Of a stretch of DNA of 64,000 bases, positions 1 to 64,000 are shown piece by piece (the first letter of the stretch is position 1; each line of letters opens with the position of its first letter). Made by a program: the position numbers and the translations under genes. The stretch is taken from positions 1-64,000 of the IMG/VR virus record IMGVR_UViG_3300036846_000743; one strand, given 5' to 3'. The notes beneath the pieces were generated by a model. It saw only the letters and a list, made by a program, of their open reading frames with translations. It was not told the DNA's origin and searched no databases.

Positions 1-363
1 ATCAGCCGCCAGTGCACATGGCAGACAGTCGTCGTCGAGCGTGATGACGACATCGGCCCCATGCTCGAGCACCGCGGCCAGAAAGCCCCAGGTCTTGATG
101 CCCGAGTCGCAGCGGGCCAACCAGCCCGGCAGATCGTGAGAGTCACACGACCGGCTGATCGTACCCCAGTCGTAGCAGGTCAACCCATCCCAGCTGCCTT
201 CGACCCGCGGATCGTCGGGCGTGAACTGCGGACCGCCGCCATCCTGGACCAAGATCGTGACGTCCCAGGGGAACCCCTTCTTGCCATACCAGGCGTCGAT
301 GAACTCGCGGAACTGTTCCTCGCGGTTAGACGCGACGACCACGCCGACCTTACGCTCTTCCAC
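1..363 (-). CDS. RGP/GT75-like (reversibly glycosylated polypeptide, UDP-sugar mutase-like) glycosyltransferase, 3' end outside window
   Basis: Not in the ORF track because it runs off the edge. Manual translation: GTG at 363 with AGGAG RBS, VEERKVGVVVASNREEQF...RCDSGIKTWGFLAAVLEHGADVVITLDDDCLP. The DS-x-x-x-x-GF...I/V-T-L-DDDC pattern resembles RGP-family proteins. Confidence 0.65.
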   Translation of the reverse strand, partial: MEERKVGVVVASNREEQFREFIDAWYGKKGFPWDVTILVQDGGGPQFTPDDPRVEGSWDGLTCYDWGTISRSCDSHDLPGWLARCDSGIKTWGFLAAVLEHGADVVITLDDDCLPCALAAD

Positions 364-373
364 GATGGTTCTC

Positions 374-1237
374 CTAGACGATGTCTTTGAACTCACGCGG
401 CATCGGAGCCAGATCAGCTGCCCTCGCTGGCGGGTTATCAATGTTGCGGTACCACCATTCCCTGAGCTGCTCCTCATCGTGGAACCGGTTCTGGGCGCCG
501 GCCGTGGGGTGATACCGGTCTGCCTCGTTCCAGTTCCGCGCAGAAGTCCGCTTCCACCTAGCCACAGCGATACGCCAGTCGACCTTGTGCAGGTGCAGGA
601 GCAACAGCTCAGGGTCCGCAGCCACATCGACAGGCATGAACTGGTCCGTGGTGCCCTCCACGCGGCTGAATGGCTGATGGAACCCGTTGTCCCAGTGCGG
701 CGGTATGCGCCAGATCAGAACCTTGGAGTAGAGCCATGACCAGTAATACCAGCCCCGACGCTCGAGAACATGACCGCCCAGCGGTAATACCTCGGCGGGA
801 TCGAGAGCAGGCTCGTGATCGATGCGGTGGACGACCTCGTAGCCGTTGCAGCGCGCGGCCGGCGCGCCTTTGAGGTACCAGTTATCGAGCCAGCGCATCA
901 GATCGCGTTTAGGAACCCTGCCAGGATGGAGCGTGACGATCTCGTCAACTTCGGTGAACATCACCGTGTCATAGGAACCGAGCAGGAACTCCGCAAACTG
1001 CTGAACTCGCTCACGCAGCCAGGTATGATCGAACGACGCATCATGGTAGACGCGGATCAGGTTGGTATCCTTGAAGACCGGGACCCGCAACCACTCGGGC
1101 CCGATGTCGCCCTCTTCGGGGAGCGGATGATAGAGCACATACATGTTGTTCGGTGAATAGTGGCCGCGGTAATACTTGTGCCAGAGCGGGAAGAAGAACG
1201 GCTCATCCTGAACGATCGTGAAAACAGCGTGTCTCAC
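374..1237 (-). CDS. GT-A fold glycosyltransferase (GT2-like)
   Basis: AVFTIVQDEPFFFPLWHKYY N-terminal strand and VMFTEVDEIV DxD-like motif. Probable GTG start at 1237 with AAGGGA RBS. Confidence 0.7.
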   Translation of the reverse strand: MRHAVFTIVQDEPFFFPLWHKYYRGHYSPNNMYVLYHPLPEEGDIGPEWLRVPVFKDTNLIRVYHDASFDHTWLRERVQQFAEFLLGSYDTVMFTEVDEIVTLHPGRVPKRDLMRWLDNWYLKGAPAARCNGYEVVHRIDHEPALDPAEVLPLGGHVLERRGWYYWSWLYSKVLIWRIPPHWDNGFHQPFSRVEGTTDQFMPVDVAADPELLLLHLHKVDWRIAVARWKRTSARNWNEADRYHPTAGAQNRFHDEEQLREWWYRNIDNPPARAADLAPMPREFKDIV

Positions 1238-1250
1238 AGAGGGCACTCCC

Positions 1251-1961
1251 TTGCTATGCGTCATCGTGCTGCCAATACCTCGCAGCGGCTCGAGCATGGT
1301 AGCCGGTATCCTGGAACAGCTTGGCATCGACATGGGGCCGTGCAAGCCTCCCGACCTTGCCAACCCGCTTGGCTACTTTGAGGACATCAGGTTCTGGTGG
1401 ATGCACCGGTCCTGGTCGCGTCGCTACGAGACCGACAGTGCGCGGCTCCGGCTGAGACTGCCGTCCTGGAATCCCGCGCTGAGTGCGGTCGACCTGCGAC
1501 GTTATGACCGGTTGATCCGCACCTGCGAACAGCGGCCATGCTGGGGCGTCAAAGACCCGGAACTCTGTTACTACGCCTCGACTTTCGCGGCCACGCTGCG
1601 CCAGCCTTTCCGGGTGATCGCGACGACGCGCAATCTGAACGACGTAATCCAGAGCCTGGACTATGTGCGCCGTTCCTCGTCGGCCAACAATACGATGATC
1701 GCGCATGACTACGTCCGCCGGCAGACCTCGGCGATCGAGGAGCTGGAAGCGCACGGCATCGCCCCGACGATGCGGATCGACTATGACGCAGCCCTCGACG
1801 ATCCTGATGCCATGGTGCAACGGATCGCCGAGCACGTAGGGCTGCCCGTGACGGAGGCCGCGGCGTCGTTCATCTCGCCTGAGCTTCGCCGTCACGGGCA
1901 GGAACAGCCTGGGAATACGCTGCGTAACGACGATCAAGGGGTCACCACCTCGACGACGTAG
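1251..1961 (+). CDS. Sulfotransferase family protein
   Basis: VIVLPIPRSGSSMVAGIL PAPS-binding loop, NPLGYFED, WGVKDP, IATTRN, and a C-terminal IDYDAALDDP motif. Start uncertain (TTG 1251 or GTG 1218). Confidence 0.8.
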   Translation: MLCVIVLPIPRSGSSMVAGILEQLGIDMGPCKPPDLANPLGYFEDIRFWWMHRSWSRRYETDSARLRLRLPSWNPALSAVDLRRYDRLIRTCEQRPCWGVKDPELCYYASTFAATLRQPFRVIATTRNLNDVIQSLDYVRRSSSANNTMIAHDYVRRQTSAIEELEAHGIAPTMRIDYDAALDDPDAMVQRIAEHVGLPVTEAAASFISPELRRHGQEQPGNTLRNDDQGVTTSTT

Positions 1962-2686
1962 TCCTTTTTGCGCACGCGAAAACAATGCTTCCCCAAGAAC
2001 CGGGTCGTAGGCTTCTGATCGTCCTCGAAGTTGTTCTCTGGCAGCTGCACGAACCGGTCCACGTAGGGCCGCTTCCCGTTCACGATCGCGATGACGATCC
2101 GGTCGGGGATCTTGGGGAACTCGATGGTGAAGTTGCGCAGCACATCACCATCGGCCTGATCCGGCGACGGATTGCCGGCCAGCCAGCTGGTGATCTCCTT
2201 GACCTCACGCTTCGGGACATGAATCTCATAGTAGTTGGCGGGATCGATCGGGAAGACGTGCTCCCGCTTGATGTTGGTCCAGGGCTCGCCGGCCACGTCG
2301 GTGAACGCGACGGTCCCGTTGGAGTCTCGCGTGATACCGTTCTCGTCAGTCAGGATGCTCTGTCCTGGAAACCGGTAAACGGCCTGCATGCCGACCATGT
2401 TGGCCGGGCGGGTCACAGGCTCGTCCGTAGCGACATCGCCGTTATCGCTGGGCTCCGCCGGGCCCTCTTCGGCTTCAGCCTCGGGCTCTGGCTCAGGGTC
2501 GCCAGCGCCGGTAGCAAAGTAGGCGTCGATGTACCCGCTCAGGGTCATCCCCTCGAGTTCATCCTTCAGGTCGGTGTATTCGCACAGGAGTGCGAGCTGC
2601 ACTTCGGCGTCGAGTCCTTTCGCGATGTGGTGACCCTGGATCGTATCCCAGGTCGTGACCTTCTGTGTGACCTTCTGCGTGGCCAT
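1934..2686 (-). CDS. Hypothetical protein
   Basis: ORF with GGAG RBS before MATQKV and an acidic Pro/Glu linker. Confidence 0.6.
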   Translation of the reverse strand: MATQKVTQKVTTWDTIQGHHIAKGLDAEVQLALLCEYTDLKDELEGMTLSGYIDAYFATGAGDPEPEPEAEAEEGPAEPSDNGDVATDEPVTRPANMVGMQAVYRFPGQSILTDENGITRDSNGTVAFTDVAGEPWTNIKREHVFPIDPANYYEIHVPKREVKEITSWLAGNPSPDQADGDVLRNFTIEFPKIPDRIVIAIVNGKRPYVDRFVQLPENNFEDDQKPTTRFLGKHCFRVRKKDYVVEVVTP

Positions 2687-2957
2687 GCATATTCTCCGTT
2701 TTCTCGTCAAGTGGAACGATCAGCAAGAGGCCATCCGAGCTATCGAAATAGCAAGCGACACCATCAGTAGTGACCCGATCGCTCGTGCTGGGCTTCTTCC
2801 TGGTGCGTCCAGTTCGCAGCTTAACGGCAACACTATCATTGCCGCTACTCAGCGTTTCCGTTCTCGACATTTTTGGCTCCTGATACGGGAGACGATCATA
2901 AAAGATCGACTCCAGGCCGGCGAGGGCGCACCTCGCCGGCGCAGGTTATAGGCGTGA

Positions 2958-3215
2958 TCACACCCTGAAGCCCTTGCCATGCTTGTCGGTGGCGAACAGC
3001 GCGCCCGGACCGTTGCCCTCGGAGTCGCGCGCCGCGTAGATCCTGGTGCCGTCGCTCAGCACCAGCACGGACGGCGCCCCGTGACGACCCTTCTCCCAGC
3101 TCTCGGCTTCCAGCTCGGTACGGCTCATCTTGCGAAGGCTCACAATCACGCGGCCCGTCACGCCGTCAGGATGGAGTTCCTCGGGTTTCGGACTTGGTTC
3201 GGTCTTCTCGGCCAT
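2958..3215 (-). CDS. Hypothetical protein
   Basis: GAGGAGG RBS before MAEKTE; tiles with neighbouring genes. Confidence 0.55.
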   Translation of the reverse strand: MAEKTEPSPKPEELHPDGVTGRVIVSLRKMSRTELEAESWEKGRHGAPSVLVLSDGTRIYAARDSEGNGPGALFATDKHGKGFRV

Positions 3216-3423
3216 CTGGTTCCTCCTCGGAGTCAATGTCAACATCCACAAGGCGATAAACATCATCCCATTCAAGGCCGCAGCCGCCACATGTGACAGA
3301 CTGCCAGGCGTAGCCGGCGTCAGCGTTGAACGAGGCGCCGTTGAGATCATCGCTGCCGCAGCGCGGACACTTCGTGCCCTGGTGATCGATGTAATGCCGC
3401 CAGTCGAGCTGGGGCTCGCTCAT
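3166..3423 (-). CDS. Small zinc-ribbon protein
   Basis: CPRC...CGGC pairs; GAGGAGG RBS. Confidence 0.6.
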   Translation of the reverse strand: MSEPQLDWRHYIDHQGTKCPRCGSDDLNGASFNADAGYAWQSVTCGGCGLEWDDVYRLVDVDIDSEEEPDGREDRTKSETRGTPS

Positions 3424-3438
3424 GTCCAAACATCCTCC

Positions 3439-3621
3439 TCATGTGATATCGCTGCTGTCCACGACCCGGAAGCTCTGACTAGCCGGGGCCTGGATCTCGA
3501 CCTTGATGATCCGCGGATCACTGCTCAGCCGATAGGAACGATAAACGGTGCAGATCTCGTTGGTCTCCTTGAGGATCACCTCATCGCCGTTGTGTAGCTT
3601 CAGCGCGTCACGTCTCCGCAT
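3439..3621 (-). CDS. Hypothetical protein
   Basis: GAGGAGG RBS before MRRRDALK. Confidence 0.5.
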   Translation of the reverse strand: MRRRDALKLHNGDEVILKETNEICTVYRSYRLSSDPRIIKVEIQAPASQSFRVVDSSDIT

Positions 3622-3892
3622 CAGCTTCCTCCTCGTCCTCATCCCAGCCACTTTGGAACGTCACGCGGTAAGGCTGGCCCGGCACAGCGCACAGCGACGT
3701 CAGCTTGGCGCCGTTACCCATGGCCGCGTCGAACTCCTCGAGCGTACGGCCCCCTCGCCTCCAGGCAAACTGAAGCGCCCCCAGGTGCTCCTGGGTAGCA
3801 ATGCCGAAGTCGGCGATCGCCGCCGGCCGTGGCCAGACATCAAGCGCCAGGCATTCGAGCAGGTGTACGGTCAGATCACGGATCGCTGACAT
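3608..3892 (-). CDS. Hypothetical protein
   Basis: AAGGAGG RBS before MSAIRD. Confidence 0.5.
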   Translation of the reverse strand: MSAIRDLTVHLLECLALDVWPRPAAIADFGIATQEHLGALQFAWRRGGRTLEEFDAAMGNGAKLTSLCAVPGQPYRVTFQSGWDEDEEEADAET

Positions 3893-4193
3893 GTTCGTCC
3901 TCCTTGGTTGGAGCCGGTACGGCGGCCGGCTCTCGCTTGTAGCCATAGATGCGAAGAGTCTTACCGTCGGCCATCTTGCATAGGATATCGTCGATGCCAG
4001 GTTCCATCGCCTCGTCGATCGAAGCGTACTGGGTTTGATCATCACGGACCAGCTGGCCCAGAACGGTCTCACCGTTATCGAGCCACTCGTTGATCCACTC
4101 GGCCCGCATCGCCATCTCGGTCTGCTGGAGGGTAAAATACATCCTCCCGGAAAACCGCCGGCGCTGCGGCCGAGCTTTGTTGGCCTCATTCAT
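3876..4193 (-). CDS. Hypothetical protein
   Basis: ORF tiling with overlapping start/stop and an RBS. Confidence 0.5.
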   Translation of the reverse strand: MNEANKARPQRRRFSGRMYFTLQQTEMAMRAEWINEWLDNGETVLGQLVRDDQTQYASIDEAMEPGIDDILCKMADGKTLRIYGYKREPAAVPAPTKEDEHVSDP

Positions 4194-4639
4194 GTGGCTT
4201 CCTCTTCCTTGTCGTCTTTCTCCGCGTCATGAGGCTTGGGCGCATCCACCCCCGGGAACTCGATCCCGAACGACTCGAGCAAGATGCCGACATCCTGCCA
4301 GCGATCGGCGTTCCATTCCTTCTCTTCGTCCCAGTGGTTCTCCCGGTAGTCGAACCAGAGGATATTCACGAGCTGCTGCTCGAAGGTCTGCGTCTCCATT
4401 GCAGCAAACGGGGTATGACGTTCGTTGATGCGAACTTCGCTGTAACCCTCGGGCACGGCATCGGCAAAGCCTTCGATCTTGTCTTCGGGCCTGGACCAGG
4501 TAAGTCCCAGGAACAGGCCCTTGAGCCGTTCCAGGGTACATATCGGCCCGAGCGCCCGTAGCTGGGTGGCACCAAATAGGCGCACCAGGATCCAGACCGG
4601 CCTGGGCAACAGGCCGGCCGTCTTCGGTTCTTGTGTCAT
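4190..4639 (-). CDS. Hypothetical protein
   Basis: ORF tiling with 4-bp overlap to the next gene. Confidence 0.5.
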   Translation of the reverse strand: MTQEPKTAGLLPRPVWILVRLFGATQLRALGPICTLERLKGLFLGLTWSRPEDKIEGFADAVPEGYSEVRINERHTPFAAMETQTFEQQLVNILWFDYRENHWDEEKEWNADRWQDVGILLESFGIEFPGVDAPKPHDAEKDDKEEEAT

Positions 4640-4753
4640 TGATAGTCTCACGCAGTCGGTTCAGGGATGTCGTAATGCGACGTGTCCAGCCGCTCGCATT
4701 TCGGGCATCCTACGCTGAGAGTCCGGCGCGGAACGCAGCATTTCGACATCAGT

Positions 4754-5107
4754 TCAGTCCCCTTCCAGGATCCGGATATTGTTCTCGCCCCACGGGCTGC
4801 TCTCATCATTGCCTTGTCGCTGCGCGCCCGTACGGTTGATGCCGCGCGGGATCACGCTGCCAGGGTTCAACTTGATGACTAGCTCATGCAGACACTTCTT
4901 GCAGAACCGGCCATCGCGAGTGATGGCCTCCGCACTCTCGCAGCTAATGCAGCGCCCGTCTGGACGAGGGTCAGGCAGATCCGGCGCGCTTGGCCAGTCT
5001 CCCCTGGCCGGCCTGGCCGGCTCACCAGCTGGTATCGGCTGCGGCTCAAGTATCCGACGTCTTCTCCCCACGTTACTTCTCCCACCAAGGCTTGACGACC
5101 GGATCAC
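4754..5107 (-). CDS. Hypothetical zinc-finger protein
   Basis: CISC...CKKC pairs; start uncertain. Confidence 0.45.
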   Translation of the reverse strand: MIRSSSLGGRSNVGRRRRILEPQPIPAGEPARPARGDWPSAPDLPDPRPDGRCISCESAEAITRDGRFCKKCLHELVIKLNPGSVIPRGINRTGAQRQGNDESSPWGENNIRILEGD

Positions 5108-5345
5108 GCGGACGGTCGTCAGCTTCCGGATCGACGTAATAATGACCCCGCCCGGTGCGGGAGTCAGTCTCTGAGCAGTTCTCCTTGAGCTGCATCAGGC
5201 AACGCATACGGCTTTTCGGACCGGTGCCGAACGCCTCTTCGGCCTCGCCACATTCCGGACAGGTTGCGCGCACCCCACGCTGGGACAGTCCAGACTTCTC
5301 ATCACGCAGGTTGACTTCCTCGAATTCCAGTTCGATCTTGGCCAT
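5073..5345 (-). CDS. Hypothetical zinc-ribbon protein
   Basis: CPECG motif followed by C...C. Confidence 0.55.
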   Translation of the reverse strand: MAKIELEFEEVNLRDEKSGLSQRGVRATCPECGEAEEAFGTGPKSRMRCLMQLKENCSETDSRTGRGHYYVDPEADDRPRDPVVKPWWEK

Positions 5346-5383
5346 GATTCGTCGCCTTTACTCGGTAAGCCATATCGTCCGGA

Positions 5384-5950
5384 TCACGGTTTGGCCCTCG
5401 CAGCGACGGGCTCGATAAATTCCCACCCGAGTATGTTGATGGTCGGGGCGAAGTCCGGCTGCTCCAGGTAGTAGATGTTCTGCTGGGTGTACATCGCTGC
5501 GATCCTGGCGTAGGCGTCCCGCGTCTGGGTCGGGTTCCCGATCGTCGTGCCCCAGTCCAGGGCCATCATGATCCCGTCGTAGGGCGGGCCGAAGCTCTTG
5601 ATCTTGGCGCCGTTATCGGCCTTGATGTCATCGCGAATGGCGTCCTTCTGGGCGCTGGAGAGCAACGCTATGTCCGCGTAGATGTCCCAGAGCCTCCGGA
5701 CGCGTTTGGGGGAGATGTCCAGGGTCATGACGGTCTGGTCGCCCTCGACGATCTGCTCCGGCGTGGCCTCGGGAAGATAGCTGATATCCACCACGAGCCC
5801 GTCGTCGCGAACAACGACATGCTTTTCGGGCGGGTATTCCTCCGCGGGATCCAGCGTGGCCACGCCGTTGATCGGTATGCCGTCATTGGTCAGCGCCATG
5901 TGGAACATCTGGACCGGCTCTTCGAGCGTCAAGTTGGGTACGTTTGTCAT
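5384..5950 (-). CDS. Hypothetical protein
   Basis: GGAGGG RBS; 188 aa ORF with typical protein composition. Confidence 0.6.
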   Translation of the reverse strand: MTNVPNLTLEEPVQMFHMALTNDGIPINGVATLDPAEEYPPEKHVVVRDDGLVVDISYLPEATPEQIVEGDQTVMTLDISPKRVRRLWDIYADIALLSSAQKDAIRDDIKADNGAKIKSFGPPYDGIMMALDWGTTIGNPTQTRDAYARIAAMYTQQNIYYLEQPDFAPTINILGWEFIEPVAARAKP

Positions 5951-6024
5951 CGGTCATCCCTCCGAAAGACTCGACTATGCTAGGTCTTGCGACCACAATC
6001 ATGGTTTCATCGGTTTGCCTTTTT

Positions 6025-6267
6025 TCACTCGGTGAGCCGGACCGTCCGGACGACTTTCCTGGCCCGATCTGCGATCTCTCTGGGACACTCGGAATGATCG
6101 ACATCCACGACGACCAGGAAGTACGGCCGGTTGTTCACGACTTTTTCCAGCCTGGGATAACGAACGTCCCAAGCTGCAATCTCTTCAGGAGTCGCGTCGC
6201 GGATGTATGGCGCGCTCTCCAGTTCCGAGCAGCCTTCGGCGCCCAGTAGAATCGTACAAGCCATCAC
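6025..6267 (-). CDS. Hypothetical protein
   Basis: GGAGG RBS and ORF tiling. Confidence 0.5.
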   Translation of the reverse strand: MMACTILLGAEGCSELESAPYIRDATPEEIAAWDVRYPRLEKVVNNRPYFLVVVDVDHSECPREIADRARKVVRTVRLTE

Positions 6268-6480
6268 ACCTCCCCATCGATCATGGCCTGCGCGTCCTTG
6301 CGCTCATCGGCGTTGTGAATCTCGGCCCGCGTCCGCCAGTGGGCCATACCCAGCCAGCGGCCATAGGTACCCCGTCTGCCCCAGCGGCCGCCGAGCCGAG
6401 CCCAGTTGTCCTCCGGCCAGCCGAAGAACTTAGTGTTGCGGGACTTGATCTTGCGGATCTTCAGCCTGGTTGTCTTCACG
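6264..6480 (-). CDS. Small basic hypothetical protein
   Basis: Probable GTG start at 6480 (VKTTRLKIRK) after a GGGAG RBS; 3' part of the listed ORF 6264..6722. Confidence 0.4.
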
Positions 6481-6912
6481 CGTTGTCTCCCTGGTTTGGC
6501 TAGACGATGCCGTAGCGGCGCCAGCTCGAGCCCATTCGATACGGTAGTTGCCGATTGCTGCCTCGGCTTCATCGGTTGTGCAATTGAGCGTGTCACAAGC
6601 CGCCCAAACAGCTTTCGCGAACTCCTCGGGCGTGCCGTGTCTTTCTCGTAGCTCCGCTTGACCCGGCGATAGCACAGGTTTCCATGAAGGCCAGAGTATC
6701 TTGAAGCCTTCCTCCATCTCATCGATCAGGGCCCGGACCATATCCGGCTTATCGATCGAGATGCTGCGCTCGCCAATGCCCACCACGAACCGGTTCTTGC
6801 GTCCGCAGCCACAATCGCAAGCGGTCATGGCGCGAATGCTCGTCATGCCCTGGCCTGGGCCTGGTTTCCCCAGCACGCATAGTATGCGCTGCTCTCCATG
6901 TTTTGGTATCAA
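6430..6912 (-). CDS. Hypothetical protein carrying an HGTPEEF domain
   Basis: GAGG RBS; shares a ~36 aa motif with the upstream ORF. Confidence 0.55.
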   Translation of the reverse strand: MIPKHGEQRILCVLGKPGPGQGMTSIRAMTACDCGCGRKNRFVVGIGERSISIDKPDMVRALIDEMEEGFKILWPSWKPVLSPGQAELRERHGTPEEFAKAVWAACDTLNCTTDEAEAAIGNYRIEWARAGAATASSSQTRETTREDNQAEDPQDQVPQH

Positions 6913-6924
6913 TCATGCCTCCTC

Positions 6925-7599
6925 TCAGCCGTTAAAACGCTTGATGTTGAGCCCAATGATCCTGGCCAGTAGCAAGCCCTGATCGAGTATCTTGTCGCTC
7001 ACCGCCCTGGCCGCTTCCAGGGTGGGAAACTTGAAGCTCGTCTGGCTGATATGCCTGCCACCGTCCACGTGAATGAGCACGGCAAACTTACCGTTCTCTT
7101 CGAGAATGCTGGCACAGATGACATCCGGAGCGGGTTCATCTGTCCGGTTCTCCTGGAGTGATCGATCGCCAGCGGCGACCCATTCCTTGCGATACCGGGT
7201 GATCGCTTCCATGGCCTCGCTGGCATCGATCATCTTGTCGTAGAACGCAGCCCACGTGGCCTTCTCGAACTCCTCGGGCGTGCCATGCGCGGCCTGGAGC
7301 TTGTCCTGGGTCGTCACCGTGCCTTCCTGTGGCGTCTGGCCCAGCCAGAACCGCGGATCACGTTGCGCCCTCTGGGTCCGATCCTTATGCTCATTGACGA
7401 CGTCCTGGGAATAGGCCATCTTCTTCTGGCCATCGTGGGAAACCTCCATGGGCCCGCCACAGTACAGGCAGCGAACCCGCGCCGCCCGGGTCATCTCGTG
7501 GCGTTTTGCAAAGCGGAACTTGCCGCAATCGCGACATTTCATCCTCAGTGCGTGTCGGGTGGCCCTCCCTATCCTGCGCATTTCTTCTTCGTTCATCAC
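6925..7599 (-). CDS. Hypothetical protein: N-terminal zinc finger plus HGTPEEF domain
   Basis: CRDC...CLYC pairs, then HGTPEEFEKATWAA...EAITRYRKEW. Confidence 0.55.
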   Translation of the reverse strand: MMNEEEMRRIGRATRHALRMKCRDCGKFRFAKRHEMTRAARVRCLYCGGPMEVSHDGQKKMAYSQDVVNEHKDRTQRAQRDPRFWLGQTPQEGTVTTQDKLQAAHGTPEEFEKATWAAFYDKMIDASEAMEAITRYRKEWVAAGDRSLQENRTDEPAPDVICASILEENGKFAVLIHVDGGRHISQTSFKFPTLEAARAVSDKILDQGLLLARIIGLNIKRFNG

Positions 7600-7605
7600 G
7601 CATCC

Positions 7606-9387
7606 TCAACCTTGTTTGATCTTGGGAACCGGGAATAGCAAAGTCGGGGTATCAGGCGGCAGGAATGTCCGCTTGAGCAGCACCCAACACGCCGGGTTGA
7701 ACATGAGCACCTTCACGTGCTCGCGTTCGAGTCGTTTCATGCGGAACACGGGGATATACAGGGGCGGCACCTCGATCCCTTTCTCCTCGGCCTCGAGCCG
7801 CGCGACTGTGTTCTTAACGACCTTGACGTTTTCCGCGCGGCAAAGCCGCTTCATCCATAAGGATGCCTTGCCGTAGTCTGGACAGTGATCGAGGCCGAAC
7901 GACTTATCGGTCAGCTTGGGTGCCCGCTTGAGGGCATCGGCCACGCCGTCCATCTCGACGTATTCCTTGGCCGTGGCGAACATCTGATGGCTCGGCAGGA
8001 TCAGCTGAATCGTCTGCCGGGACAGCTCCAGCTGCTCACGGTTGCTGACGGCAATGTCGGCCAGCCGGGCCACGGCCCCGGTCATGGTCGCAATCAGCTC
8101 GGCCAGCTCGCCGGGAGGAGCGCCATGGGCCTTGACGGCCTTCAGGACGATCGGTTCGAGCGTCGCCGGCAATTCCTCCAGGATGATCGCGCGGAACGCA
8201 GCACGCAGCTCCTCGTCCGTCAGGCCGGTCTTGGCACCAGGCGCTTTGTAATGGCCGTACTTGCGAATCGACGGCAAAACGTCGTGGTACACCCACCGTC
8301 TGAACCCCTCTGCATCCTTCTTGCGACTGGTCGAGATCAGTCTGTACAAGCCCGGTTCTTTGAGCGTGACGTGAGATTGGGGGCCGCCAGGGGTATCTAC
8401 TACGCGGAGCCCCTTTTCATCGGCAGGAACTCGCGACAGAGCCTGATGAGGTTGGGCGATACCGAGCGCATCGGTGACATAAAGCCCTACCCACTCAGGA
8501 TCTTCGTACGTCCCGAAGGTCGGACACGGATACTTGTCCATGAAGATATCCGGGACGCCTACCAGAGGCTGCTCGACCGGCAATTCGGGCTCGGGTGGTG
8601 GTGCTGAAGCCTCGACTGGCTTCTGGCCAGCCGCGATCGGTATGCCGTCGGCCAGCTGAAGCTCGCCGTCGGGGGCCATCATCGCCAGGCGCGGCAACAG
8701 TCGCGGCTCGGCTGGATGCCGACCCGCCCGCCACTCCGCCCGGTCCTGCGCCGTGGACAGCTGCGCGACGTGGAACGTCATCACGCGGGCTGCATCGTCG
8801 ACGGGGATGTCGAGGAGCGTAGGCTTGGCCCAGCTGGACAGCACCTTCGTGACGGCCGCCGTACCCAGGATCAGGACCGGCGTGACGTCACGCTCCAGCC
8901 TGGCGTCTCTCGCCTTGACCGCCGCCAGGAAGGTGGACTCGGGCATCCTTCTGCGCGTGGCGGTCCAGTGATCGATGGCCTCGTCCCAGGCCATGATCAG
9001 CTCGGCGTGATGCGCCGCGAAGGGGATGTATCTGGGCAGAACGTAGCGGATGAGATTGCGGCAGAACTCGATGTAGCCGCCGACGCGCATGTGGAACGCC
9101 TTCTGGATCAGTCCCTCCACAGCGAAAAGTGTTGTGCTCCGCATTCGCGTCTTGGTGTAGATCTTGTGCGGGTCCGGCACGCGCCGCACGTACTTCTCGG
9201 AGATCCCGCCGGCGATGTCGCTGGTGCTGTACTCGCCGGTAGCCCGGCGGCCGAAGCCGCTCAACCTCGCAACCTGCTGGGCCGGGGCCCAGAGAGTATG
9301 GTCCTGGCCGGGTTCGTGGAGAATGTCGACCTCCACGTCGCCATAGAACAAGATCGTCTGCGTCTCGTAGCCTTGGAGCGCTGGCAT
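7606..9387 (-). CDS. BRO-N domain protein (phage antirepressor-like)
   Basis: PEWVGLYVTDALG...EKGLRVVDTPGGPQSHVTLKEPGLYRLISTSRKKDAEGFRRWVYHDVLPSIRKYGHY is a canonical Bro-N motif; GGAGGAGG RBS. Confidence 0.85.
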   Translation of the reverse strand: MPALQGYETQTILFYGDVEVDILHEPGQDHTLWAPAQQVARLSGFGRRATGEYSTSDIAGGISEKYVRRVPDPHKIYTKTRMRSTTLFAVEGLIQKAFHMRVGGYIEFCRNLIRYVLPRYIPFAAHHAELIMAWDEAIDHWTATRRRMPESTFLAAVKARDARLERDVTPVLILGTAAVTKVLSSWAKPTLLDIPVDDAARVMTFHVAQLSTAQDRAEWRAGRHPAEPRLLPRLAMMAPDGELQLADGIPIAAGQKPVEASAPPPEPELPVEQPLVGVPDIFMDKYPCPTFGTYEDPEWVGLYVTDALGIAQPHQALSRVPADEKGLRVVDTPGGPQSHVTLKEPGLYRLISTSRKKDAEGFRRWVYHDVLPSIRKYGHYKAPGAKTGLTDEELRAAFRAIILEELPATLEPIVLKAVKAHGAPPGELAELIATMTGAVARLADIAVSNREQLELSRQTIQLILPSHQMFATAKEYVEMDGVADALKRAPKLTDKSFGLDHCPDYGKASLWMKRLCRAENVKVVKNTVARLEAEEKGIEVPPLYIPVFRMKRLEREHVKVLMFNPACWVLLKRTFLPPDTPTLLFPVPKIKQG

Positions 9388-9428
9388 AAGAAACCTCCTC
9401 CTGGATAGGATCTAGCCCGTTCCACTGA

Positions 9429-9457
9429 TATATGACAGGTTTTTTCCGTGTGGTAAG
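9429..9457 (-). promoter_or_regulatory. Candidate phage promoter, variant copy (CTTAC-N16-GTCATATA)
   Basis: Same -10-like box and spacing as three other copies; 42 nt upstream of the BRO start. Confidence 0.45.
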
Positions 9458-9606
9458 TTCCCGGAAAGTCAAGGTGAGTTCTCGGTGAAGTTCCAGAAGT
9501 TCTCCCCCGTAGATCTTTATGCTAGTGACTCTGTGAGAGAGAACTTATAGGAAAGTCCCGCTCTGACACGCTTTTCTGGCACAGTCTCATACCGTGACAT
9601 ATCGCG

Positions 9607-10311
9607 TCACGGTAGGTTAGCTGCCAGCGGCTGGCCCATGGCCGCGCGCCAGTAGTCGGTCGGGATCTTGGCCTTGTGACCGGCCTTGTGCAGCGCCGCG
9701 TAGATCGCGGGCGCATCGTCTCCCCACCATGCCAGCGGCAGGTTGGCCAACCAGAACAGCTGGTAGATGTTGAAGTCACGGTCCTGGCCGCCGGTTAGCT
9801 CTACCAGCCGCTCCAGGGCACCGCCGGTCACTTCGAGCTGGGTGAGCTGGCGTCTTTCCGCTCGCTGTGACTCGGTCAGGCGTGGCGAGTCCTGGGACTC
9901 GTCGTGCGGACCGGCTGGATAGGGGCCGCGCCGCTCGAATGAAGCTCGCTGGCCACCGACATCATAGTCTCGTCCAATGCCGAAATACAGATACGGCTCG
10001 CGCATCTGGAAGCACCAGCGCGTAGGGTCAATCACCTGCTTGTCCGGGGTCTCGATCCAGCCGTGTCGCTGGAACGGCCAGCCATGTCTGGGATGCTTCT
10101 TGGAGACCGGACCATAGTAATGCCCGTAGCGATCGACACCCACTACGAGCTTGGCCTTGAGCATCTTGCATGAGATCTCGTGGCATCGGTTCACCCAGCG
10201 ATTGGCCTTGAGTCCGATCGCTTTCTCGACTTCCGCGATCGACGGCAGATCGAGTGCTGTGGTGTTCGAAGCCCCGGCCTTGGGCATGACAACTCTACGG
10301 CGCTTCTTCAT
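9607..10311 (-). CDS. Hypothetical protein, possible transglutaminase/papain-like fold
   Basis: RCHEIS...HGWIE...VIDPT gives a plausible Cys-His-Asp triad spacing; AGGAG RBS. Confidence 0.4.
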   Translation of the reverse strand: MKKRRRVVMPKAGASNTTALDLPSIAEVEKAIGLKANRWVNRCHEISCKMLKAKLVVGVDRYGHYYGPVSKKHPRHGWPFQRHGWIETPDKQVIDPTRWCFQMREPYLYFGIGRDYDVGGQRASFERRGPYPAGPHDESQDSPRLTESQRAERRQLTQLEVTGGALERLVELTGGQDRDFNIYQLFWLANLPLAWWGDDAPAIYAALHKAGHKAKIPTDYWRAAMGQPLAANLP

Positions 10312-10699
10312 GCTTCAACTCCTGCTTGGTGAAATAACCGGATTGCACGCGGCAGCCGCGACGCCTGAGCCAGGCCATCTGCGCCGCGCGTGATGCCATG
10401 GGGTCGTACCTGGCCCACATCGCGATGTGCTGCCGGAGCTGAGGCGTCAGCCTGGTGCCGTGCTTCTCGTAGATGACGCGGAACCGCTCGCTGTTGACGT
10501 AAGTATCGTCGGCCCATCGCAGCACGCGATCCCAGCACCGACTACGGCTGTTCGACAGGGTCCTCGGCGCGTAGACCAGCGAAGCATTATTGCCCATGAC
10601 CATCGGCACGATAGCCATGAACATGCTGGGCGGCTGCGGCGGTGGGGGTGGTGGAGGTGGTGGCGGGGGCGGAGCCCAGCGCGCGGCAAGTGCGACCAT
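10295..10699 (-). CDS. Hypothetical protein with an N-terminal polyproline tract
   Basis: Run of 12 Pro after MVALAARWA; the tract uses mixed Pro codons. Confidence 0.45.
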   Translation of the reverse strand: MVALAARWAPPPPPPPPPPPPQPPSMFMAIVPMVMGNNASLVYAPRTLSNSRSRCWDRVLRWADDTYVNSERFRVIYEKHGTRLTPQLRQHIAMWARYDPMASRAAQMAWLRRRGCRVQSGYFTKQELKHEEAP

Positions 10700-10714
10700 C
10701 AGAGGGATCCTCCT

Positions 10715-11818
10715 TCAGGTTCGTTTATCGCGGAAACAGCCGTAGCGGGCAACAAGCCGCCGGCCTTCGCGGATACTCAAATAGGCGAGAGCATCCTCGA
10801 CCGGCACCCGCGGGTTGATGAGCCCATCGGGATAACGCAGCGCCCTGGCCACGGCAGACACCACCACGCGACGTTTGGGCCTGGGTATGACGACATGGAG
10901 CAAGGGCTTATTGCTCCGTGCCAGCTCGTGCACCTTCTTGGGCACGTTGGCACCGTCGACGGCCAAGATCACCTGATGGACCTGGACCTCCCAGGGATAA
11001 GCATGATCATCGACGCAGCGGAAGTGAATCACTTCGAGCATGCCGCCGCCTGGCCCGGCAGCCTTCAAGAGCGCCTTGGACTCGCTCAGCCGATGAAGCC
11101 GGGCATCGGGCGCGCCACGGACGCGGCTATCCAGGAACGTGCTCAGGCCACAGCGCTGGATCGTGCCGCTGATCAACTGCCCGCTCTTGTCTCCCGTGAT
11201 CCGGACATTCCTCACAGGCTTTGGCACAGATCGCGGCAACCGGAAGGTGAAGATCCGCCGGACCAGGTCGTAAGGACTCTTGCTGCCGACTTCGACGTCC
11301 TTTATACTCCGTATAAAGGACGCCGACTTCTCAGGTTTCGGGCCAGTATCGACCGGCCGGACCCGCCGTTTTACCCCTGGTGGTGACGGAAAGAAGCGCG
11401 AGTCGATCTTCAACCAGTATTGCCTGACGTCGCGCGCCCAGCAGAACGGACAGATCTGCCTGAGCTTGCAAGGTCTACGACCTTCCTTCTTGTCGAAGGT
11501 CATGACAAAAGCCACCGGACAGGACATGGCGTTGGGCAATCGCGACTTCTTGCCAGGCAGGTTGAATGGCTTCCAGCCCGCCTCAGCCAGCTGGACGACC
11601 CTGCGACGCCACAGATGCAGTATCCAGGCCGTGGCATCTGAGATATCAGCGTCGCTCCTGAGCCGGCCGAAGGTGGGCCGCAGAACCGCGGAGAGCTGAA
11701 CCTGGTCTTGGTACCGCAACGGTACCGCCGAGACCCTGTAACCGGGATTGGGCGGCCTCTTGCGAAACCTGGAACCGTCCGATGGAGACGCCTCGACGTC
11801 TAGGAGCTTGTCTGACAT
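10715..11818 (-). CDS. Rep_1-like (pC194/pUB110-type HUH) protein with degenerate motifs
   Basis: In order: MSC-x16-CKLRQICPFCWAR Cys cluster; IFTFR (motif I-like); GMLEV...WEVQVHQVIL (motif II, QVH for HUH); ALRYP (motif III Tyr); RRLVARYGCFR C-terminal box. GGAGG RBS before MSDKLL. Confidence 0.5.
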   Translation of the reverse strand: MSDKLLDVEASPSDGSRFRKRPPNPGYRVSAVPLRYQDQVQLSAVLRPTFGRLRSDADISDATAWILHLWRRRVVQLAEAGWKPFNLPGKKSRLPNAMSCPVAFVMTFDKKEGRRPCKLRQICPFCWARDVRQYWLKIDSRFFPSPPGVKRRVRPVDTGPKPEKSASFIRSIKDVEVGSKSPYDLVRRIFTFRLPRSVPKPVRNVRITGDKSGQLISGTIQRCGLSTFLDSRVRGAPDARLHRLSESKALLKAAGPGGGMLEVIHFRCVDDHAYPWEVQVHQVILAVDGANVPKKVHELARSNKPLLHVVIPRPKRRVVVSAVARALRYPDGLINPRVPVEDALAYLSIREGRRLVARYGCFRDKRT

Positions 11819-12251
11819 GGGACCTCCGTGGGGCCATTTGGGGCAGTTTGCGACAGTTTTCGCCAGATGCATTTGACCACGGAATGAGTGACATACGCTT
11901 GTCGCAATCATTCCAGGCTGCGCAAGTCTTGAAGGGTTCGAGACTTCTGGAGAATTAAACAAGTTGCACCAAGTGTTGCAACTATTGAAGCCTCGGACGC
12001 AAGTACTTGCTGGTATTGGTTTTAGTTAGCCTAAATATGGGAAGAAGACTTGTCAAGTCACTAGCCTATTGTTTTTTGCTAGTGACTACTACGTAGATAA
12101 CTTTTTGTGAGAGGTCGCCGCTTCGCGACCTCCCTCTCACAAAAACGGAAAACTTTTTTGTTCGCTTTTTCGATCCGGTACCCAAGTCCTAGCGCCACCA
12201 TCTCGCGCGCCGATCCGGCGAAGCCCTTGAGTCGCCGTCACGGCACCGAGA

Positions 12252-12290
12252 TGCTACTTCCGAGGTAGCATTGCTACTTCCGAAGTAGCA
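12252..12290. repeat. Tandem pair of 19-bp palindromic units TGCTACTTCCGA(G/A)GTAGCA
   Basis: Two copies at 12252-12270 and 12272-12290, differing at one position. Confidence 0.9.
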
Positions 12291-12968
12291 AACCTGCGGG
12301 ATCTAGCGCTATGTTAAGTCCCACAGGTTTTCGTCCTGAATTCCCGGGAAGGGGGAAATTCTTTCATCCGGCTTTCCCTATAGGGCCCTGTTTTTGGTTT
12401 TTTGAGACCCTACTCTCTTGTTTAGTGTTCACAGTGAACGCTCGCGTTCACTGACGTGAACGTTCACGTTCATACCAGCCAGCTAACTGTTCGAGGAACA
12501 GTGCGCACATGCCTAAGAGGATCCCCAACTGCTGATCGAGGCTGGTCTTTCATTTGCACCCGTCAGTCTTCCACTTCAGGGCTCGAGCTTTTCACAAAGA
12601 CCGGTTTTTCCCTCGAACTTTTTCATTTCGAAGTCAAAGTCTTTCGTGCGGCTTTCCCAGGAGGTCTGTTATCTAGCTCTAATGTTTAGATCCCCAGCCA
12701 GCCAGCGCTGGTTGGCCGCCAACCAGCGACAACCAGCGACAGCCAGAGCTGGCAGGCCCCTGAAGCGCGCAATCCATTGCCGCGCCAACAGCTTGGCGCG
12801 GCTCCAGTTGCGCCGCCAGCATTGGCGTCTGGCTTCGCTGATCACTTGGAGTAGTGAATGTTGGTTTTTCACTACCTTGACTTTCCGAAAGGGACTTTCC
12901 GTTCAGCAAAGTTCCGCTGGTTCATGAACCGGCGATGAACCAGCGAACCAAGAAACTTCGCTGAACTC

Positions 12969-13011
12969 GAGGGTTGGTTTTCCAACCCTGGGAGGGTTGG
13001 TTTTCCAACCC
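12969..13011. repeat. Tandem pair of 20-bp hairpin units GAGGGTTGGTTTTCCAACCC
   Basis: Identical copies at 12969-12988 and 12992-13011; each folds as GGGTTGG-TTTT-CCAACCC. Confidence 0.9.
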
Positions 13012-13174
13012 ATCTGGCGCAAGTCCGATGCAGATCCTATTTTCGCTCCGATGAAGATCCGATGATCGAGCGGTTGCTAGCCTTAATATTTAGGCACTAC
13101 TAGGCATGTGCGCACCGAAGCGTCCCGATGCGACTGGAGACGTCGCCAGCCGCTCAAATGTAACCAGAATGTGG

Positions 13175-13513
13175 CTATTCCTGGACTCTGCTGGACTTTG
13201 CTGGACCGACAACAGGGCCTTTGCTCATCAGTTCGAGAATGGTGGCCGAGACCTTGGTCTCGTCGAGATAGTCGGCGGGATCACTCCCGGAGAGAGCGCG
13301 CCGGACCTTGGTCTCGATGTCTACCACATCGAGCACGCCGATCGCCACCTCGGCGTGGTACATATCGAGCGCCAGCTCGGCAGCGTCGCTGCGAGAGCCG
13401 GCCTTGACCTTGTAGGTATGAGTGCCCAGGCCGGCCTCCGAGTCCATCTCAGCATCATCGATTGTGCAGCCTTCAGCCAGGGTCACAGTCACTTTCACGT
13501 CATAGGCAGTCAT
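13175..13513 (-). CDS. Hypothetical protein
   Basis: AGGAGG RBS; acidic 112 aa ORF. Confidence 0.6.
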   Translation of the reverse strand: MTAYDVKVTVTLAEGCTIDDAEMDSEAGLGTHTYKVKAGSRSDAAELALDMYHAEVAIGVLDVVDIETKVRRALSGSDPADYLDETKVSATILELMSKGPVVGPAKSSRVQE

Positions 13514-13543
13514 CAGGACCTCCTTGAATACGCAGCGTAACGG

Positions 13544-13744
13544 TTAAAGAACAGGATCGTTGGGGTCGATGTCATCGAGCACGTCTTGGCCGGTCTCCAG
13601 GTCGACCAGGGTCTCGACCGACGTCTCTCCATGGATGTTCAGTGCCACCTCGACGAAGGCATCCGCCGGGCTCTCAGCCTCGACCTCGATGTCGAACGGG
13701 CCCTTGCCGCCAGTTCCGGTAGCTCGATATTTGCGCACAGCCAT
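13544..13744 (-). CDS. Hypothetical protein
   Basis: AAGGAG RBS; 66 aa. Confidence 0.55.
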   Translation of the reverse strand: MAVRKYRATGTGGKGPFDIEVEAESPADAFVEVALNIHGETSVETLVDLETGQDVLDDIDPNDPVL

Positions 13745-13907
13745 TTCGGGTTACTCCCTTCGTTGTTGATGTAGTGGGTTAGACCCCTTGAGTGAGTAAA
13801 AAGAATGGGCCGGCCCAAAGGCAGCGTCCTGCCCTTCGACCGGCCCTCCGGGATCAGCGAGGCCGAAGCCCCGAATCACGGGCTGCCAGACCCGGCGCCG
13901 GGCCCAG

Positions 13908-14339
13908 CTAGTGCACAGGTGTGTCAGTAGGTGCGGGCGCTGGCGGATCAACCAGCTCGGCGATGGGCTCAGCGCCCGGCTTCGGCTTGATATTGAGCCG
14001 CAGCGCCACATTGATGCCGGACTCATCCCAGCCGATATCGAAAAAACCCCCAGCCTGGCTGAAATGGAAGTAGGTCAGGTCTATCTCCTCGAGCAGGTCC
14101 AAGAAGTCGAACTCGGCCAGCTCGTAGATCTCGTTGCCCTTCTGGCCGTTGCCTTCAGACTTCTCTTCTTCAACGACGATGTTGGGCCAGGCTTCCAGGG
14201 TATAGCACTCCAGGTTCCCGTCGTAGTAGCACTCGGTCTGTGCCCCGGCTATGAACCAGCAGCCCATAGCCTCGTCGAAGATCATTTGCAGGGCCTGTTC
14301 GAGCCGCTGGTAGATCCGAGCTTCTTCTTCCTCGGTCAT
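13908..14339 (-). CDS. Hypothetical acidic protein
   Basis: AGGAGG RBS; 143 aa. Confidence 0.6.
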   Translation of the reverse strand: MTEEEEARIYQRLEQALQMIFDEAMGCWFIAGAQTECYYDGNLECYTLEAWPNIVVEEEKSEGNGQKGNEIYELAEFDFLDLLEEIDLTYFHFSQAGGFFDIGWDESGINVALRLNIKPKPGAEPIAELVDPPAPAPTDTPVH

Positions 14340-14492
14340 CGGATCCTCCTACTATGCGTTGAGCTGACCAATACGAAACAGGGTAGGGATCACTTGCGTG
14401 GAACGGACCCCTTGGGAGTACCCTAAACAAAGCCAGGGAGTTCACCCAGCCCTCGCATTATCCGTTCTTTTTGATCCCAGTAACGTGCGACC

Positions 14493-15080
14493 TTACCGTA
14501 GATTCAAGGTCCAATAGGCGCCGAGGCCGGCGATACCCATCCAGCGCGCTGTTGGGTCTAACAGCGCTGCTCGATGACCAGCTGAGTTTAGCCACATCGA
14601 GCCGATGTTCGCGAACGAACCATAGGCCGCGTTCTGACGGCGAGCTGGGCCCATCACGAAGTGGCCCATGCCCCGGGCTGCCTGGTGGTTGTTGTTCTCG
14701 GCAGCCCAACTCGAGAGATTCGGGTCGTGACCGACCGCCGACAGGCCATAAGCAGCCCGGGTGGCGTTCAGCCAGCTCAAGAACCCGTAGGGATCAGTCG
14801 ATACCTCCGTGACCGGCTGTGTCGTGGCGACAGGCATGGTCGTGGTGGTAGCAACGGTCGTTGCGGCAAGAACGGCTTGCCCAGCGGCTGGATCAATTGC
14901 CGGCGGCACTTCAACAGTGCGATTGTCGATCCGCCGGAACTTCGTAGTGATCACCCAGCCATTCCCGTTGAGCTTACCGTAGCCTTCCCAGCCAGGTTGG
15001 TTAGTCAGCCGGAACCACTGAGGTTGATCTGACTGCGAACCTTGACCGAGAGCGACCAGAAGAAACAGCGTTGCTAGCAT
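14493..15080 (-). CDS. Secreted CAP (SCP) domain protein
   Basis: Signal peptide MLATLFLLVALGQG, Thr-rich linker, then LSWLNATRAAYGL...WLNSAGHRAALL...GIA CAP signature. Confidence 0.8.
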   Translation of the reverse strand: MLATLFLLVALGQGSQSDQPQWFRLTNQPGWEGYGKLNGNGWVITTKFRRIDNRTVEVPPAIDPAAGQAVLAATTVATTTTMPVATTQPVTEVSTDPYGFLSWLNATRAAYGLSAVGHDPNLSSWAAENNNHQAARGMGHFVMGPARRQNAAYGSFANIGSMWLNSAGHRAALLDPTARWMGIAGLGAYWTLNLR

Positions 15081-15115
15081 CTCATTCTCCGTACAAAAGT
15101 GTCGAAAGTCCTCAG

Positions 15116-15151
15116 AAAACGACGGACGGCCGACTATAGCGGCCGCCCGCT
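15116..15151 (-). terminator. Terminator-like hairpin
   Basis: Minus strand GCGGGCGGCCG-CTATAGT-CGGCCGTCCGT followed by CGTTTT, just after the stop of 15196. Confidence 0.5.
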
Positions 15152-15195
15152 GCGATGGGGAGTCCAATCTGCCCATCAGCATCCACGCATGGTGG

Positions 15196-15720
15196 TCACT
15201 CGAAGTCGCACGCGACATCGCTGGGGAACGCGCAGTCCTTGTCGCAATGCCTGCACCCCAGTCGTTCGTTGTGGCTGCCCTCATCGGCGACGTCATAGCG
15301 GCTCCTGATCATCAACGTGTCCTCCTTCAGGCTGATCAGGTCGCGCATGCTCGAGACATCCTCCACGTAGAAGAAGTTGTCGAGCCCGGTCGTGTGACAG
15401 TACGGACATTCCAGGTCATCTTCCTCGCCGGCTGCACCAGCCAGCGTGATAACCTCAAGCATCTTGTTCTGGCTTTGTTTGGGCTCTAGCCGCAGCAATG
15501 TGTAGTCCAGATCGAACAGCTCCCCGTCGAACTCGAGGGTGTATCGCGGCTTGCCGTGAGCGATATAGACCTGGACGATCTCGCCGGTCTTGCCCTGGCA
15601 TAACTTGAGACAAGCCCTGGGCACAGGTTCCAGGATCATTTCGAGATCCTTGCCGGCGTAGAGTTGCACCTTTCGGCCCAGCAACCTGGTATGCAGCTGG
15701 GCTCCTGTATCACTCGCCAT
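15196..15720 (-). CDS. Hypothetical protein with a C-terminal zinc ribbon
   Basis: CPYC...CRHC pairs; GGAGG RBS. Confidence 0.55.
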   Translation of the reverse strand: MASDTGAQLHTRLLGRKVQLYAGKDLEMILEPVPRACLKLCQGKTGEIVQVYIAHGKPRYTLEFDGELFDLDYTLLRLEPKQSQNKMLEVITLAGAAGEEDDLECPYCHTTGLDNFFYVEDVSSMRDLISLKEDTLMIRSRYDVADEGSHNERLGCRHCDKDCAFPSDVACDFE

Positions 15721-16060
15721 GTGGTACCTCCGTAATTCCATCGGGACCTAGCCCGATCGACTCGAGAATGGCAGGCAGACAAGCTGCCGCCTTTTCATGG
15801 ATAACTTTGGACCCTCGTTCGGCAAACTGGACCTGATCGGGGTCGATCAGGTCCAGCGTGTAGTCGGGCGGATCGAATGAATGGTTGATACTGTAGTTGT
15901 CATGGTCAGTGATGTCCCGCCCAGTTCGTTCCCGGTAGATCGTGGCCGCTTTGGGGTGGGCCAGGATCGCGCAGGAGCTGCCGCTCCTGGTCTGGGCGTT
16001 GATCTTACTCAGGATTCTTTGCAGGGCCTTCCAGTCGGTCCTCGTCAGAACAATGACCAT
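15710..16060 (-). CDS. Hypothetical protein
   Basis: ORF tiling with GGAG RBS. Confidence 0.5.
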   Translation of the reverse strand: MVIVLTRTDWKALQRILSKINAQTRSGSSCAILAHPKAATIYRERTGRDITDHDNYSINHSFDPPDYTLDLIDPDQVQFAERGSKVIHEKAAACLPAILESIGLGPDGITEVPHGE

Positions 16061-16283
16061 CGTCTTCTCCGATCTTGATCAGGTATAGCTCGGTCAGGAT
16101 CTCGTGATCCAGCACGATCCGCGGCCTGTCGCCGCTACGCGTGGCCCAAAAGGTCAGGATCCTGACGACTTCTTCCGGGCCATCCTGGAGCCACTCGGCG
16201 ACCGCCAGCTCGAAGTAGGCTCGTACGGCGGCCTCGTAGTCCTGCGTGAGCAGAGCGCGGAAGTCTCGTTCATGGTGCGTCAT
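16005..16283 (-). CDS. Hypothetical protein
   Basis: AGGAGG RBS. Confidence 0.55.
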   Translation of the reverse strand: MTHHERDFRALLTQDYEAAVRAYFELAVAEWLQDGPEEVVRILTFWATRSGDRPRIVLDHEILTELYLIKIGEDDGHCSDEDRLEGPAKNPE

Positions 16284-16309
16284 CGGGATCCTCCTGGTTC
16301 ACCGGGGCT

Positions 16310-16819
16310 TCAGTTGTGGGCCGCCAGGCCGTCCGGATCCATCGGGGGGATGAGTTCAGCATCGACCAGAGACCGGAGCGTGGTGTGGCCAAGGTTGCGG
16401 GCCCCGAAGAAGAGGTCATCGTAGGTCACACCGGCCAGATCGCCGACCAGGAGGACCCGGCCCGGCGCCCGCGATTCGTCGGGCTTGAGGTACGCGAGGA
16501 TCGAGTCCAGCCGGGTTGCCATCCCATACATGCGAATGCCGCGCGCCCGGAGCACATCGGCGACGGGGGTCTGTGAGGTAGCGATCACACCGGCGAACGC
16601 CCACGCCTTGCCGGTGTGATCGCAGTCGCCGCAGCGCATCATCGAATTGTCGTCCCATTCCTGGTCCGACGTGTCGATATCGGTCTCGATGTTCGTAGGG
16701 TCATGCTGGTCGAGCCGGGCCCAGCACAGGACGGTCACGGCCAGCTGGTCCGTGCCACGGCAGCGCGGGCAGCAGTAGCGGGCATTGATGTCAGGCTTGC
16801 GTTTTGACTTAGTGGGCAC
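16310..16819 (-). CDS. Hypothetical zinc-ribbon protein
   Basis: CPRC...CGDC pairs; GGAGG RBS. Confidence 0.6.
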   Translation of the reverse strand: MPTKSKRKPDINARYCCPRCRGTDQLAVTVLCWARLDQHDPTNIETDIDTSDQEWDDNSMMRCGDCDHTGKAWAFAGVIATSQTPVADVLRARGIRMYGMATRLDSILAYLKPDESRAPGRVLLVGDLAGVTYDDLFFGARNLGHTTLRSLVDAELIPPMDPDGLAAHN

Positions 16820-16839
16820 TGGATCCTCCCCGTGCGAGT

Positions 16840-17184
16840 TCAGATCAGCATGTAGCCCGGCGGCTCGCCGGGCCTGGTACTGGGACCGTGGTCGTCGTCA
16901 TCAGCAGGATCAGCATCGCCCCGGCCATGATCAGCATCATCGTCGTCCTTGAATTCGGGATGGGGATTGCCCAGGTAGCGGCCACGAACGTATCCGCACC
17001 TGGGGCACTTCTGGAGCTGGACTGGCGTGCCGGTATCAATAGCCTCGTCGATCTCGGGAGTCGTGGGGGGACCAAAGTCCTTCCACACACATGTCTCGTC
17101 AGAACATTGCACCGGTGGCTTACCGATCCCGACGGCCATCGGGGTCGTGACCCAGGTGCCGTCTGGCAGCTTTATGTCTTGCAT
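16840..17184 (-). CDS. Hypothetical zinc-ribbon protein
   Basis: C-x4-C and CPRC; AGGAG RBS. Confidence 0.55.
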   Translation of the reverse strand: MQDIKLPDGTWVTTPMAVGIGKPPVQCSDETCVWKDFGPPTTPEIDEAIDTGTPVQLQKCPRCGYVRGRYLGNPHPEFKDDDDADHGRGDADPADDDDHGPSTRPGEPPGYMLI

Positions 17185-17304
17185 GGGTTCTCCTAGTCTT
17201 CGGTCTTACGTTTGTTGGGACAGCCATGCTCATGGCAGGCTACACCGTTGATGACGAGTGCCTCGCACTGCGAACACCCGACGCGATAGTGCCCGGTCTC
17301 ACGG

Positions 17305-17838
17305 TCATAGCTGGTCCGGTCGAAGCCCTGCTTGCGCAGACGATCGCCGGCCCGGTAATTCTTGTTGGACATCAGTCCCCTCGTCTTGGTGAAAGTCCTC
17401 GAAAGGGCATCTGCCTGACGGCGCAGGGGTCATCGATGTGATGTTCGAGTCATCCCAGCTCAACCCACAGACACCGCACGTACTTTTGGCTTCGGCTATC
17501 GCACCTGGTCCCAGCGGCTGGACCGGCCAATCAGCCGGAATTCTGTCCACGATGGTATCCTCACCGGCTTCGGCAGTGACCAATGCGTCATGATCCAGCT
17601 CAGACTCGAAGCCGGCCTGGTCGTGAGCACAGAGCTGCTCGTTCTCGGTCCAGAAGATCAGCGCCGAGACTTCGATATCCGGTTTGTCGGCATTCTCGTC
17701 GAAAGTCGCTCGAACTTCGTCGATAGTCATCTCGTCGCTGCCATGGCCGTCCATGCCTGCGAACGTGTAAGTTCGATTGGCCCAGTCGATCACCAGCGTG
17801 CCCAAGCAAGCCGTGTAGCTGTACAGGTCGATCGCCAT
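17305..17838 (-). CDS. Hypothetical protein
   Basis: 177 aa acidic ORF with C-terminal CGVC...CPF. Confidence 0.55.
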   Translation of the reverse strand: MAIDLYSYTACLGTLVIDWANRTYTFAGMDGHGSDEMTIDEVRATFDENADKPDIEVSALIFWTENEQLCAHDQAGFESELDHDALVTAEAGEDTIVDRIPADWPVQPLGPGAIAEAKSTCGVCGLSWDDSNITSMTPAPSGRCPFEDFHQDEGTDVQQELPGRRSSAQAGLRPDQL

Positions 17839-17839
17839 T

Positions 17840-18316
17840 TCAGTCGTTCTCCCGTTCGGCCGCCTCGTCGTCCCGCCGCATCTGCTCGAGATAGGCTGGG
17901 TTGGCCGGCCCGATCACGAACTCGACGGTGCCCACGTAATAGCAGTTGTCGCTGCCCTCGAAGACGATCTCACCGCAGATGTCCCAGGTACAGCCCCGAT
18001 CCAGGTTGGCCGCGGCTTGTTCCGTGACCTCGTCGAAGGTCAGGCCCGGCACTAGCTCCAGCTCGCCGGTCGAGATCACTGTCTTGACGGTCGTCGGCGG
18101 CCGGTCCATCTCCAGCTCGTCGCGGAGAAAGCTGATCGCGGTCTTGACGTTGATCAGGCTGGACGGGACCCGCGTGTCGATGTAGCTCGCGTCCGTGCTG
18201 CGGTCGATGCCGCCGAAGATGTTCCAGGCCATGTCGTAGATGATCTCGGCCTTGATATGATCAGGCAGATCGGCGATCCGCTGCTTCAGCTCTTCAGGTG
18301 TCCAGCGCATCGTCAT
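17840..18316 (-). CDS. Hypothetical protein
   Basis: GAGG RBS before MTMRWTPEE. Confidence 0.55.
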   Translation of the reverse strand: MTMRWTPEELKQRIADLPDHIKAEIIYDMAWNIFGGIDRSTDASYIDTRVPSSLINVKTAISFLRDELEMDRPPTTVKTVISTGELELVPGLTFDEVTEQAAANLDRGCTWDICGEIVFEGSDNCYYVGTVEFVIGPANPAYLEQMRRDDEAAEREND

Positions 18317-18617
18317 CCTCTTCTGCCATCTTTTTAGCAAGTCTGGCACGATAGTCGGCTGCCACGTCGGAACGCAGCGCGTACAGGTATGGCCTTGCAG
18401 TTTTATCGACGCAGAACAGCGAGTCCGGCCGCTGTACGTCTTTGTGCAGCAGGGACCCAATGGTCGCGGCCGGATCGGGTTCGAGCCGGACCGTCCCGTA
18501 CGGTTGTTTCAACCCAAGTTCATTGACGACCATGTACGCGAGTTCTTTCGTCGTACACCAGCCGCCAACTATGCTGAGGGCGTATGCTATTGCCGTCTTG
18601 TATGTGTATCTATGCAT
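18294..18617 (-). CDS. HARE-HTH-like winged-helix protein
   Basis: YKTAIAYALSIVGGWCTTKELAYMVV...PAATIGSLLHKDVQRPDSLF matches the HB1/ASXL/REase HTH pattern. Confidence 0.55.
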   Translation of the reverse strand: MHRYTYKTAIAYALSIVGGWCTTKELAYMVVNELGLKQPYGTVRLEPDPAATIGSLLHKDVQRPDSLFCVDKTARPYLYALRSDVAADYRARLAKKMAEEDDDALDT

Positions 18618-18652
18618 GATGCTCCTGGCATAGAAAAATGGGACCATCTCAT

Positions 18653-19108
18653 CTAAATGTCCACCGCATCGCTGTCACTCTCTTCGATGATGAATTCCAC
18701 AGGCCCACCTGGCGGATAGATGCGCAGGCTCATCTCCAGAGGCTCGATCCGGATCTTGTAGACTTCCGCGGCCCAGCCGGGACGACTGGCCTTGACCCGC
18801 AAGATGGCCAGTTCGCCGGCGGCGTCGACCATGGTGGTCTGGGCTTCGTGCAAACCTCGCAGGAGCGTCGCGACGATCTTGCGACGGCCATGCTCGACAC
18901 GGATGATCCGGTAGAGAATGCCGATGTAGTCAGCAGGTAGCGGATCGTCGTCAATCGTAGGGGTCTCCCGTATGCTCCGCGCCGAGAACCGACTTGATCG
19001 GCTGAGCCGGCGGCTCCCCAGAAGGCGGATCCGCCGGTGCAGGTCCTGGCTCAAAGTTTTGCGGATTGCGCCCGTACCACTGCTCGCGATGCCGGACGGT
19101 CTTGTCAA
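18653..19108 (-). CDS. Hypothetical protein (true start probably near 18960)
   Basis: The 3' half has typical protein composition; the 5' half overlaps the upstream gene. Confidence 0.4.
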   Translation of the reverse strand: MTRPSGIASSGTGAIRKTLSQDLHRRIRLLGSRRLSRSSRFSARSIRETPTIDDDPLPADYIGILYRIIRVEHGRRKIVATLLRGLHEAQTTMVDAAGELAILRVKASRPGWAAEVYKIRIEPLEMSLRIYPPGGPVEFIIEESDSDAVDI

Positions 19109-19460
19109 ACACGCCCAGACAGTCGTCGAGATACTGCGCCAGGATGAAGTCGGGCGTGTTCGACCCGTTCTCCTTGCTGTGCCGGTTGATCAGGCTTTCC
19201 AGCTCCTTGCGGAAGCTATCTGTGCTCTCGCCTCCCATGTACGTTCCTCCCATGCTCTCGATGAGCAGACATATCGTGGCAGAGATTGATGGTTTGTGGT
19301 TGCCGTTGAGCAGCGCGGAGCTGACTGCCGCGAACCAGCCGGTCTTGGCCGCTTCGCCGATCTTACCAGCCTGATCCAGGAACCTGCTGGCCATGTCGAG
19401 CTGGGCCATGATCCCTGTCTGCACGGCGACGAGCCCCCTGATGATCTCACGGGTGGTCAT
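18951..19460 (-). CDS. Hypothetical phage protein
   Basis: Contains FRKELESLINRHSKENGSNTPDFILAQYL, a motif I recall from small uncharacterised phage proteins. Confidence 0.55.
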   Translation of the reverse strand: MTTREIIRGLVAVQTGIMAQLDMASRFLDQAGKIGEAAKTGWFAAVSSALLNGNHKPSISATICLLIESMGGTYMGGESTDSFRKELESLINRHSKENGSNTPDFILAQYLDDCLGVFDKTVRHREQWYGRNPQNFEPGPAPADPPSGEPPAQPIKSVLGAEHTGDPYD

Positions 19461-19987
19461 TCTGGCTCCTGTAAAGAGTCCTGGAGTTCCGCGGCTCCCG
19501 CTTCGTTTTCATCGGCGTAGAGAAATTCCATGGCGTCATCCTTAACCTCGATATCAAACGGACCGGGATGAGTCAGCCGATCGTACAGGTTTTCGGCCAG
19601 ATCGTCCGTAGGGTAGCTCCGATCGCGGAGATTGTCGACATAGTCGGGCCCCCGTCGCAGCAGCTGCTCAGTGACGTCAAACCGGACCGGCTGCCCGTCA
19701 GCTATCACAGCGTCGTTCTTCCATCGCTGAGGAATGAACAAGGCCGTGATAGCGAACCGTGCCTCGACCAGCCGGATCAGGCAGCCCATGGCCACTTCCC
19801 TCATGCTCTCGGGCAGGCGCCAGATCTCTTTCCAGACCTTGCACAGATCTCCCCTGGTCGTAGCGGGATCGGCCAGATGATCCCAGTTGAACAGAACGAC
19901 CTTGACCTCGCTGACCTCATCGTCTTGATCGACTTCGTAGTTGGTCACGCCTTCCTGGGTATGGATCAGCACAGTCGGTGTTTTCAT
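19457..19987 (-). CDS. Hypothetical protein
   Basis: GGGAG RBS; 4-bp overlap tiling. Confidence 0.55.
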   Translation of the reverse strand: MKTPTVLIHTQEGVTNYEVDQDDEVSEVKVVLFNWDHLADPATTRGDLCKVWKEIWRLPESMREVAMGCLIRLVEARFAITALFIPQRWKNDAVIADGQPVRFDVTEQLLRRGPDYVDNLRDRSYPTDDLAENLYDRLTHPGPFDIEVKDDAMEFLYADENEAGAAELQDSLQEPE

Positions 19988-20149
19988 GTCATCTCCCTAC
20001 GCGGTTCAAGTAAGTTGCGATGCAGTACCAGTACCAGGCCCCTTGCTCTTCTGCGCGGGGCAGGCACCACCAGCAAAACCAGAAGCCGCAGATCTGCTGC
20101 TCGAGGTTATCGCGGCGTTCGCAGTAGTAGCATTCGTCGGTTCTCATGG

Positions 20150-21019
20150 TCATGGCTCGAAATACTTGGCCAGTTTGTGCAGGTCACGGGCAAGCCGATA
20201 GAAGCCGTAACGCTCGAAGTCACGGGCCCGCTGGCCACTACGACCGAGCACCTCACCAATCTGGTGAAAGGTCATCGGCGGATCGTCGCCCAGACCGTAG
20301 CGCAGCACAAGAGTCGCCGCCCACAGCGGCTTGAGATATTCCAGCGTGTTGTACAGCTTGTTCCCCAGCCACCTGCGCTCGGCGTAGTCCTCGACGGGAG
20401 GAAGATCGGCGACCAGGTTATCGAGCGCGTCCTGGTTCTCATCAGGATCACGCGCGCGTACCTGGAACGCCCGGCGCCCATGTTCCAGGATCTTGATCTG
20501 CCGTTTCTTGAGCCTGAGCGCCGCCGCCACTGTCGTCCAGTGCGGGATATCGCCGAGCGTGATCATGAGCAGCTGCTCAGCTTTATCCCACCTTTTCAGG
20601 GCTTTGCGAACGGCATCAGGCACGGAGACCAGCTGATCATCGAGATGGATGGCCTTGATGACCCGGTTCACGATGTGATAGCGAGCGTAGGTGATAAAGC
20701 GGGCATTGCCGCCGACTATATAGTCAGGTATGGCTTCGAGAAGGCCGAGGTTACCAGCCTGGATCAGGTCCATGACGCGAACCCGGGAATGTCTGCCTTC
20801 CTCACGGCAGCCGCGCGTGTAAGCCCGGTGGAACCAACCGGCGCACCAGATGACATAGCGGAGATGCCGATGAATCAACTCCTGTCTTGCCTCTTCGCAT
20901 CCTTGCTTGGTCCGTATGATCAGTTCCAGTTCTTGGGCAGGTGTCGGCGGATCTAGCCCCAGTTCTCTGATCTGGCGTAGGTAGGTGGAGCGGCCGCGAC
21001 CCGGTATGCGGGCCTTCAT
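20150..21019 (-). CDS. Phage-encoded sigma70-family RNA polymerase sigma factor (regions 1.2, 2, 3, 4; no region 1.1)
   Basis: TYLRQI (1.2), ARQELIHRHLRYV (2.1), DLIQAGNLGLLEAI (2.2), RFITYA (2.3), VLVL-like TLVLRYGL...MTFHQIGEVLG (4). Confidence 0.9.
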   Translation of the reverse strand: MKARIPGRGRSTYLRQIRELGLDPPTPAQELELIIRTKQGCEEARQELIHRHLRYVIWCAGWFHRAYTRGCREEGRHSRVRVMDLIQAGNLGLLEAIPDYIVGGNARFITYARYHIVNRVIKAIHLDDQLVSVPDAVRKALKRWDKAEQLLMITLGDIPHWTTVAAALRLKKRQIKILEHGRRAFQVRARDPDENQDALDNLVADLPPVEDYAERRWLGNKLYNTLEYLKPLWAATLVLRYGLGDDPPMTFHQIGEVLGRSGQRARDFERYGFYRLARDLHKLAKYFEP

Positions 21020-21055
21020 GTTCTCCCCTTCACGGCGGCCAGGCGCGCGGTCGAA

Positions 21056-23908
21056 CTAACCGCACGGCCCTGGATTGCCGCAGTTGTCGCAACGATAGCA
21101 GCGGGCCCCGTTGGGGACCATGACCGTGCCGCAGATGCGGCATGGCGGTCCCGTGAGCCGGGCCGTGGCCAGCCGTGAAGCCGTCATGGTAGCAACGCCA
21201 TTGCTTATGCTGTTGCCAGCGACGATAGTCGTCGATACAGGCTTCACATCGAAGTGATCTTCCGAGTGCCGCACGGGCACATTCTGCTCACGGTAGCCGG
21301 GGATGAACCGCATGCCCATCCATCTGAAGATGTAGTCAACGACACTCCGGGCAATAGGGATGTCCGGGTTCTTGGTGAATCCTGATGGATCGAACCGGGT
21401 GTACGTGAATTTGTCGACGTAGACACCGATGGGCACGCCGTATTGGAGGCCCATCGAGATCAGGGTGCCGATGGTGTCCATCAGCCCGCCGACGGTTGAT
21501 CCCTCCTTGGCCATCGTGATGAATAGCTCGCCAGGAGTGCCGTCGTCGTAGAGGCCGACGATCAGGTAGCCTTCGCAGTTACCGTCGATCGTAAACTTAT
21601 GGGTTACCGACCCGCGGGTATCTGGTAACCGGCGTCGGTAGGGCGCCGTCTGGATGGCCGCGGCCACCGTCGCCGCCATTGTTTCGATCTCCTGCTTCAT
21701 GACCACCGGCTGGCTCCCCTTGGAGCCATCCCGGAATATGGCCAGAGCTTTCAGGCCCAGCTTCCAGCCCAGCAGGTAGGCATCCCTGATCTGGTCGACC
21801 GTCGCGTCGGCCGGCAGGTTACAGGTCTTTGAGATCGCCCCCGAGACGAATGGCTGGGCCGCCCCCATCATCTTGACGTGGCCCGCGAACGGTATCGATC
21901 GCTCACCACTGGCCGGCACGAAAGCACAGTCGAAGACCGGCAGATCATGAGTCTTCATGTAAGGCGCGCCCTCGATCGTGCCGGTCTCCTCCATGTGGGC
22001 CAGGATCGCGGTGATGTGCTCAGGCTTGTAGCGCAGAGCTTCGAGCGCAATCGGCACCGTGTGATTGACGATCTTGAGCTGTCCGCCGCCGGCCAGGTTC
22101 TTGTACTTCACCAGGCCGATCTCGGGCTCGATGCCGGTGGTATCAGCTCCCATCATGAAAGCGATCGTGCCGGTGGGCGCGATCACCGAGATCTGACTGT
22201 TGCGATAGCCATGGGCCTGGCCGGCGCTGATGACCTCGTTCCATACCTTCCAGGCAATATCCGTCAGCTCATGATCGACCGACCCGGGATCGATCGCGAG
22301 CAGCGCACTACGATGCAGCTCCATGACCTTGAGCATCGGCTCACGGTTCTCGGCAAAGCCCTCGAACGGCCCTGCGACGCTGGCCAGCTCGGCTGAAGTC
22401 AGGTATCCCTGACCAGTCAGGATAGCTGTCAGGGCAGCGCAGGTAGCACGGCCCTCGGGGCTGTCGTAGGGCTTGCCCATGGCCATGATCAGGGCGCCCA
22501 GGTTGCAGTAGCCCAGGCCCAGCGGCCGGAAGCGATGACTGTTCTCGGCGATCTTGGGCGTCGGATAGCTGCCGTGATCGACCAGGATCTCCTGGGCCGT
22601 GATCATGATCCGGCAGGCTGCGCGGTAACGGTTCACATCGAATGAACCGTCTTCTCGCCGGAACTTCATCAAGTTGAGCGAGGCCAGATTGCAGGACGTA
22701 TCGTCCAGGAACATGAACTCACTGCACGGATTCGATGCGTTAATAGGACCGGTGTTGGGACACGTATGCCACTGCTGGATCGTGTCTTCGTACTGGAGCC
22801 CGGGGTCGCCGCAGGCCCAGGTACCCGTAGCGATCTTGTCCATGAGATCGACCGCGCTATAGACCGGCATCTCGCCGACGGGCGTGCCGGGCACGACCGG
22901 TACTGTCTGCCACTGAGCCCCATTATCAGCGGCCCGGAGGAATTCGCCGGTAGCCCGGACGCTCATGTTGCAGTTCTGGTAACGAACCGAAGCATAAGCC
23001 TCGCCATTGAAGTCGGGATCGTAGCCGGCGGCAATCAGGGCCTGGGCCTTGCGTTCTTCTTTGGCCTTGGCCTCGATGAACTCCAGGATATCTGGATGAG
23101 TGCACTTGAGTGACTGCATCTTGGCCGCGCGCCGGGTCTTGCCGCCGCTCTTGACCGTCGAGGCCACGCCGTCGTAGATCTGCATGAAGGACACTGGACC
23201 TGACGCCATGCCACCGCCTGAAACTTTCTCGCGGCTCGACCGGAGCGTCGACAGGTCGGTACCCGTGCCTGAGCCATACTTGAAGAGCATGGCCTCAGAG
23301 GTCGCCAGAGTCATGATGCCTTCCATGTCGTCGGTGACCGACTGGATGAAGCAGGCCGAGCCCTGGGGGTGCTTGTAGGCGTCCCCGGGCTGGACCTTGA
23401 CCGTGCTCTCCGTCTTCCGGTCCCAGTGCCACGACCGGCTGGTGCCCTGGATGCCGTACTGGTGATACAGCCCCACGTTGAACCAGACAGGCGAGTTGAA
23501 GGCCGCATACTGCTGGAGCAGCAGCACCACCAGTTCGTCGAAGAAGATGTCGGCGCTGGCCTGGTCGCAGAAGATCCCGTAGCTGATGCCCTGCTGGGTG
23601 ATCGTGCGCGCCACCCGGTGCACCAGCTGGCGGACGCTGCTCTCGCGCTCGGGCCGGCCATCTTCCAGCTGTCTTTGCGAATCACCGTAGAAGTACTTGG
23701 ATACCACCACGTTGGTGGAAACATCAGTGTAGCTGGCCGGAACTTCGGCATCGTCCTGCCGGAATATCTCCTGGCCCTTGTCATCGCGGATGACAGCCAT
23801 CCGTTTGGTCCAGCGAACCGACTCGAATGGATCTTGGCCCTCTTTGCTGAAGATGCGCTCGAAACCCAGCCCCGCACTGGGGGCTGCCGTGACCGCTACG
23901 GTATTCAT
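21056..23908 (-). CDS. nrdJ: Class II (adenosylcobalamin-dependent) ribonucleotide reductase with C-terminal TSCPD and zinc-ribbon domains
   Basis: FNSPVWFN, SACFI, NASNPCSEFMFLDDTSCNLASLNL, IAPTGTI, GAISKTCN, RRRLPDTRGSVTHKF, CRICG...CDNCG; AAGGA RBS before MNTV. Confidence 0.95.
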   Translation of the reverse strand: MNTVAVTAAPSAGLGFERIFSKEGQDPFESVRWTKRMAVIRDDKGQEIFRQDDAEVPASYTDVSTNVVVSKYFYGDSQRQLEDGRPERESSVRQLVHRVARTITQQGISYGIFCDQASADIFFDELVVLLLQQYAAFNSPVWFNVGLYHQYGIQGTSRSWHWDRKTESTVKVQPGDAYKHPQGSACFIQSVTDDMEGIMTLATSEAMLFKYGSGTGTDLSTLRSSREKVSGGGMASGPVSFMQIYDGVASTVKSGGKTRRAAKMQSLKCTHPDILEFIEAKAKEERKAQALIAAGYDPDFNGEAYASVRYQNCNMSVRATGEFLRAADNGAQWQTVPVVPGTPVGEMPVYSAVDLMDKIATGTWACGDPGLQYEDTIQQWHTCPNTGPINASNPCSEFMFLDDTSCNLASLNLMKFRREDGSFDVNRYRAACRIMITAQEILVDHGSYPTPKIAENSHRFRPLGLGYCNLGALIMAMGKPYDSPEGRATCAALTAILTGQGYLTSAELASVAGPFEGFAENREPMLKVMELHRSALLAIDPGSVDHELTDIAWKVWNEVISAGQAHGYRNSQISVIAPTGTIAFMMGADTTGIEPEIGLVKYKNLAGGGQLKIVNHTVPIALEALRYKPEHITAILAHMEETGTIEGAPYMKTHDLPVFDCAFVPASGERSIPFAGHVKMMGAAQPFVSGAISKTCNLPADATVDQIRDAYLLGWKLGLKALAIFRDGSKGSQPVVMKQEIETMAATVAAAIQTAPYRRRLPDTRGSVTHKFTIDGNCEGYLIVGLYDDGTPGELFITMAKEGSTVGGLMDTIGTLISMGLQYGVPIGVYVDKFTYTRFDPSGFTKNPDIPIARSVVDYIFRWMGMRFIPGYREQNVPVRHSEDHFDVKPVSTTIVAGNSISNGVATMTASRLATARLTGPPCRICGTVMVPNGARCYRCDNCGNPGPCG

Positions 23909-24222
23909 GTCTGGTTCCTTGGGATCAGCAGGGAATACGGAGTCTCCTCGGGGCCGGCCTCGCGGTGAGGCGGCTGATGAAGTGCATCGCTCAGGCGGCT
24001 CTTGCCAGTCCCGAAGGACCGTTGGCATGCGAGGGCCGCCTGATCATATCGCACCTCCGTGTAAAGCCCGGTGCTCCATCAGTGAACAACAGTCGGCGTG
24101 GCCCGCTGGGTGTCATGCCCTGCCGCCGACCGTCTACCGGGGGTTTATCCTACACGGCGCAGGCCACCTGGCCAACCCAGGCCCTGTCGCGATCTAGCAG
24201 TTATGCCGCAACTGTAGGTATA

Positions 24223-24906
24223 TTACGTGTTTGCGTTGATATTATAGATCTCGGCGTCGAGAACACGCGCGCCATTGCCCTTGGGTTTCAGCCGGACCGC
24301 AGCAATCGCGTCGCGCGCGACGCCCGCTACCTCGTCGGCGAGCTTGTTGAGTCCGACCGTGCAGCGCGCGATCCAGTGAAAGTGGAAGATGTAGCCAGCT
24401 CGTTCGAGTTGAAGCAGAACGTTCCAGAGCGGCCGCTTCTTGCGGAGCTTGATCGCGGGCTGACCGCCCTGGGCCAAGAGGTTCCAGTGCTTGACAGTCG
24501 TATCATTATCCGTGAGCACGTGCACGTTGAGTATAGGTCGACCCGTCCGGATCGTAGCCGTGTGCCTGTGGAACTCGTCATACCACAGGATCGCGTGCAC
24601 GGCCGGCATCAGCTCGGCGATGGTGATCGAGCCCGTCGACATGCCGCCGTAGAAAGCACGTCTGCGGGCCAGATGCCGGTCAATCAGCGTGCAGCCCCAG
24701 CCGCACGGCTTGTCCCACCAGCAGCCAGCACCGTCGCCAATGATCAGGATGTCCCATGTATCGGGAATGCCGGCTTCCGTGATGATCTTATCGAGGCTCT
24801 TCTGAGCATACTCCGGTACCAGCGGAGCTGATGTCCTGTTTTGTTTCAACCCCTGGCGGAGATGGTACCCGTTGCGGTTGTGCTGCTTCTGCCTCTGCTT
24901 TGGCAT
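24223..24906 (-). CDS. RNase HI-like nuclease
   Basis: IIGDGAG (D), TIAELMP (E), VLTDN (D), FHWI...NKLADEVA (N..AD): the RNase H catalytic constellation. Confidence 0.8.
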   Translation of the reverse strand: MPKQRQKQHNRNGYHLRQGLKQNRTSAPLVPEYAQKSLDKIITEAGIPDTWDILIIGDGAGCWWDKPCGWGCTLIDRHLARRRAFYGGMSTGSITIAELMPAVHAILWYDEFHRHTATIRTGRPILNVHVLTDNDTTVKHWNLLAQGGQPAIKLRKKRPLWNVLLQLERAGYIFHFHWIARCTVGLNKLADEVAGVARDAIAAVRLKPKGNGARVLDAEIYNINANT

Positions 24907-25246
24907 CAGTGAGTTTCCTCGCATACCGGCCAAGCATCTGATCGAGGATCTGGACATCACGCTGACTATTGGTTATCAGCTGCGTGCCGACCCGCACCCA
25001 GACATCAAACAGTCGCACGTTCTGATCAGGGCGGAGCTGTGGCCCCTCCGCGCCGATGATCATTGCCGACATGACACCCATCAGCTGTTTGGAGAGGAAC
25101 ATGACCCCGATAGCCTCGACCTCGGGGTGGTCAGCCATGATTGACCGACATTCTCTCTCGAGCCGCTCGCGGATATCCACGTCAAGCGTTTTCTTCACGG
25201 TTCTGACTCCCGCGATCGTAGCCATGTTCGTGGCCGAGCCACGCAT
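24788..25246 (-). CDS. Hypothetical protein
   Basis: 152 aa ORF with a coiled-coil-like C-terminus. Confidence 0.55.
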   Translation of the reverse strand: MRGSATNMATIAGVRTVKKTLDVDIRERLERECRSIMADHPEVEAIGVMFLSKQLMGVMSAMIIGAEGPQLRPDQNVRLFDVWVRVGTQLITNSQRDVQILDQMLGRYARKLTDAKAEAEAAQPQRVPSPPGVETKQDISSAGTGVCSEEPR

Positions 25247-25538
25247 TCAGGAGCCACGCCATTCGGCCCACGGCCAGCGCAACGAGCAAGATACGTAGAA
25301 TGAGCCCGGCCCACCTGGGAACGCCCATGGGTAAGGCCCAGAGCCCCAGGGTGAGCCAGATCGGAACTTGATAGTTCAGACACAGGCTGCACCCCATCAG
25401 CTCGGAGAACGTGTTCTCCCAGGTCTCGATCCGGGCGCGCCAGCCGGCGAAGATCGAGCCGTTGAGCCAGACGTCCACGACCGCTCCTGTCGCCAGGGCT
25501 AGCAGGATGACATCGATCAGAAGGTCGAATCCGTTCAT
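25182..25538 (-). CDS. DUF1360-like membrane protein
   Basis: Hydrophobic helices flanking IFAGWR...SELMGCSLCLNY (CxxC). Confidence 0.55.
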   Translation of the reverse strand: MNGFDLLIDVILLALATGAVVDVWLNGSIFAGWRARIETWENTFSELMGCSLCLNYQVPIWLTLGLWALPMGVPRWAGLILRILLVALAVGRMAWLLNAWLGHEHGYDRGSQNREENA

Positions 25539-25771
25539 GCTGGTAATTCGCCGGCTTCTCCCCATGGCCAGATATCGCTCTGGCCTCGATCAGGCGGCGG
25601 ACACCCGTTTTCATACCCGATCAAGCACGGATCAGGATGGGGTGGCACGAGCGGGTAGACGTGTACGGGATTGTTGCTTGGCGCGACCGACGGCAGGGGA
25701 TGACGCTGGGTGGGAAATATCCCTACGCGCTCCAGAAAATAGGCCGCCGATCGCGTCGTAGGATAGGACAT
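25535..25771 (-). CDS. Hypothetical protein
   Basis: ORF tiling with overlapping start/stop. Confidence 0.4.
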   Translation of the reverse strand: MSYPTTRSAAYFLERVGIFPTQRHPLPSVAPSNNPVHVYPLVPPHPDPCLIGYENGCPPPDRGQSDIWPWGEAGELPA

Positions 25772-26106
25772 CAGTCTGCTCCGTGACTATCGTGTTCTGG
25801 CGTCATTGTGGGATCGTCATGCCGGTGAGTCAACGGCTTCTCCAGATCCCGTTTCAGAACCTCCAGGAGCGATAGGACCCGTTCCGGCGGCGGATGGTAG
25901 CGGCGCCGGCCCCAGGCGTAGTGGACCGACCAGTGCAGGCAGAGCAGGCTCACGTCGACGACGATGACGTGTTCCCGCCGCCCCGAGCCGTCGGTCAGTC
26001 GGGGCCGAACATAGACACGCATCGGCAGCGCCCACTCCCAGGTGGCGATCTCGATGGACCACCACAAGGGATAGGCATACCGGCGATGCAGCCTCCAGAT
26101 CATGAT
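25771..26106 (-). CDS. Hypothetical Trp-rich protein
   Basis: Probable start MIMIWRLH; tiles with neighbours. Confidence 0.4.
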   Translation of the reverse strand: MMIWRLHRRYAYPLWWSIEIATWEWALPMRVYVRPRLTDGSGRREHVIVVDVSLLCLHWSVHYAWGRRRYHPPPERVLSLLEVLKRDLEKPLTHRHDDPTMTPEHDSHGAD

Positions 26107-26483
26107 CAATCCCTGCCCACGAGCCCACGCCCGTGAATGTAGTCGGTCATGAACGCCGCGCGGACTTCCTTGGCGTTGGTACAGACCGCGTAAGCCATGA
26201 TCTCGCACGTGGCACCGTCGAAGACAGCGACGATCCGGCCAGCATCGAGATCACGCCGGAGTTCGGCGGTATCCTCACGGTCGAGCAGACGAATGCCGGG
26301 TTCGTCCGCTTCGGCCTTGATGATCGTCATGTCCAGGTCAGGGTTCCTGGGCTGATCAGCGTCGACGACCGCTTCGAAGGCGCGGGCGGCAACGGCCGAC
26401 CAGTTGACGGGCGGATCTTGGACGTCCATCCACGCTTTGAGCTGCGCTGGAATGCTGATTGTCATCCGTACATTCTTGGGCAT
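26106..26483 (-). CDS. Hypothetical protein with an N-terminal ribbon-helix-helix-like segment
   Basis: MPKNVRMTISIPAQLKAWMD...VNWSAVAARAF resembles an RHH DNA-binding pattern. Confidence 0.5.
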   Translation of the reverse strand: MPKNVRMTISIPAQLKAWMDVQDPPVNWSAVAARAFEAVVDADQPRNPDLDMTIIKAEADEPGIRLLDREDTAELRRDLDAGRIVAVFDGATCEIMAYAVCTNAKEVRAAFMTDYIHGRGLVGRD

Positions 26484-26490
26484 AGTGTCC

Positions 26491-26700
26491 TCACAAGCAA
26501 AGGTTCAGTGTTGATCGGTTGCTGGAAATGATCTCGGCCTTCCAGCCTTCGATCCGTGCGTCGGACAGGGCCTCGATCGCCTGGTGCTTGGCATCGGCCG
26601 GATTGGCAGCGACGCCTTCCCAGGTGCCATGGGGGTGCCAGATGCCGTCATCATCCCGCCAGTAAACGGCGACCTTGTAAGCCCTCGGTGATCTATTCAT
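26491..26700 (-). CDS. Hypothetical protein
   Basis: AGGAG RBS; 69 aa. Confidence 0.5.
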   Translation of the reverse strand: MNRSPRAYKVAVYWRDDDGIWHPHGTWEGVAANPADAKHQAIEALSDARIEGWKAEIISSNRSTLNLCL

Positions 26701-27457
26701 TGCGATATCCGTCTCCTTGAAAAAACGCGGCTAATTCCTCGGGGTCGGGGCCCCAGTCAAACCGTGGGTAACGGCAACGACGAGGATCATAGGGTGGCAA
26801 CGATCCGCAATACTTGGCCCCGTAGACGCCGACGAAGAGCCCATTCCACCACCACTTGTCGGCTTCATAGTAGACCTCGACGTCGCTTCTGAGATTCGCG
26901 GTGAACAGCTTCCAGTGTGCCAGGGGATGCCATGAGCGAGCGGGCCGTGCAATCCGCATGCCTTCGCGGACCTGGAACGTATTCCAGTCGTCAACGACCA
27001 CGATACACGTGTCGGCCAGAGCGGGGGCAAGATATTCGATGGCGCGCTGTGTACCGGCCGTGCTGTGATCGGCGTCATAGAAAAGCACGTCGATCGGTGG
27101 CAGCCGATCGAGTTGAACTTCCCAGAGCGTGCTAGCGATCAGTTCGACCGGTGCCATTTCTCGATGTGCCGCCAGGTTAGCCTCGCAAATATCCTGCCCG
27201 CCGAACAGCTGGAAGTTATCGATCGTGATGAACCGGCCGTGATTGCCGTAGCTGGCTGAGAGCGCGGTGGCTCCATAGAATGTGCCTACTTCAAGGAAGT
27301 GGCAGTCATCGAAGCTGCACAGGTTATTCAGGAGCCGGCGATTCATCGCCGAGCTGAGCCCGTGGATGGCCAGCACGGACTCCGGGACCTTGGATACCCC
27401 GCGATAGGCATCAGCGATGGCACAGGTCGCATGCATGACGAGATCGACTGGCTCCAT
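26693..27457 (-). CDS. Class I SAM-dependent methyltransferase (Methyltransf_24-like)
   Basis: FLEVGTFYGATA, ITIDNF, IDVLFYDADHS, CIVVVDDWN. Confidence 0.85.
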   Translation of the reverse strand: MEPVDLVMHATCAIADAYRGVSKVPESVLAIHGLSSAMNRRLLNNLCSFDDCHFLEVGTFYGATALSASYGNHGRFITIDNFQLFGGQDICEANLAAHREMAPVELIASTLWEVQLDRLPPIDVLFYDADHSTAGTQRAIEYLAPALADTCIVVVDDWNTFQVREGMRIARPARSWHPLAHWKLFTANLRSDVEVYYEADKWWWNGLFVGVYGAKYCGSLPPYDPRRCRYPRFDWGPDPEELAAFFQGDGYRNE

Positions 27458-27518
27458 TGTGCGGGGCTCCTCTCGCGTTGTAGCATCGGGCGGGGCCTGA
27501 AGTTCAAGGGAAGATAGC

Positions 27519-29459
27519 ATGTCGGTTGGGATCAAGACACCAGGCAAAGATGAACGAGTTGCGGAGCGACGTCTCAGAGAGACAGCCGCGGCACTGGCCG
27601 ATCTCAAGAAAGTCGAGCAAGACGGCCGCGCAATCAGCGACGTCGATCGGATCATCGCGATCCGGAAGCTGTGCGAAGCTGGCTCGATCCACACTCTGGA
27701 ACCGCTTCTGCCGCTCCTGTTCAACCTGAACGGCCGGCCATACAGTCTCTACGACTACTTCCCGTTCAGCCCGGTCTTCCGGACCCGGATGCCAACCAAC
27801 CTGGTCTTGATGACCGGCCGGCAGGTCTCAAAGTCCACATCGATGGCCAGCCATGGCGTGGCCCTGTCCAATTCGATCCCTCACTTCTCGACCCTGTTCG
27901 TCACGCCCCGCTACGAGCAGATTCGCCGGTTCTCGACCGAATATGTCGGCGCCTTCATCAAGCAGTCGCCGGTACGGGACCTGTGGGTCTCGACCGAGAC
28001 CACCGGCAACGTGCTCTTGCGCACGTTTAACAACGGCTCCCGGATGTTCTTCTCGTTCGCGCTGCTCGATGTCGACCGGGTCCGCGGCATCCCCGCCCAG
28101 AAGGTCGGCATCGACGAGGCCCAGGACATGGACCCCGATCACGTCCCCATCATCCGGGAGACCATGTCGGCATCCAAAGAATATGGGATCACCCAGGTTA
28201 CGGGCACGCCCAAGACGCTCGACAACCTCATGCACGGCGAGTGGATGCGGTCGAGTCAGGCTGAATGGTTCACGCCCTGCTTTCGCTGCGGCGCCTGGAA
28301 CATCGCCAGCCTCGAATATCATCTCGAAGCGATGCTGGGCCCGTTTCACGACGATATCTCCGAGGCCAACCCAGGAACGATCTGTCACAAGTGCCGGCGG
28401 CCTATCAACCCACGCTATGGCCGGTGGGTACATCGGCACCCTGATCGCCGCTGGAGCCGGTTAGGGCTGCATGTGCCCCAGCCGATCATGCCCCTGCACT
28501 ATGCGATCCCCAAGAAATGGTCCGAGCTACTCCAGAAACGGGAAGGGGCTGCGAATACGGCCCCACACGTCTTCATCAATGAGTCACTGGGCGAGTCGTC
28601 GGCCACGGGCAATCAGCTGGTCACCTTGCCTGACCTCCAGGAGGCGGCCGAGCTGGACTGGGAGAACAATCCCCTGGAACCGCACCCGGACGTGATCGCA
28701 CGGCTGTCTCGCTACCGGATGATCGTCATGGGGGTCGACTGGGGCGGTGGCGGCGAAGACGGGGTGTCCTTCACCGTCCTGGCCCTGCTCGGGTTTCGCC
28801 ATGACGGCAATATCGACGTGATCTGGGGCCGGCGGCTCCTGAACCCTCACGAGCACATCAAGGAAGCCGAAGAGATCTACAAGTACTACCAGCTGTTCAA
28901 ACCGACTTACATCGCGCATGACTACACCGGGGCCGGAATTCTCCGGGAGACCTTCCTGATCCAGGCTGGAATTCACATCGACCGGATCTTACCGATCCAG
29001 TACGTCCGGTCGGCAACGCACTCGCTCATGACATTTCACCAGGCCACGCCCCAGCACCAGCGATCACGGTATTCGCTGGACAAGACCCGCAGCCTGATCT
29101 ACGTGACCTCGGCGATCAAGCTCAAGATGATCCGGTTCTTCAAGTACGACTACAAGTCCGACGATATACCGGGATTGCTCCACGACTTCCTGGCCCTGAT
29201 CGACGAGAAACGGCCGGGAACCCACGCAGGCGACATTTACCTGATCAAGCGAGCCACCGGCTTCACCGATGACTTTGCCCAGGCAGTTAATATCGGCTGT
29301 GCCACGCTCTGGCATGCCAACGATGCCTGGCCCAACTTCGCCGCCGGCGCCAATTACCGGCTTACTCCGGATCAGGTGCGCCAGGCCGGGAATGTCGATG
29401 TTGGCTGGACTGACGACGATGTCCGTGCTGATGCCGGCGGATATTTCGCGAATCCATGA
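27519..29459 (+). CDS. terL: Terminase large subunit (GpA-like ATPase, zinc finger, RNase H-like nuclease)
   Basis: Walker A GRQVSKST, Walker B VGIDEAQD, coupling motif TGTPKT, CFRC...CHKC, nuclease MGVDWGGG and C-terminal DDFAQA. Confidence 0.85.
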   Translation: MSVGIKTPGKDERVAERRLRETAAALADLKKVEQDGRAISDVDRIIAIRKLCEAGSIHTLEPLLPLLFNLNGRPYSLYDYFPFSPVFRTRMPTNLVLMTGRQVSKSTSMASHGVALSNSIPHFSTLFVTPRYEQIRRFSTEYVGAFIKQSPVRDLWVSTETTGNVLLRTFNNGSRMFFSFALLDVDRVRGIPAQKVGIDEAQDMDPDHVPIIRETMSASKEYGITQVTGTPKTLDNLMHGEWMRSSQAEWFTPCFRCGAWNIASLEYHLEAMLGPFHDDISEANPGTICHKCRRPINPRYGRWVHRHPDRRWSRLGLHVPQPIMPLHYAIPKKWSELLQKREGAANTAPHVFINESLGESSATGNQLVTLPDLQEAAELDWENNPLEPHPDVIARLSRYRMIVMGVDWGGGGEDGVSFTVLALLGFRHDGNIDVIWGRRLLNPHEHIKEAEEIYKYYQLFKPTYIAHDYTGAGILRETFLIQAGIHIDRILPIQYVRSATHSLMTFHQATPQHQRSRYSLDKTRSLIYVTSAIKLKMIRFFKYDYKSDDIPGLLHDFLALIDEKRPGTHAGDIYLIKRATGFTDDFAQAVNIGCATLWHANDAWPNFAAGANYRLTPDQVRQAGNVDVGWTDDDVRADAGGYFANP

Positions 29460-29770
29460 CCTGGCCGCGCCAACAGCGAGCGCGCGGAATAGACGAAGGG
29501 GGCACCCGGGGCAGGCTACGACCTGTAGACCGCACCCGGGTAACCCACCACACCAGAGCCACGAGCAATGTCGCGGAGGTACTGACGAGCAAAGCCGTGA
29601 CCATGGATCCTTCCCTCCGTGGTTATAAGTTACGTTATCCGGGACGACCTGTGATCAGCAGGCCGGGGCCCGGATAACTACCATGCCGCAAGGTCCGGTG
29701 CCAAGGTGCTCAACACCGGGGGTCGGCAGCGACATGGGTCTGCCTCTAATTCGGTTACGCCGCGTAAGAC

Positions 29771-30115
29771 TCAAACGACTTCTTCCAGCGCGTCCTCCAG
29801 ATCGGCGTCTTCCTCATCGTCGTCATCATCCTCCTCGTCGAAGTCGTCCTCATCATCGTCATCGTCGAGACTATCGAGTTCGTCGTCGAGGTCCTCGTCG
29901 TCATCCTCCTCGAACTCTTCCGGGCTCATGTCGGCATCCTCGTCGATGTGCTCGACCTCTTCGCTTTCATCGACGATGCCGACGTCATCGTCATCATCGT
30001 CGCCTGCAAGGTAGCGCGCTTCACTGGCACTGACGTCATCACCTGCGAGATAGCCCGCTTCGCTGTCAGCGATATCCTCGGCCACATCACACTGATCATC
30101 CGGGGAAAAAGCCAT
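29771..30115 (-). CDS. Hyper-acidic protein
   Basis: MAFSPDD...; dominated by D/E, with no Lys and one Arg; AATAGGAG RBS. Confidence 0.7.
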   Translation of the reverse strand: MAFSPDDQCDVAEDIADSEAGYLAGDDVSASEARYLAGDDDDDDVGIVDESEEVEHIDEDADMSPEEFEEDDDEDLDDELDSLDDDDDEDDFDEEDDDDDEEDADLEDALEEVV

Positions 30116-30125
30116 GTTGAAACTC

Positions 30126-32864
30126 CTATTTGGCGACACTGAGATCGAACCTGTCGTCATGCCGGCGATCGTCCATGTGCTGGCGCAACCAGCTTTCCGG
30201 TACGACCCACCCAGCAACGTAGTCCTGGTCCCGCTCCTCGAGCAGGACACCTGATGAGCGTAGACTCAGGGAGATCGCATCGACATCCAGCGCGATCGCC
30301 AGCCGTTTTGCGAGACTCTCGTTGACTCCCCATTTCGGTATATGAACCAGGTCTCCACCGAGTACAATGATGGCGCGCTGCGCATTGGCGCCTGGCGGCG
30401 ACAGTCGCAGCTCACCACTGTCAATCAATCGACACACTAGCCGGCCGAACCTGGCACTGCGCGCAGTGGGATCGTCGGCGTAGATGTATTGCCTGGCCCG
30501 GTCGACCACCCGCGACGAGGCAACCCGCCCGTACCAGGCGGCCAGGTCCCGATGAACCGCGTCGAGCAGACTTCCCCCGACATCCAGATCGAGCCTGCGT
30601 TCGCAGAGATCCTTGAGGTAGTTCACGAGCACCGTGGCGCCATGCTCCCGGACCCGATCTGTAGTCACACTGTTTGAACACATAAGCACGTGCCAGCCAC
30701 CTGTCACGGAGAGCACCTCGGCGGGCCATGAGCCCGCCGCGGCAACAACTCCAGGCTGGATCGTGCCCAGGGTTTCGGCATGGACGACGCCAGCAGGATC
30801 ATCGCTGAGTCCATTGTGCCGGATCATGAGCAATGGCCAGCGGTGACCCTGGTCCAGCAATCGCTGCGCCGCTACAGCCAACCCGCGCTTGTGGTAGCCG
30901 CCCGATGCATAGGCTTCGAGACAGCCAAAAGCCCGCGCCACCGCCTGGCCCGCGCCAACAGCTCCCGCGCCGACCAAAGCGGTCGAGCTTCTCGGCATGC
31001 CCAGGGCCGGCGACAGGATATCGGTCAGCAGACAGACGGTTGCCGCCCAGAACAGCTCGTTGGCCTCGTCGCTCCAGGCCAGAGCGACCCTGGCTCCGGG
31101 TGTCATACCATCGGGCATAGTCAGCCCGGAGCCAGGCATGATCGTCTCGGCAGGCACCACATAGTCAGGGGCCACGACCTCGCCGTTGCCACGCAGGATG
31201 AACTGGGGCAAAGCAAAAGCATTACGATCATCGTCCCAGCCGACCATGTCGAGGCCGTGAATTGATTGTGGCGGCTCGAGCTGCTGGGCGATGTTCAGTA
31301 TGAACCGTGACCAGTACGTACCGCCGATAATAACTTCACCCAGACCAGCCTGGCCCACCTTGGTCTTGAGCCAGCGCAGTGTATTCTTCTCGATCTCAGA
31401 GTCGGGCGCCCAGAATGGCAGCGACTGGCCCTTGTACTCGATGCGGCCCCGATAGGAGACGGCCCCACCGGCCGACCGGATCACCTGGTCGATCCGCAGG
31501 ATGGCGTCGCAGACCAGCTCACCGGTCGAAGAGACCCGCCAGGCCCCGCAGGACTCGATGACCGTCTTGCCGGAGATGGTTACACCTCTGGGCTTGCCCA
31601 CGTCCGTGAACAGGGCGGCCAGGCGTGCCCTGGTGTCGTCGGCACAGGCCCGCAGAAAGCCAGCGGTCTCGTCGGGCTTGAGCTTCAGCCCCAGGACCAG
31701 CTCTTCAGCCTTGGCAGGCGCCAGCTGGCTCAGGAGGGCCTCCAGGGCTGCATCCCAGGGCCTGGCGGCTGCCACCATGCCCTGAACAGCCAGGATCGGC
31801 CGTGATCGCTCCAGGTGCCCGGCAACGGCCTGCCCGGCAGGCGCCAGGGCGACCTGTCCGTCCGCCAGCCTGGCTCTGGTAAGCAATTGTCCATTAGGTT
31901 CGGGTGACCAATGAACCAGGTTCCGCCGCGGCAGTATCGGCCAGATGGACTTGAACTCCCGCCGGCCCCAGGCCCCGACCACGGGCAGGAACGTGTCGGT
32001 ATTGACCAGATGCCGGAGCTGGATCCGCAATGCCATCACCGGATCTTCGACCACCACGACTGTGGAACCGAACTCGCGGTGCATGGTAAGCGCAGCGTCC
32101 AGCATGCTCACGCCAATAGCATAGGGCACCCCGGCCTTGAAGGTGAGAATGGGGGCGAAGACAAAGTCCTCCGGCCAGTGCGCCTCGCGGCCGATGAACA
32201 TGAGGCCCGAGATGCGGCCCGGGACGTCGCGATAGGCGACGACCAGGAGATCACGCCAGCCGCGGCCCGGGAACAAAGGCGCCCATCCCACGCCGCCCAC
32301 TCCTGTCATGCCGTGCTTGAGCCGGTAGGCCAGAACGCCGGGCCGCAGGAGCTTCTCGGCCTCGATGACGGGACAATGGCCCACGAACCGACCGCCACGC
32401 CGTGGCCATTCGGGAGCATGCATCATGCCGGGAGCGATACCCAGCTTGCGCTGCGCCGGGCCGGTGCCGCCGATATCGCTGGTCGATGCACGGGCGGTAT
32501 CCCAGAACGCCAGCACCTGCTTACGGAAAGCGGCTTTCTTCTCTTGCAGATCGAGCTTCTCAGGCTCCAACAAGTTGGGTGGAATGGGCAATCCCCGGGC
32601 AACCAGCTTGAGGATGGCGCTGCCGACCGAGATCTGGCCGGCGGCCGCCGTCAGGTCGACGGGATCACCCGCGAAGCCGCATCCGGTACAATGATACCAG
32701 TGGCCTGGCTTCGCCGGCTCCTTGTAGACTGTGAGCGACTGTCGCTGGCACAATGGGCAGCGAACCAGGGCCGGTAATACCGAGCCCTGCACCGACACGC
32801 CGAGCACCGGCAGTACACTCGTCCAGGGCAAGTACGCGTTGAGGGAGGGACCCCGTGATGCCAC
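30126..32864 (-). CDS. Primase/helicase-architecture protein with degenerate catalytic motifs
   Basis: N-terminal CPLC...WYHCTGCGFAGD (CHC2-like zinc finger), TOPRIM-like VVVVED lacking DxD, DUF927-like VGW segment. Confidence 0.55.
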   Translation of the reverse strand: MASRGPSLNAYLPWTSVLPVLGVSVQGSVLPALVRCPLCQRQSLTVYKEPAKPGHWYHCTGCGFAGDPVDLTAAAGQISVGSAILKLVARGLPIPPNLLEPEKLDLQEKKAAFRKQVLAFWDTARASTSDIGGTGPAQRKLGIAPGMMHAPEWPRRGGRFVGHCPVIEAEKLLRPGVLAYRLKHGMTGVGGVGWAPLFPGRGWRDLLVVAYRDVPGRISGLMFIGREAHWPEDFVFAPILTFKAGVPYAIGVSMLDAALTMHREFGSTVVVVEDPVMALRIQLRHLVNTDTFLPVVGAWGRREFKSIWPILPRRNLVHWSPEPNGQLLTRARLADGQVALAPAGQAVAGHLERSRPILAVQGMVAAARPWDAALEALLSQLAPAKAEELVLGLKLKPDETAGFLRACADDTRARLAALFTDVGKPRGVTISGKTVIESCGAWRVSSTGELVCDAILRIDQVIRSAGGAVSYRGRIEYKGQSLPFWAPDSEIEKNTLRWLKTKVGQAGLGEVIIGGTYWSRFILNIAQQLEPPQSIHGLDMVGWDDDRNAFALPQFILRGNGEVVAPDYVVPAETIMPGSGLTMPDGMTPGARVALAWSDEANELFWAATVCLLTDILSPALGMPRSSTALVGAGAVGAGQAVARAFGCLEAYASGGYHKRGLAVAAQRLLDQGHRWPLLMIRHNGLSDDPAGVVHAETLGTIQPGVVAAAGSWPAEVLSVTGGWHVLMCSNSVTTDRVREHGATVLVNYLKDLCERRLDLDVGGSLLDAVHRDLAAWYGRVASSRVVDRARQYIYADDPTARSARFGRLVCRLIDSGELRLSPPGANAQRAIIVLGGDLVHIPKWGVNESLAKRLAIALDVDAISLSLRSSGVLLEERDQDYVAGWVVPESWLRQHMDDRRHDDRFDLSVAK

Positions 32865-34024
32865 AGCAGATCCTCGACCAGACGACCGATCTCAACGGTC
32901 AGGAACAATTCCGCCTGTGCCAGCTCTATGAGGCACCGGACTTCGTCAAGCAAGCCAGCGTCGAGCAACTGTGCGGAATGGAGACCACACCGCCGCACCT
33001 GTTCGCTGACCAATTGCACCGACGCTACCCAATGGGCACCAAAGCTGCAACCTGGTTGTCATCAGTCTTCTTCGTCGAGAAACGAGCCGAGCTGGCTCCC
33101 CGCGAAGCCGCAATGATCGACGCCAGGCTGATGGAGGCGGCCGACTACTGGGGGCTCGCGAACCAATTCGCTGCGCTCAAGGAGAAAGCCGCCGAGATGG
33201 CCCAGGACGACCTATCCAGGCTACCCAACGAAGACTTCGCATGGGTAGCCGGAACCGAGCGGCAGCTGCCGCTGCGCAATGCCCTGGAGGTCAAGGCCGC
33301 TGCGGAGTACCTGCACAAGTGGCGAGACGAGTTCGCCTTCCCCGATCGCCAGAAGATGGCTCGAGCAATTCTTCAGAAGGCTGCGCGCTACGGGGCTGGT
33401 CTCAGCGATCACGATGAGTTCCTCGAACGGGTGGCTGGCTTTGGCGGTTGCAGCGCGACCGAGGCCGCGCAGCTGGTCTACGATCGGGCCAAGCTGGCCC
33501 GCGCCAAGGATCAGGAAGTCGCGACCGAGCTGGAGAAGATGGCCCAGATGATCCTGGCCAATCCAGTCAAGTCACGCTCGCCCCACCGGCTGGCCAAGGT
33601 CGCCGAGACCATCGATCAGCTCGACAGGTTCCTGCATCTGCGTGACTATTCGGAGGCGATACCGAGGGCCGAAGACGTGCTCTTCAGGATCACCAAGAAG
33701 ACAGCCTCCGCTTTCGCCGAGCAGCACCTGGCGACCCAGAGCGGCAGCGTTTATGATCGCGACGACCTGGCCCGGCTGCGGACCAAGGACGTGCGGCGTT
33801 TCCTGGGCGACGAGCTGGCTGACGCCACCACCGGCGACGGTATTCATGTCGACGGTACCAAACTAGCTGAGATCGTACCCACGCTACCGCTGGGTGACGC
33901 CCGGATCTTCGATCAATTGTGCAGTGATGTTGGTGTTCGCCGGTTCGCCAAGGAGGCCGCAGCCAGGCAGGGACTCACCAGGCAGGACCTGCTTGGAATG
34001 GCGGCTGCTCATCGTCCCAAGTGA
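32855..34024 (+). CDS. Hypothetical protein (possibly virion-associated)
   Basis: 389 aa Ala-rich helical ORF; GAGGGAGG RBS. Confidence 0.7.
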   Translation: MMPQQILDQTTDLNGQEQFRLCQLYEAPDFVKQASVEQLCGMETTPPHLFADQLHRRYPMGTKAATWLSSVFFVEKRAELAPREAAMIDARLMEAADYWGLANQFAALKEKAAEMAQDDLSRLPNEDFAWVAGTERQLPLRNALEVKAAAEYLHKWRDEFAFPDRQKMARAILQKAARYGAGLSDHDEFLERVAGFGGCSATEAAQLVYDRAKLARAKDQEVATELEKMAQMILANPVKSRSPHRLAKVAETIDQLDRFLHLRDYSEAIPRAEDVLFRITKKTASAFAEQHLATQSGSVYDRDDLARLRTKDVRRFLGDELADATTGDGIHVDGTKLAEIVPTLPLGDARIFDQLCSDVGVRRFAKEAAARQGLTRQDLLGMAAAHRPK

Positions 34025-34042
34025 CAATCACGGAGGTCTTCA

Positions 34043-34318
34043 ATGAACATGCTGTACTCGGCGATCACGATCCTGATCGCCGTCACTTCGCTGCCGATCG
34101 TGTTCGCGGACGTCAGCTTGCTGACCGTCGTCATAGTTGTAGCCGCATTCCTGATCGCCGGTGCCCTGATTGCCCTGCTCGACAAGTTTCTGGGCGAGAA
34201 GATCGGTTACCCACGATGGTTTGTGCACATGGCTTACGGACTGCTGGCCCTGATCGTGGTCCTGTACTTGTGCAAGGAATTCGGGGTCTTCCAGTTGCTC
34301 AATTCAGTGCGAGTATAA
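34043..34318 (+). CDS. Small multi-pass membrane protein
   Basis: Three hydrophobic stretches; GGAGG RBS. Confidence 0.65.
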   Translation: MNMLYSAITILIAVTSLPIVFADVSLLTVVIVVAAFLIAGALIALLDKFLGEKIGYPRWFVHMAYGLLALIVVLYLCKEFGVFQLLNSVRV

Positions 34319-34980
34319 TGGATCAAATGCTACTGGAATATTTATTCGAGGGTGATCCTTACGCCGGCTTTCCGGCGGACGACTATCCCCTGAATTATGA
34401 CAGCCCTGGCTTCAGCTTGCCCTGGAGATTGCTCAGCCATGTCGCAGAGATCAAGCCCAGCCGGATCATCGAGGTCGGTACCTGGAAAGGCAACTCGGCC
34501 TTCTTCATGGCCGACAAGATGACCGAGGCCGGCGCGCCATTCGAGATGGTCTGCGTGGACACCTGGCTGGGCTCGCGCGAGATGTGGGTAGCCGGGGAGC
34601 GCAAAGGGCGATGGGAGACGCTCAAGCTCAAGCACGGATACCCAACGCTCTTCTACCAGTTCCTGAGCAACGTTATTCACAAGGGATACCAGAAGTCGAT
34701 CATCCCGTTCCCGAACACGAGCTACGTCGCCTACGAGGTGCTCAAGCAACTGAACTATACGGCACAGTTCATTTACATCGACGCCAACCATGACTACGCG
34801 GACGTGTACAACGATATCACACACTACTGGGACCTGGTCGAGCCCGGCGGTATGCTGTGCGGAGACGACTACGGCTGGACCGGCGTGCACAGGGCGGTCA
34901 CCCAGTTCGCGGCCGAGAAAGGCTGCGACGTGAAGGTCGACACCAGCGAACAGTCCTGGCGGGGACTCAAGTGCAAGTAA
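34318..34980 (+). CDS. Class I SAM-dependent methyltransferase (Methyltransf_24-like)
   Basis: IIEVGTWKGNSA, VCVDTWLGS, FIYIDANHDY, GGMLCGDDY. Confidence 0.9.
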   Translation: MDQMLLEYLFEGDPYAGFPADDYPLNYDSPGFSLPWRLLSHVAEIKPSRIIEVGTWKGNSAFFMADKMTEAGAPFEMVCVDTWLGSREMWVAGERKGRWETLKLKHGYPTLFYQFLSNVIHKGYQKSIIPFPNTSYVAYEVLKQLNYTAQFIYIDANHDYADVYNDITHYWDLVEPGGMLCGDDYGWTGVHRAVTQFAAEKGCDVKVDTSEQSWRGLKCK

Positions 34981-35819
34981 GAACAGTCACGCCAGCTGGT
35001 CGCGCCCGCTACGTGGCGATCCTGCATCAGTACCTGCTGCGTAACCGGCACATCATCGATAAGCACATCTGGTGGCGGAATACCGACCACGAGCCCGACG
35101 TTCGCTACCTGCGACAGCTGGTGGACGAGTTCCCTGACTTCTACGAGATCCAGGAGCAAAAAGAGCCCTGGTACAAGGACACGTTCAATATTCACCGGTT
35201 CTATCCAGACTGCGCTTGCGATCCGGACACGGTCTACATCAGGTTCGATGACGACATCTGCTGGATGGCCGACGACGCGATCGAGAAGCTCGTCGCCTGC
35301 CGGCTTGCCCACCCCAAGCCGTTCCTTGTCTTCGGGAACATCGTCAACAATGCAATCTGTAATTGCATTCATCAACAGATCGGAGCAATCCCGGCGGATC
35401 TGCCCCTGACCTGGAAAGCCACGTGCCCCTTCTCGTGGGAAAATGGCTGGGCCGGCTTTCTTTTCCATGAATTCTTCTTCAAGCACTGCATGGACAAGAC
35501 GCTGGATAGATACAAGTTCGGCATTCCCAACACACTCATTAGTTACGAACGGTTCTCGATCAGCGTCGCCTCCTGGCTGGGGAAAGACTTCGCCAAGTTC
35601 GGCGGCGAAGTGGGAGGCGATGAAGAATGGTGGCTCAGCGAGGTCAAGCCCGCCGAACTGAAACGGCCCTGCATGATCTGCGGCGATGCCCTTTTCGTTC
35701 ATTTTGCGTTTCATACCCAACGACCGTACCTGGAGCAGCGCTCGACCTGTCTGGCTGCATACGAGGTCCTTGCGAGATCGCACGACATCCAGGAAATACC
35801 CAGCTTGCTATGTGAATAA
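34971..35819 (+). CDS. GT-A fold glycosyltransferase-like protein
   Basis: VTPAGRARY N-terminus and TVYIRFDDDICW DxD-like motif. Confidence 0.65.
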   Translation: MQVRTVTPAGRARYVAILHQYLLRNRHIIDKHIWWRNTDHEPDVRYLRQLVDEFPDFYEIQEQKEPWYKDTFNIHRFYPDCACDPDTVYIRFDDDICWMADDAIEKLVACRLAHPKPFLVFGNIVNNAICNCIHQQIGAIPADLPLTWKATCPFSWENGWAGFLFHEFFFKHCMDKTLDRYKFGIPNTLISYERFSISVASWLGKDFAKFGGEVGGDEEWWLSEVKPAELKRPCMICGDALFVHFAFHTQRPYLEQRSTCLAAYEVLARSHDIQEIPSLLCE

Positions 35820-35843
35820 GGGCGTGGCCTGAAGGCCACGCCC
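35820..35843. terminator. Hairpin between convergent genes
   Basis: GGGCGTGGCC-TGAA-GGCCACGCCC, a perfect 10-bp stem. Confidence 0.6.
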
Positions 35844-35901
35844 TCTCTCAGCTGGGCTCGCAGTCGCGCATAGCCCACGCCTGATCGCCGCCCCCGTCAT
35901 A

Positions 35902-36282
35902 TCAGGAAAGCGACGTTCGCCAGCAGTAGCCTTTGAGCCACTCTTTGATTGGATGGATAGACCCCGTAGGCACTTTCCGGATTGCCGTGATCGCTGCGTC
36001 GGCAGCATCGTTCAGCGCCTGGGCTGCGGGCTCGCTCTTGGGATCGCTGCTGTAGAGTTCCCAGCCGGCAGCATCTCCGGGTAGATCCGGCTTGCGACCG
36101 AGAACGGCATCGCGCAGCAAGCCCTGCCAGATCCCGTCCGGCTCCGTGTCGTACGCGCCCTGCTTCCGCCACTTCTTCTGCACTTCCTCGAAAGCATGGA
36201 CCGCGTCCCTAACTTGATCCAGGTGGCTCTTGGTTGGCTGCTTGGTCTGGCTCATGACTTTCCTTTGCTGGAAATGAGACAT
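35902..36282 (-). CDS. Hypothetical protein
   Basis: 126 aa ORF; start 36282 or 36255. Confidence 0.55.
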   Translation of the reverse strand: MSHFQQRKVMSQTKQPTKSHLDQVRDAVHAFEEVQKKWRKQGAYDTEPDGIWQGLLRDAVLGRKPDLPGDAAGWELYSSDPKSEPAAQALNDAADAAITAIRKVPTGSIHPIKEWLKGYCWRTSLS

Positions 36283-36946
36283 AAACGGTCAGCGCCCCGT
36301 CCGTTGACTGCTTCGACTTGTTAGCGGCAGCCTTCCGGACCAAGGTGAGCAGACTTACATGATTGATCTCGAGCTGTGCCTGGACTGGCACATACTTGTA
36401 GCCGTCGCCATCCTTGATGCGAACCTGTGCATTGACGATCGTAAACGCCGTTGCCTCGCCGTCATTAGGACCGACGCCGATGGACTGGGCGCTCTGTCGC
36501 TTCATTGGTTCCTCCTTCTGTTCCTCCTGTGGTGCTTCGATAAAGCCAGCGTACGCAGTCATCGCCCACTGCACGGCACGTTCGCCAGATACTGTCATGA
36601 TCTCCTTGAGTGGCACGTGCTGGCCCTCCAGTGACTCCCAGAAGTACTCTGCGCACTGGAGCGCCAGCGCGTCGGCAACCTTGGCGACGGTATCATCGTG
36701 GCGAAGCATATCCTGAATGGCCCGAGCCCATTCTCCGATCTTTTCCTCCCGGGATACCGGCCTGATCTCGGGCCCATGACGTTCCGTGGGCCTGGTCAAG
36801 ATATTCCTCCCAGGGCCCTGAGCAGCGACCGTAAAAGCAGAAAGAGCCCGACCACGCTGGCGATCCCTAATACGACCGCGACGATACAGCCAATCAGGCA
36901 GCCATAGTCGGCAATCTTGTCCACAGTCTTGGCGTGAAACGTCCAC
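36209..36946 (-). CDS. Hypothetical protein(s); the listed ORF may merge two genes
   Basis: Internal GAAGGAGG RBS before MKRQSA. Confidence 0.4.
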   Translation of the reverse strand: MDVSRQDCGQDCRLWLPDWLYRRGRIRDRQRGRALSAFTVAAQGPGRNILTRPTERHGPEIRPVSREEKIGEWARAIQDMLRHDDTVAKVADALALQCAEYFWESLEGQHVPLKEIMTVSGERAVQWAMTAYAGFIEAPQEEQKEEPMKRQSAQSIGVGPNDGEATAFTIVNAQVRIKDGDGYKYVPVQAQLEINHVSLLTLVRKAAANKSKQSTDGALTVYVSFPAKESHEPDQAANQEPPGSS

Positions 36947-36982
36947 GTATTATCGGCCCGATCGTCAATTGGCCACGGGCTA

Positions 36983-38197
36983 TCATGCGCACTCGGTGTC
37001 GGTGGCAGGGACATCGAACTTGACCTCCCAGCAGTCGGAACAGAGCTTGGCTCCGGCAGCATACTTGTTCCCACCATCAGACGGAGGAGCATAGAGATCA
37101 TGCAAGCTCTGCATGACCGTGCCGCAGGAGGCGCAGGTCAAGGACTGCTTCTTCTTGGCTTCAGCTTCCGCCGCGGCGGCGAGCATCGTCGCGGTAGGCT
37201 TGAGCTTCCTGAGCCGGCATTCCGCTTCGAGCCACTGCTTGACGTCCTGGTAATTGCCCCAGTCATTGTCGCCGAGATCCTTGGGACGATCACGGACCAG
37301 CTGGAGATACTCCTGCCAGTCATCGTTGTAACGATAAGCATGCTTGCCCAGGAAGGCCGCATGAATTGGCAGCAGGGCGCGGATGTACTGCACGATCTGG
37401 GTGGTCGACGAGTCACGATCGTCGCCGTTGGAATGGCGACTGCCGTATGTGCGGTTGGCATCGGCCTTGACCAGGACCTGGTCCAGCCCGAACTTGACCA
37501 GCTCGGCGCGCAAGACGGTATAGGCATCGGACGCGGCCACCCGCAGCTTGCGGGCGTACTCGACCAGATTGCTGGCGTGCTGCTCCTTCTTGGTGATGGT
37601 GGTCTTGGTCTTGCGGCGGGCCGCCGCCTTGGCGGGACGGTACTTGACGATCGAGTACCAGGTATCACGCTTGCCGATCACCAGGTCGGAGCCCCAGAAG
37701 TCAGCGTCTTCGCGCAGCCGCTCCTCGACCTCGGTGCTGATCAGCATATCCTCGCCGCCCAGGCAGAACTTCGTGAGCGTCGCGACCGGGTCCGGCAGCC
37801 AGTGCTTGATATACTTTTCGCCCCAGCTGTATTGGGGATGGTTCTTCGTGACCCGATAAAGCACCGAGTCCGCGAAGGGCATCGTGTGCAGCTTCAGGTC
37901 GCCCTCCTCGCAGATCTCGACCATGCTCACGCCGGGAACCGGCGAGATGCTTCGCTCCTCGAGCGCTTCCTTGATCTCCCGGCGCGAACCGCCAGCGATG
38001 AACTGGTCGTCGGGGAACAGTAGACAGTCGAGATTGTCGGTGAGCCGCCACCGCTCCGAGGGATGGCCGAGCGCGATGATGCCTTCCTCGTGATAAGGCA
38101 CACCAAGCCGCACGGCCCCGACGACTTCGCCCTTGAGCGGCTCTCTCTTGGGTAGCTCAGGATCATTACGGCCCCAGTGTCGTCTCCTTCTCCGCAT
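36983..38197 (-). CDS. Hypothetical protein with a C-terminal zinc finger
   Basis: 404 aa; CASC...CSDC. Confidence 0.6.
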   Translation of the reverse strand: MRRRRRHWGRNDPELPKREPLKGEVVGAVRLGVPYHEEGIIALGHPSERWRLTDNLDCLLFPDDQFIAGGSRREIKEALEERSISPVPGVSMVEICEEGDLKLHTMPFADSVLYRVTKNHPQYSWGEKYIKHWLPDPVATLTKFCLGGEDMLISTEVEERLREDADFWGSDLVIGKRDTWYSIVKYRPAKAAARRKTKTTITKKEQHASNLVEYARKLRVAASDAYTVLRAELVKFGLDQVLVKADANRTYGSRHSNGDDRDSSTTQIVQYIRALLPIHAAFLGKHAYRYNDDWQEYLQLVRDRPKDLGDNDWGNYQDVKQWLEAECRLRKLKPTATMLAAAAEAEAKKKQSLTCASCGTVMQSLHDLYAPPSDGGNKYAAGAKLCSDCWEVKFDVPATDTECA

Positions 38198-38987
38198 GCG
38201 CTACCTCCTTCTCGTTGGATGTTCCCAGTGCCGCCTTCCGGTAGTGGGCAAGCACAGTCTGGCCCTGCGGGCTTAGCAGCCACTGCTTGAAAGACTCGGC
38301 GACGTCACGCCAGTCACCGTGCACCTCGTACCGCATGTGGTGTTCGAGGAACCGGACGCAGGCGGCCGGGTCCCGGAACCACTCGTCGTAGAAACCGCCC
38401 ATGTTGTAGTGGGCGATGTGCCCCAGATGCAGGTGCAGCCCCTCGTAGATCCGCCGGGTGAACCGGTCCCGGTCACAATGATTGCAGAGGAAGAAGATCA
38501 AGGCCCTGCGGAACAGGACCTTGTCTTCGGCCGAGTTGAACTTGGTCGGCGCGAAGTCGGCAGCCTGGTAGTTCAGCTTGGGCCGGATGATCGGCTGGGG
38601 CTTGGCCACCAGGACTTTGCACTGTGCACCGGCATGATTGTTGATAAACGTCCTGAACTGGGTCGAGTTCATGACGCAGATCCTCGCATACTCATGTTGC
38701 TGGCTCTCGCCGGCCTGTGCACGCGGATGATCACGATAATGATCCATGAGGACGACCTTGCCCTTGTTCTCCCAGCACACGGCGATGCCGTTGTACTCAG
38801 TGCCAATCAGGCCGTTCACGTTCAAGGCCCCGTAGAGGATGACGAAGAACGAGTCATCTCCGAAGACCAGACGGTGAATGCTCTGGACCCGGTCCAGTGA
38901 TGTGCTGCTGGTCAATGGGAACCTGGTACCACCATCCAGATCGACTGGTCCGGCCTTACGCTGCGTAACGACATTCTTGGCGGGCAA
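38166..38987 (-). CDS. Hypothetical protein
   Basis: 273 aa; AGGAGG RBS. Confidence 0.6.
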   Translation of the reverse strand: MPAKNVVTQRKAGPVDLDGGTRFPLTSSTSLDRVQSIHRLVFGDDSFFVILYGALNVNGLIGTEYNGIAVCWENKGKVVLMDHYRDHPRAQAGESQQHEYARICVMNSTQFRTFINNHAGAQCKVLVAKPQPIIRPKLNYQAADFAPTKFNSAEDKVLFRRALIFFLCNHCDRDRFTRRIYEGLHLHLGHIAHYNMGGFYDEWFRDPAACVRFLEHHMRYEVHGDWRDVAESFKQWLLSPQGQTVLAHYRKAALGTSNEKEVAHAEKETTLGP

Positions 38988-39166
38988 GATAGCCTCCTGT
39001 TCGGGTCAGTTGGAATTGATCAGACAACATCCTTGAGCTGCTGTTCCTTATCCTGCGGCTTGGGAGCCAGCCGGCGGTTCGTCTTGTTCAACCGGCCTTC
39101 CGAATAACACGCAGAAACTGGGTCCGGCCAACACGGTGTTGGCCGGACCTTCCGAACCACTAATAC

Positions 39167-39892
39167 TCAGTCCATGCCGATCTGACGCAGGGTCGTACCA
39201 TCGACGGCCTTGTCGATGTAGGTAAGCCACGCGTCGAGCGTCTGCTTGCCCTCCTCGGTCCCGCGCATGGCATTCTCGGCGATACCAGCCCGCATGAGCT
39301 TCTCGAGTCGATGCGGGTTGAGCCGGTCCTTGGTGATGCGGGCCTCCCTGGCCTGAGTGGCTTGCTGTTCGCGCAGCTCAGCGATCTCATCACGCAGGTC
39401 TTCAGCATGCGCATCGGCGAGATTGTAGGTCTTGACCAGCCGGAGATCACCCTGGAACTGGAAGCCGACTTCGTACTTCAGGGTATCCGGATTCATGACC
39501 CCCTTGGTGGGCGTGAACGTGAGCCGGAAGCCCAGATCCGCTGCCAGTTCGACCAGGGCCTGGCATCGCTTCACGAAGTCGGGATCAGGAAGCTCTGCCT
39601 TGTAGATCTCTTCCAGCTCATGGAGCTTGACCATGATCTCGGCGGCCAGTCGCTGGGCCTCGCCGACCTGACGCTCCAGCCGCTCGGTCAGCCGGCTCTC
39701 GGCGTGGACCACGCCGACGGCGACCAGATTGTCGATACCGAGATCGAGTGCGATCTTGGTATTGGGGGGCCCCGCCGAGGCGGCGAGCACGATATCCGTG
39801 CCGTTAGGTTCGGCGCGCCTGGCCTCCACGACGGGCGCGGCGTGAGCCGGGCGCTTGGCAGTGCTTCTTTTCTTTGTCGTCGACTTGGACAT
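39167..39892 (-). CDS. Hypothetical coiled-coil protein
   Basis: GGAGAGGA RBS before MSKSTTKK. Confidence 0.6.
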   Translation of the reverse strand: MSKSTTKKRSTAKRPAHAAPVVEARRAEPNGTDIVLAASAGPPNTKIALDLGIDNLVAVGVVHAESRLTERLERQVGEAQRLAAEIMVKLHELEEIYKAELPDPDFVKRCQALVELAADLGFRLTFTPTKGVMNPDTLKYEVGFQFQGDLRLVKTYNLADAHAEDLRDEIAELREQQATQAREARITKDRLNPHRLEKLMRAGIAENAMRGTEEGKQTLDAWLTYIDKAVDGTTLRQIGMD

Positions 39893-40595
39893 GACGTTTC
39901 CTCTCCGGGGTCCAACAGATCCTACAGTTTGAGCACGTGATCTTAACCTGCCGTTTGATACCCTGCTCGTACGGACAGACAAGCACTCCGTTGGCTCGCT
40001 TGAGCGGCTGATGCTCGTTGTCGCGAAAGACCAGGTGCTGGTAGCCAGGGACCCGCGCGGGGTCTTCGCCACGATCCAGCAAGTAGGCAATCCGCACTCC
40101 GGGAATGACCGGGGCGCGCGGCATCTCGTGGTCCGTCGAGAACCAGAGATACATGTTCTTCATGGTTGCCAGCTCCGCCAAGACAGGCATGATATCATCC
40201 TGTGTCCAGCTCCGCGTGTAGCAGAGAAACGTGGTACGGTGGCACTGGCGCACGATCGACACCCACTTCCAGCCGTAGGCGGCTGAGTAGAAGTCACCGG
40301 CCACATGTATGCGGGCGACGGTGATACAGCGAGACTTGATCTCGGACACGGCATCATCGACGAAGCTGCGCTCACGAGTACGCTTCAGGTTCTCGATGTG
40401 CTTGCGCCGGACGTTCTCCATCATGAAGAAGCCCGTGTCGGCGTAGCAGATCGAGGCACAGAAGCGGCTCTTGCCAGGGCATGTCCGCTTGGCCGGGATC
40501 GAGAACGGGTAGATCAGCGGTCCCAGCTTGGCGATGTGCGGCTCACCGAAGAGCCTCGGCCTCCGTCTGCATGCAGCCATCATCGTGGCAGCCAT
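39804..40595 (-). CDS. Gp88-like protein (radical-SAM-like Cys cluster)
   Basis: KLG...FSIPAKRTCPGKSRFCASICYA...RIHVAGDFYS...CYTRSW. Confidence 0.7.
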   Translation of the reverse strand: MAATMMAACRRRPRLFGEPHIAKLGPLIYPFSIPAKRTCPGKSRFCASICYADTGFFMMENVRRKHIENLKRTRERSFVDDAVSEIKSRCITVARIHVAGDFYSAAYGWKWVSIVRQCHRTTFLCYTRSWTQDDIMPVLAELATMKNMYLWFSTDHEMPRAPVIPGVRIAYLLDRGEDPARVPGYQHLVFRDNEHQPLKRANGVLVCPYEQGIKRQVKITCSNCRICWTPERKRHVQVDDKEKKHCQAPGSRRARRGGQARRT

Positions 40596-40810
40596 ATCCA
40601 GCTGCCCCCAGAAGGGAATGGCCACGGGAGAGGGCCGCAGCCTCCTCCATGTTGACGTCGGCCGTGCCAAGGTCCACGAGGATCTCCACCTCGGTGTGCT
40701 TCATCGTGACGTGATCTTCAGCTTCGGACAGCGCATCCTCGAACTCGGTCCTGCCCTCGCAGAGAATGAGCTTGCCGAAGAAGTCGCGGTACTTAACGTG
40801 AAACATCTCA
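40543..40810 (-). CDS. Hypothetical protein
   Basis: Probable start MFHVKY within the listed ORF 40543..40968; boundaries approximate. Confidence 0.35.
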
Positions 40811-41134
40811 GGTATCCACGATCCGGGAGCGCTGCTTGGGCTTGCTGATCCCCAGCCGGGGCTCTTCCACAGCAGCAGATGTAGATCGGACCGGTTGCGT
40901 ACCGGTCTCATCGACGTCAGCAGTGAGATGCACAGCCCGCTTGACATGCTTGCAGGTGCGCACACCATCTTTCTCGAAACGCCACGCCGGGCAGTCGCAT
41001 GAAGTGTCGCCGTCGGCCCACAGGATCGTGGTATAGATGGTGCGTCCGTTGCTGCTACGGGAAGTGAGGTAGTGCTTGGGCTGAATCACCTTGCCGCCAG
41101 TGATCTTTTTGCCTTCATGAAAATGGGACTTCAC
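40808..41134 (-). CDS. SWIM zinc-finger protein
   Basis: SCDCPAW...TCKHV (CxC-xn-CxH). Confidence 0.75.
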   Translation of the reverse strand: MKSHFHEGKKITGGKVIQPKHYLTSRSSNGRTIYTTILWADGDTSCDCPAWRFEKDGVRTCKHVKRAVHLTADVDETGTQPVRSTSAAVEEPRLGISKPKQRSRIVDT

Positions 41135-41155
41135 ACTGGACTCTCCTTTTGCCGC

Positions 41156-41803
41156 TCATGTATCGACAATCCGGGAGCGCCGTGAGACTGTGCGTGCTCC
41201 CGGCGCGCTGGCCGGCCTGGGTTTTGCCTGTGCGCCGGTCTCATCGAGGTTGTCGGTGAGTTCCAGAACCCGCCTGGAATGCGCGCACGAACGTGTTCCA
41301 TCGCGCTGCTTCGGGCCCCACCTGGGACAGTTGCATGAACTGGTCCCATCCTCCCACAAGGTTGCGGTATGGACAGTGAATCCATCGTCGCCGTGAAACG
41401 TGTAGCGATACCTGGCCTCGATCACCTTGCCGCCCATGAACTTTTTGCCAGATCGATAACTGGGCTCCATGTTCTCTTTCTCCCCGGACGCCGAGGCACT
41501 GTCTTCCCTGTACTGGACGACGGTCACCGGCAGTTCGACGATGGGCCGGCCTTTCTGGTCGGCGCGGTAGACACGAACGATGTAGACCTTGCCCAGTTCG
41601 ACATCGTCGAACTGGGCGTGCATAGCGTGACCATTGGGGTGATTGACTAGCGGCCTCGTGATTGCATACGCCGGGATCTTCTCGCGCGGTCTGAATGTAT
41701 TCAACACGAAGTCGAAGAATTCACCATCTGCGCGCCTCTCGATCGAATAGATCAAGGGGGTACCGGCCGCAGCCGGCTCCAGATAGCGGATCGTGATGCC
41801 CAC
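41156..41803 (-). CDS. SWIM zinc-finger protein with N-terminal extension
   Basis: SCNCPRW...SCAHS; C-terminus paralogous to 40808..41134. Confidence 0.7.
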   Translation of the reverse strand: MGITIRYLEPAAAGTPLIYSIERRADGEFFDFVLNTFRPREKIPAYAITRPLVNHPNGHAMHAQFDDVELGKVYIVRVYRADQKGRPIVELPVTVVQYREDSASASGEKENMEPSYRSGKKFMGGKVIEARYRYTFHGDDGFTVHTATLWEDGTSSCNCPRWGPKQRDGTRSCAHSRRVLELTDNLDETGAQAKPRPASAPGARTVSRRSRIVDT

Positions 41804-41823
41804 GAATGGGCTCCATCATCACC

Positions 41824-42855
41824 TCACACGTCGACCAGGCGGACCCGTTCGTTCAGGCGTCGACGGACCTGCTCCACCGCGGCGGAGTCCTTGGCGGCCT
41901 CGGCCACCGGTGCGATGGCCGCAGTCAGGTCGCCCTTGTGGGCCGAGAGCAGATCGGACCAGGTCATGGACCAGGTCTTGTTGGCCTCGGCGTCGACCAG
42001 CGCCAGGTCAATCGCTTTCTCCAGCGCCTGGGACGTAGCCAGGAGCTTGGTGTCGGTGATGGTACCCGCGAAGGCGCGGTTGAGCGCGATTGCGTCCAGG
42101 ACCGCGTTGAACGACTTCGGCTGGAGGATCTTGCCTTCCTGGAGCTGATGGATCAGAGCATCCAGTGCTTCGGCCAGGACCTTGCGGGGACCGGCCACCA
42201 GCTCGTCCATGGCCGCTTCGTAGTCATCGCGCTTGTTTGCCCTGACCTCGGCGAGTAGCTCCTTGTCGAGCCTGATAAACTCCTTGTACTCCTCGCTGGG
42301 AGCTTCGAGCCGCCGGATGTTGCGCACGCTGTAGCGAAACCGTTCGCCGACATTATCGACAGCTGGGATCAGCTTGCCGATGACCACGCCGTAGTCATCG
42401 CCCAGTGTCGGGCCCCACTCTGCCTGGTTATAGTCGATGACCTCGGCCTGGTAGCGGCCGACGAATTCCTCGACGCATTCGGCCAGAAAGGCCCTGGCCT
42501 GCTTCAGCTCGGCGAAGAACTGGTTCCTGGACGGCCCGGCAACAGCGCGGGCGCCGGAGAAGTTGATGGTAAACCGGTCAAGCACGTGATCCACCCGCGA
42601 GTAGCCGGGTGTCAGGACGCCATTCAACGTCTTGGGGATCAGACAGGCGATCGACTTCTTGACCAGTTTGTCCTTGACTTCCTGACCCTTGACCTCGACC
42701 TTGGCCTTGGCCTTGGGATCAAGGACGTGCTCGCCAGACCAGCGGTGCTTGACGATGTCCACCAGGTAGATATCTGCTTCCAGCTTGACGTCCTCGACGG
42801 CAACGCCATCGGTCAAGGCCGTATCATTCTGGGGTTCCATGGTCGCCGTGCTCAT
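41824..42855 (-). CDS. DUF3150-like protein
   Basis: WSG...LIPK...VDHVLDRFTINFSGARAV...FFAEL...FVGRY...RFRY pattern recalled for DUF3150. Confidence 0.55.
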   Translation of the reverse strand: MSTATMEPQNDTALTDGVAVEDVKLEADIYLVDIVKHRWSGEHVLDPKAKAKVEVKGQEVKDKLVKKSIACLIPKTLNGVLTPGYSRVDHVLDRFTINFSGARAVAGPSRNQFFAELKQARAFLAECVEEFVGRYQAEVIDYNQAEWGPTLGDDYGVVIGKLIPAVDNVGERFRYSVRNIRRLEAPSEEYKEFIRLDKELLAEVRANKRDDYEAAMDELVAGPRKVLAEALDALIHQLQEGKILQPKSFNAVLDAIALNRAFAGTITDTKLLATSQALEKAIDLALVDAEANKTWSMTWSDLLSAHKGDLTAAIAPVAEAAKDSAAVEQVRRRLNERVRLVDV

Positions 42856-43196
42856 GTTGAATCTCGCGGTGAAAGATCGTCCGGCCTGCCGGCCGGCGCC
42901 GCGGCGTAGTCAATATCACGGCACTGCTCACACAGCAGCGCCGGCATGTGTTCGATGAGCCAGGTATGCTCACGCGCGAGGGCTTCATCCCTCGTGTCAA
43001 ACGGCCCGAGAACAACGGGCGAACCGAGCGGAGACATATCGGCTAACCAGCCGCCCCGCTCATTGTCGTACTCGACATGACTGGCCCGATTGATGACGGG
43101 GCGACCAAGGCCCGCCGCCAGGCGGATTGCTTCGTCGCTGTGGATGTAGCGCACAACCCCGTCCGGACCGATATCAAAGACCACTTCTTGCGCCAT
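42852..43196 (-). CDS. Conserved small protein of the planctomycete AAA/DUF2997 gene neighbourhood
   Basis: DGVVRYIHSD...INRASHVE...WLADMSP...LGPFDTRDEALAREHTWL. Confidence 0.6.
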   Translation of the reverse strand: MAQEVVFDIGPDGVVRYIHSDEAIRLAAGLGRPVINRASHVEYDNERGGWLADMSPLGSPVVLGPFDTRDEALAREHTWLIEHMPALLCEQCRDIDYAAAPAGRPDDLSPRDST

Positions 43197-43202
43197 GGTC
43201 TT

Positions 43203-43397
43203 TCACCCCTGCGACTGCTGAACGTGCGTAGCAGCCTTGACGTCCATCTCCTTGGTAGGCGTGTCGGACGCCGGGGTGCCGAAGAGCTTCTCGTAGGGGG
43301 CCGTGGCGGCCTTGCATGCAGGGCCCTTGTAGCCCTTGGCCTCGATCATGACAGCCCCGGTGTCTTTATCGATCGTGAAGATGATCTCTTTGGCCAT
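43203..43397 (-). CDS. DUF2997 family protein
   Basis: IIFTIDKDTGAVMIEAKGYKGPACKAATAPYEKLFG. Confidence 0.75.
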   Translation of the reverse strand: MAKEIIFTIDKDTGAVMIEAKGYKGPACKAATAPYEKLFGTPASDTPTKEMDVKAATHVQQSQG

Positions 43398-43398
43398 G

Positions 43399-45108
43399 TC
43401 AGTCTCCGGTGTTGACCTGTCGTGCTCGCTTCAAGGCCGCAACTGCGGGGGCCTTTTGGATGTAGACCGGCCGGGCCGACGTCTTGCAGTATTCGCGGAC
43501 CTGCTCGATGTCGTTGCGGTGTGTCTTGAACACGATATTCTGCGCCCGGTTGACGATCGTCTCGTCGATCTCCTCGAAGATCGGGATCGTCGTGCTGCGG
43601 CGGTAGGCTGCCAGCGCCCGGGACTGGGTAACCACGTCCTCCAGCTCGGAGCCTATGAAGTTATCGGTTCCGAGGATCAGGGTGTCCCAGTCTGCCGGTG
43701 TGAGCTTCACGCCGTTCTTGCCGGTGAGCTTGTCGATGTCAACGCCGCGCCGCTTGAAGTGACTGGCGATGATCTCCTTGCGGACATCGGAAGTCGGCAG
43801 GTCGGTCGCGAAGACGGCGTCGAACCGGCGAAAGAACTCCGGCTGGATGCCCTGGATCGTATTCAGGGTGCCGATGATGTAGCCCTTGTCGAGCGGGTTC
43901 TGGACCCGCTCCGACAGCCATGCCAGGATCTGGCCGACGGCCCGGAGCGATACCCCGGAGTCACCGTTGTAGCCGCCCGTCGCGAGCATCTTCTCCAGCT
44001 CGTCGATCACGAGCAGGTAGTGCCCCTGGGCCGACAGGGTCTCGGTGACCCAGCGCACATTGCTCTCGGTCTGGCCCACGATGCCGCCGAACAGGGCGGG
44101 CACGTTCAGGAGATAGACCGGGAACCGCTTGCCAGTCTGGTTGTAGAAGATCCGGGCTGCCAGCTTGCCCATCATGCTCTTGCCGGTGCCGGCCACGCCC
44201 ATCAGGAGCATGCCCTTGGGCCTATCAAGGCCCTTATCTTCTTGCTTGTAGCACTGGGCTTGCATGCCCAGGAACTCATGCACCTCGTCGAACCCGCGGA
44301 TATCGCCGTCCTGGGGCAGCCTGTTGAAGGGGATGTAGGTGAGGAAGCCCTGCTGCGAGATCAGCTCGGCCTTCTTCTGCTCGACCGTGTCAAGCACCTC
44401 CAGATCGAAGCCCTTGTGCGCATTGGCGGCCTCAGCCACGGCGTTCTCGAACTGGATCCAGGTCAGGCCGACGCCGATGGCGGCGAGGGCCTGGCGGATC
44501 TCATCGGTGCACTTCTTGCCGTCGGTGCCGGTCTCGACGCTGATCACGGTATCGACGTGCTCCTGCTCGGTAGGACGGGGATACTCGAGCGGCACGACGT
44601 ACTCATGCAGCTCGCGGTGGATCGGCTGCGGAGACACGAAGATGATCTGCCGCCGGTGCCCGGGGACCCCGTTCTTCTTGTCCTCGGCCTTGCAGAGGAC
44701 CAGGTCGTTGATCATCGTCTTGACGATCCGCCGGCAGGCCGGGCCGTCGGTCGGGTCCTCGAAGACGTCGTGGGGATCCAGGAAGACGAACACGCCCCGC
44801 TTCAGCCGTAGCGACTCCAGGGTGGAGATCATCTCCATGGCCGCGAGCATGTTGGTATAGTCGCTCCCCTTCTTGCTGGGAAAAGGGAACTCCTTGGAAA
44901 GGCCGGTCCGGTCGTCGATGCGGTTCCAGGTAAAACCGCGGACACGATCCCAGACGATGAATGCGCAATCGGGGTCAATCTCGTGCATGATCGCTTCGAT
45001 GTCCCGGAGGAACCGGCCATCCTCAGCAGTCCGCACGGATACGGTACCCTGGCTCGAACCCCAGAGGTTCTGAACCTTTCGCTTGACGTTCGGGTTGGTC
45101 ATCGGCAT
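43399..45108 (-). CDS. Ycf46-like AAA+ ATPase
   Basis: Degenerate N-terminal AAA-like domain; C-terminal Walker A GVAGTGKS, Walker B LLVIDELEK, TLN...PEFFRRFD...DLP. Confidence 0.85.
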   Translation of the reverse strand: MPMTNPNVKRKVQNLWGSSQGTVSVRTAEDGRFLRDIEAIMHEIDPDCAFIVWDRVRGFTWNRIDDRTGLSKEFPFPSKKGSDYTNMLAAMEMISTLESLRLKRGVFVFLDPHDVFEDPTDGPACRRIVKTMINDLVLCKAEDKKNGVPGHRRQIIFVSPQPIHRELHEYVVPLEYPRPTEQEHVDTVISVETGTDGKKCTDEIRQALAAIGVGLTWIQFENAVAEAANAHKGFDLEVLDTVEQKKAELISQQGFLTYIPFNRLPQDGDIRGFDEVHEFLGMQAQCYKQEDKGLDRPKGMLLMGVAGTGKSMMGKLAARIFYNQTGKRFPVYLLNVPALFGGIVGQTESNVRWVTETLSAQGHYLLVIDELEKMLATGGYNGDSGVSLRAVGQILAWLSERVQNPLDKGYIIGTLNTIQGIQPEFFRRFDAVFATDLPTSDVRKEIIASHFKRRGVDIDKLTGKNGVKLTPADWDTLILGTDNFIGSELEDVVTQSRALAAYRRSTTIPIFEEIDETIVNRAQNIVFKTHRNDIEQVREYCKTSARPVYIQKAPAVAALKRARQVNTGD

Positions 45109-45151
45109 TGGTTAGTCCTCGCTTGATCTATCAGAATAGCTGCGCAAGGAA

Positions 45152-45169
45152 ACGCCCGCTACGGGGCGT
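45152..45169 (-). terminator. Short hairpin after the stop of 45203
   Basis: ACGCCC-N6-GGGCGT followed by TTCC on the minus strand. Confidence 0.35.
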
Positions 45170-45202
45170 GCCGCGCAACGGGCGTAGGACTGAACATTGA
45201 AT

Positions 45203-45568
45203 TCACCGGCCAGCCTTGGGCGCAACGGGCTTGGGTTGCGGCTTGCCCTTGGGCTTGATCGCCGGCTTGGTCGTGGCACCTGTAGCAGAAACAAGACCAT
45301 CAGCAGCTCGCCTTGGTTTGGCCGGAGCACCAGCTACCTTGGCCGGATCGGTCGTGGCAAAACCGGGGGTCTTGACCACTTCCTGACCAGTATAAGGCTT
45401 GATGACTCCACCACGAAGCCCGCGGTGGTTATCGATGTCGTACTGGGCCGCTCGCATGGTGTTGAATACCTTGGGCCTGCCGCCGAACGTATGGTTCACG
45501 TTGGCATACAGATCTCCCTTTGCGACGACCCATCTCTTCTTCTGCTTGACGGTGGTAGGCATCGTCAA
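45203..45568 (-). CDS. Basic Lys/Pro/Ala-rich protein (histone-tail-like)
   Basis: C-terminus TTKPAIKPKGKPQPKPVAPKAGR; AAGGAG RBS. Confidence 0.6.
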   Translation of the reverse strand: MTMPTTVKQKKRWVVAKGDLYANVNHTFGGRPKVFNTMRAAQYDIDNHRGLRGGVIKPYTGQEVVKTPGFATTDPAKVAGAPAKPRRAADGLVSATGATTKPAIKPKGKPQPKPVAPKAGR

Positions 45569-46327
45569 TCACTCCTTGCCCAGAGCCTGGGCGAGTCTGC
45601 TTGCCAGCGCCCTGACGTCACCGTGCGCCAGGTGGAGCGCTTCAAGCTGTCCGATCAGCATTCGCAGGTTCGATCTGACGTGGTCATTGATCTCCTTGAC
45701 CTTGGCGGCCTCCGTCTGGGTGATGGCCGCGTGGGTCGCAGGATCGTCGAACTGCGAGTGGACCCGGGCAGCCTGGTTATGCCCACCGTTCCGGATCGCG
45801 ATCCGGAGCACGTCGGGCGGGTCGAGTATACCTTCCTGGTCCAGTGCCGCGCCGATATAGGCACGGACCTCCCTGGAAAACGGCTCCTCATCATCGTCGT
45901 CGGGGGGCGCCAGGAGCATCGCCTCGGTGATCCCCCAGGCGCATTCCGCTGCGTCGGCCGGGTCCCAGGTGGCCGGATCATAGAGCCCACCAGACAGGAC
46001 GTTGCAGATCTCGATGAAGCTGGGCGTGCTCTTGAAGAAGGCGTCCGAGGTGATGACGTGGATGCCAGCCATGAGCCGGTCGAAGTTGGCCCGAGGCAGC
46101 TCGACGCCGAAGTCATCCTGGATCTCGAGCAGGATCGTGCCCGGATGCCAGGCGTAACAGTTTTCGCCAGCCGCGTCCTTGGCGTCGTAGTATTCGTCAT
46201 GGAACAAGGTCACCAGCGTTGTCGCGAAAGACTTGGGATCCGTCCAGGTCACTGCTTGTTGCTGATGTCTCGCCGTGTGGGGCTTGAGCAGCGGCATCCT
46301 TTCGCTCCCAGAGAGACACCCGCTCAC
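45569..46327 (-). CDS. Hypothetical protein
   Basis: 252 aa acidic ORF; start probably at MPLLKP. Confidence 0.65.
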   Translation of the reverse strand: MSGCLSGSERMPLLKPHTARHQQQAVTWTDPKSFATTLVTLFHDEYYDAKDAAGENCYAWHPGTILLEIQDDFGVELPRANFDRLMAGIHVITSDAFFKSTPSFIEICNVLSGGLYDPATWDPADAAECAWGITEAMLLAPPDDDDEEPFSREVRAYIGAALDQEGILDPPDVLRIAIRNGGHNQAARVHSQFDDPATHAAITQTEAAKVKEINDHVRSNLRMLIGQLEALHLAHGDVRALASRLAQALGKE

Positions 46328-46757
46328 CGCGGGTTATTGCTGTCAGTCGTTCGAGCAGCTCGTAGAGATTGTACGCGATGTATTCCGCCACGCAGGATAG
46401 CGCTTTGTCCCGGGAAATATCCTCACCCGTATTCATGTCCACCATGGCTTCGCCGGCCGAACTATGCCAGCCGACATAGCGGCGATCGACCACATGGAAC
46501 GTCATTCCGTGCGTTTCGTCGTCAGCTTCGAGCCAGCCCCAGAGTCGGGCCATGACCATCAACACTGATGGCTGATCGAAGCCGTGGCTCTTGAGAGTGC
46601 CGGCTGCCAGAATGAGAACGCCTTCCGTCGTGGCGATGATCTCGTTCATGGCCGGTACCGGTCGCTTGACAACAAGCTGGAAGAGTGCCTGTAGCTCAGT
46701 CTGGGTGAGTCCGGCCGCTTTGCCGGTACCGATGATTGGTGGCTGCTGTTCCGTCAC
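46197..46757 (-). CDS. Hypothetical protein
   Basis: AGGAGG RBS; 186 aa. Confidence 0.6.
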   Translation of the reverse strand: MTEQQPPIIGTGKAAGLTQTELQALFQLVVKRPVPAMNEIIATTEGVLILAAGTLKSHGFDQPSVLMVMARLWGWLEADDETHGMTFHVVDRRYVGWHSSAGEAMVDMNTGEDISRDKALSCVAEYIAYNLYELLERLTAITRGERVSLWERKDAAAQAPHGETSATSSDLDGSQVFRDNAGDLVP

Positions 46758-47035
46758 ATGCCCTCCTGGAACGTGAAGTCCTGCCGGAAACGAGAACCGT
46801 CGGGCAGGGGCTGCAAGGCCGCAAGCGGAGTGCCATCCGGATCCACCGGATAATGCCCGCTCTGGCTCGAGAAGCCGGGCTTGCTGATGAACTGGCGCGC
46901 CATACTCAGCGCGGTGTTCCTGGCTTCCAGTGAATTCACGTCGAGCGGCGTGGCCCCTTCGACGGTCACAGTGGCCTTCGGCCCGTTGACGCTAACCTTG
47001 CCGCCTTCTGGCTGATCAACGATCGTAACGCCCAT
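46754..47035 (-). CDS. Hypothetical protein
   Basis: AGGGAG RBS; 93 aa. Confidence 0.6.
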   Translation of the reverse strand: MGVTIVDQPEGGKVSVNGPKATVTVEGATPLDVNSLEARNTALSMARQFISKPGFSSQSGHYPVDPDGTPLAALQPLPDGSRFRQDFTFQEGM

Positions 47036-47164
47036 GTTTGTCTCCCTGCTGGGTCCCGAGTCTTCAATCCTGGGCTATCCTACAGGGCGACTGCGTGCTG
47101 ATCAACCACGCGCGGTGACTTGCAATAGTTAAAACGAAAGCCAGAAGACCTAGCCGGCACGAGC

Positions 47165-47242
47165 GGGAAAGGCCCTCAAGGGTACGTCGAGGTGGGTGCT
47201 TGGGAAGCACACCCTTCGATCGTAACCCTTGAGGGATTCCCC
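47165..47242. other. Long imperfect intergenic stem-loop
   Basis: CCCTCAAGGGT...ACCCTTGAGGG outer arms (47173-47235) enclose TCGA/TCGA and GTGCTT/AAGCAC inner stems. Confidence 0.6.
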
Positions 47243-47268
47243 CTGAATTCAACCTCGACGCATCGAGG

Positions 47269-48315
47269 CTATGGTCGCGGATCAAGCTGCGACAGTAGTA
47301 AAGCCAACTCGGGATCATCGTTGACACGAAAACGGTTGGTCAAGAATGCCCCGGGAGCATGGGGCGTTGGAACCGAATGCAATGACTCGGGTTCCTTGGC
47401 GCCCCTGCGGACGGGCTCGCACGTGGTGCCGCAGCCACCGCCGAATGCCGTCCAGTTGCCTAGCTGGGCCTCGGCGAGTGGCATATTCACCCGTTGTTCG
47501 TAGGGGATCTCCAGGTGAATGTCGACGGTGCGATCCGGCCCCTGCTCAGACCACATGTTGAGACCGCTATCGATCTTGGGAAGTCTGAGACGAAGTACGG
47601 TGAGAGCCCTGCTCATTCGCGTGAGGTTCCCGCCGCCAACCCGGTAGACGATCTCGTAGGTCCGGTTGTCACGCCAGTAATTTGGCTCTTCGTTGTCCGC
47701 TTGCAGCTGGGGAACCGGATCGGGTATCCGCGCGACCGGCCTCTCGACTTCCTGAGCTGCCGGTATCGGCGGCTCAAGCGTTTCGAGACTGGGCATGCGG
47801 GTGATCACGTTGGCCACTGCGGGCGGACTGGTTACCGGAGGTGCCTCGCGGCTGACCGTGCTGGTCGCGGGCGGGCTGGCTATCACAGGTGTCTCGCTGC
47901 GGGCTGTGTCGACCGCAGCAGGTGGGCTGGTTGCCGCAGGCGCCACGCTGCCAGCCGGGCTGGCCGCAGCAGGCGCACTGGCGATACTCCTCGGGTACAT
48001 CCAGTTCGTGGCGAGCACCACAACAGCGGCACCTGTCAGGATGCCAACGCCATAGGTCCGCAAGACACTGGCGAATGTCGCCCGACGTGGTGCCGGCTGG
48101 ATCACGATCGCAGGGGCAGGATCCAGGATGACCGGATCCGGAACTCCAACAGCCCTGGTATCTTGACCGGATGCAGCTGGCACGTGCTTCTGAAGTCTGC
48201 GCGGCCTTGCCGGCTGCGCAGCTTGCTGTTCGACTGACGCGGCGATCTCTTCGACCGCCCGTGTGAACGAGTCTGAGTCCGGTCCTCCGACCGGTCCTGT
48301 GTTCGAGGCTTTCAT
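47269..48315 (-). CDS. Membrane-anchored Pro/Ala/Thr-rich protein
   Basis: Single TM (YGVGILTGAAVVVLATNW), long low-complexity linker, C-terminal globular region. Confidence 0.6.
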   Translation of the reverse strand: MKASNTGPVGGPDSDSFTRAVEEIAASVEQQAAQPARPRRLQKHVPAASGQDTRAVGVPDPVILDPAPAIVIQPAPRRATFASVLRTYGVGILTGAAVVVLATNWMYPRSIASAPAAASPAGSVAPAATSPPAAVDTARSETPVIASPPATSTVSREAPPVTSPPAVANVITRMPSLETLEPPIPAAQEVERPVARIPDPVPQLQADNEEPNYWRDNRTYEIVYRVGGGNLTRMSRALTVLRLRLPKIDSGLNMWSEQGPDRTVDIHLEIPYEQRVNMPLAEAQLGNWTAFGGGCGTTCEPVRRGAKEPESLHSVPTPHAPGAFLTNRFRVNDDPELALLLSQLDPRP

Positions 48316-48451
48316 GCTTATCTTTCTGTTGGGGTGGGAGACTTGGGTATTGGCAATCTCGTTGTTGGGGATTGGCTTGGTGGCGAACTCAGCGCCGGGT
48401 ATTTCTGCTAAGCGAGTTCTGCGACGTGGAACTTCCAGTAAACAACCGTAT

Positions 48452-48667
48452 TTACTGGTCAACCTTTTCCAGCAGAACCGCGAGCCAACCAGCGGTGACT
48501 TCAATCGACCTCGAATGGGAGTTAGTAGAATGAGCAACACCAGTGGATCCAACGGATGTCATGGACCTAACGATCCAACCTTGTTTGAGTAACTCGGTGA
48601 GATGTTCCTTAACATCTAGCTCGTTGGGTTTCTGCGTAGTAAGCCCGATCGTGATCAGTTTCTGCAC
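48452..48667 (-). CDS. DUF4177-like small protein
   Basis: LTELLKQGWIV...WLAVLLEK; GGAG RBS. Confidence 0.5.
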   Translation of the reverse strand: MQKLITIGLTTQKPNELDVKEHLTELLKQGWIVRSMTSVGSTGVAHSTNSHSRSIEVTAGWLAVLLEKVDQ

Positions 48668-48763
48668 TTCAACATTTCTCCAATGGCCGAACGATAAAGC
48701 TCACTTGTTCGGCCGGCACAAGTGAGCTGTCTAGGACATAGGGTGAGATATAAGAAAAAGGGT

Positions 48764-48795
48764 AAAGACGGCGGCCGTAGTACGCGGCCGCCGTC
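48764..48795 (-). terminator. Hairpin of the AAAGACGGCG family (copy 1)
   Basis: Minus strand GACGGCGGCCGC-GTACTA-CGGCCGCCGTC-TTT. Confidence 0.6.
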
Positions 48796-48811
48796 GTGCA
48801 AACAAGTTAGA

Positions 48812-49141
48812 TCACTTCTTAACGGGTGGTGCCGGAGCAGTCTTGGTTGTCGCTTCAGCCGGAGCCGGAGTGGCAGCCGGAGCAGCGGGCGGAGCAGGAG
48901 CAGCCGGAGCGGCAGTCAACGCAGGAGCGGCCACCTCGTCCACGATGGCGCGGACGATCACAGGCTTGTCATTGGTCGTGATCCTCACGACCTTCCTGCT
49001 GGTATTGGCCGGCACCTTGACCTCCGTCACTGTCGTATTTGTGCCTTCCGGAAAAAGATCCGGATCTCCGGTGCAGCCAACGGCGCCGAGGGTGGCAAAG
49101 ATCAGGGAAACGCACGCAAACCGACTCATGAACTTACGCAT
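48812..49141 (-). CDS. Putative lipoprotein with an Ala/Pro-rich tail
   Basis: MRKFMSRFACVSLIFATLGAVG-C lipobox; AGGAG RBS. Confidence 0.7.
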   Translation of the reverse strand: MRKFMSRFACVSLIFATLGAVGCTGDPDLFPEGTNTTVTEVKVPANTSRKVVRITTNDKPVIVRAIVDEVAAPALTAAPAAPAPPAAPAATPAPAEATTKTAPAPPVKK

Positions 49142-49257
49142 CGAAACTCCTAACGTAGTTGTGGTGGTGAAGCTGCTAACAAGCAGAAGAACCGAAGTTG
49201 GGGAAGTAGGAACGGCGGCTGCAACATGCAGTCGCCAACACTGAGATACACGACGGG

Positions 49258-49587
49258 TCAGCCTCCGGAGTCCGGCGCTGCTTTGTACGCGAGTGCAACT
49301 ATCACCAGGATGATCAACCAACCGAGCCCGTACAGGGCACCGATGAGGATCAGCCCGGAAACCATCAACAGGATGGTGTTTATCAACTTGCTGCGGAGTA
49401 CCCACCGGACCAGTACCATGACTGTCCTGCGCCAGAGCCATGTGGCGCACAGCCAGCGGAAAAAGATCCAGATACTCGCGATGGACGGTGAGAGGGTTAC
49501 GCTTTTACCCCCGACGACGACCACAGGATTGGCTAGAACAGCTGAGACATGAGCGTTGAAGCTGTTTACCTTCCTGTCTTCTTCCAT
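49258..49587 (-). CDS. Membrane protein
   Basis: Probable start MEEDRK; C-terminal hydrophobic helices. Confidence 0.55.
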   Translation of the reverse strand: MEEDRKVNSFNAHVSAVLANPVVVVGGKSVTLSPSIASIWIFFRWLCATWLWRRTVMVLVRWVLRSKLINTILLMVSGLILIGALYGLGWLIILVIVALAYKAAPDSGG

Positions 49588-49610
49588 GGCTTCTTTCGTA
49601 TCGCTGGAAA

Positions 49611-49644
49611 TGAAAGACGGCGACCACAACGAGCGATCGCCGAC
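49611..49644 (-). terminator. Hairpin of the AAAGACGGCG family (copy 2)
   Basis: TGAAAGACGGCGACCACAACGAGCGATCGCCGAC, near-identical to 50227-50260. Confidence 0.6.
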
Positions 49645-49675
49645 ATGATGGTTAGCTGAAGTCCGCACGGTCGGA

Positions 49676-50194
49676 TCAACTCGACCGTGATACGGTAACT
49701 CCATTGATCGTCGCCTCACTGGCAGTCAGCTTCGTGATCGGCGCATTATCGAACACGGTCACGGAATGGGACTTCCAGCAGACAATTGCCCAGACACGCG
49801 TTACATGGGCTGTCAGCTTACCGTCACGGACGCTCCACACGCCCTTGGCGTTACGCGTCGTGAACGTGCCGTCGCGTTTGAGGTCGACGTCGACCATCTT
49901 CCCGTTGACGCACAAGGCGTAGTGACCGGCGCAGTTTTCACTCGTGACCGGCAGCGGGCTGCTCGGAACAACCGTGACTGACAGCTGGCCGCCCGGAACA
50001 ACTTGCATGTTCGCGGAGGAATACGTGCCGCCGATGCGCACGTTGCCGCCTCCAGACGGGAGAGGCCAAGGTTGTTTGATCTCTCCCCCGGCACCGCTAT
50101 CAATCGTGAATTTGCAGCCTGTGGTGGTAGTGAGACCGGCAATCACGCAAGCCAACAAGACGAAGCGCATGAACCGGCCAGTGATCTTTCTCAT
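49676..50194 (-). CDS. Putative lipoprotein, beta-rich
   Basis: MRKITGRFMRFVLLACVIAGLTTTTG-C lipobox. Confidence 0.7.
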   Translation of the reverse strand: MRKITGRFMRFVLLACVIAGLTTTTGCKFTIDSGAGGEIKQPWPLPSGGGNVRIGGTYSSANMQVVPGGQLSVTVVPSSPLPVTSENCAGHYALCVNGKMVDVDLKRDGTFTTRNAKGVWSVRDGKLTAHVTRVWAIVCWKSHSVTVFDNAPITKLTASEATINGVTVSRSS

Positions 50195-50226
50195 CGAAAC
50201 TTTTTCCTTCTACTACGTGTACGAGC

Positions 50227-50260
50227 TGAAAGACGGCGACCGCAACGAGCGATCACCGTC
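50227..50260 (-). terminator. Hairpin of the AAAGACGGCG family (copy 3)
   Basis: TGAAAGACGGCGACCGCAACGAGCGATCACCGTC. Confidence 0.6.
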
Positions 50261-50275
50261 ACTGGAACTTAGTGA

Positions 50276-51190
50276 TCACCAGCTGCGCAGTCCGGGCATG
50301 GCATAGGTCCAGACCAGCCCGCACATGCAGAAGGTGAGGACGGTCAGCCCGAGCAGCCAGCCGACAGATGCCAGCTGCCGCTTCCATGTGACCGTCCTGA
50401 AGTGGCAGGCATTGGTGATGACGTCCATGATGCTGGCGACCAGCAGGGTGACGACCACCAAGGCGACGGCACACACGACCAGGCTCAAAGCATGGGTATA
50501 TACCCACCAGAAAGCAGCTATGACCGCTCGCCAGTAGAGCATGCCGGCACAAACGACGACGGCAGCCGCCACAAAGGCGGCAGCACCGAGCATGAATTGC
50601 TTAAACCATGAAGGGACCTTGCCCAACCCCAACCATACCTTGAAACCATCGATCTTGGTCCAGAACTTGCCGGCCAAGTTCGGCAGATACAATGGCGGTG
50701 GTGGACCCGGTGGACCCGGTGGAGCCGGTGGAGTCGGTGGAGCCGGTGGGATTGGCGGACCCGGCGACGGACTCGGCGATAGGCCCGGGAAAGCCGCCAC
50801 GGCTGCCGCCATGGCTGCCGCCATAGGATCGACAGCTGGCGGACCCGGAGGGGCTGGAGACGGAGCTGAAGCCGGAGCTGGCGGAGCCGCAGCAGCCGCC
50901 AACGCTAACATAGCCGTCTGGACAATCGCCTTGAGATCGCTGACTTCCTTGGCGAGTGCCTCGATGTCCTCGATCTTGACGGTCCTTTGGTTTGAAGCCG
51001 TCGGCGTTGAGTTCGCTGTCTTAGCTCCTCCTGCCTTCGCCGACGGCTTTGCTCCCGACCCTGCCACAGGTACCTGAACTGGTGCCTGCGCTGGTGCCTG
51101 AGCTGGTATCGGAGCCGGTATTGGAGCAGAATTAGCAGGTTGCCCATTAACGGGCACTGGGGGTGAAGCGGTCTGGGCCGCTGTACTCAT
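50276..51190 (-). CDS. Pro/Ala-rich membrane protein with three C-terminal TM helices
   Basis: Low-complexity Pro tracts, a short coiled coil and a hydrophobic C-terminus; AGGAGG RBS. Confidence 0.7.
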   Translation of the reverse strand: MSTAAQTASPPVPVNGQPANSAPIPAPIPAQAPAQAPVQVPVAGSGAKPSAKAGGAKTANSTPTASNQRTVKIEDIEALAKEVSDLKAIVQTAMLALAAAAAPPAPASAPSPAPPGPPAVDPMAAAMAAAVAAFPGLSPSPSPGPPIPPAPPTPPAPPGPPGPPPPLYLPNLAGKFWTKIDGFKVWLGLGKVPSWFKQFMLGAAAFVAAAVVVCAGMLYWRAVIAAFWWVYTHALSLVVCAVALVVVTLLVASIMDVITNACHFRTVTWKRQLASVGWLLGLTVLTFCMCGLVWTYAMPGLRSW

Positions 51191-51210
51191 GGAAAGAACC
51201 TCCTGATATT

Positions 51211-51240
51211 TGTTGGGGATCTGTTGGGGTTTTGTTGGGG
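51211..51240. repeat. Triple tandem TGTTGGGG (CCCCAACA on minus), period 11
   Basis: TGTTGGGGATC-TGTTGGGGTTT-TGTTGGGG, directly upstream of the RBS of 51190. Confidence 0.8.
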
Positions 51241-51388
51241 ATCAAACAAGGCAATGCACAAGGCCGCCGCCTACTTCAACTCATTCCTCCGCTCCCCCCA
51301 ACAACAAGAGTAGAGAAGGAGGAGCCGGCGGCGGCCCCTGTACGGGGCGTATGTGGGTGGTGATCGGGTTGACTCGAACCGGAGCAGG

Positions 51389-51754
51389 TTACTTCGCTAT
51401 GCCGCCGCCAGGACCTTTCGGTTCCTGCGTATTGACATGAGCGAGCCTGTCCCGCATGTCCTCGAACAGACCTGCGAGCTTATCCACCTGGGAGGTGACA
51501 GCTTCCTTCGAGGTGTGGATGATCTCCGCAGACTTGCGAGCGTCTCCAGCGTTGTCAGCAGCCCGGCTCGCTTCATCCTGGGCTTCCTGAACCAACTTCA
51601 CGATCTTCTCCATGGCCTTCTCGGCCGCATGAGCCTGGCTCTGGGCCGCCCTCGCGGCATCCCAGGCTTCCTGGTTGTAATGCCACTGAACACAGCTGAT
51701 GACCACCATGAGAACGATCATGGCGGCGACGGAATGCTTCTTGACGAAATTCAT
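51389..51754 (-). CDS. Membrane-anchored coiled-coil protein
   Basis: N-terminal TM/signal, then an Ala/Glu-rich helix; AGGAG RBS. Confidence 0.65.
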   Translation of the reverse strand: MNFVKKHSVAAMIVLMVVISCVQWHYNQEAWDAARAAQSQAHAAEKAMEKIVKLVQEAQDEASRAADNAGDARKSAEIIHTSKEAVTSQVDKLAGLFEDMRDRLAHVNTQEPKGPGGGIAK

Positions 51755-51904
51755 CTGCGCATACTCCTAGCTTGGTAGTTGGGGAACGAACACTGACTGG
51801 GGACGTGGACCGACCGAGCGATTGACATTCCCTCCGTCATGCGACGGAAGAAAGGGAACCGGCCGGCCCACGCTTACGGTTGGGGAACTAACAATCGAAC
51901 CTGG

Positions 51905-52207
51905 TCAGGAGCGATACTCTACCAGCCGATGAGCAGGAAGCTGCTCGAGAATATCGGACGGTAGGTATTCGCATTCGGGCAACAGCCCATCCCCGACATC
52001 CGGCGTAGCATCGAGGTCTTGTCCAGTGACCTCGCCGGCACACAGAGAGCAGAGCCACACGGTGAACTCCTCACCCGCGACTACCAGCAACACGACATGA
52101 GTCGCGTCGAGGTCTCCGCACTGCGTACAGGAACAACAGGAACACTCTGGCACACAGTCAACGATCCAGGCGTCGCTGTCGACATCTGGTTGAAGACGTC
52201 CTTTCAT
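51905..52207 (-). CDS. Cys-rich hypothetical protein
   Basis: CSCCSCTQC...CSLC...CEY. Confidence 0.5.
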   Translation of the reverse strand: MKGRLQPDVDSDAWIVDCVPECSCCSCTQCGDLDATHVVLLVVAGEEFTVWLCSLCAGEVTGQDLDATPDVGDGLLPECEYLPSDILEQLPAHRLVEYRS

Positions 52208-52282
52208 TTGCTGGACTCCCTGCTACGATCACCATGCTTCCGGGCACGATGCCAGCGATCCACAACCTATGTAGATCAACGC

Positions 52283-52311
52283 TATATGACAGGAATCTGG
52301 GCGAAATTTAG
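52283..52311 (-). promoter_or_regulatory. Candidate phage promoter CTAAA-N16-GTCATATA
   Basis: Minus strand GCTAAATTTCGCCCAGATTCCTGTCATATA, intergenic, upstream of 52207. Confidence 0.6.
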
Positions 52312-52323
52312 CGCCCAGAAACG

Positions 52324-52367
52324 AAACGGCCCGGCTTGGAGGCAAACCTCCGGGCCGGGCCATTTTC
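52324..52367. terminator. Terminator-like hairpin after the PEP-CTERM gene
   Basis: GGCCCGGC-TTGGAGG-CAAA-CCTCC-G-GGCCGGGCC flanked by A and T runs. Confidence 0.6.
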
Positions 52368-52393
52368 AGCAGGATAACGTGGTAGCGCGTTGC

Positions 52394-53092
52394 TTACGCC
52401 TTGCGGACGGACCTGCGGAAGTACCGTCTGTAGGCGAGCACACCAGTGAGCCCGATGCCCATCAGGGACATCGAGGCAGGCTCAGGCACGGCCTGCTGCG
52501 AGAAACTACCGTTAGCGACGATCGTCGAACCTGGCGTCGCGAACAACCCGGCAAAGCTATTGATCCCCCCACCGAAGGTAGTTCCGGTAAAGGTGAAGTT
52601 GATATCGCCGCCCTTGGCAAACAGCGAGTAGTCAAACCGTGGGTTGTCGTTCTCGATCAGACTGACGATCTTGCCGCTCATATTGAAAAAGTTGGGCAAA
52701 ACGGTCGGGGCAACACCAGTCGTGGCGGTGAACGTCAGCATCGCTTCAGCGCCCGGCACGTCGCCAACGGTCTTGGTATAGGTTGATGGCGACAGCGCCA
52801 ACGAGTAGGTCTCCGAGCCAGTAGGCGTCACCAACAAGGTGATCGGCCCGTTGACCGAGATCGGCTCAGGTGTCAGCAGTGACACGCCGTTGACCGTGTT
52901 CACCTGACTGAACAGATTGGGTATCCGCGCGATCTCGATCGTCGCGGTACCTCCCGAGATCCCCATGTTCGTCAGCTCGACACCGCCGATCGAACCGGAG
53001 TCGCTGAACACCACGGTACCGGCTTGCGCCGATCCCAGGCCGGCGATCGCAGCGACCAAAGCCATGGCAAAACAGAGAGAACGCATCTTCAT
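52394..53092 (-). CDS. PEP-CTERM (exosortase-targeted) cell-surface protein
   Basis: Signal peptide MKMRSLCFAMALVAAIAGLGSAQA; Thr/Ser/Gly-rich body; C-terminal VPEPASMSLMGIGLTGVLAY-RRYFRRSVRKA. Confidence 0.9.
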   Translation of the reverse strand: MKMRSLCFAMALVAAIAGLGSAQAGTVVFSDSGSIGGVELTNMGISGGTATIEIARIPNLFSQVNTVNGVSLLTPEPISVNGPITLLVTPTGSETYSLALSPSTYTKTVGDVPGAEAMLTFTATTGVAPTVLPNFFNMSGKIVSLIENDNPRFDYSLFAKGGDINFTFTGTTFGGGINSFAGLFATPGSTIVANGSFSQQAVPEPASMSLMGIGLTGVLAYRRYFRRSVRKA

Positions 53093-53180
53093 ACTTCCGA
53101 TACTCCATACTAGAGACACGAACAGCGCTGTTCCGTACTCCACGCACGGAACCTGAAGCCCGGGCTATAGGGCTCCATAG

Positions 53181-53209
53181 TATATGACAGGCAGACGGCC
53201 GAAGTTTAG
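53181..53209 (-). promoter_or_regulatory. Candidate phage promoter CTAAA-N16-GTCATATA
   Basis: Minus strand GCTAAACTTCGGCCGTCTGCCTGTCATATA, upstream of the PEP-CTERM gene. Confidence 0.6.
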
Positions 53210-53275
53210 CCCCTTGTCCGCCTATCTGGACGGCCGGCCAGGCTGTTGCTTCTTTCCGACACGTGTGACCGCCGC

Positions 53276-53590
53276 CTAGAAAGTCCGGTCAGTAACTTTG
53301 TTGGCTGCGTTGACGTGCACAACGCGGACCTGCCTGGCCCGCAGGAATTGCTTGAAGCGGATCTTGTCCTGGGGCTGAAGCGCCGCCAGCTCGTTCTTGA
53401 ACGTCCGATATTCGGCCAGAACAGTCCGTTGTTTCTTGGGGCAGCGACCGCAGCCCCGGCCCTGCTTGACCTGAACCAGCCGGGCCAGATGGGGAAACTC
53501 ACTGCGAAAGTCTTCCCGCGCCACCAGCGAGTCGATCAGGCTGTTCTCGATCACGACAACGCCGCGCATGGTCTCTGTACCGGTCGACAT
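53276..53590 (-). CDS. Hypothetical basic protein
   Basis: GGAG RBS before MSTGTE; CGRC motif. Confidence 0.55.
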   Translation of the reverse strand: MSTGTETMRGVVVIENSLIDSLVAREDFRSEFPHLARLVQVKQGRGCGRCPKKQRTVLAEYRTFKNELAALQPQDKIRFKQFLRARQVRVVHVNAANKVTDRTF

Positions 53591-53592
53591 GT

Positions 53593-54081
53593 TCAGCTCT
53601 CCGAGCCAATGGTGATCGGGGGTGCCGTGTTCTGCTGATCCATCACGTTGAGGGTCTCGACCAGCTGATTCACCTCGTACAGGATCGCATTGTACGCATC
53701 GTTGGCGATTGACCGGCTGCGCACGATCAGGTCGACGTAGTCGAGCCGGTACCAGGGCGGGCGCGCGTTCTGGACCGGCCAGTCCTCGGGAAAGTCCTCG
53801 AGATCGGCCGGACTGCAAACACCATCGAACGCCCCCATGTACTCGATGGCTACCGGCGGCTGATCAACGGTACCGGCCTGTACCCTGGTGGGCACAAGCC
53901 GGTAGCGAAAGATCTTGGTCGGCATCTGGACCGCCCCCGTGACGACAAGGGTGAACCGAAAGCCGTCGATCACGTTGGGCACGTACCCTTGCTGGAACGT
54001 GGGAACCAGCGTGATCTGCCGGATCCCGGTGCCGACAATCAGGGTATCCGCGGACTGATCGAGCGACTGCGTGGTGGCCAT
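53593..54081 (-). CDS. Hypothetical protein (possibly virion structural)
   Basis: GGAGG RBS; 162 aa, beta-rich. Confidence 0.65.
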   Translation of the reverse strand: MATTQSLDQSADTLIVGTGIRQITLVPTFQQGYVPNVIDGFRFTLVVTGAVQMPTKIFRYRLVPTRVQAGTVDQPPVAIEYMGAFDGVCSPADLEDFPEDWPVQNARPPWYRLDYVDLIVRSRSIANDAYNAILYEVNQLVETLNVMDQQNTAPPITIGSES

Positions 54082-54126
54082 TTCACATCCTCCCTGCGTG
54101 ACACGTCGGCTGTCAGTCCGGCGAAC

Positions 54127-54582
54127 CTATCTCGGGGTGCGGTTGAAGTCCATGCTATCCGTTGCCCCGCACTCAGGACAGGTATTGTCCGGAAAGCCAA
54201 CCCTGGCCCTGTACGAGCAGTTGCGGCAGCGGATACGAAATTCCCGCGCGTCACCCTCCTCCTTCTGAAACGGCTCGATGTAAGTGACGCCCTGGCGGAC
54301 GAGCTTGTTCAGATAAACCAGCTCATCCAGGCAAACCTCGATGCGATCCATGAGGTCAGGCCCCGCGTGCTTAGGATCGTCCTTGAGCACAGCGTGGATG
54401 TCAACGGCAGACGCCGCGTACAGCTTGTGTACCTGGCGGCGCACGGCAGAACGAAAACTTATATACTCCTGTGTATGCTTTGCATTCTGGGTTGGCATCT
54501 GTACGGCCCTCGTAGTATGGCGATGCCGGGCGCAAAGAGAACGTATGTACTCCTGCATGCCCTCTGTGATCTTCTTTGGCAT
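54127..54582 (-). CDS. Hypothetical protein with a C-terminal zinc ribbon
   Basis: CRNC...CPECG. Confidence 0.55.
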   Translation of the reverse strand: MPKKITEGMQEYIRSLCARHRHTTRAVQMPTQNAKHTQEYISFRSAVRRQVHKLYAASAVDIHAVLKDDPKHAGPDLMDRIEVCLDELVYLNKLVRQGVTYIEPFQKEEGDAREFRIRCRNCSYRARVGFPDNTCPECGATDSMDFNRTPR

Positions 54583-54616
54583 TCGTACCCCCTTCGTAGA
54601 AACGAACGAGCCTGGT

Positions 54617-55030
54617 TCAGTGTTTCAGCTCGAAAGACTCTTCTTCCTCGACGGTCACCGCACGCTTGGTGATCACCTCGTCGTTGCGAATGATGTAGAT
54701 GACAAACTCGTCGCCCTTCTTGCCGGCGATAAAAGCGTCGGGCACCAGGAAGCCCTTCGCCCAGACCAACTTCTTGGTGGCGGATTCCGTCGGAATGTCT
54801 GTGAGCGGTCGGAACGCACCCATCGCGAAGTCAAAGAACATGACGGGCCTGCATCCCTCGTCGGCATCATCCGCCTGGTCGTTCCTCTTTTTCTTCTTCT
54901 TGGGTTTCAGTTCGACTGCGTAAGCATAGATAGCTTTCCTGTCGCTCTTCGGCGCCAGGTAGCTGATCGTGAGCGGTTTGATCACAGCACTCTTCACCCA
55001 TCGCATGCCGACTGCCTCCCGGCTGACCAC
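54617..55030 (-). CDS. Hypothetical protein
   Basis: 137 aa basic ORF. Confidence 0.5.
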   Translation of the reverse strand: MVSREAVGMRWVKSAVIKPLTISYLAPKSDRKAIYAYAVELKPKKKKKRNDQADDADEGCRPVMFFDFAMGAFRPLTDIPTESATKKLVWAKGFLVPDAFIAGKKGDEFVIYIIRNDEVITKRAVTVEEEESFELKH

Positions 55031-55272
55031 GCCATGAAGTAACGGTTGCCACCGTGACCGCCACGGCGATCTGCCAGCTTTTCCTGCTCGAACCGATCCA
55101 GCATCAGCTGGACCTGTTCGAGAACTTGCCTGTGAGGATATGCACGGTATGTCGGACGATCGTGCAGCAAACCGGTAGCTTCTTCAGCGCTCAGCCCGCC
55201 GGCTATGGTCTCGACCAGCAACTCTAACAGGTCAACCTTGAGCAGCTTGAGATCGATCGAAGATGGTTCCAT
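54994..55272 (-). CDS. Hypothetical protein
   Basis: GGAGG RBS before MEPSSIDLK (3' part of the listed ORF 54994..55722). Confidence 0.5.
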   Translation of the reverse strand: MEPSSIDLKLLKVDLLELLVETIAGGLSAEEATGLLHDRPTYRAYPHRQVLEQVQLMLDRFEQEKLADRRGGHGGNRYFMAWSAGRQSACDG

Positions 55273-55289
55273 TCGTACCTCCGATAGTG

Positions 55290-55318
55290 AAAAAAATAGG
55301 CCGCCCCGAGGGGCGGCC
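55290..55318 (-). terminator. Rho-independent terminator
   Basis: Minus strand GGCCGCCCC-TCG-GGGCGGCC-TATTTTTTT. Confidence 0.7.
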
Positions 55319-55352
55319 GGTTGCCGGTGCTGGTGGTGGTGAGTCGGTCCGG

Positions 55353-55895
55353 TCACTTCAGCGGCAGCTTCGAGCCCCTGAGCATCTCCGACACGAAGCG
55401 CAGCGAGTTCTGCCGGAACTTCTCCTGGGCTTCCTCGCCGCGAATGTCGGCGCGATCCATCAACGCCACGAGGCGACGCTGGGAATCCCGCTTGACCTCG
55501 ACGCTGGGCCAGCGATCGAGCGTGTCCGCGCTGTAGATTGCCGTGAGCACGGTCATCAGCTGCAACTTGTCGACGTCCGGCTTGGCTTCCAGCGCGGCAA
55601 GCTGCCGCAAGGCCACGTCGACCACGCTCGGCTTGGGCTTGGGCGTCGACCGGTACTGCGTGCGATCCATCAGCACCCCGAGCCGCTCCATGCAGGTCAT
55701 GCCAACATCCTTGTCGGGCCAATGGTTGCCGTGGTGCACGGTGAGGCCCAGCCCGGCAACCACGTCCAGGTCGAGCATGAACGTGGCGTCGAGGGGCCGC
55801 TGCTGTGCCCGTCGCTCCAGGTCTTCAAGGCCATCCATCAGCAGCTTGAACAGATCCGGTTCAGGACCGGCTGTCGCCAGCGAATCCGGTGACAT
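55353..55895 (-). CDS. Hypothetical protein
   Basis: Helical ~180 aa ORF; AAAGG RBS. Confidence 0.6.
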   Translation of the reverse strand: MSPDSLATAGPEPDLFKLLMDGLEDLERRAQQRPLDATFMLDLDVVAGLGLTVHHGNHWPDKDVGMTCMERLGVLMDRTQYRSTPKPKPSVVDVALRQLAALEAKPDVDKLQLMTVLTAIYSADTLDRWPSVEVKRDSQRRLVALMDRADIRGEEAQEKFRQNSLRFVSEMLRGSKLPLK

Positions 55896-55961
55896 TGGTG
55901 ATCTACCTTTCGTAGAAAAAGTTGGGTAGGACCACTCCACAACTAGGAAGTGGCCTTACTG

Positions 55962-55990
55962 TTTATGACATTTTTCCGGCTGATCTTTAG
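55962..55990 (-). promoter_or_regulatory. Candidate phage promoter CTAAA-N16-GTCATAAA
   Basis: Minus strand CTAAAGATCAGCCGGAAAAATGTCATAAA, just after the collagen gene stop. Confidence 0.55.
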
Positions 55991-56003
55991 ATCAGTCAGC
56001 GCA

Positions 56004-56924
56004 TCAGGCTTCGTAAGCCTTCGACCAGAATTCCCGGTTCTTCCTGGCGACGTCGGCGGTGAACATCGGGAACCGGGTATCCTGTTTGCCCTCGCGGATG
56101 CCCGAGATGGTCACGACAAAGCGCGTGGGAATGCCGTGCGAAGTGTCGCCAACGTCCAGGAAGATTCGGCCGTTGTCGATCATGACGCCGACGGCACAGG
56201 GCAGATTGGGCGCCACGGCGATTGGCAGAAGTGAGCCCGACACGCAGACATCGAGGAACCGCTGGTCCAGCTGGACCATTACACGTTTCAGCTTCTTGCT
56301 GTTGGGAATATCATAGACATCGAAGAACCTGGCCTCGGGCATCTCGGCACAGAACAGGCCAACGTAGTCATCGTCGGCGTTATTGAGCGGCATGATGGCA
56401 TACTTGTCACCCTGTGCGCCGGTTTTCCCTTGGGTTCCCTGCGGGCCTTGCGCGCCATCAGAACCGTCCTTGCCGTCTGTACCGGCTTTTCCGGGGTATC
56501 CCTGCGGGCCAGGGTAGCCAATCCCGTCGTCGCCTGGAGGGCCTTGAGTGCCTGTGCCAGCGGGACCAGGATCGCCTTTGGGCCCCGCCGGGCCCGGCAC
56601 CGTACTGGCCGGGCCAATCGGGCCAGTCGGGCCGGGGGGACCATGCGGACCGATCGGACCTGGAACACCGACACCACCGATACCTTGGAGACCTTGGGGA
56701 CCCTGGGGACCTTGGGGACCCTGGGGGCCTTGGATACCCTGGATGCCCTGAATTCCGGACGGACCAGTGACCGGGATCGAAAGCCAGGCGTCGCAGTTCA
56801 TGATCGCCTGGGGCGCGTCGGGCACCGTGCAGTCGTTGATGAACGGCTCAATACCGATCGGGTGCAGATCCGGAGGGACCGGGCACTTCGTTGCATCGAA
56901 AATGGGGTCTGGAAAGTTAGGCAT
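56004..56924 (-). CDS. Collagen-like (Gly-X-Y) tail fibre/spike protein
   Basis: About 40 Gly-X-Y triplets with short interruptions (GIQ, GPQ, GPP); C-terminal [16 protein letters not shown] domain. Confidence 0.8.
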
Positions 56925-57927
56925 CGCCCAGGTCCTCGACAATCACTTCGACTGCATCGCCCAGGTCCTCGATGATCGTGCTGGCAGCTGCACAGACGGT
57001 CATGTCGTGCCGATCGAAGTCAACGATCAGGCTCGTGTTGTCGTCGGACGATGTGATCGTGGTGCCCACATCGGCAACCAGCAGAATGACGCTGGCCGTC
57101 AGCCCGTTAATGCCGTAGATGACCTCATCGCAGGCCGGCCCGCCGCTGAGCAGGCTGCTCCCGGGCGGAGGTTGCTCATCGGGCGTGAGTGGCAGCTCGC
57201 CGAGGGGCGCGTCCTCACCGCAAACCACGCCGGCGCCGCCGGCCAGCACCGCCATGAAGGTGATGGAATTGGTTCTGGTATTCTGGCGGATCGAAACGTT
57301 GAAGCCCTCCTTGAACCGCAGATCCCCCACCAGATTGCGTGCATTGATGATGTATTCGAGCGGCGAAGCAGGCAAGCTGCCGCCAGGACAATCATCCGGT
57401 GGTGTTACATGGGTGCGATCTTGATTGGCCAGATTGATCGTCCGGACATAGCTCCGGCTCAGGTTCTGGATCCGTGCCGGCTCGATCTGTGGGCCTGTGG
57501 TGGCCGCCAGCGTACCGTCTGCGGGCATCAAGGCGGCAAGGTTGTCCATTGGGCCGGTGACCAGGAAGCCCTCCCAGAGCGGCGGCTGGGGCGGCGGAGA
57601 GCTTCCCAGAGCCACAGCCGCAACGTAGTTGGTCGCGAACTCAGCATCAGTCAGATCACGACTGAACTTCAGTGCATATCCAACCAGGCCAGGTGCGCTC
57701 GAACGAAAGTCAAACGTGAACGTATTGCCTGCACGCGTGACCTGATGCAGGTATATAACGTCCTTGGTGTCGTCGAATTCGGAGTCGAGCCCCACCAGGC
57801 AGCCGAAGTCGAGCAGCGTATCCAGGGGCAGGCGGAATTCGGCTGGCTTGTCCGATAGCGCGTTCGAGAACGGGATCAGCGGATAGGCCCGTCCTTCGTT
57901 GTCGTTGCAGAATCCCGGCCGCGCCAT
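56917..57927 (-). CDS. Putative tail/baseplate protein, paralog family member
   Basis: N-terminal [10 protein letters not shown]; CGE...C...YGING motif. Confidence 0.6.
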
Positions 57928-57930
57928 GCG

Positions 57931-58701
57931 TCACCTCAGCTGTACCCCGTGAACTGTGCTGCCCACCAGACCGATGATCAGTGTATCCGGCGGCTTGGGA
58001 ACGATACGCAGGACCGTGTCGGGAGCGGAAGCATTCGCCACGGCGATCTGGAAGTTGCCCTCGGAGTCGGGTGCGATGCCATTGATCGTCTTGACGAACC
58101 GCGGGGGCGAGTATGACTGTGCCGGATAACAGAGCCGGCGCGCAAAGAGCGGGTCACCCACCACGTCGACCCGGATTGAGCCGTCGTCGTCCAGGCTGAC
58201 CTGAATGCCGTTCTCGCCAATGATCCAGGTATCGCCGGTGAGCAGGATGCCCTGCGACGCGAGCAGGCCGCGCACGCCTTCCTCGGGCGTGGAGATCGTG
58301 CAGCTGGCGGCGAACTCGGTGGCCCCGATGTCGAAGACATGCGCGCCCGTCGGCCATGACTGGGCCGACGCCAGTAAGATGGGATCGGCCACGAACAGCC
58401 CGGCAGGCCGGCCGTAGCCATCGGCCAGAGCAATCAAGTTCGGCGGCGCCAGCGGATCGAACGAGCCTGACGCGAGCTGGGGCCTGGTGGCGTCACCGAT
58501 CCAGATCGTGACGACGCGGTTCGAGACTTCGAGTGATGAGATGTAGACCCGCGGGCCGGCGCCGATCGGATAGACGACCGCATCGATGAGCATATCGGGG
58601 GTCAGACTGATCTTGTCCCGCGACAGGAGCGTAGCCGTGTCGGCGAACGGATAGAGCGAGTCCAGGTTCTCGTTGCGAAATTCCGGGTGAACAATTCTCA
58701 C
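57931..58701 (-). CDS. Putative tail/baseplate protein, paralog family member
   Basis: GTG start; EFRNENLDSLYPFADTAT and KTINGIAPDSEGNFQI. Confidence 0.6.
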   Translation of the reverse strand: MRIVHPEFRNENLDSLYPFADTATLLSRDKISLTPDMLIDAVVYPIGAGPRVYISSLEVSNRVVTIWIGDATRPQLASGSFDPLAPPNLIALADGYGRPAGLFVADPILLASAQSWPTGAHVFDIGATEFAASCTISTPEEGVRGLLASQGILLTGDTWIIGENGIQVSLDDDGSIRVDVVGDPLFARRLCYPAQSYSPPRFVKTINGIAPDSEGNFQIAVANASAPDTVLRIVPKPPDTLIIGLVGSTVHGVQLR

Positions 58702-58703
58702 GG

Positions 58704-60434
58704 CTAGCCCCCGAACGGATTGTCTGAATCCCAGAACGAGATGAAGCTGAACCGGCAGTGCGCGTTGTTGGCCCCGAACCCGATCTTGCCGCCGTGGATC
58801 AGGTTGATCCCCCAGGGCTGCATCACCTCGATCAATGTGAAGCTCGGGTCCTCGAGCGGCTTGAGCACGATGGTGAAGTTCCACAGGTCCTTGTTAGGGC
58901 CAGGATTGGGACTGATCGCGCTGTTGACGCTCAGCTCGTACCAGAGCCCGGGCTTGGGCCTGTTGGTGCCGAACGGGAACCCGACAGCCATGGTGAGCCC
59001 GCCGCGAAAGACATTGAACTCCAGGTAATTGGTGACCAGGTTGGGCCCGATGGAGAAAAAGGTCGGCATCCCGCCCATCGTGGGGTCCTGGGCAATGTAA
59101 TTGAGCACGATGGCGCCGTTCATCTGGGGCCCGGGCATGATCTTGATGTCGGTGCCAACGTTCAGATTCATGTTCAGGAAGTCATAGTCGCAGTCCCAGA
59201 TCGACACGCTCATCTTGGATGGGTTGGTGCAGGCGTAGCTCTGATTGATACTGGTGATCGTCGGGGCGGTTGTCCGGGTGGCCCGGTGCAGAGGTGGAAA
59301 GCCCGTGAACCCCAGAGTACGCCCGGGCGCAGGACCGGGCCCCGGGCCAGTTGCACCAGCAGGCTCCTGCGGCGAGTCGTCCGCTTCGATGGCCCAGTCG
59401 CCCTTCATCGGGACCCACGCCGACGATATGCCGAAGTCAAAGCTGTCGTAATAGGGCATCGGAACACAGCCTGCCGGCAATGGTCCCGGCGGTGTCGGCG
59501 TCGGCCCCGGCTCGGGTGTCGGCGGCAGTGGCGGCGGGCACTCATCCGGATACGTGCCGGGTAGGTTCCCTGCGCTGTCGGGCAGCGTATCTTGACCCAG
59601 ACAGACATCGGCCATGCCCAGCGACAGGTCCAGGGCAAAGCCGCCGCCACCCTCGAACGGCAGGTACTTCAGGATGTCGTAAGCCTTGCTGAAGTCGATG
59701 GTCAGATTGCCGTCACAGTCGGGCTGGACGGTGTTGATCATCTCGAGCACCGGCCTGCCACAGGTGTTGCTTTCAGGCCGACCTCCGCAAGGGCCCGTGT
59801 AGTAGCTGTAAACGTTGCGGTTCAGACTATCGATCAGGCCAATCACGATGGCGTCGACGTCGCCGCTATCGATGTTGCGTATCTCCTGCGTCACCGCGAT
59901 GTCGGTGCTGCCCAGAAGCTGGATCACGCCGGTCAGGGCCTGACTCAGGCCGAGCTTGCCCAGGGAACGGACCGGCAGGGGATCGTAGGCCAGGGCCACG
60001 CGGGGCAAGAGTAGCGACTGGCCCGGCGAGCTGAACCGGCCCGAGTAGGGCTCTTCGATGCCGCGGCCGAAGACCAGCCAGCCTCCGACGCCGCCGGCCA
60101 TGGGCTGGATTGGGTAGTGCCGGTTGGGTGTAACCGGCTTGGGCAGCGAGACCGACCCCAGGGGCTGCATGGCCACACCGTTCCGCAGCACACCACCCGG
60201 CGGCAGGACTGCGGTAGGAGTCGCCATGATCACGGCCGTGACGATACTTGGTCCGACAGTCACGCCGCTGAGGTAGGCGAACTGACCGATGGTCGTGGGG
60301 AACCGGATCCGGCAGTCGACCAGGATCTGGGGCGGTAGCTCCCGCCCGCCGTCGTCGCGCGCCGTCGCCGCGTCATCGAGCGGGTAGGCTCGGGTCGCAT
60401 TGGCTGCATACCAGTCCGGGTTCCTGATGCCCAT
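58704..60434 (-). CDS. Putative tail/baseplate protein with Pro linker and C-terminal beta domain
   Basis: IRNPDWYAANATRAYPLDDAAT; INTVQPDCDGNLTI; PPPLPPTPEP linker. Confidence 0.6.
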   Translation of the reverse strand: MGIRNPDWYAANATRAYPLDDAATARDDGGRELPPQILVDCRIRFPTTIGQFAYLSGVTVGPSIVTAVIMATPTAVLPPGGVLRNGVAMQPLGSVSLPKPVTPNRHYPIQPMAGGVGGWLVFGRGIEEPYSGRFSSPGQSLLLPRVALAYDPLPVRSLGKLGLSQALTGVIQLLGSTDIAVTQEIRNIDSGDVDAIVIGLIDSLNRNVYSYYTGPCGGRPESNTCGRPVLEMINTVQPDCDGNLTIDFSKAYDILKYLPFEGGGGFALDLSLGMADVCLGQDTLPDSAGNLPGTYPDECPPPLPPTPEPGPTPTPPGPLPAGCVPMPYYDSFDFGISSAWVPMKGDWAIEADDSPQEPAGATGPGPGPAPGRTLGFTGFPPLHRATRTTAPTITSINQSYACTNPSKMSVSIWDCDYDFLNMNLNVGTDIKIMPGPQMNGAIVLNYIAQDPTMGGMPTFFSIGPNLVTNYLEFNVFRGGLTMAVGFPFGTNRPKPGLWYELSVNSAISPNPGPNKDLWNFTIVLKPLEDPSFTLIEVMQPWGINLIHGGKIGFGANNAHCRFSFISFWDSDNPFGG

Positions 60435-60463
60435 CAGTTCTTCCTAGCTGAAGGTTGACACGA

Positions 60464-61828
60464 TCAATAGAACCATGGCCCTGTCCACGTGCCTTGCGGG
60501 CTGTAATGGGGAACGTTTTCCTTGGTGATGGTGACGACCTCCCCGGTGATCGTTATCGTCGCTCCCCAGGGCGGCGAGAGCAGCATCTCGAACGTGCCGC
60601 GCCATCCCTGGACCCGCATGGCCGCTACCCCACCGACGTGAGCAGTATAGGAGCCATTGGGATTCTGCTCTGGCTTGTAGGGGGCCATTTGCTTCTTGCC
60701 GAACTGCGTAATGTAAGTCGAACCGGGCACGATCTGCCAGGGAATTGGCGGGTCGCTCACGAGGTTGGCGGTCAGCTGCCCGTCGTAGAGGCAGTCACCC
60801 GTCATGTTGCAAACCCCGAAGCTGAAGTCGATGAACCTGGGGGGCCGGATTCTGGCGTCAATCTGCACCACGATGTTCTCGCGGCATTCCTTCTGCGCGT
60901 TCCATCGTTCCTTGGCCACGATGAATTCGTCGCGGGTGGCCTCGGCCTTGGCGGACGTGGCCCGCAGCTTGGCTTCGAGATCCAGGATGGCGCGCTGGAC
61001 GTTGACGAAGTCATCGCAGTCGCAGCACGGTCCGCAGTTATTGCCCAGCGCGAGGGCGCCCGGGGTCGGCACGGCCGTGTTGCCGGCCCCGATGGAGATC
61101 AGCTGCCGGACGAAGTAGCACTTGTCAGCCGCGAGGGCGAAGTTGCCCTGGTCATCGGGCCCGACGCCGCCAATCCTGCGTATGACAAGATCAGGATCCA
61201 CGCAGCCCGGATAGCGGCCTATGCCATTGCCGGGGTTAGCGTTGTAGGTCAGCGCGGTCGTGTTGCTGAGCGGCTCGGCGTAAGGCTTGGGGATGATGTC
61301 CATGTTGTAGCCGCAGCGGAATACGATCTCATCCGTGACGAGTATGGCTGGGTTGTTCTTCTCGCTCAGATACAGCAAGCGCTCCGGTATCAGGTAAGAA
61401 GTTCGCTCATCGAGCACGCCGTTCACAGGAATGATCTCATCGGGCCAGTCAGGACGATCCTCGGGGACGGCTGTGTGCTGCACGACCCGGCAGACAGCGC
61501 CCTGGGGAAAGAGCCACTCATGGACGCGCAGCCGCGGGCCGAAGGGCTTCCAGTAATAGTGCGCGTCGGGCGAGTCGAACACGGTCGCGCCATTGGCATC
61601 GACGATCGTGATCTGGGCGCTGGAAGATACGTCGTCGAATGCCTCCTGAAAGCCCGACAGGAAAGAAACGCTGAACGGCAGCACGGCATCGTGGTTCTCG
61701 TGCGCCAGCCAGAGATCGGCGAGCAGCCCGACAATGTCATCACTGGGCTGCACGAACGGGAAATTGGATCCCTGAGCTTCGACGCCAGTGCCTTTGCCGC
61801 CAGTCGGTAGAATCAACACTGGATACAT
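60464..61828 (-). CDS. Putative tail/baseplate protein, paralog family member
   Basis: RRIGGVGPDDQGNFAL; CGPCCDC followed by a coiled coil. Confidence 0.6.
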   Translation of the reverse strand: MYPVLILPTGGKGTGVEAQGSNFPFVQPSDDIVGLLADLWLAHENHDAVLPFSVSFLSGFQEAFDDVSSSAQITIVDANGATVFDSPDAHYYWKPFGPRLRVHEWLFPQGAVCRVVQHTAVPEDRPDWPDEIIPVNGVLDERTSYLIPERLLYLSEKNNPAILVTDEIVFRCGYNMDIIPKPYAEPLSNTTALTYNANPGNGIGRYPGCVDPDLVIRRIGGVGPDDQGNFALAADKCYFVRQLISIGAGNTAVPTPGALALGNNCGPCCDCDDFVNVQRAILDLEAKLRATSAKAEATRDEFIVAKERWNAQKECRENIVVQIDARIRPPRFIDFSFGVCNMTGDCLYDGQLTANLVSDPPIPWQIVPGSTYITQFGKKQMAPYKPEQNPNGSYTAHVGGVAAMRVQGWRGTFEMLLSPPWGATITITGEVVTITKENVPHYSPQGTWTGPWFY

Positions 61829-62778
61829 CCTTGATCGTTCAAACGTGAACCTAAGATGATCTGGCTGAAGGTATTGAGCTGGAGCGCGAGCTGATCAACG
61901 AAGCTCTGAAGAGTCGCCTCACCCGTACCCAGGATCTGGAGTTCCTGGGTGACGTATTCCAGTTCCGCGCACCCGCAGCACGGCGACGAGCAGCTGTCGT
62001 TGAGTTGAAGACCGTTGCTGAGCGGATTGATCGTCAGGCAGCTATCACCGGTCAGGGAGAAGTCGCCATTGGGCAAGGGCGATACGCCGTTGATCCTGCG
62101 GATCGGTGGACCGATAGTTCCCTCGCAGGCGCATTGCTCAGTCAAGCCAGCACCATCGATGGCATCAAAACGAACCTCGGCCGGGACAGCCGGCGAGGTG
62201 TCAGTGGCCTGGGAGCCCGGGGTCACCGAGATCTGCATGTTGCTCCCTGACGACAGGATCACGTGCCCGGTCAGCCTGTCACTCAGTTCGCCGTTATTCA
62301 GGACCCGGAGCGACTGGATGCCGCGGATCATCGGCCGGATGCAATCACTGTCGAGCCCGCCGCCATTGATGTCGAAGGAGAACTGCCCGGTCGGCTGAAG
62401 ATCGATCGAACCGAGCTGGCCGATGACGAGCTTGCCCACCGAGTCATCGAACGGGTAAACCCCTGGCAGGGAATAGGTCGTGTTCGGTACATGCGTGACC
62501 TTGCTGATGATGGCCGAGGCAACAATGGCCACGCCGTCGCTGCTGTTGTACCCGATCGAGATGTTGTAGCCGGTCGCGAAGATCGAGATCGAGGCGAGAA
62601 AGAATTGATCAACGTCAACGTTGACCCCGGCATGCGCGGGGAAATAAAGCTCCAGGATAAAGTCATCGGGCAGCTTGAACGTGCCGGTGAGATCGGTCTT
62701 GGTGGCATCATCGGACAGCGGATAGGACCGCTGCGAGTTATGATTGAGCCACTCCAGGTTCCAGATACCTACTGGCAT
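61813..62778 (-). CDS. Putative tail/baseplate protein, paralog family member
   Basis: WLNHNSQRSYPLSDDAT; RRINGVSPLPNGDFSL; CSSPCCGC followed by a coiled coil. Confidence 0.6.
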   Translation of the reverse strand: MPVGIWNLEWLNHNSQRSYPLSDDATKTDLTGTFKLPDDFILELYFPAHAGVNVDVDQFFLASISIFATGYNISIGYNSSDGVAIVASAIISKVTHVPNTTYSLPGVYPFDDSVGKLVIGQLGSIDLQPTGQFSFDINGGGLDSDCIRPMIRGIQSLRVLNNGELSDRLTGHVILSSGSNMQISVTPGSQATDTSPAVPAEVRFDAIDGAGLTEQCACEGTIGPPIRRINGVSPLPNGDFSLTGDSCLTINPLSNGLQLNDSCSSPCCGCAELEYVTQELQILGTGEATLQSFVDQLALQLNTFSQIILGSRLNDQGCIQC

Positions 62779-62808
62779 TTATTGGTCTCCTTACCAATAG
62801 GTATCCGG

Positions 62809-64000
62809 TCATGGTCCAGTGACGAGCGGGACGGCCGTCAGGATGCCGGCGGGCCGCATGAGCCCTACCTCGCCGGGATAGCCGTCATTGCTGGTGCGCA
62901 CCAGGTTGACGAGGATCGTATCACCGGCCGTCACAGGGATCGGCACGCTCTCGACCTGGACGTACTGGTCGGAATTGATCAACACGTGAGTGTTGATGGT
63001 CAGCACCTGCTCGTTGACCACCCCCGGCAGATTGATCGGTGTCGTCACCGGCGGTGCCGGCGGCGCTGGCTGCGTTGGCGCCAGCGGTGGCTGGTTCAAG
63101 ATGCGATAGGTCGCCGTCATGATCGGCAGTGTGCCGTTGACCCCGCGGCCGATGAGCTGCATCCGTAGCGCCACCTGCGGGGTGTCCGGTATGCCTTTGG
63201 CCGGGACATTGAACCGCATCCGGATGCTGGTATCGCGGCCGGAGTCGAAGCCGATGTAGGGGATCTCCATGTAGAACCGTTCTTCGGTCTGGGCCAGCCG
63301 GATCAATTCAGCTGGTAGCTCACGCTCGCCGGACACGGTGTCGATTGAGATCTTGACCGTCCCCTGGTGCAGGATGCTGCCGTCGAGCTGTGGCGTCGGA
63401 TTGGTCGAAAGCAGCTCACATCCACTGTTGGCATCGGCTTGCAGGCCCTCGACCACGAGTCCCTGCCGGAAGGTGATCCCATCCAGGCGCTTGAAAGCGA
63501 TGGGGCCGGTGACCAGGTTCTCCGTGTCGACCAAGAACTCCAGGTCGAGATGTGCATACAGATCGCCGGTCGTCGCGTCAGCGTCATTGCAGTCGGTGAA
63601 CCGCAGCTCCGGGCTGTCCGCCGCCGGCTGCAAGCTGGTCACCGTCGTGCGCTCGGTAGTGAAGACCATCATGGTGTAGGACAGGATGATCTGGAAGTTC
63701 TCGGTGCGCGGGCACTCAGGCCCGGTAGCAGGATTGCCGGTCTCGTCTTCGACGGGAGCAGTCCAGTCGCTGGGCCATGGTTGATCGCCGTCGCAATCGC
63801 TCATCCACCAGATGCCGAAGCGATCAACCGAGCACAGGCCGCCAGGGCCCGCTGGTATCAGCGTCCCGCCCAGATAGTTCTCGCCGCGATCGAGAAAGAT
63901 AGCAGCTCCCGAAGGCGGGATCGGCGGGAAGATCTGGGCCAGCTCGGGATGCATGGCCAGGTTATAGCCAAAGGCCGCGCCGGTCGGTATCGGAACGCTA
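62809..64000 (-). CDS. Putative virion structural protein, 5' end outside window
   Basis: The frame stays open from 63954 to the window edge (SVPIPTGAAFGYNLA-MHPEL). Confidence 0.6.
   Translation of the reverse strand, partial: SVPIPTGAAFGYNLAMHPELAQIFPPIPPSGAAIFLDRGENYLGGTLIPAGPGGLCSVDRFGIWWMSDCDGDQPWPSDWTAPVEDETGNPATGPECPRTENFQIILSYTMMVFTTERTTVTSLQPAADSPELRFTDCNDADATTGDLYAHLDLEFLVDTENLVTGPIAFKRLDGITFRQGLVVEGLQADANSGCELLSTNPTPQLDGSILHQGTVKISIDTVSGERELPAELIRLAQTEERFYMEIPYIGFDSGRDTSIRMRFNVPAKGIPDTPQVALRMQLIGRGVNGTLPIMTATYRILNQPPLAPTQPAPPAPPVTTPINLPGVVNEQVLTINTHVLINSDQYVQVESVPIPVTAGDTILVNLVRTSNDGYPGEVGLMRPAGILTAVPLVTGP

What the first reader, a model, noticed from the sequence alone, without database searches (positions are those of the whole stretch)
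52394..53209. Phage-encoded PEP-CTERM protein with its own candidate promoter and terminator
Seen: a complete sorting signal (VPEP, TM helix, basic RRYFRR) and a signal peptide, flanked by the CTAAA/GTCATATA motif and a hairpin. Known: PEP-CTERM proteins are processed by host exosortase, are often glycosylated and are linked to EPS/biofilm; no exosortase is present in this window. The tail style recalls Isosphaeraceae proteins (from memory). Inference: the phage uses the host exosortase to display a protein, which is rarely reported in phages and points to a planctomycete host.
Basis: partly seen in the sequence, partly recalled or inferred. Interest (0 to 1): 0.7.

Follow-up and report, generated by a model that had tools for sequence, protein, structure and literature searches.

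The report
Phage-carried PEP-CTERM surface-protein gene cassette
A complete 226-kb soil phage carries a stand-alone gene for a small secreted beta-barrel protein whose tail is a PEP-CTERM sorting signal, but it carries no exosortase, so the protein probably depends on the host's sorting enzyme to reach the infected cell's surface; phage genes of this kind are almost unreported.

Summary
Window 52394-53092(-) encodes a 232-aa precursor with three parts: a Sec signal peptide, a confidently modelled beta-barrel of about 177 aa, and a PEP-CTERM tail that passes both curated thresholds.

The gene is genuinely phage-borne.
- The contig is a closed 226-kb virus genome with a large terminase, a tail fibre-like gene and its own sigma factor.
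- An independent assembly spans the locus without a difference.
- Three related large phages carry the gene in the same slot.

The CTAAA/GTCATATA motif and the hairpin are also real. The motif is conserved at three orthologous positions in all four phages. Each phage has a strong hairpin directly after the gene.

No exosortase is encoded anywhere in the phage, so dependence on a host exosortase is a sound inference. It is untested.

Two points need correcting.
- This is not a one-off. The family recurs in at least five unrelated phage lineages and in bacterial chromosomes, and alleles have been swapped within the conserved slot.
- The planctomycete host is plausible but unproven, and the Isosphaeraceae idea could not be tested.

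The function is inferred only: remodelling of the infected cell's surface, such as receptor masking or exclusion. I rate this a new variant of a known kind, of moderate interest.

The parts
53181..53209 (-). Promoter-like motif upstream of the gene. CTAAA (53205-53209) is the -35-like element. A 16-nt gap follows, then GTCATATA (53181-53188), which reads as TGt + CATATA, an extended -10-like element.
   Evidence: Two matches in the window against 0.00 expected. Conserved without gaps at the orthologous site in L001, L004 and L011.
53093..53180 (-). Leader (5' UTR) of about 80 nt, with GGAG at 53103-53106, 10 nt before the ATG.
   Evidence: Read from the sequence. No Rfam family matches. The leaders of the orthologues are longer and not alike.
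53021..53092 (-). Start codon and Sec-type signal peptide (aa 1-24, ending A-Q-A | G).
   Evidence: N-terminus conserved in the family. Helix 2-17 in the model.
52490..53020 (-). Mature domain, aa 25-201: a small all-beta barrel rich in Thr, Ser, Gly and Asn.
   Evidence: AlphaFold2 model with mean pLDDT 92.3 and pTM 0.81. Best solved-structure matches are small soluble beta-barrels at Z 8-9; outer-membrane barrels score Z 6.5-7.5.
52397..52489 (-). PEP-CTERM sorting tail, aa 202-232: VPEP, hydrophobic helix 206-221, RRYFRR 222-227.
   Evidence: PF07589 26.7 bits (GA 20.7) and TIGR02595 18.8 bits (cut-off 16). A six-frame search of the genome gives 31.2 bits.
52394..52396 (-). Stop codon.
52318..52372 (-). 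Intrinsic terminator: a GC-rich hairpin (core about 52328-52361) followed by GUUUCGUUUC.
   Evidence: -32.4 kcal/mol, z -5.2, 0 of 200 shuffles as good. Equivalent hairpins follow the gene in L001, L004 and L011.
52283..52311 (-). Second copy of the promoter-like motif. It starts the next transcription unit (100-aa Cys-rich ORF 51905-52207, then a 121-aa membrane coiled-coil ORF 51389-51754).
   Evidence: Conserved downstream of the orthologue in L001, L004 and L011.
55964..55990 (-). Third, slightly degenerate copy of the motif, directly after the tail-fibre-like gene. It marks the start of the block of small genes that ends at the cassette.
   Evidence: The tail-fibre-like gene is 56004-56942.

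Best explanation
This is a self-contained accessory ('moron') cassette in a complete soil phage of about 226 kb. Its order is: lineage-specific promoter, short leader with ribosome-binding site, one ORF, intrinsic terminator.

The ORF makes a 232-aa precursor. The host Sec system exports it and removes the signal peptide. That leaves a small beta-barrel held in the inner membrane by the C-terminal PEP-CTERM helix. The phage encodes no exosortase, so the host's exosortase must recognise and cleave that tail and pass the barrel on to the cell envelope or exopolysaccharide layer.

The cassette lies just downstream of the tail-fibre genes. Its alleles have been exchanged within that slot, and the same family recurs as a single insert in unrelated phages. 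The most likely role is therefore to change the surface of the infected cell. Options are masking the receptor or matrix so that further phages or the phage's own progeny do not adsorb, or altering aggregation.

**Shown:** the gene, its three-part architecture, its phage residence, conservation of the regulatory signals, and the absence of a phage exosortase.

**Inferred:** Sec export, exosortase processing, surface location and the biological role.
For: **Architecture**
- PEP-CTERM passes both curated thresholds.
- The signal peptide, VPEP, helix and basic cluster are conserved across 78 homologues.
- The barrel model is confident, pLDDT 92.3.

**Phage residence**
- The record is a virus rated 100% complete by CheckV, and its ends overlap at 128 of 129 bases.
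- It carries TerL (phrog_675, 6e-50), a class II ribonucleotide reductase and a Bro-N/Ant protein, a tail-fibre-like gene and a sigma factor.
- There is no assembly break across the locus.
- The orthologue sits in a collinear slot in L001, L004 and L011.

**Cassette**
- The motif is conserved at 12 sites (4 phages x 3 positions), with nearly invariant C-T-x-A at the CTAAA element and G-T-C-A-T-A-x-A at the GTCATATA element, at fixed spacing.
- All four phages have a hairpin after the gene, z -3.3 to -6.3.
- L014, an unrelated phage, also has a visible inverted repeat followed by a run of T's after its copy (read by eye from the sequence, not folded or scored).

**Dependence on the host**
- No PF09721 match in the 226 kb.

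**Mobility and exchange**
- The family occurs in unrelated phages: between TerL and portal (L009), next to a tape-measure gene (L007), and in a replication module (L014 and the P0060 contig).
- The AU test rejects a single clade for the large-phage copies (p 3.4e-6).

**Background**
- PEP-CTERM and exosortase are enriched in soil bacteria and present in Planctomycetes (PMC1569441).
Against: - No host is identified, so no exosortase partner has been seen.
- No RNA data could be listed, so the promoter and the timing of expression are unverified.
- The motif is a poor match to the sigma-70 consensus, and the scanner called no promoter.
- The phage has no integrase or ParB. A lysogeny-expressed moron in the lambda lom/bor style is therefore unlikely, and the benefit must arise during lytic infection.
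- The barrel matches known folds only at a generic level (Z 9 against a typical background of 7-8).
- Nothing links it to known exclusion or defence families.
- A neighbouring gene has a weak Rz-like spanin match, which leaves a lysis-related role open.
Confidence: 0.65

Rival explanations
1. The barrel is an integral outer-membrane protein, like lambda Lom or Ail. It would insert by the usual outer-membrane pathway, and the PEP-CTERM-like tail would be irrelevant or only a membrane anchor.
For: Eight-stranded outer-membrane barrels are among the structural matches: PagL Z 7.5, OmpA 6.5, NspA 6.5, OprF 6.4. Atlas structure rows include OMP_b-brl and PagL clusters. Lambda's lom also lies beside tail-fibre genes (my own knowledge).
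Against: Soluble small barrels score higher, at Z 8-9. The tail passes two curated PEP-CTERM models and is conserved across the family. The barrel does not end the protein, so there is no C-terminal outer-membrane insertion signal. Look-alike folds in AlphaFold DB are mostly other PEP-CTERM or VPDSG-CTERM proteins.
Confidence: 0.1
2. The protein is a decoy substrate. Made in bulk during infection, it saturates or blocks the host exosortase. That would stop assembly of the host's own PEP-CTERM proteins and matrix, easing phage release and spread.
For: The phage has two PEP-CTERM ORFs and no exosortase. The cassette has its own strong signals.
Against: The roughly 177-aa barrel is well conserved across phage and bacterial copies. 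A mere decoy tail would not require that. There is no direct evidence either way.
Confidence: 0.1
3. The gene belongs to the lysis or envelope-disruption module. It would act as an outer partner of the neighbouring membrane coiled-coil protein, in the manner of a spanin pair.
For: The ORF at 51389-51754 has an N-terminal membrane helix and a coiled coil, with a weak Rz-like spanin match (phrog_312, E 1.9e-4). A Pro/Ala-rich multi-span membrane ORF follows at 50276-51190.
Against: The spanin match is weak, and no endolysin or holin was recognised nearby. In other phages the family sits between terminase and portal, by a tape-measure gene, or in a replication module. It also occurs in plain bacterial contexts. 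A terminator and a new promoter separate it from the downstream genes.
Confidence: 0.05
4. The gene is host DNA joined to a phage contig by misassembly, or a decaying passenger gene without function.
For: None found.
Against: A single independent contig spans the locus with 0 differences and even depth. Four large phage contigs from different samples carry it in the same slot, with intact signal peptide and tail. The gene's G+C matches each carrier: 0.592 against 0.606 here, 0.678 against 0.682 in L004.
Confidence: 0.02

Closest known systems
PEP-CTERM / exosortase (EpsH, XrtA) protein-sorting system of Gram-negative soil, sediment and biofilm bacteria (Haft et al. 2006, PMC1569441)
   Same: N-terminal signal peptide plus a C-terminal Pro-Glu-Pro motif, hydrophobic helix and Arg-rich end. 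A small Thr/Ser/Gly-rich mature domain. Soil origin. The phyla involved include Planctomycetes.
   Different: The gene is in a phage genome that has no exosortase. Substrate and enzyme would therefore come from different genomes. The paper does not contain the word 'phage'.
PepA, the flocculation-associated PEP-CTERM protein of Zoogloea (NCBIfam NF033554)
   Same: Best NCBIfam match. Similar size, and the alignment runs beyond the tail (aa 108-240 of the 249-aa reading).
   Different: 30.8 bits against a cut-off of 80, so it is not a member. Most of the score comes from the tail.
Phage morons that use host envelope-sorting pathways: lambda lom and bor, and T5 Llp lipoprotein (my own knowledge, not tested here)
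   Same: A single accessory gene with its own promoter and terminator, placed near tail-fibre or receptor-binding genes. It encodes an exported envelope protein that relies on a host sorting machine. For Llp the function is receptor masking during lytic growth.
   Different: The sorting signal is different: PEP-CTERM rather than a lipobox or an outer-membrane barrel signal. There is no sequence similarity. No function has been shown.
Small soluble eight-stranded beta-barrels: pyocyanin demethylase PodA (5k21), DUF3224 proteins (2q03, 2ooj), allene oxide cyclase and dirigent proteins, bacterial Diels-Alderases
   Same: Best structural matches, Z 7-9 over about 115-129 residues.
   Different: Sequence identity is 3-14%. 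The Z scores are barely above what unrelated models reach. No catalytic residues were compared. This is a shared fold at most.
PEP-CTERM-domain protein (HOG10) of the IME1 virus-like elements of Dehalococcoides (bioRxiv 10.64898/2026.09.15.751708)
   Same: The only text I found that notes a PEP-CTERM domain in a virus-like mobile element.
   Different: A different kind of element (small, integrative, filamentous or budding-virus-like) and a different host phylum. It is mentioned there in one sentence. Homology to this family was not tested.

Membership tests
PEP-CTERM sorting domain (TIGR02595 / PF07589) | The HMM score reaches the curated threshold. | tested here: met
   PF07589 26.7 bits against 20.7. 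TIGR02595 18.8 bits against 16. 31.2 bits in the six-frame genome search.
PEP-CTERM sorting domain (TIGR02595 / PF07589) | Lies at the extreme C-terminus, in the order Pro-Glu-Pro, hydrophobic helix, basic cluster. | tested here: met
   VPEP 202-205, hydrophobic 206-221, RRYFRR 222-227 of 232 aa. Helix 206-231 in the model.
PEP-CTERM sorting domain (TIGR02595 / PF07589) | An N-terminal signal peptide, so that the mature domain is exported. | tested here: met
   M-K-M-R, then a hydrophobic stretch, then A-Q-A|G; conserved in the family. No dedicated signal-peptide predictor was available.
PEP-CTERM sorting domain (TIGR02595 / PF07589) | An exosortase is encoded in the same organism. | not testable with these tools
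   None in the phage. The host is unknown. Species-genome scans found no relative, and relatives cannot be drawn for a virus record.
PEP-CTERM sorting domain (TIGR02595 / PF07589) | The tail is cleaved and the protein transferred by exosortase. | not testable with these tools
   Needs an experiment.
floc_PepA (NF033554) | Score of at least 80 bits over the full-length model. | tested here: not met
   30.8 bits, covering only profile positions 129-258 of 261.
Phage moron (autonomous accessory cassette) | Own promoter and own terminator flank a single gene. | tested here: inconclusive
   The conserved promoter-like motif and the terminator hairpin flank the gene in four phages. No transcript data exist.
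Phage moron (autonomous accessory cassette) | Present or absent, or exchanged, independently of the surrounding phage backbone. | tested here: met
   It is the only shared gene between G000 and L007, L008, L009 and L014. Alleles in the same slot are not one clade (AU p 3.4e-6).
Allene-oxide-cyclase-like / DUF3224 / PodA beta-barrel fold | Structural superposition clearly above background. | tested here: inconclusive
   Best Z 9.0 and 8.9, against a typical background best of 7-8. Foldseek against the PDB found nothing at E <= 0.001.
Known anti-phage defence or exclusion proteins (PADLOC) and known phage protein families (PHROGs v4) | Any profile match. | tested here: not met
   No PADLOC family. 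No PHROG. No tblastn match in 50,697 deposited phage genomes.

The most novel reading that the evidence does not exclude
Soil phages of several unrelated lineages carry and exchange a dedicated family of exosortase substrates as plug-in cassettes. They would hijack the host's PEP-CTERM/exosortase pathway to re-dress the infected cell's surface. This would be the first viral clients of the exosortase system and a new route of phage-driven surface or matrix remodelling, possibly superinfection exclusion, in planctomycete-like soil bacteria.
Probability: 0.45. Interest if true: 0.6.

Novelty: new variant of a known kind. Interest (0 to 1): 0.5.

Why it matters
Where PEP-CTERM proteins end up, and what exosortase attaches them to, is still poorly understood. 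A compact, well-folded, phage-borne substrate with clear signals would be a convenient probe for that pathway.

It would also extend a known pattern. Phage accessory genes already ride on host lipoprotein and outer-membrane sorting. This would add a third sorting system, in soil bacteria whose phages are barely studied.

The conserved promoter motif gives a handle on transcription in this group of large phages, which also encode their own sigma factor.

The practical stakes are modest. There is no sign of toxin, resistance or pathogen relevance.

Tried and rejected
**Host taxon**
- Three attempts to find relatives in the 185,579-species genome collection failed. Two scans found no relative.
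- Relatives cannot be drawn for a virus record.
- A taxon name is not accepted as a search scope.
- The MAG behind L009 is not held.
- Cluster look-ups gave no accession numbers or organism names; the only name returned was 'PEP-CTERM motif' for two JGI entries.
- An Atlas search with a neighbour of the bacterial homologue gave no usable taxon.
- AlphaFold DB organism names were masked.

**Expression**
- No RNA run could be listed.
- No Rfam family matches the leader or flanks.
- The sigma-70 scanner found no promoter, and it missed the terminator.

**Function**
- No PHROG, PADLOC or PDB-sequence match.
- Foldseek against the PDB and against viral models gave nothing significant.

**Motif**
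- Relaxing the motif by one mismatch per half gives chance-level counts: 21 found, against 9-24 in Markov controls. Only the strict sites and the orthologously conserved sites are claimed.

**Ideas rejected**
- Chimera: rejected.
- Membership of floc_PepA: rejected.
- Lysogeny-expressed moron: downgraded, because no integrase or ParB was found.

Full report
**1. What is in the sequence**

The minus strand of window 52394-53143 holds an open frame. Its real start is the ATG at 53092, which gives 232 aa. Every homologue begins at the equivalent M-K-x-R, and a GGAG lies 10 nt upstream.

The product has three parts:
- a Sec-type signal peptide, aa 1-24, ending A-Q-A|G;
- a mature domain, aa 25-201, rich in Thr, Ser, Gly and Asn;
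- a C-terminal tail: VPEP (202-205), a hydrophobic helix (206-221) and RRYFRR (222-227).

The tail passes the curated thresholds of both models of the PEP-CTERM sorting signal. PF07589 scores 26.7 bits against 20.7, and TIGR02595 scores 18.8 bits against 16. The best full-length NCBIfam match, the flocculation protein PepA, reaches only 30.8 bits against a cut-off of 80. The protein is therefore not a member of that family.

**2. Fold**

I built an AlphaFold2 model from 78 homologues. It is confident, with mean pLDDT 92.3 and pTM 0.81. It shows an N-terminal helix, an all-beta barrel over residues 25-201, and a C-terminal helix.

- Against solved structures, the best matches are small soluble eight-stranded barrels at Z 7-9: PodA, a PloI4 Diels-Alderase, DUF3224 proteins, and allene oxide cyclase and dirigent proteins.
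- Outer-membrane barrels score Z 6.5-7.5 (PagL, OmpA, NspA).
- These values are close to what unrelated models reach, so they name a fold class and not a function.
- In AlphaFold DB the look-alikes are mostly other PEP-CTERM or VPDSG-CTERM proteins, at TM about 0.45-0.5.
- Profile search of PDB sequences, Foldseek against the PDB and Foldseek against viral models gave nothing significant.

**3. Is it really a phage gene?**

The window is the first 64 kb of a single 226,073-bp contig. The record is a virus rated 100% complete by CheckV. Its two ends overlap over 129 bases with one mismatch, so the assembly closes on itself.

The window encodes:
- a large terminase (phrog_675, 6e-50), a class II ribonucleotide reductase and a Bro-N/Ant protein;
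- a tail-fibre-like protein at 56004-56942;
- a sigma-70-family factor at 20150-21019.

My rough gene call puts 198 of 204 genes on the minus strand.

- A Logan contig of 12.4 kb from a soil-metagenome run spans 50300-55300 with no difference and even depth. That run may be the source sample, so it is a different assembler rather than independent data.
- Three other large viral contigs carry the orthologue in the same collinear slot: L001 (231 kb), L004 (246 kb) and L011 (141 kb). L001 and L004 share 18-19 neighbouring genes with the window, and L011 shares 8 on the 12.7 kb held.
- The gene's G+C equals that of each carrier.

**4. The flanking signals**

CTAAA-N16-GTCATATA occurs at 53181-53209 and at 52283-52311, both on the gene's strand. 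Shuffles give 0.00 expected. There is only one further strict copy in the genome, at 119557(+).

A slightly degenerate third copy sits at 55964-55990, directly after the tail-fibre-like gene.

All three positions carry the motif in all four phages. The twelve sites align without gaps. The CTAAA element is nearly invariant at C-T-x-A and the GTCATATA element at G-T-C-A-T-A-x-A, and the spacing between the two is fixed. The unrelated phages that carry the family lack the motif.

The geometry is that of a -35-like element, a 17-nt spacer and a TGn-extended -10-like hexamer. It is a poor match to the sigma-70 consensus, and the scanner did not call it. Either the host's sigma or the phage's own sigma could read it. 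I could not decide which.

Relaxing the motif gives chance-level counts, so this is a small promoter class.

Downstream of the stop codon, each of the four phages has a strong GC-rich hairpin: -32 to -35 kcal/mol, z -3.3 to -6.3, with 0 of 200 shuffles as good. In three of the four a U-rich run follows.

The unit is therefore promoter, leader, ORF, terminator, and it is followed at once by the next promoter.

**5. Relatives**

A search of 5.8 billion proteins gave 79 hits, nearly all 220-240 aa with the same architecture. A profile search of 1.84 billion cluster representatives gave 411 at E <= 1e-3, 108 at <= 1e-10 and 31 at <= 1e-30. None is in deposited phage genomes or in PHROGs.

Where the context could be read, it splits as follows.

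Phage contexts:
- the four large phages;
- a 23-kb contig of an NCBI MAG, with the gene between terminase and portal and an integrase nearby (L009);
- a viral contig with the gene next to a tape-measure gene (L007);
- two further viral contigs (L008 and L013 are the same contig; L012);
- a 77-kb phage-like contig;
- a 47%-GC phage lineage with the gene in a fixed slot of its replication module, between a DUF6065 gene and an SbcC-like gene (L014 and the P0060 contig).

Bacterial contexts:
- a 1.76-Mb contig, where the gene lies among PSCyt1/PSCyt2/PSD1, DUF1501, Ser/Thr kinase and Sigma70_ECF genes (L003);
- a contig with MreB and adenylate kinase;
- IS-rich and integrase-rich islands;
- a tandem triplet.

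In the maximum-likelihood tree, phage and bacterial copies interleave. The copy of L004 is not sister to those of G000 and L001, although it occupies the same slot. The AU test rejects a single clade (lnL difference 97.7, p 3.4e-6). The slot is therefore conserved while its allele has been replaced.

**6. Exosortase and host**

No exosortase (PF09721) is found anywhere in the phage. A second ORF with a PEP-CTERM tail exists at about 128.7-129.2 kb.

Evidence on the host phylum is limited to four items:
- the neighbours of L003, which by my knowledge of those Pfam families are typical of Planctomycetota;
- ESM Atlas labels. By language-model features (a lead, not shown homology), the nearest clusters are labelled Planctomycetota, Acidobacteriota, and a 171-member PEP-CTERM cluster that is 91% viral;
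- the soil origin;
- the known presence of PEP-CTERM and exosortase in Planctomycetes (PMC1569441; PMC7293339).

This makes a planctomycete host plausible, roughly even odds. It is not shown. Carriers of the family range from 47% to 68% G+C, which suggests more than one host group. The Isosphaeraceae suggestion could not be tested.

**7. Mechanism**

Shown:
- a conserved, autonomous cassette in a lytic-looking large phage, with no integrase and no ParB;
- a precursor with export and PEP-CTERM signals;
- no phage exosortase.

Inferred:
- the host Sec system exports the precursor;
- the host exosortase cleaves at the PEP motif and hands the barrel to the envelope or exopolysaccharide layer;
- the phage benefits from a changed cell surface.

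Three features point to the last step: the position just after the tail-fibre block, the allele turnover, and the recurrence as a single insert in unrelated phages. All three are typical of genes at the phage-receptor interface, such as T5 Llp and lambda lom (my own knowledge). I therefore favour receptor or matrix masking, or exclusion, over the rivals: outer-membrane barrel, exosortase decoy and lysis partner. That step is weakly supported.

**8. Novelty**

PEP-CTERM proteins and phage morons are both known. A phage-borne exosortase substrate is essentially absent from the literature I could search:
- 30 papers mention both 'PEP-CTERM' and 'phage', and 7 mention both 'exosortase' and 'prophage';
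- I read the 20 listed titles and abstract openings and opened two of those papers. The one relevant passage I found is a single sentence in a 2026 preprint on Dehalococcoides elements;
- I judged the seven 'exosortase' plus 'prophage' papers by title and abstract opening only, and none is about a phage-borne substrate.

The metagenomic data show that the phenomenon is recurrent rather than unique. I rate it a new variant of a known kind, with an interest score of 0.5.

Noticed in passing
G000 contig about 128696-129190(-), = L006 1480-1974(-) (outside the window): A second PEP-CTERM ORF in the same phage: 164 aa, PF07589 28.2 bits, with a Gly6-VPEP-helix-RRIHRLWG tail. Its open frame has no N-terminal signal peptide, which does not fit the usual topology. 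The ORF just upstream (L006 2015-2785) has a signal-like start but lies in another frame.
   Followed up: partly
window 20150-21019(-): A phage-encoded sigma-70-family factor: Sigma70_r2 25.8 bits, region 4 22.9 bits, phrog_351 2e-16. It is a candidate reader of the conserved CTAAA/GTCATATA promoters.
   Followed up: partly
G000 contig 119557-119585(+) (outside the window): The third strict copy of the motif points along the rare + strand, in a gap between minus-strand genes. The first ORF after it is a hydrophobic peptide of about 32 aa. It may be a small membrane peptide or a non-coding or antisense transcript.
   Followed up: no
window 51389-51754(-) and 50276-51190(-): Downstream neighbours: a 121-aa protein with an N-terminal membrane helix and a coiled coil (weak Rz-like spanin match, E 1.9e-4), and a 304-aa Pro/Ala-rich protein with several C-terminal membrane spans. 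They may be an envelope or lysis module. No endolysin was recognised nearby.
   Followed up: partly
L004 10001-10702, compared with window 52394-53092 and L001 10001-10696: The same slot, promoter and terminator positions hold alleles from different subclades of the family (AU test p 3.4e-6). The cargo has been replaced inside a conserved cassette frame.
   Followed up: yes
window 1-129 and G000 contig 225945-226073: The contig ends repeat at 128 of 129 bases, so the genome closes on itself, although the source database lists it as linear.
   Followed up: yes
whole G000 contig: My rough gene call puts about 198 of 204 genes on the minus strand, an extreme one-strand arrangement. No tRNA gene is found in the window, and no tyrosine integrase or ParB in the genome.
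   Followed up: partly
window 51966-52361: A second soil metagenome (run X2, 2017) holds a 427-nt contig about 95% identical to 51966-52312. That contig contains the terminator hairpin in flipped orientation, probably an assembler artefact at the palindrome. It shows a close relative of this phage in another soil.
   Followed up: no
L014 9857-10567 and the 23.5-kb contig of P0060: An unrelated phage lineage of about 47% G+C carries the family in a fixed slot of its replication module (UDG, RecA-like, glycosyltransferase, metallopeptidase, DUF6065 | gene | SbcC-like, CsrA). The gene's G+C (0.536) stands above its flanks (0.465).
   Followed up: partly
10,976-bp JGI contig carrying P0016, P0018 and P0019 (no DNA held): Three paralogues of the family lie in tandem about 1 kb apart, next to a CHRD-domain gene. 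This is a sign of local amplification in a presumably bacterial genome.
   Followed up: no
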